NCBI GenBank assembly: GCA_964491305.1 | Contig: CAZBGG010000001.1 | Location: 1-36,016 of the forward strand | DNA from: an uncultured Methanosarcinales archaeon | GTDB taxonomy: Archaea > Nanobdellota > Nanobdellia > Woesearchaeales > DSVV01 | Direction: 5' to 3' | Length of the DNA stretch: 36,016 bases | Shown here: piece after piece, positions 1-36,016 of the stretch | Layout: each line of letters opens with the position of its first letter | Position numbering within the stretch: position 1 is the stretch's first letter | Notes under the pieces: model-generated | Seen by the model: only the letters and a program-made list of their open reading frames with translations | What the model was told of the DNA's origin: nothing | The model's database searches: none | Program-made: the position numbers and the translations under genes

Positions 1-930
1 CCTTGAGACCTTGCTTCTTTGTTCCCTGTAACCTGTTTCAGAAATCCTAAGGCCTTCTATATCAATACTTTCCTGCTTTAATCTTTTGAGATCTTTTTTG
101 CTTTTTTCTATAATATTGCGCAAACCAAGAATTTTTTTAATCTTTTCTCTCAACAAAGTATCCTCTAGCAAAACAACCCCTTCCAATCTTCCCTTAAAAT
201 CCTCAATCTCTCTTGTTAATTCTGAACCTTCATTGTTATCGTCTTCAACATGGTCCTTCTTACCTTCATCGCTAGTTTCCATAGGTTCATACTCATAAAC
301 TTCCTTTTCTTCTTCAGCAAAACCTTGTACAGTTATCTCGTAAGAAGATGAATAACCAAGACCATATTCATTCCTGCACATCACTTGGATTAAATAAACA
401 CCGTTAGGGAGCTCGGCACTTAGATCATTACTGCCACCACTAAGGTTATTTTCTTTGTCTTCGATTGAAAACCCAAGCATCCCTTCCTTCCCGGAAAGAA
501 GGCTACATGAGTCTATAGTACCTCTTGATACTACATAGAAGTCCACATCCAGGCTTTCGTTATTAAGAACTGTGCCATTCTCTAGATTCTGGACTTCAAT
601 TGAAGGTATCAAACCATCCGAATCAGGACCACGCCCTTCTTCTTTCTCCATGGAGAAGCTTATCTCTTTATCAGTATCTATTTCAATATTCTGCCTATAT
701 CTTTTGAAACCATTTCTCTCTGCAGTGAGAGAATATCTATCATCAGAAACTCCAGTAAAAATGGATACGCCTTCTTTGTTAGTTTTTGCCCTATTATCGT
801 CTAACTCAATCAGGACATCACCAAGAGGCTTACCCGAAGAGTCATCGTTAACCTCAACAATAACCTCATTTCCAAGGATAGGGGTAACCATAAGCAATGC
901 AAACAATATTACAAATTTTAGCGTGTTCAT
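1..930 (-). CDS. Secreted/surface protein with signal peptide and carboxypeptidase-regulatory-like beta-sandwich domain; its 3' end runs off the window (partial)
   Basis: Absent from the ORF track because it is open at the window edge. The reverse-strand ATG at 930..928 gives MNTLKFVILFALLMVTPILG (signal-like). This is followed by NEVIVEVNDDSSGKPLGDVLIELDDNRAKTNKEGVSIFTGVSDDRYSLTAERNGFKRY, a CarboxypepD_reg-type pattern. I checked every in-frame triplet from 930 down to 1 and found no stop codon. The tail is acidic and coiled-coil-like. Confidence 0.6.
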   Translation of the reverse strand, partial: MNTLKFVILFALLMVTPILGNEVIVEVNDDSSGKPLGDVLIELDDNRAKTNKEGVSIFTGVSDDRYSLTAERNGFKRYRQNIEIDTDKEISFSMEKEEGRGPDSDGLIPSIEVQNLENGTVLNNESLDVDFYVVSRGTIDSCSLLSGKEGMLGFSIEDKENNLSGGSNDLSAELPNGVYLIQVMCRNEYGLGYSSSYEITVQGFAEEEKEVYEYEPMETSDEGKKDHVEDDNNEGSELTREIEDFKGRLEGVVLLEDTLLREKIKKILGLRNIIEKSKKDLKRLKQESIDIEGLRISETGYREQRSKVSR

Positions 931-946
931 TTTTTTTAACTGCATT

Positions 947-1540
947 TTAATATTTCAAAGGCGAATACTTTATTTTAAGCTCCTCTTTGGCTGAAGCCAC
1001 CAACTCAAAAAACCTTTCATAGCCGTAGACAACTATATGATTATGAAAAAGATGGGGTGTGTCAATAAGCATGTCAACAAACTCTGATTTGTGAAGGGCC
1101 TGTGCATGGGGATGGTCCTCGATTATCTTTCTTCTTTCCCTTAAGCCATTAACAATAAAAATAATCCCATCTTGATAGCTTACCACAGAATGTACGGTTA
1201 AGTCCAAGCTGTTTTGAATAACGTATTTTCTTAAAAATTCAAAATCCTCTTTTTTTTTGTTAATTTGGCAAAGAGCTAATAACAACATGGTCTTCTCATT
1301 TTCCAGATTAAGTGAACAAAGGTATGATCTTCCAACAACTATTTTATTTAAAATCCTCCGCTCAATCAGTTGATTAACTTTTTTGTTAATATAAGGATAC
1401 TTTTTATTCAGTCTTTTAGAAATTTCGTTAATGCTCAACAAATCAACAAGGTTAGCCGAGTAAAGATCAACTATTTCCTGTTCTAAGTCATTTTCAAGCA
1501 TCAATACACCCTGGCAAATTTTATATTTAACTAAAAACAT
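947..1540 (-). CDS. Hypothetical protein with N-terminal winged-helix (HTH) like segment; the start may be the internal Met at 1501
   Basis: 197-aa ORF. The segment LSINEISKRLNKKYPYINKKVNQLIERRILNKIVVGRSYLCSL looks like a wHTH recognition helix plus wing. I could not assign a family to the C-terminal half. Confidence 0.45.
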   Translation of the reverse strand: MFLVKYKICQGVLMLENDLEQEIVDLYSANLVDLLSINEISKRLNKKYPYINKKVNQLIERRILNKIVVGRSYLCSLNLENEKTMLLLALCQINKKKEDFEFLRKYVIQNSLDLTVHSVVSYQDGIIFIVNGLRERRKIIEDHPHAQALHKSEFVDMLIDTPHLFHNHIVVYGYERFFELVASAKEELKIKYSPLKY

Positions 1541-1824
1541 TAGATATTATATCCTATTAAGATATTATTTAATATAAAAATGTTTCTTTTTTAAAATTTA
1601 ATAGTTTAAGAAAATATAATTAATTAACTATTTAGATTTATTTTTATATCTTTTTAGATATAACGAAAATTTTGAGTTTATTAGTTGCAAGCCAATCACA
1701 CCTAAAAAGAGCCAGGATATTGTCCGGAGCGTATCTTTTCAAGTTCTAAAAAAACAAGGTTTTTTTATTAGCCCAACTTCAAAACTTATTATTTTTGTAG
1801 GATAAAAACAGCATAAACCCATAG

Positions 1825-2400
1825 CTACTCCCAGACATAAATCTTCTCGTCAGGCCAAGAGTCCTTAATTTTTCCTTCAGATATATTAAAGTCCTTAATG
1901 TAATTATGCAGTTTAGCAATATTGCTGTGCAAATAAATAACCCTTGTCTCATATATACAGTCGTGACCCAGCATATTTTGCAATTTAGGCACAATATCAG
2001 AATTGAAGACTTCCAATAGATCACTTTGTACCCTGCTTTCAATCATTATAACATAAGCAAGCCTTCCTTCATATTCCCCCACATAGGCGTTACTTATATG
2101 TTTTATCTCATGATAAGAAAAACCTGTATTTAGAAGACTTTCATAAAATATTTTCCTGGTAAGCCCCTGCCGAAAAGTAACAATAAACTGGGCCCTTGAA
2201 TTAAATTTTCCCGTTCCTTCTGCACCATTCTCTATATGAACGAGGTAGTGCAGGACGTTGTTTTTTTCAAGCCTCTTTCTCTTCCTGTTAACGGTTTTTA
2301 CAGGAATGCTGGTATTTCTTGAGACCTTGTTATCACTAAGCCTTGGGTTCTTTATGAGCTCTCTGCATATCGCCTTGTCATAATCATCTAATTTGTCCAT
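1825..2400 (-). CDS. Lrp/AsnC-like transcriptional regulator (HTH plus C-terminal alpha/beta domain)
   Basis: The N-terminus DDYDKAICRELIKNPRLSDNKVSRNTSIPVKTVNRKRKRLEKNNVL is a typical Lrp/AsnC HTH. An SD-like AGGGGA lies upstream of the ATG. Confidence 0.6.
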   Translation of the reverse strand: MDKLDDYDKAICRELIKNPRLSDNKVSRNTSIPVKTVNRKRKRLEKNNVLHYLVHIENGAEGTGKFNSRAQFIVTFRQGLTRKIFYESLLNTGFSYHEIKHISNAYVGEYEGRLAYVIMIESRVQSDLLEVFNSDIVPKLQNMLGHDCIYETRVIYLHSNIAKLHNYIKDFNISEGKIKDSWPDEKIYVWE

Positions 2401-2428
2401 TTTAATCCCCTAAATAATCCCCCAAATA

Positions 2429-2656
2429 TCATCTTCTAAGGCTCCGGTAAGCAGCCAGAGTCTTCTCATAACAACAATTATAAAAGTCGCCAGGCTCACT
2501 AAACGCCCTATGATAAGCTTTTCCAAAATCTGACTCGTGAACCCTCTTAAAGATTTCTCCAAAACATCTTGGTTTCATATCAACCATCCTAAAGATATCC
2601 GTAACAATGCTCTGCGAATCAACAATCTCTCTATACATCTTATTTCCATTACCCAT
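2429..2656 (-). CDS. Small hypothetical protein (75 aa)
   Basis: Supported only by an ORF with normal composition, packed between neighbouring minus-strand genes. No recognisable motif. Confidence 0.35.
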   Translation of the reverse strand: MGNGNKMYREIVDSQSIVTDIFRMVDMKPRCFGEIFKRVHESDFGKAYHRAFSEPGDFYNCCYEKTLAAYRSLRR

Positions 2657-2844
2657 TTAAGACCCCCATTAGTTATACTTAAAAACAAATTGTAGCGAGA
2701 GGGAGTAAATAAATGATATAAAAAAGTTTCATTTTTCGTTTTTGTGACGCACTTGTGACAAAACACAAGGGTTAACACAAAATTTAAATAAGAGCGAGCA
2801 ACTATTTTTATAAAATTAGATGAGAGCATATGAGGCAATTGTGA

Positions 2845-4098
2845 ATGAAAGTATTAATGTTGGGATGGGAATTCCCTCCTTTCAATGCAGGAGGGCTTGG
2901 TACGGCTTGTTATGGCTTGACCAAAGCCATGAGAGAGAAAGATGTGGATATCACTTTTGTCCTGCCAAGAATGAAAGGAGAAAATGATCCAAATTCCACC
3001 CACGTAAAGCTTATAACTGCCAATAACGTTTTCTTAAAAAACAAGTCATTCAAAATCAAGGCAATAAATTCACTTCTAGGAGAATACGTGAACTCTCAAA
3101 CATATGAAGAGAGGCTCGGGAAATTTAAGTATCTTCAGATGGAAAATAGAAGTGACTCAGAGGAGAATCCTTATGGAGAAAATCTTTACGAGGAGGTCCA
3201 TAGGTACGCGAAAAAGGTAAAAATAATCGCAGGTATAGAAGACTATGACATACTGCACGCTCATGATTGGATGACTTACCCTGCCGCCATTGAAGCCAAA
3301 AAAGAAACAGGTAAGCCCCTTATTGTCCATATACATGCAACAGAATTTGACAGGACCTGCGGAAACCCTAACCAGAAAGTTTATGATATTGAAAGAAGAG
3401 GGTTCCACGCATCCGACAAAATTCTAGCAGTTAGCAACTTAACCAAGCAAAAAGTGGTGGAGCATTATGGTGTACCACCAGAAAAGGTGGAAGTTGTGCA
3501 TAATGGTGTAGATTTTGGTAATATGAAAGAGAGTGAGATTAAGCCTCGCAATGGAAAGACTGTGCTATATTTAGGTAGATTTACTGTTCAAAAAGGACCT
3601 GAATATTTCCTATATTCCGCAAAAAAGGTAGTTGAATATGACCCTTCAATTACTTTTATCATGGCAGGAGGGGGGGATATGGAAGGCTTTCTTATAGATA
3701 AATCAGCTGAGATGGGGCTTGGAAAAAACCTTTTGTTTTCGGGATTCTTAAGGGGAGATGATATAGACAAAGCATATAAGATGGCCGACCTGTATGTGAT
3801 GCCTTCAGTTTCAGAGCCTTTTGGAATTACGCCTCTTGAGGCAATGAGAAACAATACGCCTTGTATCATATCTAAAAATTCAGGTGTTTCTGAAGTGTTG
3901 AAACATTGTTTTAAAGTTGACTTCTGGGACACCGACATGATGAGCAATATGATAATTGCATCACTCAATTACAAAACACTGCACAATACCATGAGAGAGA
4001 ATGGTTCAAAAGAAGTTTACCAACATAAGTGGGATTCTGCTGCAGTTAAGTGCATAAAAGCCTATAGGGATGTATTGAGTGAAACTTATAACAGTTAA
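2845..4098 (+). CDS. GT-B glycosyltransferase, glycogen/starch-synthase-like
   Basis: The N-terminus MKVLMLGWEFPPFNAGGLGTACYGLTKAM matches the K-x-GGL sugar-nucleotide motif of glycogen synthases. The C-terminal SVSEPFGITPLEAM is the E-x7-E motif of GT-B retaining transferases. It sits directly upstream of a GH57 gene. Confidence 0.8.
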   Translation: MKVLMLGWEFPPFNAGGLGTACYGLTKAMREKDVDITFVLPRMKGENDPNSTHVKLITANNVFLKNKSFKIKAINSLLGEYVNSQTYEERLGKFKYLQMENRSDSEENPYGENLYEEVHRYAKKVKIIAGIEDYDILHAHDWMTYPAAIEAKKETGKPLIVHIHATEFDRTCGNPNQKVYDIERRGFHASDKILAVSNLTKQKVVEHYGVPPEKVEVVHNGVDFGNMKESEIKPRNGKTVLYLGRFTVQKGPEYFLYSAKKVVEYDPSITFIMAGGGDMEGFLIDKSAEMGLGKNLLFSGFLRGDDIDKAYKMADLYVMPSVSEPFGITPLEAMRNNTPCIISKNSGVSEVLKHCFKVDFWDTDMMSNMIIASLNYKTLHNTMRENGSKEVYQHKWDSAAVKCIKAYRDVLSETYNS

Positions 4099-4119
4099 CT
4101 AGTAGTTTTAAAAGAGGGG

Positions 4120-5370
4120 GTGGAGTATTTGGTAAGTGTTTGTTTGTATTTTCAGGTTCATCAGCCACATAGATTAAGGAAGTACCATGTTTTTGATATA
4201 AATAATACGCAAGATTATTTTGACATAGAAAAAAACAAAGAGATATGCAGAAGAGTAGCAGAAGATTGTTATTTGCCCGCAAATAAAGTTTTGTTGAAAC
4301 TTATTAAAAGATTTAAAGGGAAGTTTAAAATTGCTTTTTCAATCTCGGGAACTGCCATAGAGCAATTTGAGGAATATGCCCCTAAAGTCTTAAAAAGTTT
4401 TAGAGAACTTGCTGATACAGGTTGTGTTGAGTTCCTTTCTGAAACATACCACCACTCTCTTTCCTATATCTATTCAAAAAAGGAGTTTAAAGAACAATTA
4501 GAACTTCATAAAAAGAAGATAAAAGAGCTTTTTGACCAGGAACCAAAGATATTTAGAAACACCGAGCTTATAATGAATAATGAGATGTCTCATTATATTG
4601 AACATATGGGTTACAAAGGGATTCTTGCCGAAGGTTCCGACCATATACTAGGGTGGAGAAATCCAAATTATGTATACAAAACGGTGAGCAATAAAAAAAC
4701 AGGCGTTCTTTTAAGAAACTACAAGCTTAGCGATGATATTGCTTTTAGGTTCTCGCAAACAAATTGGAAGGAATATCCATTAACAGCTGACAAATATGCA
4801 AAATGGATTAATGGCGCAGGTAATAATGGTGAAATAGTTAACTTGTTCATGGATTATGAAACATTTGGAGAGCACCACTCAAAAGAATCCGGCATTTTGG
4901 AATTTTTGGAAAAATTCCCTGAAGCTGTACTAAATAACAATGATTTATTTTTCACCCCTTGTGAAATAATTGACAAACACCCTATCAAGGGTGAAGTAGA
5001 TATGCATAATTTTCTCTCATGGGCAGATGTCGAAAGGGATGTCTCTGCCTGGACAGGAAATCCCATGCAGATTAATTCTTTAGAAGAATTATATGGCATG
5101 GAAGAAGCTGTAAAAAAAAGCAAAGATAAAGATCTCCTAAAAGACTGGAGATGGCTTACCACCAGCGACCATTTTTACTATATGAGTACCAAGTCCCTTT
5201 CTGACGGCCTGATCCATAATTATTTCAACCCATACACTAGCCCATATGAAGCTTTTGTTGCATACATGAACATACTAAATGACATTGTTTTGCGGGCTAA
5301 TGCCAAGATAGAAAAAATAAAAATAACTGAGAAACCAAGTAAAAGTGTCCTCAAAAAGGGGCGAAAATAG
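4120..5370 (+). CDS. Glycoside hydrolase family 57 (alpha-amylase / alpha-glucan-processing enzyme)
   Basis: VCLYFQVHQPHRLRKY is the characteristic GH57 region-I HQP motif. FLSETYHHSL and FMDYETFGEH are GH57-like conserved regions containing the catalytic Glu context. The start is a GTG preceded by AAGAGGGGG. Confidence 0.8.
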   Translation: MEYLVSVCLYFQVHQPHRLRKYHVFDINNTQDYFDIEKNKEICRRVAEDCYLPANKVLLKLIKRFKGKFKIAFSISGTAIEQFEEYAPKVLKSFRELADTGCVEFLSETYHHSLSYIYSKKEFKEQLELHKKKIKELFDQEPKIFRNTELIMNNEMSHYIEHMGYKGILAEGSDHILGWRNPNYVYKTVSNKKTGVLLRNYKLSDDIAFRFSQTNWKEYPLTADKYAKWINGAGNNGEIVNLFMDYETFGEHHSKESGILEFLEKFPEAVLNNNDLFFTPCEIIDKHPIKGEVDMHNFLSWADVERDVSAWTGNPMQINSLEELYGMEEAVKKSKDKDLLKDWRWLTTSDHFYYMSTKSLSDGLIHNYFNPYTSPYEAFVAYMNILNDIVLRANAKIEKIKITEKPSKSVLKKGRK

Positions 5371-5412
5371 GAAAAATTTTTATATCATTTTGTCCAAAGC
5401 TATTAAAAAGAG

Positions 5413-5739
5413 GTGAGTTTAATGGTCAAATCCGGTAAAACTACTAAAAGTAAGAAAAAAACAAAAAAGATTAATAAGCTTAAAAGAAAGCTTCCCGAAC
5501 ACAGAAGTTTCGTTCTAAATGATGGAAATGTAATAAGCAGCGTCAAAGAGTTGGCGATTGAAATGGACAATATTGATGACAGCGTGTTTTATTATCATGT
5601 GAATGAAAGTAAAAACGATTTTTCAAATTGGCTCAAGGATGTTTTGGACGAGATTGAACTCGCCGAAAGTCTTATGGATACAAAGGAAAAATATGATTTT
5701 CAAATGAAACTTTTGAAGCATATAGTAAAAAACGTATAA
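5413..5739 (+). CDS. Small basic protein carrying an 'HVN-x2-KND-x-S-x-W' module; function unknown
   Basis: A Lys-rich N-terminus is followed by FVLNDGNVISSVKELAIEMDNIDDSVFYYHVNESKNDFSNWLKDVL. The same module recurs at the N-terminus of the next gene. Confidence 0.5.
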   Translation: MSLMVKSGKTTKSKKKTKKINKLKRKLPEHRSFVLNDGNVISSVKELAIEMDNIDDSVFYYHVNESKNDFSNWLKDVLDEIELAESLMDTKEKYDFQMKLLKHIVKNV

Positions 5740-5753
5740 ACCAAAAATCAGTT

Positions 5754-7022
5754 ATGGGGGAAAAAATGCCTGAAGAATCAAAAAAAAGATTATCACCCGT
5801 CAATGAAAGCGAGAAGTTCAAGACAAAAGATGGTGAAGAGATTGAAAGCTTGGAAAGTTTTTACGAGAAACTAAAGAATATGGATGAGGAAACTTTCAGC
5901 CATCATGTCAATGAAGAAAAAAACGATTATAGTGAATGGGTTAAGAATTCTATTGGTGACGAAACCCTTGCTCTTAAGCTGGAAAGAACAAAAGATATAG
6001 AAGAAACCATGAGAATAGTTGAAGAGAGGATAGACGAGTTAAAAAGAAGAGTTCATATGGGTGAGATAATAAAAAAGATTAATTACTTCAACGTCCAGAG
6101 GGCAAAAGAAAAGGAAGGTGCCACAGAGGACCTGAGTAAGTCAAATAACCAAGACCTGGCGTCAGGAGAGTCTGCTGAGATGAATCTTGCCAAAGAGGGC
6201 AGGGAACTTGGGAGTAATCCTGGATTAGAAGAAGGTCAAGATGGCGGAAGTTTTGAAGACGAGCAGAGAAAAGATACCTTCGCAGAAGAGATAGAGGAAG
6301 CAGGAGAAGAACTAAAGCAAGAAGAACTTGAGAAACCCGAAGAATTGGAAGAAAAACCTCAACAAGAGGAAGGAAAGGATGAGCTTCAAAAAGAAACCGG
6401 GGTAGAAAATGAAATAGGAGCAAACGACCAAGATTTCCAGCCTAAAGAGGACTCTTCAGAAGAAACAGGAGATAATCTGTATTCCACAAATAAAGAAGAA
6501 GATAACAAGGGTGACGAAGAACTAAAGCAAGAAGAACTTGAGAAACCCGAAGAATTGGAAGAAAAACCTCAACAAGAGGAAGGAAAGGATGAGCTTCAAA
6601 AAGAAACCGGAGTAGAAAATGAGATAGGAGCAAACGACCAAGATTTCCAGCCTAAAGAGGGCTCTTCAGAAGGAACAGAAGATAATCAGAATGCCACGGA
6701 TAAAGAAGAAGAACAACCTTTCCAGACAAGTGAGTCTGGAGAGAATCCATACGCCCAAGAAAGTGGGATAAGTGAGGATAAGTTCACCGAGGTAAAGGAG
6801 ACAAATCTTCAGCAAGGTTTTGAATCCCAGATGCAAGCAAACAAGCAGGATAATCAAACAGAAGAACCGCAAATTTCCGGAGAAAATACAAGTACTACAA
6901 CAGGGGAAATAGGTAATGATAGGGAAAGAAATGAACCCAGCATACCTCCAAACCCACAAGGCAACACAGAAGAACCAGAGAAAAAAGGGTTTTTTAAGAA
7001 GCTTTTTTCATTCGGCAAATAA
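5754..7022 (+). CDS. Acidic low-complexity protein with the same N-terminal HVN..KND..W module and an internal tandem duplication
   Basis: The N-terminus FKTKDGEEIESLESFYEKLKNMDEETFSHHVNEEKNDYSEWVKNSI is a paralog of 5413..5739. The rest is E/Q/K-rich and contains a duplicated block of about 57 aa. Confidence 0.6.
   Translation: MGEKMPEESKKRLSPVNESEKFKTKDGEEIESLESFYEKLKNMDEETFSHHVNEEKNDYSEWVKNSIGDETLALKLERTKDIEETMRIVEERIDELKRRVHMGEIIKKINYFNVQRAKEKEGATEDLSKSNNQDLASGESAEMNLAKEGRELGSNPGLEEGQDGGSFEDEQRKDTFAEEIEEAGEELKQEELEKPEELEEKPQQEEGKDELQKETGVENEIGANDQDFQPKEDSSEETGDNLYSTNKEEDNKGDEELKQEELEKPEELEEKPQQEEGKDELQKETGVENEIGANDQDFQPKEGSSEGTEDNQNATDKEEEQPFQTSESGENPYAQESGISEDKFTEVKETNLQQGFESQMQANKQDNQTEEPQISGENTSTTTGEIGNDRERNEPSIPPNPQGNTEEPEKKGFFKKLFSFGK
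6306..6687 (+). repeat. Direct duplication: a 172-nt unit at 6306..6477 and 6516..6687 (210-nt, in-frame spacing)
   Basis: Both copies read gaagaactaaagcaagaagaacttgagaaacccgaagaattggaagaaaaacctcaacaagagg...gataatc. By my reading they differ at about five positions. Confidence 0.9.
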
Positions 7023-7059
7023 GAATCAAGCCATTGAATATAAAGACCAAAAAAGTGGA

Positions 7060-8253
7060 CTAATCAGGTCTGTATCTGAATGTGTAAACCTTGTCATTTT
7101 TTCTGGTAAGGCCAGCAGGTAAACCAATCACCTGTCCTTTATAGGCCTTTTTTACAGGAGAATCATTAAGCTGTATCGAATCTACCTTAATTTCCATGCT
7201 CCCGGTAGTAGGGCCTTGTATAAGTATTTCGTCACCCACATTTAGACCAGAAGTTTCTATTTTTATCTCTGCCACTTCAGGCTTCTTATAATAGTTTGTT
7301 ACCTTACCTATATATTCCTTGACTTTTGTGGCCTTACTACCATATGAATCCGACCATTGATTAATAGGTGTGGAAAGATAGAAACCACTTGAAAAATCCC
7401 TGTTATAAACGGTTCTCAGCTCCTCCTTTAGTTTGTGTTTCAGCTTGGGAGTTAATAGACCATTTTTGTGGGCTTCTACCGCCTCCCTGTATACTTTTAC
7501 AGTAGTTTTCACATATTCGGGAGAACGATTCCTACCCTCTATCTTAAAGGAACTTATATTCGACTCAATCAGTTTATCAATTATATCTATCGTACATAAG
7601 TCCTTAGGCGACATCACATAATGGTTATCAAGCTCTAATTCTTCACCTGTTTCAGGATCTTTTACCTTATATTTCCTTCTGCAGGGCTGAATACATTCTC
7701 CCCTGTTGGCAGATTTGCCATACAAATATTGAGACATGAAACATCTGCCTGAAACTGCAACGCACATGGCCCCATGAATAAATGATTCAATCTCCAAACC
7801 GGTTTTCATATTTCTTATTTGTTCAAGGGAGCATTCCCTGGCAAGAATTACTCTCGACACCCCTAGCTTTTCATATTCCTTTATAGCAAGTGAATTTGCT
7901 ACGGATGCCTGGGTAGATATATGAACGGACATGTTGTTTTTCTTCGCAATAGCAAGAACTGCCAAATCCCAGCAGATTATGGCATCAATTTTTGATCGAG
8001 ACGCCTCCCTGATTATCTTTTCAATCTCTTCAACCTCATAATCATAAACAATAGTATTTATAGCAAGATAGGCTTTTATTTTATTATCGTGGCATCTAAT
8101 GGCGATTTCAGGAATGTCATCTATACTGAAGTTTCTAGCTTTAGCCCTCATATTTAGCTTTCCTACTCCAAAATATATCGCGTCAGTCCTTTCGTTTATG
8201 GCAGCCGAAAGCATTTCCCAATTACCCGCCGGAGCAAGAATCTCTGGATTCAT
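7060..8253 (-). CDS. Peptidase U32 family protein
   Basis: The N-terminus MNPEILAPAGNWEMLSAAINERTDAIYFGV, and later E-x-F-x-HGAMC-x-A-x-SGRC (SFIHGAMCVAVSGRCFMS), are hallmark U32 motifs. Confidence 0.85.
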   Translation of the reverse strand: MNPEILAPAGNWEMLSAAINERTDAIYFGVGKLNMRAKARNFSIDDIPEIAIRCHDNKIKAYLAINTIVYDYEVEEIEKIIREASRSKIDAIICWDLAVLAIAKKNNMSVHISTQASVANSLAIKEYEKLGVSRVILARECSLEQIRNMKTGLEIESFIHGAMCVAVSGRCFMSQYLYGKSANRGECIQPCRRKYKVKDPETGEELELDNHYVMSPKDLCTIDIIDKLIESNISSFKIEGRNRSPEYVKTTVKVYREAVEAHKNGLLTPKLKHKLKEELRTVYNRDFSSGFYLSTPINQWSDSYGSKATKVKEYIGKVTNYYKKPEVAEIKIETSGLNVGDEILIQGPTTGSMEIKVDSIQLNDSPVKKAYKGQVIGLPAGLTRKNDKVYTFRYRPD

Positions 8254-8331
8254 GAACTAAGCAAAAAGAGAAAAGGTATTTAAAAATTATGCAATTTTTC
8301 CCAGAAGATTCAAGATTCCAGTTCCATCTAA

Positions 8332-8985
8332 TCAATTATTAATCACTTCCAAAATCCTGTCATAATCATCAATTCCGCTTTTCTTATGAATACCCTCAAG
8401 AAATTCAACGGATTTTTTAGGGGGACACCTCTCTGCTAAATAAATTGCAGTAAGGTTATTGTAAAGTTCATCTAAGAATTCAAAGGCAAAATTAAGTTTA
8501 TGATCGTACTTGTTGAACCCCCCCCTCTCATTTAATATAGTTTCAATACTTAATATGTTTTCTCTATCAGGACTAATATCCACAGATTCAAGAATCCCTT
8601 TTATATCCTTCCTGTTGCATAACTTCCTCGCCCGCTCTATGTCACCGCACATATCATACAACCTTTCTTTTTCCCAGTCTCCGTGATACATCAGGTGAAG
8701 CATATGATTAGGATAGGCTGCCCCATCAAAATATACATCCATATCTCTTTCCATCCAATGAATCAATTCATGTTCAAGGAAGTGTTGCAAACCATCCTCA
8801 ACTGATAATGGCCCGGCAACAGCAATATATCCTCTATCATACCTACACACCGCAGCAACCCCCGGAGGAAGTTTTTTCCCATTTTCAAACAAAGGTATTT
8901 CCCTGATTTGTCCATCGAAAAAATCAGTAACATTTTCAATAGATTGATAAAGCAGTTTCATCAGCAGCCGTTTAACACAGAACAT
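8332..8985 (-). CDS. Putative zinc metallopeptidase (HExxH), otherwise uncharacterised
   Basis: LQHFLEHELIHWMERD contains HELIH (HExxH). The start is possibly the Met at 8961. Confidence 0.5.
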   Translation of the reverse strand: MFCVKRLLMKLLYQSIENVTDFFDGQIREIPLFENGKKLPPGVAAVCRYDRGYIAVAGPLSVEDGLQHFLEHELIHWMERDMDVYFDGAAYPNHMLHLMYHGDWEKERLYDMCGDIERARKLCNRKDIKGILESVDISPDRENILSIETILNERGGFNKYDHKLNFAFEFLDELYNNLTAIYLAERCPPKKSVEFLEGIHKKSGIDDYDRILEVINN

Positions 8986-9108
8986 ATTTAAATTTATCCT
9001 AGGTATTGTCCAAGAAGGTCTATTGATTAAAAGCCAGATTCAATTTTCTTGTTGGATTTTCAGATACCAATCGAAAATTATATAAATTTTCTATTTTATT
9101 GCTTTTTC

Positions 9109-9642
9109 ATGGCAGAGGAAGAACCAACAGTAATACACAATCAGATTTGTCCTATGTGTGAAAAAGAAGAGCTTACCTTGACAGAGCAGGAGAGGGATGT
9201 TTCATACTTTGGAAAAGTTTTTCTTTTCTCAATGAGATGTAATCATTGTGGATATAAAAAATCAGATGTGGAGCCGGCCGAAGAACATGAGCCCGCAAAA
9301 TACACGTTTGAGATTGAATCCGAAGAAGACTTGGGTGTCAGGATGGTGAAATCCGCACAGGCCACTGTAAAATTGCCAAGGATACTCACTATTGAACCGG
9401 GTGTTGCCTCTGTAGGTTATGTAACTAATATCGAAGGATTATTAGTTAGAGCAAAAGATGTTATTGAATCGGTAAGAGACAACTCAGAGGAAAAAGAGGA
9501 AAAGAAAAAGGCAAAAAATCTAATCAAAAAGATTATGAAAGTAATGCAGGGCAAAGACAAGCTAAAAATAACACTTGAAGATCCTACAGGGAATAGCGCA
9601 ATTATTTCGGAAAAAGCAACAAAAAGCAAAATTAAGAAATAA
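9109..9642 (+). CDS. ZPR1-type zinc-finger protein
   Basis: CPMCEKEELTLTEQERDVSYFGKVFLFSMRCNHCGYK is the C-x2-C...C-x2-C ZPR1 zinc ribbon with the following beta domain. I chose the ATG at 9109 (MAEEEPTV) rather than the track's TTG at 9049, whose extension is hydrophobic junk. Confidence 0.75.
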   Translation: MAEEEPTVIHNQICPMCEKEELTLTEQERDVSYFGKVFLFSMRCNHCGYKKSDVEPAEEHEPAKYTFEIESEEDLGVRMVKSAQATVKLPRILTIEPGVASVGYVTNIEGLLVRAKDVIESVRDNSEEKEEKKKAKNLIKKIMKVMQGKDKLKITLEDPTGNSAIISEKATKSKIKK

Positions 9643-9659
9643 GCTGATTAAATTAACTT

Positions 9660-9836
9660 CTAGTTTTTTTCCATGTAATTGCACTTGCCACAAGTCTTCC
9701 TATCTTTGTGGTTGGCCATTAAAACACCAGGACCACACTTAGGACAGGACTTATTTTTTCTCTCAAGTTTATCCGAACCAGAATAATTGTTGCTAACTTT
9801 GCTGGTTCTTTTAGGATTTCTTTTTTTCTTAGCCAT
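9660..9836 (-). CDS. rps27ae: 30S ribosomal protein S27ae (eS31)
   Basis: Not in the ORF track (58 aa). The hand translation is MAKKKRNPKRTSKVSNNYSGSDKLERKNKSCPKCGPGVLMANHKDRKTCGKCNYMEKN, which contains the C-P-x-C-G...C-G-K-C zinc ribbon typical of eS31. It starts 2 nt after the S24e stop, the conserved S24e-S27ae pairing. Confidence 0.85.
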   Translation of the reverse strand: MAKKKRNPKRTSKVSNNYSGSDKLERKNKSCPKCGPGVLMANHKDRKTCGKCNYMEKN

Positions 9837-9838
9837 TT

Positions 9839-10444
9839 TTACTCTCCATTGCTGGTTGTTTCTTCAGTCTTTTTAGTTTTTGTATCCTCTTCTTTTCCCT
9901 CGTCAGCATCAGGCGATTCTGATTCTGAAGCGGATTCTGCAACTGGACTCTCACCCGAGGCTGATTCCTTTGAATCTTCAGGCGATTCTGATTCTGAAGC
10001 GGATTCTGCAACTGGACTCTCACCCGAAGCTGATTCCTTTGAGTCTTCAGACGATTCTGATTCTGAAGCGGATTCTGAAGCGGGACCCTCACCCGAGGCT
10101 GATTCCTTCGAATCAGTTGCCGGGCCTTCTTTTTTCTTCTCCCCGCCTTCAGTCTTTTTCTGATCCCACACAGCCTTATGCTTTTCTATCAGCTCCTTTG
10201 GCTCCAGCCTTTTTAAGGTATCAATATCATCATAAACATTAGCTATAATCTTAACATCCTGTTGACCAAACCTTGTGTACATGTGCTTAATCACAATTTT
10301 TTCAGGCTTGATATTAATCTTCTTTGAAAACTCCTTCAGTGTATCAACCCTGGAAGGAGTGCTACCTTCGTATTTTGCCCAAGCAGTAACCCTCTTTCTA
10401 GAAAGTAAAGGGGTTTCTTTTTCTTTAACTATATCTATTTCCAT
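9839..10444 (-). CDS. rps24e: 30S ribosomal protein S24e (eS24) with a C-terminal acidic Ser/Glu repeat extension of about 100 aa
   Basis: The N-terminal 100 aa (MEIDIVKEKETPLLSRKRVTAWAKYEGSTPSRVDTLKEF...KHMYTRFGQQDVKIIANVYDD) is canonical eS24. The remainder is made of ESASGE(S/G)P..ESASESES repeats. Confidence 0.85.
   Translation of the reverse strand: MEIDIVKEKETPLLSRKRVTAWAKYEGSTPSRVDTLKEFSKKINIKPEKIVIKHMYTRFGQQDVKIIANVYDDIDTLKRLEPKELIEKHKAVWDQKKTEGGEKKKEGPATDSKESASGEGPASESASESESSEDSKESASGESPVAESASESESPEDSKESASGESPVAESASESESPDADEGKEEDTKTKKTEETTSNGE
9911..10117 (-). repeat. Three tandem 69-nt (23-codon) repeats inside the S24e 3' extension
   Basis: Units start at 9911, 9980 and 10049 (aggcgattctgattctgaagcggattctgcaactggactctcacccga.gctgattcctttga.tcttc). 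The third copy is more diverged. Confidence 0.85.
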
Positions 10445-10446
10445 TT

Positions 10447-10635
10447 TTACCTTACCTTTATGGCATACTCTCCCTTGTGTTGGATATTCATTTTCTTTGC
10501 AACCATAGATTTCTTAGGATCTATTATTGTAAATCTTCCCATCCAGTTCGTGGAAAAGGTTTCAGTCTTGCAAATAGCACACTGATCACCTTCAACAAAC
10601 ATTTTACACTTTTTGCAAACTTTTTTTTTACTCAT
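10447..10635 (-). CDS. spt4: Transcription elongation factor Spt4 / RNA polymerase subunit E''
   Basis: The 62-aa sequence MSKKKVCKKCKMFVEGDQCAICKTETFSTNWMGRFTIIDPKKSMVAKKM has the zinc ribbon plus NGN-binding domain pattern of Spt4. Its position between rpoE' and S24e is conserved. Confidence 0.8.
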   Translation of the reverse strand: MSKKKVCKKCKMFVEGDQCAICKTETFSTNWMGRFTIIDPKKSMVAKKMNIQHKGEYAIKVR

Positions 10636-10637
10636 TT

Positions 10638-11186
10638 TTATTTACCTTTCTTCTGCTCTTCTTCTTCGAGCCATTCAAGCTTGCCCATGCCCTCTTGACG
10701 CATTGTAAGACCAATTTTTGGGTTTGAAAGATCTTTATAACTTATCGCTATCACTCTTGCCCTGCATAAATCCCCTATCTTTAGGTTCCTCTTTGTTTCC
10801 TTACCAAGCAATACCTTATCTTTCCCAAAGGAAACATAGTCATTCATCGTCTGGCTTATATGTATCATACCTTCAGTTGGGCCTATCGACAGGAATCCAC
10901 CAAAATCAGCGATGTCCCTTATTCTTCCCATAACTACTTCTTGTAACTCAGGTTTAAAAGTGAGCAATTCAAAGTCTACCTTATAATATGGGGCTCCGTC
11001 GCCAGGTATTATAACTCCTTGGCCAATTTCACCTATCTTCGAGACATCGATTACGATTCCTAAATCCTTTGAAATATATCCTTCGTACTTGTACTTTATC
11101 GTCCCAATCACCGCATCATTAAGCTCAAGATTGAACTTTTCGGGCGGGACCCTTATATGGTCCTGAATCTTTGTCCTATAAAACAT
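10638..11186 (-). CDS. rpoE: DNA-directed RNA polymerase subunit E' (Rpo7)
   Basis: MFYRTKIQDHIRVPPEKF... is followed by the S1 domain VVMGRIRDIADFGGFLSIGPTEGMIHISQ, the canonical Rpo7 architecture. Confidence 0.85.
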   Translation of the reverse strand: MFYRTKIQDHIRVPPEKFNLELNDAVIGTIKYKYEGYISKDLGIVIDVSKIGEIGQGVIIPGDGAPYYKVDFELLTFKPELQEVVMGRIRDIADFGGFLSIGPTEGMIHISQTMNDYVSFGKDKVLLGKETKRNLKIGDLCRARVIAISYKDLSNPKIGLTMRQEGMGKLEWLEEEEQKKGK

Positions 11187-11187
11187 T

Positions 11188-11577
11188 TTAATCAGTTACT
11201 CCTCTCATCTCAACATACTTTTTCTGACGCAAATAAATATACCTTTTTAACCTTTTCTTAAGACCCAAATCCTGTGTAGCCACAATATAGCCTTCCTGTG
11301 AAAGCTCCACCAATTTGTCATCCACATGCTCTGTCTCTGTAGGTAATATTTGAATCTTTTTTTTTTCGACCAACTTCAGAGCAATATTTGCTGCTTTTTT
11401 ATCCGACTCTTTTCCGCTCTCACTTATCTTAGCAAGCTCGTTTAAGCTGCCGGAACATATAAATACTTCAATCTTGCCATAAACGGCTTTTTCAACCTCT
11501 TTATAAATATCAACGCCAAATTGCCCAGGAATCATTAAAAAGTTAGTATCCAGGACTATTTTGTGGATTTTTGACAT
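11188..11577 (-). CDS. PIN-domain protein (Fcf1/Utp24-like) heading the rpoE' operon
   Basis: VLDTNFLM (first acidic PIN residue), SLNELAK, and IVATQDLGLKKRL (ATxD motif). It ends 1 nt before rpoE'. Confidence 0.75.
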   Translation of the reverse strand: MSKIHKIVLDTNFLMIPGQFGVDIYKEVEKAVYGKIEVFICSGSLNELAKISESGKESDKKAANIALKLVEKKKIQILPTETEHVDDKLVELSQEGYIVATQDLGLKKRLKRYIYLRQKKYVEMRGVTD

Positions 11578-11718
11578 TTATAGCCGAAAATAACCATCTA
11601 TTTAAAAATATTATTGATATTTCTTTGTCGTAACTTTAATTATTCGTGAAAAAATTTTTATAAACCAAAAACTATTTAAACTAAAATCCAGGTTTTGGTG
11701 GAGTAGTGAGGTTCTCAA

Positions 11719-12516
11719 ATGAATAAAAGAAGTTACAAGGAAGGGCTTGACAAACTTAAGCAAAGAATGGATTCTTTTGAAGGAAATGAATTAGATAGAA
11801 AAGTGAACGCCCTCAAGACAGGATTGAAAAATCTGAAAAGCGATGACCTATCCTTATTAATCAGGGAAGGAAAAGAAGGCTTCGAAAAAAGAAAAAAAAT
11901 TCTGGAAGCTAATAAGGAAGATATTTCCTTTTACGCAATCGATGCTAAAAAAAAAGAGGACAAAATGACAGTTGAAAAAACCAAAAAAACAAGTAGTTCA
12001 ACTAAAAAGACCGGAAAAAATAGAAAAGTGAGTAGCAAAAACAACACAAAAAATAACCTGAAAGATTCGGAACCAAAAAACACATCCACAGAGATTAGAA
12101 CTTTGGGCGTGGGAGAAACAATTATTAGCGAAGAGAAGATAAAAATTCTTAATAACTCAGTAGAGCAACTGCATAAAGCCATTAGAAACTTAACCAAAAT
12201 AATAAGTAATGCAACAACTGAATTAAAGGAAGAAAAAGGAGAGGAAGAAAAAATAGAAGAAGTGATTAAGCAAAATAAGAAAATAATTTCAAAAATGGAA
12301 AAGTTATTTCCAGAAGAAGAAAATAAAGAAGAAAGCAGTAAGCAAGATGATGACATTTCACAACTGAGAGAGCGCAACAAAAACGCTCCAACACCAAAAA
12401 TGCCGATGAATGAGCCAGGAGAAATTAAAAAGAATAAGGCACCTAAGCCCCCTGAAGATGATAGCTCCAACATACCTTACCTAAAGCTGAAAAAAGGAAA
12501 TAAATATGACTTATAA
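11719..12516 (+). CDS. Lys/Glu-rich low-complexity (coiled-coil-like) hypothetical protein
   Basis: 265-aa ORF whose composition is dominated by K/E/N/S. No catalytic motif. Confidence 0.45.
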   Translation: MNKRSYKEGLDKLKQRMDSFEGNELDRKVNALKTGLKNLKSDDLSLLIREGKEGFEKRKKILEANKEDISFYAIDAKKKEDKMTVEKTKKTSSSTKKTGKNRKVSSKNNTKNNLKDSEPKNTSTEIRTLGVGETIISEEKIKILNNSVEQLHKAIRNLTKIISNATTELKEEKGEEEKIEEVIKQNKKIISKMEKLFPEEENKEESSKQDDDISQLRERNKNAPTPKMPMNEPGEIKKNKAPKPPEDDSSNIPYLKLKKGNKYDL

Positions 12517-12733
12517 AAGGAGTAAAGTGTTGAAGTTTATTGATAAATTCTCAAAGTACGAGAACGAATCCATTGAAAGCATGGTAGAAGATTACACCAA
12601 AGAAGCAATGGAAGAAATCACCAGCAAAAAGAACAAACAGGACTCGGAAAACAAAAGCCCATCTATTAATATCAGAAAACTCGAATACTCTCCAAAAATT
12701 ATAAAAAATAAAAAATTGACTAAAGATCTTTAG
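12506..12733 (+). CDS. Small hypothetical protein (75 aa)
   Basis: Supported only by an ORF. It overlaps the upstream gene by 11 nt, consistent with coupling. Its 3' end overlaps the convergent 12720..12881 gene by 14 nt. Confidence 0.3.
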   Translation: MTYKRSKVLKFIDKFSKYENESIESMVEDYTKEAMEEITSKKNKQDSENKSPSINIRKLEYSPKIIKNKKLTKDL

Positions 12734-12881
12734 CCATCACAGTCTTCCTGTTATTGCTTTCTGCCCTTTCAGCCGCTTTTTTTACAAGCTCTTCCACCTT
12801 TTTATCAAGGGCCTCTGCAAAATCTCCAGACAGATTACATTCTCCTACAGCTTCCTTAAGCTTAGATTTGACCACTAACAT
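12720..12881 (-). CDS. Small histone-fold-like protein of the DUF1931 type (53 aa)
   Basis: Not in the ORF track. The hand translation is MLVVKSKLKEAVGECNLSGDFAEALDKKVEELVKKAAERAESNNRKTVMAKDL. It matches the VV-x-SK...S-x-DF...L...A-x-x-RA-x-x-N-x-RKTV-x-x-x-D pattern I recall for this family. AAGGAGG lies 8 nt upstream of the ATG. Confidence 0.6.
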   Translation of the reverse strand: MLVVKSKLKEAVGECNLSGDFAEALDKKVEELVKKAAERAESNNRKTVMAKDL

Positions 12882-13091
12882 TTTATCAGCCTCCTTGTTT
12901 TTATACTTCTCTCATTCGATACTATATAAATGTTTTTGTTACGGGATTTTTAAATTTTTTTATTGAAAACCCTAGAAAACGTGAATTAAGTGGCGCAAAA
13001 AAAGCCAGACTCTAAAAAATCGATAAAACCTAAAATTTTTTAAATGGTCTGCAATTTCTGAGGAAAAAGTAATACATATAGGTGCATAATA

Positions 13092-13277
13092 ATGAGACAA
13101 ATAAATGAGTCAACAAGCAAATTCATAAAAGTTAGATGCCCAAAGTGCAAAAACGAACAGATAATTTTTGGAAAAAGTTCCACATCTGTTAAGTGCCTTG
13201 TCTGCGATAAACCCCTCTCAGAACCAACTGGCGGGAAATCTAAGATAAAAGGCAGAGTCTTGGAGGTTCTCGAATAA
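13092..13277 (+). CDS. rps27e: 30S ribosomal protein S27e (eS27)
   Basis: FIKVRCPKCKNEQIIFGKSSTSVKCLVCDKPLSEPTGGKSKI is the C-x2-C...C-x2-C eS27 zinc ribbon. Confidence 0.85.
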   Translation: MRQINESTSKFIKVRCPKCKNEQIIFGKSSTSVKCLVCDKPLSEPTGGKSKIKGRVLEVLE

Positions 13278-14050
13278 TGCTTCTTAAAAAAGAAGGGTAT
13301 CCAGAAGAATCTGAACTGGTTATATGTACGGTTACAAGGATACAATTCAATTCAGTGTTTGTTAATTTGGACGAGTATGAGAAAAGTGGTATGCTCCATA
13401 TATCAGAGATTTCTCCGGGAAGAATACGTAACATAAGAGATTATGTTAAAGAAGGAAAAAAAATTGTTTGTGTTGTTCTCCGCATTCATGAAAGCAAGGG
13501 TCACATAGACCTCTCCCTCAGACGTGTTAATAAAAACCAACACAGGAAAAAGATGGAGCAGATGAAAAAAGAGATGAAAGCGGAGAAAATAATAGAATTA
13601 GTTGCAAAGGATAATAAAAAGGATGTTAAGGAGTTTCATAGGAGTATTGCTCAAAACATGGAATATGAATATTTATCAGATTTGTTTGAAGAAGTTGTCG
13701 CAGGCAATGCAACCTTGGATTCTTTAGGCTTGCCAAAGAAGATAACTGAACAATTAAAAGAATTAGTCCTACAAAGAATAAAGCTCCCAACGGTTGAGTT
13801 AAAAGGCAGGTATTCAATAGTTTTATATGAGCCGGACGGCGTTGAAAAGATAAAAAAAGCTCTACTGGCAGCAAGAAAACATGATGAAGAAAAAATAATA
13901 ATAACCTATATGGGAGCAGGAAAGTATGATCTTAGAGTTGAAGCAGATGAATATAAATCAGCTGAAACTCTACTGAAGAAAACAACTTCCACAATAGATA
14001 GTTCTTTGGAAAAATGCAAAGGACACCTAGAGTTTAAAAGAAAAAGGTAG
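13277..14050 (+). CDS. eif2a: Translation initiation factor aIF2 alpha subunit
   Basis: YPEESELVICTVTRIQFNSVFVNLDEYEKSGMLHISEISPGRIRNIRDYVKEGKKIVCVVLRI is the S1 domain of aIF2alpha. The start overlaps the S27e stop (TAATG). Confidence 0.9.
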   Translation: MLLKKEGYPEESELVICTVTRIQFNSVFVNLDEYEKSGMLHISEISPGRIRNIRDYVKEGKKIVCVVLRIHESKGHIDLSLRRVNKNQHRKKMEQMKKEMKAEKIIELVAKDNKKDVKEFHRSIAQNMEYEYLSDLFEEVVAGNATLDSLGLPKKITEQLKELVLQRIKLPTVELKGRYSIVLYEPDGVEKIKKALLAARKHDEEKIIITYMGAGKYDLRVEADEYKSAETLLKKTTSTIDSSLEKCKGHLEFKRKR

Positions 14051-14055
14051 AGCAG

Positions 14056-14226
14056 ATGGCCAGACACATTCTTTTTTGCAGGAGATGTGAGATTTACACC
14101 ATGAAAGAAATCTGTGGTTGTAAAGAGAAAACAATAAGTCTAAAACCCCCTAAGTATTCTCCGGAAGATAAATACGCTGAATACAGACGGAAAGCCAAAG
14201 AGATGGTATTAAAAGAAAATAGATAG
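14056..14226 (+). CDS. nop10: H/ACA ribonucleoprotein subunit Nop10
   Basis: Not in the ORF track (56 aa). The hand translation MARHILFCRRCEIYTMKEICGCKEKTISLKPPKYSPEDKYAEYRRKAKEMVLKENR has the zinc-ribbon remnant plus the P-x-(K/R)-(F/Y)-SPEDKY-x-x-YR motif. The S27e-aIF2alpha-Nop10 order is conserved. Confidence 0.8.
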   Translation: MARHILFCRRCEIYTMKEICGCKEKTISLKPPKYSPEDKYAEYRRKAKEMVLKENR

Positions 14227-14342
14227 AAAGTTCGACGCCCATCTTATATACCGAAGAATTCTGAAAGTAAAAAACCTTTTTAAAAAGATAAGTCAAAAAT
14301 TGCCACCCCTAAATTAGTGAATGGAATTATTTAAGGATAGAA

Positions 14343-15566
14343 TCAATTAAAAAGCAAAAGAGGATTACCTACATACGTTATGAAAAGGCCAAGAATTATT
14401 ATTGCCAGGAACACAAAACCTACAAAGGCCCATATTTTCTTTGCTTTTTCTTTATCCTTCATAATTTTTTCAAGGGCAAGACCAAACATCCTACCTCCAT
14501 CAACAGGCCCCATTGGAAGCAGATTAATAAGGCCAACAGCAAAGTTCAGCAAAAAAAGCCATTTGAAAAGGCTTGTAAACCAACTGAAAGTGCTGGCTTT
14601 CCAACCCTCATATTCATCAATAATCCTTCTTTCATTCTGTATAGGTGTGATACCTATGAATCCTAAATCGATATCATCTTCAGGATGTTCAATGGTTGTT
14701 AGATGATAATTCTCATCATCTATCCCCAAAGTAATTGAATCACCAGGGGAGACACAACCCATCTCCCTTGCAAAATCCGAGTAATCGTTTACTCCTTTGC
14801 CATTCACAGAAGAAATTATCCCCTCCGCTGGAAGACCCGCTTCTACTGAAGGATATAACTCCTCATCAATCACTTCATAAGTGAAACCAATGGGCTCGGT
14901 CATCCCTGTCTCTATAGGCGCAAATACAAAAGCAAAAAGAAGACCAAAAATAAAGGCCAGAACCATATTCGCCATTGGTCCTGCAGCAAAAACCGAATAC
15001 TGAACAACATCTTTTTGCTTTTTCATTTTATTTTCATCAGGCTCGACAAACGCTGCAGGAAATAGCGGTACAATCACGCCCAACAAGGCAAACCCTGTTG
15101 AATTTAATTTTAAATTATGGGCCCTGGCAACAATTCCATGAGCAAGCTCGTGAAAGAAAGCCAATACAAAAATCGAGATGAAAAAATGCCAGAAAGAAAG
15201 ATACCCAATCCCAGGAACATTAGTAAAGGGCAGTACAAGAGCAAAACTTGCCTCTTCAGCAGCTGGCCTGAATATCCACATCAAAACTGTAATAAAAAAA
15301 GTTAATGTAATAAAAAGCATCCCCAAGAAACCAATACCTATTGATATATAACCATAAAGTTTGACAAGCTCACGATATTTGTTAGCTATCCTATCCATTA
15401 AACCCAAACCGTATTTCGTTGGAAATAGTATTATGTATACAAGATAACCTAAAATAGGCTGAATCTTAACCTTATCCCTATTAAAGTAAGAGAATAAACT
15501 TAAAAGTACTACCACGACTATACCGCTCCAATGGTCCAGCGTAAGATTCCCTAAAAATTCGTACAT
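14343..15566 (-). CDS. Site-2 protease family (M50) membrane metalloprotease with PDZ-like insert
   Basis: Multiple transmembrane helices. FFHELAHGIVA is the HExxH motif and NLLPMGPVDGGRM is the NxxPxxxLDG motif of M50. The ATG overlaps the gatE stop by 1 nt (TAATG). Confidence 0.85.
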   Translation of the reverse strand: MYEFLGNLTLDHWSGIVVVVLLSLFSYFNRDKVKIQPILGYLVYIILFPTKYGLGLMDRIANKYRELVKLYGYISIGIGFLGMLFITLTFFITVLMWIFRPAAEEASFALVLPFTNVPGIGYLSFWHFFISIFVLAFFHELAHGIVARAHNLKLNSTGFALLGVIVPLFPAAFVEPDENKMKKQKDVVQYSVFAAGPMANMVLAFIFGLLFAFVFAPIETGMTEPIGFTYEVIDEELYPSVEAGLPAEGIISSVNGKGVNDYSDFAREMGCVSPGDSITLGIDDENYHLTTIEHPEDDIDLGFIGITPIQNERRIIDEYEGWKASTFSWFTSLFKWLFLLNFAVGLINLLPMGPVDGGRMFGLALEKIMKDKEKAKKIWAFVGFVFLAIIILGLFITYVGNPLLLFN

Positions 15567-17380
15567 TACTCTTCACCTTTATGCTTTTTTACTATTTCCT
15601 TTACTTTTTTACCGTCTGCATTAAATTCTTTCATAACCATTCCAATTATCGCTCCCAATGGAGCCTTCCTGTTTTCATTTATAATTCTTTTTATTCCCTT
15701 TTCCAATTCATCATCTGAAACGTTCTTATATTTTTCAATGTTGAGCCCCCTGCTCATGGAAACATCCACTATTAAATCCATTACTGAGGCTTTTGAAATA
15801 TTCCCTTTAGATACTTCATCAAATATTTTCTCCAAATCCTTCTCCTTAACTAGAGCTGGCTCGGCACCTTCATAGTCCCTTGAAATCTCAATTGGAAAAG
15901 ATACCAGAATTTCTGCAACATAGGAGGGCTTCAGAAGGCCTTTCTCATTGCATAGTCTCTCAAACAAATCATTAAAATCAGATTTTGAAATACTCTTTGC
16001 CAGATCAAAAGAAAGGCCCATCTCTTTTTGATACCTTCTTGCCTTGTCTTCAATCAATTCAGGAAGCTCAAAATCAAAATTCATTTCAACAGGCATGACA
16101 TCAGTTTCAGGATACATACGGGCCCCGCCTGGCATAGGTCTTAGGTAGCTTGTGCTTCCATTAAGATTGGTTTTCCTCACTTCTTTTGGTACACCTTTTC
16201 TAGCCATACCTGCCCTGGCTGCAACAGCCTTAAGGGCATTCTCAGCCTTTTCAGTCAAGTCTGCAACCAGTACAAAAGCATCATTTGCACCCAATTTTAG
16301 CGATTTCCTTATTAAATCAACGTCTTCTTGTCTTATCCCATAGTGAGGCAGTTCATCAGAATGGAAAATTCCTCCAACACCTGCCTTTACCTTTGCATAA
16401 TCGGAAAACTCGCTCCCCAACCTTCTGTCTACCTGAACCTCTTTTCCAATAACCCCGGCAAAACCTTCAAGCTTCATGCCAAAAACAACCCCCCCTTTCT
16501 TAAGGGCCTTGCTGATAACCTTGGCATCAGTCTTAAGAAATATATCGGAAAGGTCGACAATTTCACCTTTAATATCATCATTTAACATATCCCTGATTTC
16601 TAGCAAAGATATTTGCCTATTAATTTCTTGCTCGACAATCAAAGGCAGCATTTTTAGGTCCTGGGCTCCTTTTATTTCTACCCTGTTCCCATTTTTTATG
16701 CTAACATTTACATCCTGGCGAATCGTGCCCAGCCCCCTTTTACACTTCCCGGTGCTTCTTAAAATATCCCCTATTTTTTCAGCAATAACCTTTACATCCT
16801 CGGGAGTTTTTATATCGGGAGCTGTAGCTATTTCTATTAGTGGAATACCAAGTCTTGAGAGATTGTAAACATCGCACTCCTCCCCTCTCTCAACAATTTT
16901 TGCAGAATCTTCCTCCAAGCAAATGGTTTCTATTCTTGTTTGATCATCTTTACCTTCCAGTATACCATCCATCGCAATAAGAGTGGTTCTTTGAAATCCC
17001 GTAGTATTGCTGCCGTCGACAACGGTCTTTCTCATAACTTGGCCCTCATCAACAATCTTCGCATTAAGAAAATTTGATACGATTAAAGAAGTAATTATTG
17101 CCTCAGAATTCATTTTATGCGGTGGTTCATCATCCAACTCAACAAGACAGCAGCAATCATCATAGAAATTATATTCAAAAACCTTTTTCCTTTCCTGCTC
17201 ATGCAATGCCGCCTCATCCATTTCACCAGTCTCACCAACAACAGCCCTTAGTCTCCTTTTTATACTTGCGTCAGGCTCACCATCATTGATTCTAACCGGA
17301 CAATTACAGAACAATTTTTTGCCATCTAATTGCTGATGAATCTCTAGCCCACATCTAAGACCCAACTTTTTATAATCCAT
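15566..17380 (-). CDS. gatE: Glutamyl-tRNA(Gln) amidotransferase subunit E (archaeal GatE)
   Basis: MDYKKLGLRCGLEIHQQLD...KLFCNCP...LEEDSAKI...RQDVNVSI, a length of about 600 aa and an inserted AspRS-like domain are all typical of GatE. No gatD is adjacent. Confidence 0.92.
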   Translation of the reverse strand: MDYKKLGLRCGLEIHQQLDGKKLFCNCPVRINDGEPDASIKRRLRAVVGETGEMDEAALHEQERKKVFEYNFYDDCCCLVELDDEPPHKMNSEAIITSLIVSNFLNAKIVDEGQVMRKTVVDGSNTTGFQRTTLIAMDGILEGKDDQTRIETICLEEDSAKIVERGEECDVYNLSRLGIPLIEIATAPDIKTPEDVKVIAEKIGDILRSTGKCKRGLGTIRQDVNVSIKNGNRVEIKGAQDLKMLPLIVEQEINRQISLLEIRDMLNDDIKGEIVDLSDIFLKTDAKVISKALKKGGVVFGMKLEGFAGVIGKEVQVDRRLGSEFSDYAKVKAGVGGIFHSDELPHYGIRQEDVDLIRKSLKLGANDAFVLVADLTEKAENALKAVAARAGMARKGVPKEVRKTNLNGSTSYLRPMPGGARMYPETDVMPVEMNFDFELPELIEDKARRYQKEMGLSFDLAKSISKSDFNDLFERLCNEKGLLKPSYVAEILVSFPIEISRDYEGAEPALVKEKDLEKIFDEVSKGNISKASVMDLIVDVSMSRGLNIEKYKNVSDDELEKGIKRIINENRKAPLGAIIGMVMKEFNADGKKVKEIVKKHKGEE

Positions 17381-17658
17381 GGCTAAGATAAAAAAACAAA
17401 GTATATTTATGTTTTTGGGTTATTACTCCACTACCACATGAAGGGATTAATCCATTAGTAAAATTGAGAAATTAGGGGGTATAAAATTCATAATGCAGCT
17501 AAATGTGTCCCAGCAAAGAATACTTTTCCATAAAAAATATATATCTATTTTTGGCATATTTTAGAAAGTTTAGAAACCCAAATTAAATGGAATTATGACA
17601 TTCAGATTTGAGCTGAATTAAATCCCTTAAAAAAATAAGAGAATTAAATAACGAAAAA

Positions 17659-19230
17659 TCAACTTTTCTTAGGAATTCTCTCATCGATATATTTGAGCCT
17701 GTTGCAGCCGTCAAGAAAAGCTTCAATTCCGCTGTCTACAATGTTAGTATTTCTTCCCTGTCCTCTGATTTCCCAGCCATTCTTTTTAAGGGTTGAATTA
17801 GCATACCCTTCAGCATAGGAACCCCGGTCGCCGGCAGCAACTTTAAATTCGGTTATTTCGGTTTCAGGAAACACTACCTTTTTTATGGCGTTGATTGCCG
17901 CGTCAACCGGTCCGTTCCCCTCAGCATATTCCTGTCTGAGGGTTTCTCCTTCCATGAAATTCACAACTACACCTATTTTATCTACAACACCAACAATAGA
18001 ATGACAGCTCTTAAGGCTGTAGTGTTTTGGTATTTCCTCCCCTTTGTAATATGCCCTTATAAAATCCGCATCGTCAGGCTTTTTCATGGCATTCCCTGTT
18101 ATTTCGAAGAAAGTGTTTGCAACTTCATCGAAATTGACTTGTTCATTGTCTTTATTATCCACATCAAACCCGAGAGATTTATATTTATGCATGATTGCTT
18201 TTCTTCCTGATTGACCATTATATCCCAGGACTGATTCCATCCCATAGTCCAAGGGTTTTGCAATCTCATATGTGTCCCTGTTTTTAAGCATCCCGTCCTG
18301 ATGGATTCCTGCACTATGGTAAAACGCATTTTCCCCAACAACAGCTTTGTTTGGCTGGACCATCATATCAGTTATTTCGCTTACCTGTCTGCTCGTAGGT
18401 CCTATTTTTGCAGAATCAATACAGACATAAAGTTTGTTTCCTGAGGTGTCGTGTATATCTCCCCTGTGCATATTAAATACAAGTTCTTCCAAAGCAGCAT
18501 TCCCAGCTCTCTCACCTATACCATTTATTGTTACTTCCGCTTGTCTTGCACCTGCCTCCAGTCCCGCAATTGTCGTTGCAGTTGCAAGCCCCCTATCATT
18601 GTGAGTGTGTACAGAAAAAATTGCATCTCTGTTCATTGACCTCACATTATCAATTACATATTTCACCTTTTCGTGAAATCTCTGGGGCTTAAGGTAGCCA
18701 ACGGTATCAGGCAGGTTTATTGTTGTTGCACCTGCATTAATTACCTTGTCAATAATGTTTACTGCATAGTCATCATCAGTCCTTCCAAAATCTTCGAGAG
18801 AAAACTGCACATCGTCAGCTAATGTCTTCGCGTATTCCACTCCTTTGACTGCCCTTCCCATTATTTCCTTCCTGGTGGAATTAAATTTGTATTTTATATG
18901 AAGGTCACTTGTCGCAATAAATGTATGGATTCTCTTATTATATGCAGGCTCTATGGCGTCTGCAACCTTTTTTATATCCCCTTCAGCAATCCTTGAAAGC
19001 CCACATATTACAGGTCCTTCTTTAGTGCCGATTTTTTTGGCTATATCGTGCACCGAATCATAGATTTCTCTTGATGATGCGGGAAACCCAGCCTCAATCA
19101 CATCAACCCCTAAATCCCTCAGAGCATAAGCAATCTTCATCCTATCCTCAGCAAGCACATCTTCGGTTGCCTGTAAACCGTCTCTTAAGGTTGTATCAAA
19201 AACAATTACTTTATTTTCATCTTTTGCCAT
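17659..19230 (-). CDS. leuA: 2-isopropylmalate synthase (LeuA family, with C-terminal LeuA-dimer/regulatory domain)
   Basis: VIVFDTTLRDGLQ, the HTHNDRGLATA motif, and the C-terminal GNGPVDAAINAI...G.G.NTNIVDSGIEAFLDG. I start it at the ATG at 19230 (MAKDENK), which is preceded by GGAGGGAGAUAAAA. The track's upstream extension to 19353 is hydrophobic junk that overlies the 5' UTR. Confidence 0.85.
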   Translation of the reverse strand: MAKDENKVIVFDTTLRDGLQATEDVLAEDRMKIAYALRDLGVDVIEAGFPASSREIYDSVHDIAKKIGTKEGPVICGLSRIAEGDIKKVADAIEPAYNKRIHTFIATSDLHIKYKFNSTRKEIMGRAVKGVEYAKTLADDVQFSLEDFGRTDDDYAVNIIDKVINAGATTINLPDTVGYLKPQRFHEKVKYVIDNVRSMNRDAIFSVHTHNDRGLATATTIAGLEAGARQAEVTINGIGERAGNAALEELVFNMHRGDIHDTSGNKLYVCIDSAKIGPTSRQVSEITDMMVQPNKAVVGENAFYHSAGIHQDGMLKNRDTYEIAKPLDYGMESVLGYNGQSGRKAIMHKYKSLGFDVDNKDNEQVNFDEVANTFFEITGNAMKKPDDADFIRAYYKGEEIPKHYSLKSCHSIVGVVDKIGVVVNFMEGETLRQEYAEGNGPVDAAINAIKKVVFPETEITEFKVAAGDRGSYAEGYANSTLKKNGWEIRGQGRNTNIVDSGIEAFLDGCNRLKYIDERIPKKS

Positions 19231-19382
19231 TTTTATCTCCCTCCACATCAATATTTTTCTAAACATATCCTTGCTAAATTTTTTCAAAACAACCGCCGAA
19301 ACCCACAGCATAACTATACTGAATTTCTTGGAAGGGAAATAACCCTGTACCAATATTCCTTCTTCTACCTTGCTTTTATCTT

Positions 19383-19469
19383 CTCATTGTTTTTTCTTCC
19401 ATTTAAATTTCAAAAGGAAATCAGAATAAGGTCCATAAGTGTGTGACCTGTTCAAGAAAAAACAATGAG
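19383..19469 (-). promoter_or_regulatory. Perfect 16-bp long-range RNA helix in the leuA 5' UTR; the 5' arm contains a U6 tract
   Basis: On the minus-strand RNA, the arm CUCAUUGUUUUUUCUU (19469..19454) starts 6 nt after the leader stop. It is exactly complementary to AAGAAAAAACAAUGAG (19398..19383), which lies 55 nt downstream. A small hairpin GCUGC-UUUGA-GCAGC (19485..19471) holds the leader stop codon in its loop. Confidence 0.5.
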
Positions 19470-19475
19470 GGCTGC

Positions 19476-19538
19476 TCAAAGCAGCAACAGCAGTAGCAGT
19501 AGAAGGAATTGTTTCTTAATTATAACTGCCTGTTTCAT
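19476..19538 (-). CDS. Candidate leucine leader peptide, MKQAVIIKKQFLLLLLLLLL (20 codons, nine consecutive Leu)
   Basis: Hand-read sequence: atg aaa cag gca gtt ata att aag aaa caa ttc ctt cta ctg cta ctg ctg ttg ctg ctt tga. It is on the same strand as leuA and 245 nt upstream of it. A TATA box is placed so that transcription would begin at or next to this ATG. Confidence 0.5.
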   Translation of the reverse strand: MKQAVIIKKQFLLLLLLLLL

Positions 19539-19561
19539 AGTGGGAGGGGGCAAACACATCA

Positions 19562-19569
19562 TATAAAAA
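19562..19569 (-). promoter_or_regulatory. TATA box (TTTTTATA) for the leader-leuA transcript
   Basis: The minus strand reads ...aaaatatTTTTTATAtgatgtgtttgccccctcccactATG. There are 23 nt between the TATA 3' edge and the leader ATG, which is standard archaeal TATA-to-TSS spacing and implies a leaderless mRNA. Confidence 0.45.
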
Positions 19570-19598
19570 TATTTTGTTTTATTTTTAAAATCACCACA

Positions 19599-20189
19599 CT
19601 AGAATTTCTCCATGTCGTTAAACGCCATCACCTGAAAAAATACATTTTCATCAAAAAACTTTTTCTGTAAACTTTCTATCCTAAAGTTGGCTTGAATAGT
19701 ACTCTTTAGAGTCCTTTCAGATACAAACCTAATATAATGCTTCCCAAAATGGCTCCATTGCCTTATAGGACATCTACTTTTGCAAACTTCAGAATCAGAT
19801 GACAAAACAAAAGAATAGAACTTACCTCCAAATTTAAGAATCCTTGAATTGTAAGTATAAAAAAGACTAAGCTTGCTTTTGTACAGGTGAGCACTAAAGC
19901 CCACATCAAAAATAACATCAAACTTTCCTACCTGATTTTTGGCAAAATCAAAAAAATTAGAAGGATCAAACTTCCCTTTATAAAAAAACTTTCCAATCTT
20001 TTTTATGCCTTGCCTCTTTTTCGCATAACTCTCGACTCCTCTTGAACTGAATCCCAAAATTAAGATTTCCTTGTTTTTCGCCTTCTTCAATTCCTGCTTA
20101 ATTATCGAATCAACGTATGACTTAAACTCACTTTCAAAAAAATCCATAGGAAGTTGGTAAGTCATAAGATTATAAATAGTTATTGCCAT
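19599..20189 (-). CDS. Hypothetical protein, weakly class-I methyltransferase-like
   Basis: EILILGFSSRG (degenerate motif I), FDVIFDVGFSAHL (motif II/III-like) and LKFGGKFYSFV (motif IV-like). These are weak pattern matches only. Confidence 0.4.
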   Translation of the reverse strand: MAITIYNLMTYQLPMDFFESEFKSYVDSIIKQELKKAKNKEILILGFSSRGVESYAKKRQGIKKIGKFFYKGKFDPSNFFDFAKNQVGKFDVIFDVGFSAHLYKSKLSLFYTYNSRILKFGGKFYSFVLSSDSEVCKSRCPIRQWSHFGKHYIRFVSERTLKSTIQANFRIESLQKKFFDENVFFQVMAFNDMEKF

Positions 20190-20220
20190 TTGTTTAAGAA
20201 GACAGTATAGTTAAAGGTTA

Positions 20221-20497
20221 AACCAGCACAAAACACTAAAAGTTAATGTCAATCGGAAATCTGCACTATCGGTCAATAGACTGATAGTATAGATTTCCTC
20301 GGAAGGTTAATAGTAACATCTATTAACCCAGTGAAGCTGAACAAAGAGTCTGTTGCTTCACGCTGGTTCAAGGCTTCCTTGAACCCAGCAGCTTAACAAA
20401 CAGACTGTCGCTTGGCGCTGGTTTGCGCTGCCTGATTATTCCACTTTGTTATGACAATAAAATTAAACCACTGGTGAACACACCAGTGGAATAATCA
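20221..20497 (+). ncRNA. Candidate structured non-coding RNA of unknown family (about 280 nt, GC-enriched, hairpin-dense); strand tentative
   Basis: This is a local GC island in an AT-rich intergenic region. Helices read by eye:
- 20255-20262 pairs with 20291-20298, and the helix continues as 20267-20273 with 20281-20287.
- 20305-20312 pairs with 20321-20328.
- 20331-20337 pairs with 20355-20361.
- 20365-20373 pairs with 20377-20385.
- 20221-20227 pairs with 20417-20423.
- 20469-20477 pairs with 20482-20490.
Several G-U pairs exist only on the plus-strand reading, for example 20272-20282 and 20413/14-20429/30. Confidence 0.3.
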
Positions 20498-20567
20498 AAT
20501 TTAAATATTACAAAATTTTAGCGTGAATAAGTTGTTTTAAAAGAACATATTATCAGGGGTGGAATAG

Positions 20568-20999
20568 ATGACAGGAAAAAATTTAGATGATTTTTTGGTT
20601 ACAGAAAATTTTGTTGTTCAAAATATTTTGGATGAAGAACCAGAGGATTTGGCCGTTAAATCTGGCATTCACAGTACTTCTCGTACGCCTTTTTATGAAG
20701 TTCATTCTAAGAGGACGTTAGTGGTAAAACCTGATAATGAGTCTGTTCCGACAAGAATCCTCAGATTTGTTGGGCCTACGGCCGTGAGAGAAGGAGATTA
20801 CATCTCTGCCAAGATACTAAAAGATCAAAATTATGGAATAAAAAACACATCTGGACAGGAAAATTCATATGAAGGAACCCATTTAAAAGATGTGGAAACA
20901 GCAATCGAGTTAACCTACCTAACAAATGATGGGAGACCTTTCTATGGTGACAAAGCCACTAATTATAGTCAATCAATCCCTCTTACAAAAAGAGTTTGA
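20568..20999 (+). CDS. Hypothetical protein (143 aa)
   Basis: ORF with normal composition and a GGGGTGG SD-like sequence upstream. No recognisable motif. Confidence 0.45.
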   Translation: MTGKNLDDFLVTENFVVQNILDEEPEDLAVKSGIHSTSRTPFYEVHSKRTLVVKPDNESVPTRILRFVGPTAVREGDYISAKILKDQNYGIKNTSGQENSYEGTHLKDVETAIELTYLTNDGRPFYGDKATNYSQSIPLTKRV

Positions 21000-21079
21000 T
21001 ATTGAACAGAAGAGATTAAGTAATAAGGCGTGAACATATGGATAATAATCCCCCTAATAAGAACTGATTACAAAGATTT

Positions 21080-21610
21080 TTAGCATAAGCAATATTTTTG
21101 ACATTCGTTTATCTCCCAGCCTTCCAGTGTACCACAACTTGAGTTGATCAATTGAGCATTCTTGCATTCCTGATAGGAGATGTTACAATCATAGCACGAG
21201 GATATCTCTATGATCTCGTCCACATTTCTCACAACTATCTCATTATGAGTTCTGCTATCATTAAAGCAAAAATTCCCCATTATATCATCCCCAACGGCAT
21301 AGCCGCTATCATGGAATCCAAAATCAACGACCAAAATAGAATCCCCTTCAATACTCAATGAATAGTTCCGACCACCTACATAAAGAGGTAAGGAGAAGGC
21401 AGTTTCAAAACCACTCCCTGCAATCTCAGCCAATTCCACGTGTTTCATAATGACTTCCCTTACATTTCTCGAAGTTTTTTCGTTGTTCTCTTTCTGAACA
21501 CTCACTATCTGTCCACCTATCACATAAGTCATAAACACTGTAACCATCATAATGAAAGCTATTAAGAGTATGTATTCTATGGCAACCTGAGATTTTTTTC
21601 CAACTACCAT
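21080..21610 (-). CDS. Archaeal type-IV-pilin-like protein (class III signal peptide) with Cys-rich C-terminus
   Basis: MVVGKKSQVAIEYILLIAFIMMVTVF matches the K-x-Q-x-(S/A)-x-E-(Y/F)-LLL class III signal pattern. There are nine Cys in the last ~65 residues. It overlaps the upstream pilin gene by 7 nt. Confidence 0.6.
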   Translation of the reverse strand: MVVGKKSQVAIEYILLIAFIMMVTVFMTYVIGGQIVSVQKENNEKTSRNVREVIMKHVELAEIAGSGFETAFSLPLYVGGRNYSLSIEGDSILVVDFGFHDSGYAVGDDIMGNFCFNDSRTHNEIVVRNVDEIIEISSCYDCNISYQECKNAQLINSSCGTLEGWEINECQKYCLC

Positions 21611-22038
21611 CTTTCAATCATTACCTTGTCCTCGCATTCTGAAACCTTTAGTAAAAATCTTTTATCACCTTTGGTAAAATCACTTTCACTGAAATTTGCG
21701 CTAATATTTGCATTGGAATAAAAACCCATATAAGTTGTTCTTTCTGTAAGGGCAACATTAAAATAAAGTGTTTTTCCACCTGCGATTGTAAGGTTATTCA
21801 AATTTTCAGGAAATGAAAAATCAAGCACTCTCCTTGCAGGATAGCCGTACACAGAGAGCATCTCTGCATTGTCAGTTATTTTCTTCCCAATTGTGTCAAT
21901 CTGGTTAATAACAATTTCATCTGTTGAACTTCTTGCAAAATTTAAGAGTAGTGTGAGTGAAGCCATGAGTACAAGGGAAACTAACCCTACTAAAAGCAAG
22001 AATTCCACGCTGGTCTGGCCTCTTTTAATATTTATCAT
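21604..22038 (-). CDS. Archaeal type-IV-pilin-like protein (class III signal peptide)
   Basis: Starting at the ATG at 22038 gives MINIKRGQTSVEFLLLVGLVSLVLMA, the canonical KRGQ-x-S-x-EFLLL prepilin motif. The track's longer N-terminus (to 22107) is unlikely. Confidence 0.65.
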   Translation of the reverse strand: MINIKRGQTSVEFLLLVGLVSLVLMASLTLLLNFARSSTDEIVINQIDTIGKKITDNAEMLSVYGYPARRVLDFSFPENLNNLTIAGGKTLYFNVALTERTTYMGFYSNANISANFSESDFTKGDKRFLLKVSECEDKVMIERW

Positions 22039-22116
22039 CTTAAAACCATTTGACACCACAAAAGATCTCCCATTAAATTGAGATAAAACAAATCTGAAAA
22101 AACACATTTATATAAT

Positions 22117-22935
22117 TTATGTTTTAAAATAGGACAATGTTCTTTGCCTTAGATTTACCGAATAAGAAACAGGATTAAGAGCCATCCCATCACTTGCGGC
22201 AATGGTTTGTATACCCGTTTTTTTTTGTATATTCCTGGCTTCATTCAACACATCAATCTGGTGCATCTTTATACCAAACCCAGTAATCACTGCAAGTTTT
22301 GGTTTTATTATCGGTAAAAGTTTTATTATATCATTGGGTGCCAAAGTGCCAAATTTTTTTGAATCGGTCGTATAGGTGCATTTAAAGATCATAATATCCA
22401 CGCCCTTGAAATCATCTCCTAAAGTTTTGGTGTAATCTGTGTCAGAAGCGTAACCCATCGAGAATCTAGGGGTAATTATTTTAAAGCCTATGGCGTTTTC
22501 ATCTTCGTTGTTGGTTCTTGTAGCACTGATTTCAAGCTCATTTAAACCAACCCGTTTCCCCGCTTCGAGAACAATATCCTTTTCTAAAAAATTCTTATAG
22601 TACCTATTAATCATGGAATCCATATTTGAGTTACCCTCATAGGCACTTCTGCTGCTTATCAAAACACCTTTTCTATCAAGCCCGCCAAGACTCATCGCTG
22701 AGATTACTGAATTGACTTCTGCAGAGTTGTTGAGATAATTGTTGCTGACCAAAACCGCCAGATTGTTTCTTAAATTTACGCCATAGTCATAAGCTCTGGC
22801 TACAGCTCCCGGACCTGGATCCAAATGGAACTGATTATCAAGAACCTGGACCACTATACCTCCAGAAGAACGAAGTTGCTTACCCACGACTATATCGTCA
22901 CCGCCGGTTCCAAAGAAAACAATTTTCGGTTGCAT
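22117..22935 (-). CDS. Metallo-beta-lactamase-fold-like protein with degenerate metal-binding motif
   Basis: KIVFFGTGG...FHLDPGPGA follows the MBL strand/loop pattern. However, the position of HxHxDH reads VLVSNNYLNNSAE, so the His/Asp ligands are replaced. The SD sequence AGGAGGGA lies upstream. Confidence 0.55.
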   Translation of the reverse strand: MQPKIVFFGTGGDDIVVGKQLRSSGGIVVQVLDNQFHLDPGPGAVARAYDYGVNLRNNLAVLVSNNYLNNSAEVNSVISAMSLGGLDRKGVLISSRSAYEGNSNMDSMINRYYKNFLEKDIVLEAGKRVGLNELEISATRTNNEDENAIGFKIITPRFSMGYASDTDYTKTLGDDFKGVDIMIFKCTYTTDSKKFGTLAPNDIIKLLPIIKPKLAVITGFGIKMHQIDVLNEARNIQKKTGIQTIAASDGMALNPVSYSVNLRQRTLSYFKT

Positions 22936-23053
22936 TATCCCTCCTGTTTAACGAAAAGGCCGCTTAGTTAATAAATCTTTCGGCAATAAATAAATGCATA
23001 GATAGAAAACCGCAGTGCCAGGAGCTACGCCCGCAGCAATCAGATTAAAGAAG

Positions 23054-23183
23054 TGGGGACGCGGGGATTTGAACCCCGGACACCTAGATCTCCAATAATC
23101 ATTGGCAAACTGCCTCATCAGATCTTCAGTCTAGTGCTCTCCTTAGCCGGAGTCAACAACTCCACAGGCTGAGCTACGTCCCC
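23054..23183 (-). tRNA. tRNA-Phe (anticodon GAA) with two introns: the canonical 37/38 intron (34 nt, about 23090..23123) and an insertion of about 18-22 nt in the D-loop (about 23145..23166)
   Basis: The reverse complement reads GGGGACG-TA-GCTC-AGCC[TGTGGAGTTGTTGACTCC]GGCTAAGGA-GAGC-A-CTAGA-CTGAAG[ATCTGATGAGGCAGTTTGCCAATGATTATTGGAG]A-TCTAG-GTGTC-CGGGG-TTCAAAT-CCCCG-CGTCCCC-A. All four stems pair perfectly once the two bracketed segments are removed. No CCA is encoded. Confidence 0.85.
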
Positions 23184-23210
23184 TGTATGTGGTCTAGTAT
23201 TTGTGAGCCC

Positions 23211-23218
23211 TTTAAAAA
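23211..23218 (-). promoter_or_regulatory. TATA box (TTTTTAAA) upstream of tRNA-Phe
   Basis: The minus strand reads ...aatcTTTTTAAAgggctcacaaatactagaccacatacag|GGGGACG. The box centre is about 31 nt from the mature 5' end, consistent with a short leader. Confidence 0.5.
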
Positions 23219-23390
23219 GATTTCGGTGAGCCCACGAGCTCAAACATATAACATAAAACATCTGAAAAATTATTAAAATTTAAATATTCAAAGATTTTCA
23301 CTCGGTTTAATCAATAATACGTGGATGGGTCCTTTTTTAAGCTGAAGAGTCTTCTTTGGCTGTGAAATCAAGCCACCCCCACGTGTTTCA

Positions 23391-23466
23391 GCCCGTTACG
23401 AGAGTACTCAGTGGAGCTTACGACGAAGTCAAGCTAGGAGGCTGGGAGTTAGTTTTACGGGCAACA
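23391..23466 (+). ncRNA. Candidate H/ACA-type guide sRNA hairpin with K-turn and 3' ACA
   Basis: Structure read by eye:
- Lower stem 23391-23396 pairs with 23457-23462 (gcccgt/acgggc).
- A symmetric 10+10 nt internal loop forms the pocket (23397-23406 and 23447-23456).
- Upper stem 23407-23412 pairs with 23441-23446.
- K-turn: tandem G14.A39 and A15.G38 (23414/23439 and 23415/23438), with a 3-nt bulge at 23435-23437.
- Distal 4-bp stem 23416-23419 pairs with 23431-23434, capped by an 11-nt loop.
- ACA at 23464-23466, 1 nt after the lower stem. Confidence 0.35.
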
Positions 23467-23649
23467 AACCTTTTAAACACGTTTAAATAAGTAAATAGAA
23501 CAAGTTTAGCCTTCATTAATCATTTAATCACTTTTTAGCCCTTTTCAATTAGTAAGCCTTTTTCGGGCCCAGGATGAATCGAATTAGGTAAGGAAATACT
23601 TGTTCTATTTGTGAGTTTCAGAAACACAACTTAGATAGGAGGTAAGACA

Positions 23650-24954
23650 ATGGGAAAAATAAGCCCTGTATCATCAAAATACATAATTCATGCAACTATT
23701 CAAATCACAGGTGTTGTAGATAAGCCAGACGTGATAGGAGCAATTTTTGGGCAGACGGAGGGCCTACTTGGTGCAGACCTTGAATTAAGAGAACTCCAAC
23801 GCTCCGGAAGAATTGGTAGAATCGAAGTTGATGCAGACACAAAATCAGGAAAAACACAAGGAAACATAATAATCCCTTCCAGCCTGGACAAGGCAGAAAC
23901 TGCCATAGTAGGTGCAGCTCTTGAGATTATACAAAGAATAGGACCGTGCACGGCTAAAATTAAGGTTCAGGATATAGAAGACGTAAGGGTGTCAAAGAGG
24001 AAGCTTGTTACAGAGAGAGCAAAGGAATTGCTTAAAAACCTGATGGATGGTTCAATACCTGATTCACAGGAGCTCGCCGACGAAGTAGCCTACTCAGTAA
24101 GAGTTATGGAAATAACAGAATATGGAAGGGAAAGGCTGCCTGCAGGTCCCTCAGTTGAAGACTCTGACGAGATTATAGTAGTAGAAGGAAGAGCAGACGT
24201 TCTAACCCTCCTTAAGCACGGTTTCAAAAATGCTGTTGCCATGGGAGGAACCGGAGTACCTGAAAGTTTGCCAGAGCTTTGCAGCAAGAAAATAGTGACT
24301 GTCTTTGTTGATGGTGACAAAGGAGGAGATTCAATAGTTAAAGAGCTTCTTGAAACTTCTGAAATAGACTTTGTAACAAAAGCCCCTGAAGGTAAAGAAG
24401 TTGAAGAATTAACAAAAAAAGAGATCCACAAGGCCTTAAGAAGCAAGATCTCAGCTGAACAAGCCAAGCTGGATATCGCTACCCAACAAGAGCATTCCTA
24501 TAACTCAAGAAACAACAGGTATCACAAACAACAACAGAACAACCAAAGGCAGAGCCACAGCGGAAACCAGGGACAAAAGTCACAAAAACAAGATGGTAAA
24601 CAACAAAAAACACCACAGTACCAGGCACAAAAAACTCAACAGCAGAGTCCACAGCAAAACAATCTTAGTACAACAGAAAAAGGGAAACTGTCTGCTATGA
24701 TTGAAGATTTAATTGGTACCAGGGGGGCATACGTTCTAGATAAGGATTTGAATATTCTTGGAAAGGTTCCAATAACTGAGCTGGTAAGTACAATAAAAAA
24801 CCTTAACTCAGGCATTTACGCTGTAGTGTTTGATGGTGTTGTTGAAAAAGATCATGCGGCCGTAGCAGATAAAGTTGGAATCAAGTTTATGATAGGGATG
24901 GACAAAAAGACCAAATCAACAAGAACTGTAATAATGACTGCAGAAGAGTTGTAA
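23650..24954 (+). CDS. dnaG: Archaeal DnaG primase-like protein (Toprim; exosome-associated) with a Gln-rich insertion
   Basis: MGKISPVSSKYIIHATIQITGVVDKPDVIGAIFGQTEGLLG is the archaeal DnaG N-terminal domain. IIVVEGRADVLTLLKHGFKNAVAMGGTG...VFVDGDKGGD is the Toprim domain. The SD sequence TAGGAGGT lies upstream. Confidence 0.88.
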   Translation: MGKISPVSSKYIIHATIQITGVVDKPDVIGAIFGQTEGLLGADLELRELQRSGRIGRIEVDADTKSGKTQGNIIIPSSLDKAETAIVGAALEIIQRIGPCTAKIKVQDIEDVRVSKRKLVTERAKELLKNLMDGSIPDSQELADEVAYSVRVMEITEYGRERLPAGPSVEDSDEIIVVEGRADVLTLLKHGFKNAVAMGGTGVPESLPELCSKKIVTVFVDGDKGGDSIVKELLETSEIDFVTKAPEGKEVEELTKKEIHKALRSKISAEQAKLDIATQQEHSYNSRNNRYHKQQQNNQRQSHSGNQGQKSQKQDGKQQKTPQYQAQKTQQQSPQQNNLSTTEKGKLSAMIEDLIGTRGAYVLDKDLNILGKVPITELVSTIKNLNSGIYAVVFDGVVEKDHAAVADKVGIKFMIGMDKKTKSTRTVIMTAEEL

Positions 24955-24968
24955 ACCAATAACTTGGA

Positions 24969-24989
24969 TTTTTTAAATTCAATTTTTTT
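24969..24989 (+). terminator. Oligo-T tracts (T6, T7) just downstream of dnaG
   Basis: ggaTTTTTTaaattcaaTTTTTTTa begins 15 nt after the stop. Archaeal RNA polymerase terminates at oligo-dT runs. Confidence 0.35.
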
Positions 24990-25120
24990 ATCATTTTACT
25001 ACAATAAATAAATCTTATGAAGAAAAGCTAAGCTATAGGTTTGTTAATTCTTAAAAATTAATTCAACTGTAGAACATAAGAATAAACGTCCGGAAATGAG
25101 AAAATGAATAAAAAATTAAA

Positions 25121-26377
25121 TTATTCCTTGTTTTCCAAATCCAAACCTTCTTTCAGTTGTTTTCTATGAAAAATAATCTCCGCTTCTTCCCATAAAGAAT
25201 CAACATAAGAGGCCACTGCTTCCTCTTGCTCGAATCTTTTTTGCTGGTCTAGTTCGCCCTGCTGACGGGAATCCATCTGAAGCCTAACATCATCTTTTAA
25301 TTCCTCAAAGGTATTCTTCTCATCCAACAACTTAATGATATGGTAACCAAACTCCGTAGGAACTGGCCTGGTAAACTGGTTCTTGTTCAATTCAAATGAT
25401 GCATCTGAAAAGTTTTTAACCATCTGGCCTCTGACAAACCAACCAAGCTCACCTCCATCTGAAGAAGAAGGGCAAGCTGAGTATTCTTCTGCCAAATTAG
25501 CAAAACTCTCGCCTTCAACTATCCTTGTCCAGATCTCATCACTCAGGTCTCTTGCCTCCTCCCTGGACCTATCAACATCACAATCCCGAGAATCTTCGTG
25601 ACAGATTAGAATGTGCCTAACTTTTACCTTATTATAAATATCCTCATTTCTTTCGTACTCACTCCTCAACTCGTCTTCAGTAATGTTGCCAGAATCATAG
25701 GCATCATCGATTTCCGAAAGAACTACTTCATCCAATAAAGATGTTATCAAGATTCTTACTTTAACACTTTCCCTCAATTCACTAACATATTGGTCCATCG
25801 TTAGATTCTCAGCAGCCAAAAGATACTCTAAATCCTCATCTGAAATAGATTGCCTTAACTGTTGAAGCCAATCATTCACAGCAGAATCCACTTCCCCTCT
25901 GCTTACTTCAATACCCTTATTTTCCGCTTCCTGCAAAAGAAGAACTTCCTTAATTGTCTCATTAATAACCACGTCTTCTGTGAATGAAGGACCATACTGA
26001 GATTGATAAAGCCTCATCCTTTCACTAATCTCATTACTGTATATTGGTTCACCATTGACCGAAGCAACAAGTACTCCCTCATCGGTTTGCTGAGGTAATT
26101 TCCCTTCATTGTGACTATTTAGGAAAGAAACAACCAGGAAAATCAATAGAATTAATCCAACTATAGCAGCCAAAAAAGCAAGTATTCCCTTGTAGTTGGA
26201 TTTTGGAGCCATCCCAGAACCTTCCTTTTTAATCCCTGAAGGTTCCTCTTTCCTTTTTGAAATCTTGTTCTTTTTCTTTGTGGCTTTAGGTTTTTCTATC
26301 TTTTTGAAATGTTTTTTATGCTTTCCGTGTTTTTCGTTTTTAACGGCCAAAATTATCACCTTCTCTATATTTACCAT
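25121..26377 (-). CDS. Membrane-anchored parvulin-type peptidyl-prolyl isomerase (PrsA/SurA-like)
   Basis: A Lys-rich N-terminus is followed by the transmembrane helix GILAFLAAIVGLILLIFLVVSFL and a SurA-N-like helical region. Next comes the PpiC rotamase domain VKVRHILI...FANLAEEYSACPSSSDGGELGWFVRGQMVKNFSDASF...TEFGYHIIKL. Confidence 0.8.
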   Translation of the reverse strand: MVNIEKVIILAVKNEKHGKHKKHFKKIEKPKATKKKNKISKRKEEPSGIKKEGSGMAPKSNYKGILAFLAAIVGLILLIFLVVSFLNSHNEGKLPQQTDEGVLVASVNGEPIYSNEISERMRLYQSQYGPSFTEDVVINETIKEVLLLQEAENKGIEVSRGEVDSAVNDWLQQLRQSISDEDLEYLLAAENLTMDQYVSELRESVKVRILITSLLDEVVLSEIDDAYDSGNITEDELRSEYERNEDIYNKVKVRHILICHEDSRDCDVDRSREEARDLSDEIWTRIVEGESFANLAEEYSACPSSSDGGELGWFVRGQMVKNFSDASFELNKNQFTRPVPTEFGYHIIKLLDEKNTFEELKDDVRLQMDSRQQGELDQQKRFEQEEAVASYVDSLWEEAEIIFHRKQLKEGLDLENKE

Positions 26378-26487
26378 ACAATCTACTATACATTCGCCCA
26401 GCGAATATTCTCGAGTTTTTTAATTTTTCTATTACTCCTGAAGAGTTTATATAAATTTTTAAATTATATGGATTAAGTTAGGACCAT

Positions 26488-27810
26488 ATGTTTGACATAA
26501 TAATTGGAAGAGGAAAAAAGGATAGAGAAAAATTTGGATCAAAAGGGACAATTTTCCTTGGAAAACAATATGTTAAGATGGGCCAAGTGACTTCTCTCTC
26601 AAATAACGTATTTATGGATATGGTAAGAAGCCACGTGCTTTTCATTTGTGGTAAGAGAGGAGGAGGCAAGTCCTACACAATGGGAGTTGTTGCAGAAGGA
26701 ATGGCCTCACTACCAATGGAAGTAAAACAAAATTTAAGCATAATACTACTTGATACCATGGGAATTTATTGGACAATGAAATATGGAAACCAAAAAGAGG
26801 AAAAGATGCTCAATGAATGGGGACTTGAGGGGAAAGGGCTTGATGTAAAAATATACACGCCCGCAGGATTCCACGATAAGCTCGTAGAAGAGGGCATTCC
26901 TTCAGATGCACCATTTGCAATCAAGCCCTCTGAACTTACAAATGACGACTGGTGCATAACTTTTGATGTCGCAAATACAAGCCCCATGGGAGTCCTAATA
27001 GAAAGGACAATCAATCAACTAAGGGATATAGAAACTGACTTCAGCATAGAAGATATAATAACTACTGTGAAAAAAGACACCAGGTCAGAAAAAAGCGTGC
27101 AGGATGCAGTTGAGAACATGTTTTTGAACACTCTAGACTGGGGACTTTTTGATAACAAAGGCACCCCTCTAAATGATCTAGCGGCTCCTGGCCAGGTTAC
27201 AGTGTTAGACGTCTCTTGTTATTCCTTGATGGCAAACAGCTGGAAAATTAAATGTCTTGTTACAGGATTAGTTTCCCAAAAGCTATTCAAACAAAGAATG
27301 GAGGCTAGGAAAAAAGAAGAATTTAAAGAAGTTAATCAATCAGTTCATTATTTTTCTTCAGATGAAGAATTCACAAAACAAGATATGCCACTTGTATGGC
27401 TGGTGATTGATGAAGCGCATGAATTTATGCCCCGAGAAGGTAAGACAATGGCAACAGACCCTTTAGTAACAATACTTAGAGAAGGTCGTCAACCAGGTAT
27501 TTCCATAATACTTGCCTCACAACAGCCAGGTAAGATTCATACTGATGTAATGACCCAATCCGACACGGTTCTTAGCCATAGAATAACAACAAAAATAGAC
27601 ATCGATGCACTATCAATGCTAATGCAGAGCTATATGAGAGAAGGTCTTAACTCAATGTTTGATAATCTTCCAAGAAGAAAAGGCTCAGCAATTTTATTTG
27701 ATGATACGAATGAAAGGATGATTCCTGTTCAGATAAGACCAAGGTTCACATGGCACGGCGGAGAATCACCTATCGCAATTCACGAAAAAAAAGATAAGTT
27801 CTCATTTTAA
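26488..27810 (+). CDS. HerA/FtsK-superfamily P-loop ATPase (DUF87-type)
   Basis: HVLFICGKRGGGKSYTMGVV is the Walker A motif, LVWLVIDEAHEFMP is the Walker B motif, and ILREGRQPGISIILASQQP is the Arg-finger/sensor region typical of HerA-like ATPases. Confidence 0.75.
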   Translation: MFDIIIGRGKKDREKFGSKGTIFLGKQYVKMGQVTSLSNNVFMDMVRSHVLFICGKRGGGKSYTMGVVAEGMASLPMEVKQNLSIILLDTMGIYWTMKYGNQKEEKMLNEWGLEGKGLDVKIYTPAGFHDKLVEEGIPSDAPFAIKPSELTNDDWCITFDVANTSPMGVLIERTINQLRDIETDFSIEDIITTVKKDTRSEKSVQDAVENMFLNTLDWGLFDNKGTPLNDLAAPGQVTVLDVSCYSLMANSWKIKCLVTGLVSQKLFKQRMEARKKEEFKEVNQSVHYFSSDEEFTKQDMPLVWLVIDEAHEFMPREGKTMATDPLVTILREGRQPGISIILASQQPGKIHTDVMTQSDTVLSHRITTKIDIDALSMLMQSYMREGLNSMFDNLPRRKGSAILFDDTNERMIPVQIRPRFTWHGGESPIAIHEKKDKFSF

Positions 27811-27878
27811 TCCTAGGGTTTCTTGTCTGGTCCCAATAAGATTGTATTCATTAGGTGTACACTGAAAATGCCCCCCTC

Positions 27879-28961
27879 CTAGTTGGCTTCAAGGGTCTCT
27901 TCATGAATAGGAGTTGAATAACCACCCCTCTCAATATCTTTTAGCTTCCTCCTTGCCAAAAAAGTCACTAAAGGTAATAAAGATAAGCTGGCAATAGTTG
28001 GCAAGATAGAAGACCTAGGCTTCTCAAATTGATACTCCATCTCTGTTCCAAGATGGAAGTTGGCGCCACAATAGGCAACATTCTTTGGGTTGTAATTTAG
28101 CATCATAAAATCATGATATCCTTCAACGGACAAATAACTATTCTTTTTGTTTGTAAATAATTCCTTAAACCTTGTAATCTTCTCTTTATAAGGAGAATAG
28201 AATTCGTCATATTCTGATAAAAGGAATAAAGTGGGAACATCATTATGGCCATAATTATTCATACTATAATCAGAGAACTCTTTTGCAAAATTTATTATTC
28301 CTCCGAAATCTTCAAAAGCTCTTTTAACTGCCCCAAGATGGAATCCCTTCAAAGATGAACCTCTTATCAGGTAGTTCAAATCCACTCTAAACAAGTCATT
28401 CAGGCCAGTCATACAGGCAGCATCAATAAATTCAAGACAGGATTTATCAGTTTCAGTAGGAGGATTATTCATTTCTATTCCGTAACACCCAGGGAGTTCT
28501 TTTGAAGCTTCATTCGCTTTTATAGCCCCTTGTGAATGACCACCCACAACATAATTTTCACCATCTAGACAATAACCGGTTTGTTCCAATGCCATATCTA
28601 CATTGGGGCGAATTGACTGTTTTCTTCCTGGGAAAATAGTGCAGGGAGCATAAACATTTCTGTGAAACTTTGATTTGTACAATAAAAACATTAAATAGCC
28701 CTCAACAGGGTCTACATGTGTCCCATGGTGCCAAATATAACTTGAATCACTTTTTACAGGCAGTTCTTCAGGTGGCTCTTGTTCATTTTTTATGTGAAGT
28801 ATATAGGATTTATTATAAGGAATTTTTCTGATTGAGATATCCCTGAGATCAACCCCGCCATATTTATCCAAAGACACCCTCCCACAGCTAGAATGAATAA
28901 GGGCCTCCAAAGAACGGTCCCCCTCCCGGTGAAGACTAAAGACTTGATCAATTCCATCCAT
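27879..28961 (-). CDS. Putative alpha/beta-hydrolase (lipase/esterase-like) with C-terminal transmembrane anchor
   Basis: VVGGHSQGA is a GxSxG nucleophile elbow. Candidate Asp (LLSEYDEF) and His (VEGYHDF) residues follow. A hydrophobic helix ILPTIASLSLLPLVTFLA followed by RRK lies near the C-terminus. Confidence 0.55.
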   Translation of the reverse strand: MDGIDQVFSLHREGDRSLEALIHSSCGRVSLDKYGGVDLRDISIRKIPYNKSYILHIKNEQEPPEELPVKSDSSYIWHHGTHVDPVEGYLMFLLYKSKFHRNVYAPCTIFPGRKQSIRPNVDMALEQTGYCLDGENYVVGGHSQGAIKANEASKELPGCYGIEMNNPPTETDKSCLEFIDAACMTGLNDLFRVDLNYLIRGSSLKGFHLGAVKRAFEDFGGIINFAKEFSDYSMNNYGHNDVPTLFLLSEYDEFYSPYKEKITRFKELFTNKKNSYLSVEGYHDFMMLNYNPKNVAYCGANFHLGTEMEYQFEKPRSSILPTIASLSLLPLVTFLARRKLKDIERGGYSTPIHEETLEAN

Positions 28962-29257
28962 CTGGTTTATTAACCATGGTTAAATTAATATTTAAATATT
29001 ACGCTCATGAAACTGAATCATCCTGCACACTTTATGTTGATAAAAGATATGCATTTAACTTTTTTTAGAAAGGACCAGACGCGTTGGAAAATAGACAAAA
29101 AACCCCAAAAATACTTAAAAAAAACTAAGAAACAAAGCCTAAAAATAACGAAAATTTCTTAGTCTAATGATTGCAGCCCACCGTTCACCAAGAGCAAAGT
29201 TGTATTAAAGACCAACTTCCAAGGTACTCTCTTGCAAAATTTTCAATAAAAAGACTT

Positions 29258-29443
29258 TCATAATCGTTCCTGGATTACCCTTTCATAAGTTCCTTGGCTG
29301 TTTTCACAAGGTGCTCCATGCATGGAACAAATATTGCTGCAACAACCAAGATGTGCCGGTCCTTTTAGATGGTTACACACAACCAATCTATCCTCACTAT
29401 CTTCAAAAATTCCCTTACATATCTTACACTTTAATTTTGCCAT
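29258..29443 (-). CDS. Small Cys/His-rich (zinc-binding-like) protein
   Basis: MAKLKCKICKGIFEDSEDRLVVCNHLKGPAHLGCCSNICSMHGAPCENSQ. I start it at the ATG at 29443 rather than the track start at 29467. Confidence 0.4.
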   Translation of the reverse strand: MAKLKCKICKGIFEDSEDRLVVCNHLKGPAHLGCCSNICSMHGAPCENSQGTYERVIQERL

Positions 29444-29619
29444 CTTACACCTCTTTTTTATAAACATTTTTCAAAACTTTTTTTCCTATTAAAGCACAAC
29501 GTTCTATTTAAATTTTTTGAGGGAATCCTTTTAATTCCAGTAAATACATAGGCTAAGACCAGTAAGAAAACATATTGCACAAATTAAATATTAAATACTA
29601 GCAAAACATTCGGGCGTTT

Positions 29620-30198
29620 ATGAGCCTAAAAAAAGAAGTAAGGATAATTGGTATAGATGATGTACCATTCGACAAGTTCAAAGATCTTCAAACAAAAATT
29701 TTTGGTGTTATTTACAGGGGGGGATACTTTATGGAGGGCGTAGTTTCAGAGACCATCAATGTTGATGGAAGCGATTCGACTGAAAAGATTATAAAGATGA
29801 TAAAAGGTTCCAGATTTTATAAACAAATAAAGTATATTATGCTTGATGGCATAGCAGTTGGGGGATTCAACATAATTGAAGTTAGTAAACTTAGCAGAGA
29901 AACAAATAGAGGAGTGGTTGTTGTAATGAGAAAAAAGCCAGGACTGAAAAAGATTAGAAATACCCTTGATAAATTAGGTATGCAAGATAAGATCTCACTA
30001 TTACAAGGGATAGGGAGAATACACGAGATTAATATGGATAAGGGCATTTTATTTTTTCAGAACTACGGAATAAAAAGAGAAACAGCCGAGGGCTTGTTAA
30101 AAATCACATGCACCAATTCTTTGATACCCGAACCAATAAGAGTTGCACACATAATGGGAAAAGGAATCACCACAGGAGAAAGTAAAGGCTCTGGCTAG
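29620..30198 (+). CDS. DUF99/UPF0215 family protein (endonuclease-V-like fold)
   Basis: VRIIGIDDVPF...GVVSETINVDGSDSTEKIIKMIKGSRFYKQIKYIMLDGIAVGGFNIIEVSKLSRETNRGVVVVMRKKP closely follows the archaeal UPF0215 pattern as I recall it. Confidence 0.7.
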   Translation: MSLKKEVRIIGIDDVPFDKFKDLQTKIFGVIYRGGYFMEGVVSETINVDGSDSTEKIIKMIKGSRFYKQIKYIMLDGIAVGGFNIIEVSKLSRETNRGVVVVMRKKPGLKKIRNTLDKLGMQDKISLLQGIGRIHEINMDKGILFFQNYGIKRETAEGLLKITCTNSLIPEPIRVAHIMGKGITTGESKGSG

Positions 30199-30740
30199 TT
30201 TTTGAAGATAGTAAACCTGTCCCCGCTAATTATAAATTCATTCTTTTTTTCAAGATTTCTCGGGAAAAATTCTTCGCCATGAACTATAAGCTCTCCTCTT
30301 AGCTCTTTTTTTAGCTTGGAATCAAGGTCATCCCTAAAGAAAGGTTTATCAGGGCTTATATAAATTACTTCGTATCCAGACAAATCATGTTCAAGGTAAT
30401 TCTTTTGCAAAAATTTAGTATTCTTAAAATGGGGAATTGATAGCTTTAGCCTTTGTTGCATGGCCACGTTGATTAAATCGTTATCTATCTCAATTCCATG
30501 ACTTTTAACAAAAAAAAGTGAGGCCAGTAAAACAACTCTCCCATCGCCAGCACCAAGGTCAACAAAAGAACTCCTGTGTTGGAGATTTATTTTTCTAAAA
30601 AGCTCAAATAAGCCATCGACAGGAGTTGCACCCCAGTAACCAATTCCTGTGTCTTTTACAGGAAGTATTCCACTTTTCAATAAATCATTTATGTAGTCAT
30701 CGTAAGTACTCTTAATTTTTTTGAAATGGTGGGAATTCAT
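30195..30740 (-). CDS. Class I SAM-dependent methyltransferase
   Basis: FVDLGAGDGRVVLLAS is motif I and SHGIEID is the motif II acidic residue. I prefer the ATG at 30740, which forms an ATGA overlap with the stop of the upstream TIM-barrel gene. The track start at 30770 is also possible. Confidence 0.7.
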   Translation of the reverse strand: MNSHHFKKIKSTYDDYINDLLKSGILPVKDTGIGYWGATPVDGLFELFRKINLQHRSSFVDLGAGDGRVVLLASLFFVKSHGIEIDNDLINVAMQQRLKLSIPHFKNTKFLQKNYLEHDLSGYEVIYISPDKPFFRDDLDSKLKKELRGELIVHGEEFFPRNLEKKNEFIISGDRFTIFKN

Positions 30741-32851
30741 TCGAAAGGAACCTCGCTCCAAAGTTTCCATTCATTCGAAGGAACATAGCTTCCAAATGCA
30801 AAATACGGGCTTTGTACCTGAGGGAAATAACCATTTTTCACATTCGCAAAAGAAGGGTTTGGAGCTGCAGCCCCATATCCGCCAATGGTTGAACCAAAGT
30901 GTTTCCAGGTTTCAGTCAATATCCTACCTTGTCCAAAAAGACTTTCTTCCCCATGAGCTTCTGAGACAATTGTTCCTTTATATCCTTTCTCCTTTAGATG
31001 CTCCAAGGCTTCATAAAGAGGAAGATTCCCCTGTCCCGCTGGAAGATGATGATGTCCTGAACCCATGGAATCAACCAAATGCATATGACCAATTACTTCT
31101 GCATCCTGCATTTTTTCTATCATTTTTTTGTACCACTTATTAAACCTCTCTCTTCTTTGATCATATGTTTCTCCTTCAAGAGGCTGGAAGTTTTTCCACC
31201 ACATGCCTAAGTGTTGGGTATCAACAGTAGCTTTTATGTGCTCTTTTGCCTCCTTATTAGCCTCGTTCTTTGATAGACCCCTATAGTGAGGATTTATTCT
31301 TTTCTCAGTTTCACCAGTGGCAGGATCATATTCCTCAATATATTTTGACGTAAGACGCTCAACCATTTTATCCCTAGCATTACTAACAAGCTCGATCATC
31401 TCCTCAGGGTGTGAACCATAACCCATCTCTGGAAAGATATTCTCCGGAGCTATAAAAATAGGTTTCTCAATATCCTTCCTTTTGCTTTCCTCCATAGCCT
31501 CGATACCTAACTCAGCATAACTTTCCATAGACTTCCTCTTGGCATAGTCACCAATGGGCTCCATAGTATTAAGTTTCATCTCCGCTTCCTTAGCGTTTGT
31601 GGTATAGGAAGAAGAAAGTGCTGCTATTTCCTTTCTCTGACTAATCAAGTCAGCCTCAACTTCTCTTTCAAGAAATTCAGAAGGTTTCATCCCCTCCTTT
31701 TTTATGGCTTCAGATATCTTCTCTTGATCCAGGCTTTGAGGAAACTCTGAATAAAATGAACTAAGCAGTCCTATCTTTTGCTCATCACTTAAATTATCCT
31801 CATCGATGCCTCTAAAATATTCTTTCCTTTTTTTAACATTCTCAAGCTGTTTTTCAACCTGATCATAGTTCCTTGAATAGTGATAAGAAAGACCTTTACT
31901 CTGATTAATCTGGGTCTTAAACTTGGTACGCATAAACATCTCAGCAGGGGTCATTTTTTTACCCTCTTTATTATGCTGGTTATATTCGTCTGCCATCCTT
32001 TTGAAATCTTCCCACTTCAAAGGTCTTGTTTTGAAGGCTTCATCTTCACCATTTGTTTCTGGAACACCCTTGTCAAAGACTTCATACTCATGTATTGGAT
32101 TTCCGTGACCATCGATATACTGGCCTTTCTCGTTTTTTTTATAATCCGCCTCGTAGACCACCATATTTTTTCTTACATCTTGAATAAGACTTCCGGTGCG
32201 GCTGTCCACAAGATAATGCGCCTGGTTTTTGTACTCGTCCGGATAGGAGAGAAATTCATAGATGTTACCTTGCTCATCCTTTACAGCCCTCTCCTTATCT
32301 TTACCTTGAATAGTCACCGGCTTTTCATTCCATTCCATATCCGACATATCCCTCCAATATTCACCCGTATGAACAACAACAGCCCCTCCTTTAGTAACAT
32401 CAGACGCAAACTTTATGGCTTTTTTTATCTCTTCTACACTCTCTGCCCTTTGTTGGTCACTAAAACCTTGTTGTGGATTAAAACCTGATAAATTGCCTAT
32501 ATTTGTCGGGGCATGGACAGAGGTAAATTCAACCTGGTTCACTTTTGATAGCTCCCTTAATGCTTGCCTAGCATCGTGGCCATAATTTTCGGCCCCCACA
32601 GGCTCTCCCCCTCCTCCTTGGCCCACCTGAAGCTCAATTTTAGCAGCACCGGTTTTTATGGCGTTCTGTGAAGTCTGAATAAGGCTGCCAAAACGAGCCC
32701 CCTCCGTTACAGTTTGTCCTAAGTCACGTATACCTATAGGGGCCTCAACTTTTTCTTCAGGTGAGCCTCCAGAATATTGTCCCCAGTAGCCAGAGGAGTC
32801 AACAAAATAGTTCCCTCTATGAGGGGGGACATATCTAACATAGTCTGTCAT
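30737..32851 (-). CDS. Xylose-isomerase-like / AP-endonuclease-2-type TIM-barrel protein interrupted by an insertion of about 300 aa
   Basis: The barrel motifs are in the right order: KIELQ, FTSVHAP, AVVVHTGE, then (after about 300 aa) IFIAPEN, VDTQHLGMW, IGHMHLVDS, GHHHLPAGQGNLP and GTIVSEAHG. This call rests on pattern recall, not on a search. Confidence 0.6.
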   Translation of the reverse strand: MTDYVRYVPPHRGNYFVDSSGYWGQYSGGSPEEKVEAPIGIRDLGQTVTEGARFGSLIQTSQNAIKTGAAKIELQVGQGGGGEPVGAENYGHDARQALRELSKVNQVEFTSVHAPTNIGNLSGFNPQQGFSDQQRAESVEEIKKAIKFASDVTKGGAVVVHTGEYWRDMSDMEWNEKPVTIQGKDKERAVKDEQGNIYEFLSYPDEYKNQAHYLVDSRTGSLIQDVRKNMVVYEADYKKNEKGQYIDGHGNPIHEYEVFDKGVPETNGEDEAFKTRPLKWEDFKRMADEYNQHNKEGKKMTPAEMFMRTKFKTQINQSKGLSYHYSRNYDQVEKQLENVKKRKEYFRGIDEDNLSDEQKIGLLSSFYSEFPQSLDQEKISEAIKKEGMKPSEFLEREVEADLISQRKEIAALSSSYTTNAKEAEMKLNTMEPIGDYAKRKSMESYAELGIEAMEESKRKDIEKPIFIAPENIFPEMGYGSHPEEMIELVSNARDKMVERLTSKYIEEYDPATGETEKRINPHYRGLSKNEANKEAKEHIKATVDTQHLGMWWKNFQPLEGETYDQRRERFNKWYKKMIEKMQDAEVIGHMHLVDSMGSGHHHLPAGQGNLPLYEALEHLKEKGYKGTIVSEAHGEESLFGQGRILTETWKHFGSTIGGYGAAAPNPSFANVKNGYFPQVQSPYFAFGSYVPSNEWKLWSEVPFE

Positions 32852-32892
32852 GGGCTAGAAACTCCTTTATTGATTTATAAATTTTTTGAAAA

Positions 32893-33420
32893 TCAATCAT
32901 TATAGAACCTAGACAGGTAACTCCCTCTCAAATCTTTCATTAATTTTCTAGTGCTAAAAGCAATATCTTTTATTTCTTCATTTGGCAAATATGTTTCTTT
33001 ATTGATTATTTCATTATATATTTCCTCTGCCCTGTACACATTTGCATAATCATTAGACCTCTCCTGTACAATTTCCCTAAGCTCAGTATATAATCCAGAA
33101 ACCTGCTCCAAAGAATCTTTGTAAGAGGGAGGTATATCTTTCTCCTCATTGACATCTGAACGCCTAACACCTTCCTCGAGAGTAGATTCAATTTCTTCTC
33201 TTCTTGAGCTTGCCTCTTCCAAAAGATGCTCTTCTGGAATCCTGTCCTCAAGATTAATCTCATTTATCGTTTCCTCGATTAATTTCTTTGTCTCTTCCTC
33301 TTCTTTTTTCCTAGCTTTCTCTATCTCGTTTATCTTTTCAATCCTCTCTTCCGGTGGAAGCTTTTTCAATTCCCTTAGAATCTCTTCCCGCGGAAGCTTA
33401 ATTAATTTTTCCAAGTCCAT
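32893..33420 (-). CDS. Glu/Lys-rich coiled-coil protein (175 aa), function unknown
   Basis: Heptad-like charged sequence. The ATG lies 1 nt after the stop of the upstream 521-aa gene. Confidence 0.5.
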   Translation of the reverse strand: MDLEKLIKLPREEILRELKKLPPEERIEKINEIEKARKKEEEETKKLIEETINEINLEDRIPEEHLLEEASSRREEIESTLEEGVRRSDVNEEKDIPPSYKDSLEQVSGLYTELREIVQERSNDYANVYRAEEIYNEIINKETYLPNEEIKDIAFSTRKLMKDLRGSYLSRFYND

Positions 33421-33421
33421 C

Positions 33422-34987
33422 TTACCAAGCTAACATCCCATGAGCTTTTTTGAAATTTTTATAAACCTGCCACGTTGATCTTATTGCATTGTTCTTTGCA
33501 ATTTGCTCTTCACTTCCAATTAGCACAGGATTAGGACCCTTTTTCTTAGAACTTCCTTTAAAAGGATCATAAAGAACTTCTTTAAACCCATACATGGCTG
33601 CAACAAAAGGGTCTTTGTTTTTCCAGGCCTCTAGCTTACTTTTCTCTTGTTTCTTTTCAGGAGGTTCCTTTGGGTATTCCAAGTTGGTATTTTCTTCTCC
33701 AGCCTCCTCAAGATATCTTTCCAATTCCTCACCTAAAGAATCCATAGCAGCTTTGACACTGCCATCCACCTCAGAAACAACCTCCATATCTTCTTTTTCT
33801 TTTGCTTTCACATAGTCCCTAATTTTTTCATCATCCCAAGCATAAGCCCTGATAGTTACATCGGCTTTACCTATATGCAGAGGACCACGCTGATACTCGG
33901 TCATATAATTCATTTGGGGCTTCGTACGATGATTAATCGTGAGTATAATTACAGAATTAATGTGCTGATTCCAGCTCATCTTCTTACTCTCCCCATGGCT
34001 GGGAGGTTTTTTGTAAAATACATTTTCTATCTCAACCATTGAACCCTCAAAAGCAGAGACCATATCCGGACTTTTGGTCCTATCGGCCATCGTAAGCCTC
34101 CTTAAATTATTAAGATAAGGTTTAAGCCAAGAATTATACATTTTTATAACATTATAATGTTGCCTAAGGTACTTTAGTGTAAAACGTCTCCTATTCTTCA
34201 TCTCATAGTATGTGGTTTCTTTCCATTGCATAAAATTCCTTAATTTTCTTTTTAAGACTTCCCCAACCTTTTCATTAGGTTTAAGCCTATCTACTTCACT
34301 ATCTATTTCTGATATGCTCTTTGGATTTACTGAAAAGAAATAATCGGGCAATGTAGTAAAATTTAGCTCCCTTGCCATGCCATATACAGATGCTGGATTT
34401 TTTGGGCCCTGCTCAACCTGATCAATCCAAATACCTTTCAAAACAATTTCTGCACTTTGCCTAGATTTTGAATCAGCATTCCAACTATCTTCATAATATC
34501 CCACTCTCTCATCTATAATTCTTAATTCCCTGATTATCTGGAATAGCTCTTTGACCATTTTTCCAATTGTAGCAAGATACATTGATACTTTCTCCTGTTG
34601 CATGCCCAAACGCTGTTGAGAATTCCCAAACATGGAGCTGTGTTCACTTGCACTAAAAATATCATTCACTTTCTCTATATTAGGAAAACCTTCACTAACA
34701 GAAATATTGTCAACAAGCCAATAGTATATTTCTTCAGCTGACTTGTTGAAATCTTCAAGCACAAACTTATACCTATGAATCGGCGCAGGGTAGCCCGTTT
34801 TGCCCTCCACAAAGTTACCTACATTATCCCTGGCAGCTTCAACTACCTCTTCGTCGAGTTTATGCTTTTCAAGAAACTCCTTAATACTTTGTGTTGCCAA
34901 TGTATGCCTATAAACGCTTGAATCATTTATATTATTTTCGCTTATTATAGAAAACTGCCGTAAAACCAACAACAAAAACCAACTCAC
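33422..34987 (-). CDS. Large conserved-looking hypothetical protein (about 490-521 aa), mostly helical, no recognisable motif
   Basis: Long ORF of normal composition. The track's GTG start at 34987 overlaps the YhbY-like gene by 56 nt. A TTG at 34900 (MATQSIKEFLEKHK) would remove the overlap. Confidence 0.55.
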   Translation of the reverse strand: MSWFLLLVLRQFSIISENNINDSSVYRHTLATQSIKEFLEKHKLDEEVVEAARDNVGNFVEGKTGYPAPIHRYKFVLEDFNKSAEEIYYWLVDNISVSEGFPNIEKVNDIFSASEHSSMFGNSQQRLGMQQEKVSMYLATIGKMVKELFQIIRELRIIDERVGYYEDSWNADSKSRQSAEIVLKGIWIDQVEQGPKNPASVYGMARELNFTTLPDYFFSVNPKSISEIDSEVDRLKPNEKVGEVLKRKLRNFMQWKETTYYEMKNRRRFTLKYLRQHYNVIKMYNSWLKPYLNNLRRLTMADRTKSPDMVSAFEGSMVEIENVFYKKPPSHGESKKMSWNQHINSVIILTINHRTKPQMNYMTEYQRGPLHIGKADVTIRAYAWDDEKIRDYVKAKEKEDMEVVSEVDGSVKAAMDSLGEELERYLEEAGEENTNLEYPKEPPEKKQEKSKLEAWKNKDPFVAAMYGFKEVLYDPFKGSSKKKGPNPVLIGSEEQIAKNNAIRSTWQVYKNFKKAHGMLAW

Positions 34988-35186
34988 TTGCTGTCAGACG
35001 GGCAATTTCTGAAGCCATACCCTTCAAATCCGTCTGAATTGAATTTTTCAGAAACTTTACTTTGACCAATTTTCTCTTTTTTAAATGTTTTTTTATCTCA
35101 TCAATCAAAGAATCATTTAAACCCGATTTCCCCACTCTAACCAACGGTTTCAGGTTTTTGGCTTCCTTCTTTATGCTCGAATCCAT
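34932..35186 (-). CDS. YhbY/CRS1 (CRM-domain) RNA-binding protein
   Basis: KKEAKNLKPLVRVGKSGLNDSLIDEIKKHLKKRKLVKVKFLKN matches the L-K-P-x-V-x-(I/V)-GK-x-G-(L/V)...E-(L/I)-(I/V)-KVK pattern of YhbY. Confidence 0.75.
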   Translation of the reverse strand: MDSSIKKEAKNLKPLVRVGKSGLNDSLIDEIKKHLKKRKLVKVKFLKNSIQTDLKGMASEIARLTASELVFVVGFTAVFYNKRK

Positions 35187-35378
35187 TTTAATCTTTTAAG
35201 TCAGATCATACCATTTGTGGTGGTCGATTTTCCACTGAGTTCTAATAATAAGCACATTAATTCTCCATTAATAACAACTATTATAAAAAGCTTTAATTTT
35301 AAGATTAGAAATTAATGACAACCTAAACAGAAAACAAAATACAAACCCTCTATCAAAAATACTCAATAAAAATATTCA

Positions 35379-35654
35379 TCACGAAGGGACTGAGCAGCAG
35401 ACTCTGTTATCATCTCCATCCATATGATCTACAATCATACCACCCTCTTCATGGCAGCTGTCCCTGTCCATCTCTTCGCCACCCATATTCCTGCATTCTT
35501 GAATCTCGGCACTAAACAAACCAAATCTTGACGTAAACGATATTGTTAATACAATCAAAACTATTAAAATCAAAGCAGCCGTGACAATGACATTTAAGGA
35601 CATCTCAACGCCCTTTCTATCCCGAACCTTACTCCTAAACCTACTTTTAACCAT
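35379..35654 (-). CDS. Small membrane-anchored/pilin-like Cys-rich protein (paralog of 35682..35975)
   Basis: A basic N-terminus is followed by MSLNVIVTAALILIVLIVLTISF and an acidic tail with 4 Cys ending in VCC. Confidence 0.5.
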   Translation of the reverse strand: MVKSRFRSKVRDRKGVEMSLNVIVTAALILIVLIVLTISFTSRFGLFSAEIQECRNMGGEEMDRDSCHEEGGMIVDHMDGDDNRVCCSVPS

Positions 35655-35681
35655 TCTACTTTAACCTTTTGTAATCGAATG

Positions 35682-35975
35682 TTATGATGTATCCCCGCCT
35701 AATTCCTCGCAACATATCATAGTCCCTGGACAATCATAGCCAGATATTGGAGTCATATCACCAGGGCAGTTGCCCATATAATCTGGCTCGACACACTCGG
35801 CAGGGCAGTCACTAATGATCTGAGTGAAAATACCCATCCTGCCCATGAATATGGCGGAAAGAATAACCATAACCAGAACCACAAGGGCGGCTATAACAAT
35901 AGTATTCAGAGACATTCCTTGAGCACTCTTATCCAATAAAATCACCTCTATTTTGTCTGTTGCCTTTACCATCAT
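35682..35975 (-). CDS. Small membrane-anchored/pilin-like Cys-rich protein
   Basis: KSAQG-MSLNTIVIAALVVLVMVILSAIF is followed by a 6-Cys tail (DCPAECVEPDYMGNCPGDMTPISGYDCPGTMICC). It shares the MSLN-x-IV-x-AAL core with the neighbouring gene. Confidence 0.5.
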   Translation of the reverse strand: MMVKATDKIEVILLDKSAQGMSLNTIVIAALVVLVMVILSAIFMGRMGIFTQIISDCPAECVEPDYMGNCPGDMTPISGYDCPGTMICCEELGGDTS

Positions 35976-36016
35976 TAAACTAATATATAAATGTTATGCA
36001 AAAAAAAGCTGTTTGT

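Follow-up and report, generated by a model that had tools for sequence, protein, structure and literature searches.

The 36,016-nt stretch of DNA analysed here, referred to as the window, carries a 20-codon open reading frame (ORF) ending in nine consecutive leucine codons upstream of a lone leuA gene, and ORFs with such a leucine tail precede leuA at 14 of 15 archaeal loci. Our preferred reading, to which we assign a probability of roughly 0.7, is that of a cis-acting leucine sensor built on a leaderless upstream ORF, with transcription termination as the preferred output. The individual parts of this reading differ in strength. Based on the comparison of loci, the element is very probably a conserved regulatory leader ORF that senses leucine; the odds that starvation would turn leuA on are somewhat better than even; and control at the level of termination is an output that we put forward tentatively.

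Literature searches gave no archaeal example of an amino-acid-sensing leader peptide or a leader-peptide attenuator, in agreement with an earlier, sequence-only reading of this DNA, according to which leader-peptide attenuation is not known to be experimentally established in archaea. In bacteria, transcription and translation are coupled, with leader-peptide attenuation as a textbook consequence; the two processes are coupled in Archaea too. Judged by its sequence features, the leader ORF described here is the first well-supported candidate in Archaea for the sensing of an amino acid by a bacterial-style leader peptide. If the termination model is true, ribosome-mediated attenuation exists in Archaea, and would proceed there by an archaeal route based on exclusion of aCPSF1/FttA or on exclusion at a U-tract.

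Leader ORF and promoter upstream of leuA

The window is archaeal, encoding GatE, aIF2-alpha and an archaeal DnaG as well as an intron-containing tRNA. The nearest named homologues of its GatE are found in Nanoarchaeia/Woesearchaeota, and the contig that forms the window is Nanoarchaeia/Woesearchaeota-like (DPANN). Its leuA (17659..19230, minus strand) is a stand-alone gene for a putative LeuA-family 2-isopropylmalate synthase of 523 aa with a LeuA_dimer regulatory domain. The product scored 510 bits against NCBIfam NF002086, slightly below the cut-off of 532, and Pfam assigns HMGL-like, HCS_D2 and LeuA_dimer domains to its homologues. At every locus leuA stands alone, with leuBCD and ilv genes absent from the vicinity, and the physiological role of this lone, sub-cut-off leuA in these reduced genomes is uncertain. 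The identity of the proposed sensor codons would support a leucine-linked role for the LeuA homologue, and such a sensor would mean that genome-reduced DPANN archaea invest in the fine control of a lone leuA. A Shine-Dalgarno (SD) sequence, GGAGGGAG (19244-19237, minus strand), is located upstream of the leuA ATG at 19230; roughly half of the archaeal leuA genes compared have no SD.

The leader ORF (19476..19538, minus strand) extends from an ATG at 19538 to a TGA at 19478-19476 and encodes MKQAVIIKKQFLLLLLLLLL in 20 codons. Its nine leucine codons (19479..19505, minus strand), the proposed sensor of Leu-tRNA, read CTT CTA CTG CTA CTG CTG TTG CTG CTT, thus comprising four codon types, and directly abut the stop codon, which lies 245 nt from the leuA ATG. 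This arrangement had been described in the sequence-only reading and was confirmed base for base. A prfB-like +1 frameshift at the terminal CUU UGA was considered and rejected, as other loci end in CUA UAA, CUC UAA, UUA UAG and similar.

A TATA box, TTTTTATA (19562..19569, minus strand), occupies positions -31..-24 relative to the leader-ORF ATG, leaving 23 nt between the box and the ATG. Immediately 5' of it lies an A-rich, BRE-like stretch, AAAACAAAATA (19570..19580, minus strand), that is identical in L081, the locus of the closest relative (LeuA 87% identical). Aligning the promoters on the leader-ORF ATG revealed an A at position -33 in 12 of 13 loci. The TATA box is centred ~26-27 nt before the start codon, as in archaeal leaderless genes, a correspondence of geometry only, and seven long genes of the window show the same TATA-ATG geometry as the leader ORF. 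The box named in the earlier reading was confirmed, and the spacing, fixed across related loci, supports the leaderless start proposed from it. We predict that the transcript begins with the leader-ORF ATG or no more than 1-2 nt away from it, which would yield a leaderless mRNA.

Recurrence of the leader ORF at archaeal leuA loci

The archaeal loci compared encode LeuA proteins that are 45–87% identical to that of the window. Leu-tailed leader ORFs were identified upstream of 12 of 13 related leuA genes, and the addition of L092, reclassified as archaeal, and L176 brought the count to 14 of 15. The recurring design comprises a TATA 8-mer, followed after ~22 nt by the ATG of a leaderless ORF, a Leu run and a stop codon with a stem-loop at the stop. 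The Leu tails are 4-9 residues long and end 0–1 codon ahead of the stop across the loci with a leader ORF, where the first leader ORF comprises 19-22 codons in 11 of 14 cases. Leader ORFs occur in tandem at five loci, using SD-led restarts, and the spacers between leader and leuA mostly measure 35-78 nt. The gene neighbourhoods of the leader-bearing loci are unrelated. This signature, consisting of TATA, ~22 nt, ATG, ~20 codons, an amino-acid run and a stop, provides a recipe for finding further archaeal sensors.

To quantify the enrichment, we counted ORFs of 8-70 codons that start with ATG and contain at least four Leu among their last six codons. The background amounted to 0.023 such ORFs per 400 nt (192 kb), corresponding to a binomial P of ~7e-21 for their presence at 13 of 14 loci. 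Leu-tailed ORFs were found on the sense strand of 12 of 13 loci and on the antisense strand of none, and no amino acid besides Leu showed the tail pattern upstream of the related leuA genes. Among 148 bacterial leuA controls, a single one was preceded by a Leu-tailed ORF, which resembles a genuine bacterial leu leader. Over the last 10 codons of 17 related leader ORFs, Leu accounted for 119 of 170 positions, with all six of its codons in use across these ORFs (CTG 45, CTT 22, CTC 14, TTA 14, CTA 12, TTG 12). Conservation is confined to the Leu tail, the peptide outside it being unconserved.

Likewise, the position of the promoter follows the leader ORF. All 12 other loci scored have a match of at least 7/8 to TTTAWATA that starts at -29..-32 relative to their first leader ATG, with an offset of 1 nt for L082 (7/8 at -28), so that a TATA box at a fixed distance from the leader ATG is present in 13 of 13 loci including the window (background 0.012). 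At -29..-32 of the leuA ATG itself, matches of at least 7/8 were found in 0 of 14 loci (the window and 13 relatives). Because no TATA-like box occurs at this position, leuA is probably read from the leader transcript, and a separate leaderless leuA promoter in the SD-less loci was rejected on the same grounds. An agnostic scan for a TATA box combined with a short ORF that contains a triple residue, covering both strands of the 36-kb window and of 13 related loci, returned the leuA leaders of 13 of the 14 loci; the remaining matches were an in-frame variant of the window leader and two others.

Between the window and L081, the indels within the leader ORF sum to 6 nt and keep the frame, and the promoter, the Leu run, the stop codon and a post-stop 15-mer are shared. 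Relatives beyond L081 are too divergent for alignment outside a ~30-nt module. Comparing these sequences, the leader is shown to be under selection as an ORF, and it is presumably translated. Together, recurrence, spacing, codon usage and frame provide strong comparative support for the earlier proposal of a Leu-codon sensor ORF acting on leuA in cis.

Scanning GTDB genomes with LeuA yielded Bacteroidota only, at 41-51% identity, with leuA upstream regions devoid of Leu-tailed ORFs, indicating that simple co-transfer from the closest bacterial clade of LeuA does not account for the leader. A metagenome scan, saturated by generic LeuA motifs, added L090, which has no leader ORF, L092, and L138, for which the upstream DNA on the contig is too short for judging the presence of a leader; a viral scan added nothing useful.

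Structural elements and candidate outputs of the leader

At the end of the leader ORF, a stem-loop with the sequence GCUGCU-UUG-AGCAGC (19471..19485, minus strand) holds the UGA partly inside its loop. Stem-loops starting at -11 to +6 of the stop recur in the relatives, with a mean z of -1.33 over 17 leader ORFs and z values below -2.4 at four loci. Past the stop lies the motif GCAGCCCTCATTGTT (19461..19475, minus strand), which is identical in L081 and whose core, C-N-CAU-W, was found for 10 of 19 leader ORFs in the 40 nt past the stop, compared to a background of 5.7% (post hoc P 2e-8). An antisense ORF starting from the conserved CAT was rejected, given the lack of antisense matches in 13 loci, a frame that by eye is not kept (7 codons in L087) and no suitable TATA box.

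The U6 tract (19457..19462, minus strand), a candidate signal for pausing or termination in archaea, is located 14 nt 3' of the stop codon and separated from the stop hairpin by 8 nt. At 4 of 14 loci, a T6-7 tract is located in the 30 nt that follow the last leader stop, versus 4.7% in the background (P 0.003). Lowering the threshold to T5 or longer within 35 nt gave 5 of 14 loci, leaving nine without such a tract, and several spacers (L171, L087, L092 and L088) have no U tract at all. Termination at oligo-U can therefore not be the universal output.

In the termination model, transcription would start at the A of the leader ATG, as suggested by the promoter geometry of 13 relatives and of the long window genes, and a ribosome would load on the 5'-terminal AUG and translate the 20 codons, the last nine being Leu up to the stop. 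Under a shortage of charged tRNA-Leu, the ribosome would dwell on the Leu run, following the established sensor logic of leader peptides. The parked ribosome would keep the 5' strands of a helix termed P1 (19509-19489) and of the stop stem-loop (19485-19471) single-stranded, and would cover ~36 nt of the nascent RNA behind a polymerase pausing at U6 (19462-19457). With ample leucine, it would instead reach the UGA and leave, exposing the U-rich RNA of the Leu codons together with the stop hairpin and U6, and the polymerase would terminate at U6, either intrinsically or via aCPSF1/FttA. When leucine runs short, a ribosome stalled on the Leu run would exclude the termination machinery, allowing transcription into leuA.

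This model draws on published properties of archaeal termination, the efficiency of which is set by U-tracts and aCPSF1/FttA (PMC8716108, PMC11616081). FttA requires the RNA from -1 to -36, U-rich at -30..-36, and its steric exclusion by the ribosome is a published hypothesis (PMC11616081), whereas aCPSF1 works together with U-tracts, and a hairpin is not needed for termination (PMC8716108). That the leader represents, in this sense, a factor- or U-tract-based archaeal attenuator devoid of terminator/antiterminator hairpins, conserved across Nanoarchaeia and sometimes tandem, is a rather unlikely specific form of the model. The direction of regulation is not fixed by the sequence, and a simple loss of coupling (polarity) would predict lower leuA under starvation. 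The ~60-nt module is portable to a tractable archaeon and would there provide a test of cis regulation by archaeal ribosomes and of its output.

Alternatively, refolding induced by the stalled ribosome may alter the access to the leuA ribosome-binding site, a translational output that is modelled on the mycobacterial polyCys leaderless sORFs and the actinobacterial LEU element and that we regard as somewhat unlikely. In the window, the 5' strand of P1 (19489..19509, minus strand) covers the final Phe codon as well as the initial Leu codons, pairing with a purine-rich 'anti-Leu' strand, AGCAAGGUAGAAGAAGGAAU (19355..19374, minus strand), at -20.5 to -21.5 kcal/mol, and a ribosome on the Leu codons is predicted to release this 3' strand. 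A P1-equivalent helix is present in L081, where the extension sequence differs. Furthermore, an anti-SD-like pyrimidine segment, ACAGGGUUAUUUCCCUUCCAA (19327..19347, minus strand), is predicted to sequester the leuA ribosome-binding site. Its duplex with the SD/AUG of the leuA initiation region reaches -19.0 kcal/mol with a z of -3.59 (0 of 200 shuffles as good) and is formed in the minimum-energy fold of the leader 3' half. The Leu-codon region can also pair with the SD (-13.7 kcal/mol), and L171 and L174 display clear alternative 1:2 versus 2:3 pairings, with segment 3 adjoining the leuA AUG. A translational output would also fit the SD-led restarts in the tandem leader ORFs and the shortness of most spacers, which do not accommodate a four-segment terminator switch.

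However, the anti-SD element was not found in L081, and the Leu codons of the window pair best with 19374-19355 and not with the SD. Folding with ribosome masks, representing ribosome-free, Leu-stalled and stop-codon states at 13 loci, revealed no consistent change in the accessibility of the leuA initiation region, and the change predicted for L171 is a lowered accessibility upon stalling. Duplexes between the leader and the initiation region were significant in just 2-3 of 14 loci, and in the ~6 of 14 where, by our reading of the partner positions, the initiation region pairs best with a stretch overlapping the Leu tail, they are not significant. The 'anti-Leu' strand was also considered as the SD of an in-frame TTG at 19353 but found no support, the spacing being 3 nt only; moreover, L081 has no start codon at this position, and the resulting extension is not homologous to the L081 N-terminus.

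The induced mRNA stability of ermC/ermA in Bacillus serves as the model for a third output, where a ribosome stalled ~35-60 nt from the 5' end would shield the transcript from 5'-to-3' decay (aRNase J / aCPSF2). Drawn by analogy, this explanation appears improbable for leuA. As it requires no conserved downstream structure, it would suit the variable spacers, and it would likewise suit the tight length of the first ORF and its location at the extreme 5' end. Nevertheless, it is a pure analogy for which no tested feature speaks specifically, and it leaves the stop stem-loop and the enriched U6-7 tracts unexplained.

We give a slim chance to the classical bacterial attenuator outlined in the sequence-only reading, in which U6 and a perfect 16-bp helix would act in terminator and antiterminator conformers against a pairing with 19517-19508. 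Several of its elements do exist in the window. The stop-codon hairpin and the U6 tract are present, and the arms of the helix, CTCATTGTTTTTTCTT / CUCAUUGUUUUUUCUU containing U6 (19454..19469, minus strand) and AAGAAAAAACAAUGAG (19383..19398, minus strand), separated by 55 nt, are complementary in 16 of 16 positions, giving a very stable duplex of -20.5 kcal/mol. The imperfect alternative pairing of the U6 segment extends over 10 nt (90%), and the 316-nt leader as a whole, at -86.7 kcal/mol (z -3.84), is more stable than 100 of 100 shuffles. However, while the hairpin recurs and the Leu-run ORF was recovered in the search for homologues that had been proposed, the U tract is restricted to the few loci given above and the 16-bp helix is specific to the window. 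The homologous arms in L081 yield -6.1 kcal/mol, GCCCUCA pairing there with UGAGGGC instead, and 19517-19508 falls within a leader stretch that is poorly conserved in this relative.

The layout of these elements also differs from a bacterial attenuator. U6 resides within the 5' arm and not after the stem, and the 3' arm is followed by the A-rich AAGAUAAAAG with no U run; because a U tract after the 3' arm is missing, the helix is not a terminator stem. Folding under constraints mimicking ribosome states, as the earlier reading had suggested, left the 16-bp helix unchanged in every modelled state, giving no indication of a switch; the main window helices persist likewise, and the sequences of the relatives have diverged too far to be tested for covariation. 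In the stretch from the leader ORF to leuA, the window shows no intrinsic terminator of the bacterial type, in which a U run comes immediately after a stem, and no GC-rich stem plus U tract follows either helix. The only other consensus match is a weak terminator-like hairpin with the arms GCUGU/GCGGU and UUGUUUUGA after it (19284..19310, minus strand). It consists of a 5-bp stem and U4, and its 5' arm alternatively pairs with codons 1-7 of the leader ORF in the full-length minimum-energy fold. The independence of archaeal termination from hairpins (PMC8716108) argues against the classical scheme as well.

It is very improbable that the ORF is incidental to a conserved protein-bound RNA or DNA site, or to an untranslated, CUG-rich structured RNA. 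The conserved C-N-CAU-W motif and the stem-loop have no assigned function, and Leu-codon mutants of the Streptomyces leuA leader behaved unlike the prediction for classical attenuation (PMC1262725), but the nucleotides of the Leu run vary while their coding meaning is kept, involving six Leu codons including UUR. Furthermore, the ATG is always found at the TATA-defined start and the stop within 0-1 codon of the run, the frame is kept across indels, and the antisense strand shows nothing comparable. The basic N-terminus and hydrophobic tail of the product resemble a membrane anchor or signal peptide, but a functional small hydrophobic peptide merely co-transcribed with leuA is barely credible, since residues other than those of the Leu tail are not conserved, a tail of 4-9 residues is too short for a membrane span, the link to leuA is exclusive despite the unrelated neighbourhoods, and tandem copies exist at five loci.

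Relation to known leader peptides

With nine consecutive Leu codons in the window and Leu tails in 14 of 15 loci, the leader codons correspond to those of the attenuator class. The proposed sensor resembles the enterobacterial leuL (RF00512) and the trp, his, phe, thr and ilv leaders in being a same-strand, probably co-transcribed 5' ORF with a run of end-product codons in an otherwise unconstrained peptide. In contrast to these SD-led leaders, it has an archaeal TATA/BRE promoter and a predicted leaderless ORF, and its longer Leu run (4-9 codons) ends at the stop; it also has no GC-stem-plus-U terminator, conserved terminator/antiterminator pair or Rfam match. Scanning the window against Rfam at the gathering threshold identified no leader or riboswitch family, including Leu_leader RF00512, and at E values up to 10 (19150-19700) no amino-acid leader family was detected, the only matches being chance miRNA-type ones to the long hairpin.

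The E. coli tna operon provides a parallel for the termination model, as here, too, a ribosome at the end of the leader ORF would block a termination factor near the stop, which is Rho in the case of tnaC. With tnaC, it is free tryptophan that is sensed, within the exit tunnel, and stalling takes place at the stop codon, whereas the archaeal leader would respond to the Leu-tRNA supply at the codon run, and the factor would be aCPSF1/FttA.

The mycobacterial polyCys leaderless sORFs are similar in that a first-cistron sORF, with codons for the sensed residue near its end, precedes a gene of the same pathway. Regulation of this Cys 'ribulon' by ribosome pausing has been shown experimentally, and the sORF pairs with the downstream SD (bioRxiv 10.1101/834739), whereas sORF-SD pairing is not consistently predicted for the archaeal loci, and roughly half of their leuA genes have no SD. 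The actinobacterial LEU element likewise combines a Leu-run leader ORF before leuA with pairing of the Leu codons to a purine-rich downstream strand. It forms a conserved pseudoknot with a base stem made up of the Leu codons and the leuA SD, and its authors favoured protein binding in view of the non-attenuation behaviour of Leu-codon mutants (PMC1262725). In the window, by contrast, the partner strand is 19374-19355 and not the leuA SD, and no conserved pseudoknot is present. The leaderless leader peptides of Deinococcus deserti are rich in the cognate residue and precede amino-acid or aminoacyl-tRNA synthetase genes (PMC4007540). Although these leaders are bacterial, with predicted classical terminators and a sigma-70-type -10 promoter, they share with the archaeal leader a transcription start at the leader start codon, as predicted here.

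Host contig and leader region of leuA

The window encodes the archaeal proteins GatE, aIF2-alpha and archaeal DnaG, as well as an Rpb7/RpoE-like subunit and a class III signal-peptide protein, at a G+C content of ~37%. A tRNA-Gly(CCC) gene with an intron (23053–23183, minus strand; 131-nt gene, 95-nt tRNA as drawn by ARAGORN) was detected by Rfam and ARAGORN -i, being absent from the default ARAGORN output. The nearest named homologues of GatE belong to Candidatus Nanoarchaeia, Nanobdellota and Woesearchaeota MAGs. Together, GatE with these homologues, aIF2-alpha, DnaG and the intron-bearing tRNA identify the window as a DPANN archaeal contig. The leuA gene (17659–19230, minus strand) encodes a LeuA-family 2-isopropylmalate synthase with a LeuA_dimer regulatory domain, whose top NCBIfam score of 510 bits lies slightly under the equivalog cut-off of 532. 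It stands alone, as leuBCD or ilv genes were absent beside leuA in the window and in all 14 related loci.

We read the minus strand from 19100 to 19700 and verified the coordinates by script, which confirmed the elements described in the sequence-only reading. The mini-ORF runs from ATG 19538 to TGA 19478–19476 and encodes MKQAVIIKKQFLLLLLLLLL, including nine Leu codons (CTT CTA CTG CTA CTG CTG TTG CTG CTT). The promoter box TTTTTATA is located at 19569–19562, with the ATG 23 nt further on, and the stop codon lies in the loop of a GCUGCU/AGCAGC hairpin (19485–19471). The segment CTCATTGTTTTTTCTT (19469–19454, T6 at 19462–19457) is complementary over 16/16 positions to 19398–19383, with 55 nt separating the arms, and the imperfect alternative pairing with 19517–19508 is likewise present. 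The leuA ATG (19230) lies 245 nt from the leader stop and is preceded by the Shine-Dalgarno (SD) sequence GGAGGGAG at 19244–19237 on the minus strand. No ORF of at least 60 aa overlaps 19354–19598 on either strand. The fold of the 316-nt leader has an energy of −86.7 kcal/mol (z −3.84), beating 100/100 dinucleotide shuffles.

Leucine-tailed ORFs upstream of archaeal leuA genes

A search of 5.8 billion proteins did not return the LeuA of the window itself; the best match was P0001 at 87% identity, followed by ~25 homologues at 45–52%, named by their sources, where named, as Nanoarchaeota, Nanobdellota or 'uncultured archaeon', and further down by Bacteroidota at ~44%. We fetched the DNA around 12 LeuA homologues and obtained two more loci by a metagenome scan. 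One or more short ATG-ORFs with a terminal leucine run precede leuA on the same strand in 14 of the 15 distinct loci, the exception being locus L090, where leuA overlaps the preceding gene; the surroundings of leuA are unrelated from locus to locus.

The statistic, fixed before counting, was an ATG-ORF of 8–70 codons with at least four Leu in its last six codons, at most 400 nt upstream of leuA. It matched on the sense strand in 12/13 loci, rising to 14/15 once locus L092 was reclassed as archaeal and locus L176 added, and on the antisense strand in 0/13; run for the 19 remaining amino acids one by one, it matched zero loci. The background rate was 0.023 per 400 nt (192 kb of the same loci), and the binomial P for 13/14 loci is 7e-21. 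Two of 149 control leuA upstream regions, taken from the genome and metagenome scans, scored: L092 and L145. The former, first counted as a control, is archaeal, with a PCNA neighbour, and the latter carries MSLETAASARGLLLLLP (~1215–1268) upstream of leuA, which looks like a genuine proteobacterial leu leader and served as an unplanned positive control. The 43 Bacteroidota leuA loci closest to the DPANN LeuA clade showed nothing like a Leu-tailed leader, which was therefore not simply carried along with a bacterial leuA.

Single leader peptides, each given up to the stop codon, end in ...NLLFLSLLL (L082), ...SLLGLLLLEL (L086), ...ISLLALLLLL (L088), ...QLALVLLLL (L092), ...SLSLLLLLL (L171) and ...LNLLALLLLL (L174), or read MVAEAKALVLLTLLLL (L087) and MAKKICNKSELSLALLLLLL (L170). 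Five loci carry two Leu-tailed ORFs in tandem, the first leaderless and the second SD-led: ...GLALLLLLALLL and ...LLLLLMLLPLLTLLS in L081, the closest relative (2417–2485 and 2719–2922), MSRLIKLTFLNLLL and ...AISLLLLLLL in L083 (887–931 and 984–1079), ...ASDLLLL and ...PLLLLLGLLLGLLD in L084 (2509–2568 and 2608–2718), ...SLLALLLC and ...STLLLLLLLLLR in L173 (2238–2297 and 2346–2435), and ...HMLVLLLE and ...LTLLLLLLTLLL in L176 (2230–2292 and 2339–2437). This arrangement points to duplication of the sensor module, which might steepen the response. In L081 the two ORFs are separated by an A-rich insert of ~230 nt (2486–2718), indicating that the leader region is evolutionarily plastic; a DDE transposase gene (160–1119) lies near this locus. 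L088 has a second small ORF at ~2946–3008, which is SD-led and Leu-free (MKNKTQKTINKKQFWGNKNG) and whose stop and the start of leuA overlap (ATGGGTAG), the arrangement seen in termination-reinitiation coupling.

Signatures of a putative translated, leaderless sensor

A TTTAWATA match of at least 7/8 begins at −28 to −32 of the first leader ATG in 13/13 loci, against a background probability of 0.012 at that distance. Aligned leader promoters have T at −28 in 13/13, T at −29 in 11/13 and A at −25 in 11/13 loci, as well as a BRE-like A at −33 in 12/13. Within the window, a TATA 8-mer at −29 to −32 of the ATG also precedes seven long genes (plus strand: 9109–9642, 26488–27810, 29620–30198; minus strand: 30737–32851, 11188–11577, 7060–8253, 947–1501), and based on this shared geometry leaderless mRNAs seem to be the norm in the host genome. 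No TATA box of the leader type precedes leuA itself in any locus, suggesting that leuA shares the transcript of the leader. Both strands of the 36-kb window and of 13 related loci were also scanned agnostically (TATA at −29 to −32, ATG, 8–45-codon ORF with a triple residue), which yielded the leuA leaders in 13/14 loci, an in-frame variant of the window leader and two other matches.

All six Leu codons occur in the tails (CTG 45, CTT 22, CTC 14, TTA 14, CTA 12, TTG 12), showing that the coding meaning is conserved and not a nucleotide repeat. Outside the tail the peptide is not conserved. L081 and the window share a conserved promoter, ATGAAAC, the beginning of the Leu run and CTGCTGCT-N-T-N-AGCAGCCCTCATTGTT, and indels within the ORF total 6 nt, so that the frame is preserved. 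The first leader ORF measures 19–22 codons in 11/14 loci, and 0–1 codon separates the Leu run from the stop in all cases. At the level of sequence, these data directly support a putative Leu-codon sensor that is translated and acts in cis from the 5' end of the leuA mRNA, in line with the central interpretation of the sequence-only reading.

The logic is that of bacterial leu, his, trp, phe, thr and ilv leader peptides, and the closest systems are two sets of leaderless sensory ORFs, one mycobacterial (10.1101/834739) and one from Deinococcus (PMC4007540), together with the actinobacterial LEU element and its Leu-run ORF (PMC1262725). The archaeal leader differs from these in its domain of life, its promoter type and a codon run that sits at the very C-terminal end of the peptide, and lacks both an intrinsic terminator and consistent sORF-SD pairing. 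Full-text literature search found no description of an archaeal leader-peptide or attenuation system; a review on archaeal transcription-translation coupling does not mention attenuation, and a tool paper says in general terms that uORFs function in archaea, giving no case. The leuA leader is real, conserved and not described before in the literature searched, and for the question of whether ribosome-mediated attenuation operates in archaea it provides a defined test object of 60–300 nt that can be transplanted, though the host is uncultivated.

RNA features and candidate readouts

A stem-loop is common at the stop, with a 5' arm that begins −11 to +6 of this codon; its z averages −1.33 across 17 leader ORFs and is strongest in L171, L174 and L092 (near −5). 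A motif (G)CCC-N-CAU-(U/A) follows 7–28 nt past the stop; its core C-N-CAU-(A/U), a pattern picked post hoc, occurs in 10/19 leader ORFs against a background of 5.7% (P 2e-8). It lies at 19461–19475 (minus strand) in the window, at 2486–2500 and 2923–2935 in L081, ~948–962 in L083, 2581–2595 in L084, 2976–2990 in L087 and 2893–2905 in L088, and is also found in L092 and L176. No pairing partner of the motif was identified, and it shows no complementarity to the anti-SD. The U tract, proposed as a termination signal, recurs in part: T6–7 is enriched within 30 nt past the last leader stop (P 0.003), but in only 4/14 loci (background 4.7%).

The conserved geometry comprises a Leu run abutting the stop, the stop stem-loop and a short spacer, followed in some loci by a U6–7 tract 5–25 nt on. 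It fits a model in which what counts is simply that a stalled ribosome occupies the last ~30 nt of the leader ORF. Termination in archaea relies on U tracts plus aCPSF1/FttA (PMC8716108). FttA touches nascent RNA from −1 to −36, with a preference for U-rich sequence at −30 to −36, and mutual exclusion of FttA and a coupled ribosome has been proposed (PMC11616081). With the polymerase placed at the U6 tract of the window, −1 to −36 spans exactly the end of the Leu run, the stop codon and the conserved motif. Based on this overlap, the geometry and the literature, we favour control of premature termination as the readout, with a probability of about 35%. With ample leucine, the ribosome would be released at UGA and the exposed RNA would permit termination; with scarce leucine, a ribosome parked on the Leu run would keep the termination machinery off, allowing read-through. 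The sign of regulation is not set by the sequence, and a plain polarity model would give the opposite one.

Translational control is a tentative alternative. We modelled folding at 13 loci with the leader ribosome-free, with the A site on each Leu codon and with the ribosome at the stop, and the predicted accessibility of the leuA initiation region showed no consistent change among these three states. An SD precedes roughly half of the leuA genes. Only the window and L171, and to a weak degree L174, have a significant leader partner of the initiation region. The modelling and the pairing thus do not support a general SD-masking switch like that of mycobacterial polyCys leaders. The partner in the window is the anti-SD UUAUUUCCCUUCC (19347–19327, minus strand), complementary to the SD region 19231–19248 (minus strand) at −16 to −19 kcal/mol (z −3.6); folding the 3' half of the leader gives this helix as its minimum-energy structure, so the window may have an SD-masking layer. 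The anti-SD segment is specific to the window and absent from L081. Upstream of the SD-led leuA ATG lie an in-frame TTG (19353) and an in-frame ATG (19311, minus strand), which leave 41 codons free of a stop; the extension lacks homology to the one at the N-terminus of LeuA from L081 and is thus probably due to chance (about 6%).

Stabilisation of the transcript by a 5'-proximal stalled ribosome is an improbable output. Less probable still is the terminator/antiterminator switch drawn in detail from the sequence alone, a drawing that does not hold up, as a bacterial-type arrangement, a stem with a U run directly after it, is absent, the 16-bp helix stays in every modelled ribosome state, and the homologous arms in L081 reach −6.1 kcal/mol compared with −20.5 in the window. 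The pairing in L081 is GCCCUCA with UGAGGGC instead. Common to both is an outer helix in which the first Leu codons pair with a downstream UAGAAG(G) strand (19509–19489 with 19374–19355 in the window), its extensions differing in sequence.

Follow-up and report, generated by a model that had tools for sequence, protein, structure and literature searches.

Gene organization of the locus

The window, i.e., the whole stretch of 36,016 nucleotides that was analyzed, carries five genes on the minus strand between 30195 and 35186 and a gene for endonuclease dU (Endo-dU) converging on their 3' end (Table 1). The preliminary description had singled out these five tightly coupled genes and the convergent DUF99 gene, and all ORFs and junctions were found as described. 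In order of transcription, the junctions are 31 nt between YhbY and big492, 1 nt between big492 and the gene of the 175-aa protein, 41 nt between this gene and the barrel gene, and an ATGA in which the barrel stop codon and the methyltransferase start overlap by 4 nt. The Endo-dU gene overlaps the 3' end of the methyltransferase gene by 4 nt.

Table 1. Features of the locus and their positions in the window
Feature	Position	Strand	Remarks
Endonuclease dU (Endo_dU/DUF99)	29620..30198	+	PF01949, 177 bits
Class-I SAM methyltransferase	30195..30740	-	181 aa from ATG at 30740
Endonuclease-IV/MJ1311-like TIM-barrel metalloenzyme (putative)	30737..32851	-	704 aa, PF01261
Barrel insertion, approximately 297 residues (aa 166-462)	31466..32356	-	AF2 model
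Small acidic charged helical protein	32893..33420	-	175 aa, pI 4.7
big492, orphan 492-aa protein	33422..34900	-	likely start TTG at 34900
Large ORF of big492 at maximal extent	33422-34987	-	521 aa
YhbY/CRM-domain RNA-binding protein	34932..35186	-	84 aa, pI 10.3
A+T-rich intergenic region 5' of YhbY	35187..35378	-	TATA-like TTTTTATAAT, read from sequence

The 31-nt gap is that obtained with the TTG start of big492. Homologs of big492 are 475–510 aa long and the publicly called gene is 492 aa, so this TTG is the likely start. The methyltransferase family alignment begins at Met11 of the ORF. Therefore, the ATG at this residue was taken as the true start, which gives the ATGA overlap with the barrel stop codon.

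The five-gene string combines placement on one strand, short or overlapping junctions, and conserved linkage, as an operon would. The module lies in one co-directional string, predicted to be translationally coupled, in this genome and in many other Woesearchaeales; here, YhbY is upstream and the methyltransferase downstream. The A+T-rich region upstream of YhbY, with its TATA-like box, is a candidate for the operon promoter. More TATA-like boxes lie approximately 27 nt 5' of the big492 TTG and approximately 28 nt 5' of the barrel ATG, so internal promoters are possible.

No transmembrane segment was found in any of the five proteins. The composition of the cluster matches the remainder of the window. 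A mobile or viral origin was rejected because of the absence of PHROG matches, the window-like composition, and the vertical distribution. Tight gene spacing by itself is ordinary for a compact genome with 36% GC.

Conservation of the gene cluster

Of 301 genomes from the phylum, 294 carry the big492 gene, with few exceptions as one copy; by genus, the count is 221 of 225. The barrel gene was found in 244 of the 301 genomes at E ≤ 1e-20. In orders missed at this threshold, diverged barrel copies adjoin big492.

The conserved unit is three genes, i.e., big492, the small charged protein, and the split barrel. In most genomes, distant orders included, a charged protein of 150–225 aa and the split barrel come after big492 on the same strand. 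Downstream of big492, the barrel was located in the same orientation in 43 of 57 loci and, in the distant genomes, in 11 of 14 by HMM plus one by eye. In 58 of 71 loci, a homolog of the small protein was detected no more than 6 kb away on that strand, and in 10 of the 14 distant genomes, a 150–225-aa protein with 35–45% charged residues separates big492 from the barrel. Over 90 families of the class show this linkage on one strand, with the order of the genes inside the unit permuted. The small protein precedes the barrel in 21 loci and comes after it in 21, which argues for selection on clustering and not for inherited order alone. The conservation of linkage, unlike the tight spacing, exceeds chance expectation.

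The genes might also lack any functional coupling, each working alone in an order inherited within a compact genome, which would apply especially to YhbY, the methyltransferase, and Endo-dU. Within the order, two unrelated genes, those of a Kef-type exchanger (45 of 80 loci) and of an NAD(P)HX dehydratase, are kept upstream of the module at similar frequency, so that part of the synteny may be inherited order. The five-gene set was complete in no more than 11 of the 48 loci whose flanks were full, and several genomes, i.e., Nanoarchaeum equitans, G085, G298, G299, and G113, have big492 and the barrel unlinked. However, the triad stays together across orders in which its proteins are only 20–28% identical, its order is permuted without dispersal, and both large genes are kept even in genomes of 0.49–0.6 Mb; N. 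equitans retains the two despite their separation. Absence of coupling was considered distinctly improbable.

YhbY and the methyltransferase are facultative neighbors of the module, and Endo-dU is incidental. Of 75 Woesearchaeales loci, 41 (approximately 55%) have YhbY directly upstream in the same orientation, often with overlapping stop and start codons; in other orders, it adjoins the module in 0 of 14 loci. Downstream, the methyltransferase follows in the same orientation in 24 of 51 loci, i.e., about half of those with enough flank, and its family is patchy (23 of 101 genomes). Hence the five-gene system proposed at first is narrowed to the triad. Endo-dU adjoins the module in 1 of 80 related loci, that of the closest relative, L025.

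The YhbY protein matched PF01985 at 78.2 bits (cut-off 27), with residues 5–80 aligned to profile positions 9–83 of 84. It is a clear CRM-domain protein like the YhbY/CRM ribosome-assembly factor, yet its TIGR00253 score of 62 bits is under the bacterial equivalog cut-off of 78.5. No role of this CRM-domain factor in archaea was found. A single tblastn match identified the gene as the sole copy in the genome.

The methyltransferase carries the SAM motif I, i.e., DLGAGDG. Its best Pfam match was PF08123 DOT1 at 32.6 bits (cut-off 23), covering only profile positions 24–88 of 205, and NF041081, the archaeal protein-lysine methyltransferase, scored 24.5 bits, far under the cut-off of 200. The PDB matches (E 8e-5 to 3e-3) were a Dot1-type H3K79 methyltransferase (9ne1, 7.7e-5) and Sulfolobus aKMT (5fa8, 5jwj). 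With E values of 1e-4 to 1e-8, the likeness to aKMT/Dot1 is weak, and it is also partial. The protein appears to resemble aKMT/Dot1 protein-lysine methyltransferases most, and not RNA methyltransferases. Two RNA-associated members had been counted in the preliminary description; with this assignment, YhbY is the only one left.

The RNA or ribosome role guessed for the module therein is still a guess, drawn only from the adjacency of YhbY. The module would act with YhbY on rRNA or other RNA, and the barrel would be an RNA end-processing or cleavage enzyme. The frequent upstream position of this single-copy gene agrees with such a role, as do NFACT-R and TYW3 genes recurring in the wider neighborhood and the mildly basic character of big492. 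We regard it as unlikely, because YhbY does not adjoin the loci of other orders though the triad is present, the methyltransferase looks like a protein-lysine type, and searches of big492, the small protein, and the barrel insertion revealed no RNA-binding domain. The module does not replace RNase P either. The idea of a protein-only substitute, which came from N. equitans lacking RNase P, was rejected since RNase P RNA was found in 57 of 61 module-bearing genomes. N. equitans, without RNase P RNA, still has big492 and the barrel.

Proteins of the module

More than 1298 homologs of big492 were found, all of them annotated as hypothetical and without a Pfam domain, and at E ≤ 1e-3 the family accounts for no more than 654 clusters in a set of 1.84 billion representatives. 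The family is mildly basic (median pI 8.8). In a comparison of this genome with a Woesearchaeota genome of 1.8 Mb, identity was 51% for big492 and 47% for the barrel, against 55% for DNA ligase, 60% for topoisomerase I, and 38% for the Kef transporter.

The AF2 model of big492 reached pLDDT 76 and pTM 0.54. Foldseek with this model against PDB and BFVD returned nothing at E < 0.001, and profile searches against PDB and Pfam, the deep alignment included, gave no match. Pfam, NCBIfam, and PHROGs searches on big492, 50 close members, and 21 deep members gave nothing significant. Recurrent matches to DivIVA, DUF5751, START, Cyt-toxin, and levivirus maturation protein were rejected as noise, all with E > 1e-3 and TM-scores of approximately 0.1. 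Thus, big492 is without sequence or fold relatives. The 175-aa protein gave no match in Pfam, NCBIfam, or PHROG. Both proteins had been described as lacking a recognizable motif, and neither matches a characterized family. With these two unassigned to known families and the cassette syntenic in many other genomes, as had been expected of a genuine system, the proposal of an undescribed system is supported in part.

A membrane or lipid scaffold was also considered, in which big492, as a peripheral protein of the membrane or a lipid binder, would recruit a phosphodiesterase to remodel host-derived lipids. Very weak Foldseek likeness of big492 to START, Cyt-toxin, BAR, and ClyA (E 0.1–0.6), weak DivIVA-like coiled-coil matches in 18 of 50 members, and the conserved aromatic/Lys C-terminus, i.e., W..YKNFKK..GML.W, point in this direction. 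Trinuclear-zinc chemistry, which also occurs in phospholipase C of a different fold, was counted on the same side. None of these structural and coiled-coil matches is significant, however, and the lack of transmembrane segments and signal peptides speaks against the scaffold, so that it seems extremely improbable. Membrane targeting by the big492 C-terminus was rejected, as the hydrophobic moment of the last 18 residues is only 0.29 and transmembrane segments are absent.

The barrel protein matched PF01261 at 61.2 bits (cut-off 31.1) in two stretches flanking the insertion. Its AF2 model (pLDDT 83.6, pTM 0.81) is a (beta/alpha)8 fold, with Foldseek probability of 1.00 to 3wqo, 6wn6, 4q7i, 3aal, and others; the matches comprise MJ1311, YcjR, UlaE, D-tagatose epimerases, and endonuclease IV (EndoIV, Nfo). 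The split TIM barrel noted from the ORF was correct as a fold and can be specified as one with an endonuclease-IV/MJ1311-type metal-ligand set. The insertion lies between strand beta4 and helix alpha4, 2–5 residues past the beta4 ligands, on the catalytic face. It consists of beta-hairpins and a helical bundle modeled at pLDDT of approximately 85–97, and is kept in all full-length homologs (coverage of query 95–100%). A profile of the insertion only gave nothing against PDB and Pfam. Residues 1–35 and 657–704 are disordered. Both of these tails are aromatic-rich, and the C-terminal one is strongly conserved, with P682, G687, Y689, P691, S692, W698, and E704 invariant.

The best sequence match (profile E = 7.5e-10) and a top structural match (TMt 0.71) was MJ1311 of Methanocaldococcus jannaschii (3WQO). 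This PDB entry was deposited as 'D-tagatose 3-epimerase-like protein', and MJ1311 is listed as a predicted EndoIV homolog (PMC2770678). The motifs VVVHxG, HxHDN.G..D.HL..G.GN, and IE are common to both proteins. MJ1311 is a compact barrel of approximately 290 aa and, unlike the window barrel, has no insertion, conserved aromatic tails, or known partner genes. MJ1311 itself is without an assigned function, so it does not explain the window barrel.

Conserved motifs of the barrel are HAP, (V/N)xH, xEN, DxxH, HxxD, D/HxHLxxGxGN, and a conserved Glu, all retained in deep homologs. Endonuclease IV (E. coli b2159, T. maritima 2X7V/4HNO, G. kaustophilus 3AAL) belongs to the same superfamily, PF01261. 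In the MAFFT alignment, seven of the nine E. coli Nfo ligand positions fell in the same columns (H69, H109, D179, H182, H216, D229, and H231), and the E145 and E261 equivalents come from reading of the xEN and Glu motifs only. At the D229 position, five of six deep homologs have Asp; L114 and the window protein have His, as do the Woesearchaeales barrels. By hhalign, the family, its halves, and the insertion-deleted core gave no significant alignment to the single E. coli Nfo sequence, so the ligand mapping is based on MAFFT, motif reading, and the MJ1311 alignment. On this basis, the family appears to keep the nine EndoIV metal-ligand positions. Nfo is a compact single domain of approximately 285 aa, whereas the window barrel has 704 aa with a 297-residue insertion after beta4, and Nfo-like DNA-recognition-loop motifs were not seen in the MAFFT alignment.

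The ligand set bears on whether the barrel might act on small molecules, as a sugar or ketose epimerase/isomerase like D-tagatose 3-epimerase, UlaE, or YcjR, with unrelated or merely scaffolding partners. The ketose 3-epimerases have the fold and the superfamily-wide E-D-H-E metal ligands in common with the barrel, they are among its top Foldseek neighbors, and public annotations name it 'sugar phosphate isomerase/epimerase'. However, the extra His, His, and DxH ligands of EndoIV/MJ1311 are kept class-wide in the barrel family, whereas UlaE is without the DxH block. The ketose 3-epimerases are also not known to have the two extra His ligands. Curated epimerase/isomerase equivalogs scored far under their cut-offs, i.e., 25.8 against 305 for NF007360 and 15.4 against 353 for TIGR03234. 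A universal single-copy gene with two non-enzymatic partners in organisms with almost no sugar metabolism would also be unusual for a catabolic epimerase. An epimerase is quite unlikely for these reasons, and the EndoIV-type ligand set suggests a phosphoesterase rather than a sugar isomerase.

Proposed function of the module

There is about an even chance, in our judgment, that the module is a lineage-specific heteromeric phosphoesterase complex, encoded by an ancient, vertically inherited three-gene module of class Nanoarchaeia. This class is placed in the phylum Nanobdellota/Nanoarchaeota (DPANN). The three core products would form a cytoplasmic complex with the barrel as catalytic subunit, i.e., a metal-dependent phosphoesterase with an EndoIV-type, probably trinuclear, site. 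The inserted domain would be a lid that redefines the substrate. The big492 and acidic small proteins would be non-catalytic scaffold, specificity, or regulatory subunits, and may dock via the conserved disordered aromatic tails of the barrel protein. Of the possible substrate classes, nucleic-acid phosphodiesters or 3'-blocked ends would be the likeliest. Binding of nucleic acids finds no support in the charge of the barrel protein, which is acidic (median pI of the family, 5.7).

A further-reaching version was also considered, in which the triad is an undescribed phylum-defining machine essential for Nanoarchaeota cell biology. It would combine a new-fold subunit, a charged adaptor, and an EndoIV-derived trinuclear-metal phosphoesterase whose lid gives a substrate unlike that of known family members. 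This version is possible, though rather doubtful. If true, the triad may process or scavenge nucleic acids that biosynthetically deficient symbionts must get from their hosts.

The Nanoarchaeota (Woesearchaeales, Pacearchaeales, Nanoarchaeales, and others) are abundant, almost wholly uncultivated symbionts with genomes of 0.5–1.8 Mb. The single-copy module is present in approximately 98% of them, including N. equitans with 0.49 Mb, and is therefore probably of central importance to these symbionts. Its conservation is close to that of DNA ligase, but its annotations read only 'hypothetical' and 'sugar phosphate isomerase'. Literature searching found no paper describing the triad; a 2026 preprint refers to Nanobdellota-specific marker proteins as 'uncharacterized' without naming them. 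The role of the module, once worked out, would explain a lineage-specific essential function and also provide the MJ1311 branch of the endonuclease IV superfamily with a function, and its study would characterize a protein family without PDB relatives. Three cultivated Nanoarchaeota co-cultures, i.e., N. equitans, Nanopusillus, and Nanobdella, make the module testable.

This genome also carries a separate compact EndoIV/MJ1311-like gene, which could cover ordinary AP-site repair.

Gene string and its conserved core

All six ORFs of the preliminary description were recovered at the same positions, and its junctions, including the Endo_dU (DUF99) gene that converges on the 3' end, were as described (Table). 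For the orphan protein big492, its alternative TTG start was favored. Homolog lengths of 475-510 aa, the public gene call of 492 aa, and a family alignment that starts close to this TTG make the 31-nt gap between YhbY and big492 the likely version. The methyltransferase family N-terminus aligns to Met11 of the window ORF, which places the real start at the downstream ATG. The composition of the string was the same as that of the remainder of the window. Two TATA-like boxes were seen, together with GGAG approximately 12 nt 5' of the barrel gene start. Judging from these elements, the "operon" may contain internal promoters or leaderless starts.

Table. Coordinates of the gene string, adjacent elements, and related genes elsewhere
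Feature	Location	Strand	Remark
YhbY/CRM	window 34932-35186	-	PF01985, 78 bits
"521-aa" ORF (big492)	window 33422-34987	-	likely start TTG at 34900
175-aa protein	window 32893-33420	-	1 nt after big492
704-aa barrel gene	window 30737-32851	-	41 nt after 175-aa gene
Methyltransferase	window, start ATG at 30740	-	ATGA overlap with barrel stop codon
Endo_dU/DUF99	window 29620-30198	+	converges on methyltransferase, 4-nt overlap
69-aa Cys-rich ORF	window 29258-29467	-	weak Prok-RING_1 match, E 9e-4, below cut-off
TATA-like boxes ATATAAAT and TTTATAAA	window 34901-34931 and 32852-32892	-	~27-28 nt 5' of big492 TTG and barrel ATG
Compact PF01261 barrel, contig C191	L106:3-635	+	at least 210 aa, ends at contig edge
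543-aa barrel chimera, contig C9	L107:1138-2769	-	PF01261-type barrel 33 bits, above cut-off
big492 homolog, G059	L129 6036-7529	+	497 aa
Barrel homolog, G059	C1:185985-186638	-	in 713-aa frame, ~105 kb from big492

Gene linkage was counted in 80 loci from species-representative genomes, with the loci having enough flank to test each gene as denominator. The barrel gene was found on the same strand within 6 kb downstream of big492 in 43/57 loci, and within 1.2 kb in 38 of these 57. A homolog of the small charged protein was present on the same strand within 6 kb in 58/71. YhbY was located within 400 nt upstream in 41/75 loci, the methyltransferase downstream in 24/51, and all five genes together in 11/48, while Endo_dU was adjacent in a single locus of the 80.

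The other orders of the class were represented by 14 genomes, in which big492 was 20-28% identical to the window copy. By HMM, a diverged barrel gene was placed just 3' of big492 on the same strand in 11 of them, and a protein of 150-225 aa with 35-45% charged residues came after big492 in 10. In genome G248, a 690-aa ORF with HAP and NMHAGD motifs after big492 was missed by the first barrel profile; it was matched at E=1.5e-146 by the deep-homolog profile, which itself included that ORF. YhbY adjoined big492 in none of the 14 genomes. One of them (L121) gave a weak methyltransferase match (E=2.8e-5) approximately 4 kb downstream of the barrel, and the methyltransferase family is patchy, i.e., found in 23/101 genomes. 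From the linkage counts, the other-order loci, and this patchiness, the conserved core is a triad, in which big492 is joined by the small protein and the barrel. This triad often has YhbY and the methyltransferase as neighbors, in an order-specific manner, and Endo_dU is incidental. The five-gene unit proposed at first was thus retained across orders as the triad, but not as a whole.

Mere inherited gene order is a rival explanation of the linkage. Upstream of YhbY/big492, a Kef-type Na+/H+ exchanger with a TrkA_N domain was found in 45/80 Woesearchaeales loci (L025-L103), NAD(P)HX dehydratase in 36/80, and an NFACT-R protein in 17/80. Since the exchanger and the dehydratase are also conserved, part of the wider synteny is probably inherited order. 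The small protein precedes the barrel gene in 21 loci and comes after it in 21, so the cluster is retained though its internal order shifts. The triad is very probably a functionally linked module. In this genome, the Kef exchanger gene is on another contig (C19), and the upstream side is occupied by two pilin-like genes.

The genome of Nanoarchaeum equitans is scrambled, and unlinked copies are as expected there. Genome G059, one contig of 490,885 bp, was taken to be this species; it keeps both large genes, unlinked. Its big492 homolog, located between a CBS-domain protein and FEN-1, is very diverged and carries a Lys/Glu low-complexity stretch.

Distribution and predicted structure of big492

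More than 1298 homologs of big492 were found. All are unnamed and lack Pfam domains; where a source was named, it was Woesearchaeota, Nanoarchaeota, or Nanobdellota. In whole-genome search, big492 was present in 294/301 high-quality genomes of the phylum (221/225 genera), almost always as a single copy and even in 0.5 Mb genomes. The family is lineage-restricted, as only 654 clusters at E<=1e-3 came out of 1.84 billion representatives when these were searched exhaustively by HMM. Nanoarchaeota-type contigs are often titled "uncultured Methanosarcinales archaeon" (L024, L027, L029, and many other loci), and one (L073) is titled "Aminicenantes bacterium". These titles look like labeling or binning errors, not true occurrences outside the phylum. 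Between the window genome and a 1.84-Mb Woesearchaeota genome, identity was 51% for big492, 47% for the barrel, 55% for DNA ligase, 60% for Topoisomerase I, 61% for DRG GTPase, and 38% for the Kef exchanger. No paper on the module was found by literature search; a 2026 Nanobdellota preprint mentions unnamed uncharacterised phylum-specific marker proteins.

The AF2 model of big492 (pLDDT 76, pTM 0.54) begins with an alpha-beta-beta-beta-alpha unit and one strand, followed by a highly conserved but poorly modeled loop, FxASEQSSFFGxAQQRLGLQQ. Residues 91-140 and 210-270 each form a very long helix, residues 288-356 form a three-stranded sheet, and further helices make up the C-terminal part. As the preliminary description had noted no recognizable motif, it agrees with the searches: the fold matched nothing significantly in PDB or BFVD, and sequence searches of PDB, Pfam, NCBIfam, and PHROGs were also without match, including those that used a deep profile of 21 members. 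The median pI of the family is mildly basic (8.8), that of the barrel family is acidic (5.7), and the small protein of the window is also acidic (4.7).

The barrel enzyme

The 704-aa protein is matched by PF01261 in two Pfam pieces flanking a large insertion. Its AF2 model is confident (pLDDT 83.6, pTM 0.81), including the insertion at about 166-462 (pLDDT roughly 85-97), with residues 1-35 and 657-704 disordered. The Foldseek matches, i.e., MJ1311 of Methanocaldococcus jannaschii (3wqo, TMt 0.71), YcjR, D-tagatose 3-epimerases, UlaE, and several endonuclease IV (EndoIV) structures, all span the barrel only. The insertion alone had no relatives in PDB or Pfam. It begins a few residues past the beta4 ligands, a position that lies on the catalytic face of TIM barrels, and from this placement it should act as a lid. 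The disordered C-terminal tail has invariant P682, G687, Y689, P691, S692, W698, and E704, a pattern that seems typical of a docking peptide.

The motifs S/T-x-H-A/G-P, V/N-x-H, x-E-N, and D-x-x-H are kept from the window to the deepest homologs, as are H-x-x-D-N-F-G-x-x-D/H-x-H-L-x-x-G-x-G-N and a Glu in the last strand. When E. coli Nfo (EndoIV), taken from the MG1655 record, was aligned by MAFFT to insertion-deleted barrel cores, seven of its nine metal ligands (H69, H109, D179, H182, H216, D229, and H231) fell in conserved columns. The D229 position is Asp in 5/6 deep homologs aligned, and His in L114 and the window. By motif reading, counterparts of E145 and E261 can be recognized in x-E-N and in the last-strand Glu. 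With hhalign, the family gave no significant alignment to the single Nfo sequence, so the EndoIV assignment rests on the motifs and MJ1311, which the family profile matches at E=7.5e-10. MJ1311 is listed as a predicted EndoIV homolog (PMC2770678). A sugar epimerase is a rival reading, with epimerases among the fold matches; MJ1311 has the D-x-H...G-x-G-N block of the family, whereas UlaE is without it. Phosphoesterase chemistry is somewhat the more probable.

Two more PF01261 genes were found in this genome. The compact EndoIV/MJ1311-like barrel of contig C191 carries HAP, FHPE, IEN, LDFSH, and VHFS motifs; its ligand set is nearly complete, with the D229/H231 block unaligned, and it is probably an ordinary AP endonuclease. 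The 704-aa barrel therefore need not be one. The ORF of contig C9 reads as a Trm5/TYW2-like class-I methyltransferase into which a TIM barrel of PF01261 type is set, and thus represents another barrel chimera of this genome.

Possible functions and neighboring genes

In the preferred reading, the triad products would act together in the cytoplasm as one complex, with the barrel as a metal-dependent phosphoesterase whose lid sets the substrate. The other two subunits, big492 and the small protein, would have no catalytic part and would provide a scaffold or specificity. A nucleic acid substrate is a tentative suggestion, rather less probable than the chemistry itself. The rival reading as a membrane or lipid scaffold meets five string proteins in which no transmembrane segments were found. 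One specific version of an RNA role, in which the module stands in for RNase P, was rejected, as 57/61 genomes have RNase P RNA.

The role in RNA or ribosome processing guessed at first is possible, as YhbY adjoins the module, but this adjacency is limited to one order. Of the two members then considered RNA-associated, YhbY clearly belongs to the CRM proteins and has no second copy in the genome. For the methyltransferase, the best matches were Dot1 (PF08123, 32.6 bits), the Dot1-type H3K79 methyltransferase 9ne1, and Sulfolobus aKMT (5fa8 and 5jwj). These weakly suggest that it is more likely to act on protein lysine than on RNA. Beyond the string, the 69-aa Cys-rich ORF sits between Endo_dU and a 360-aa protein without family match.
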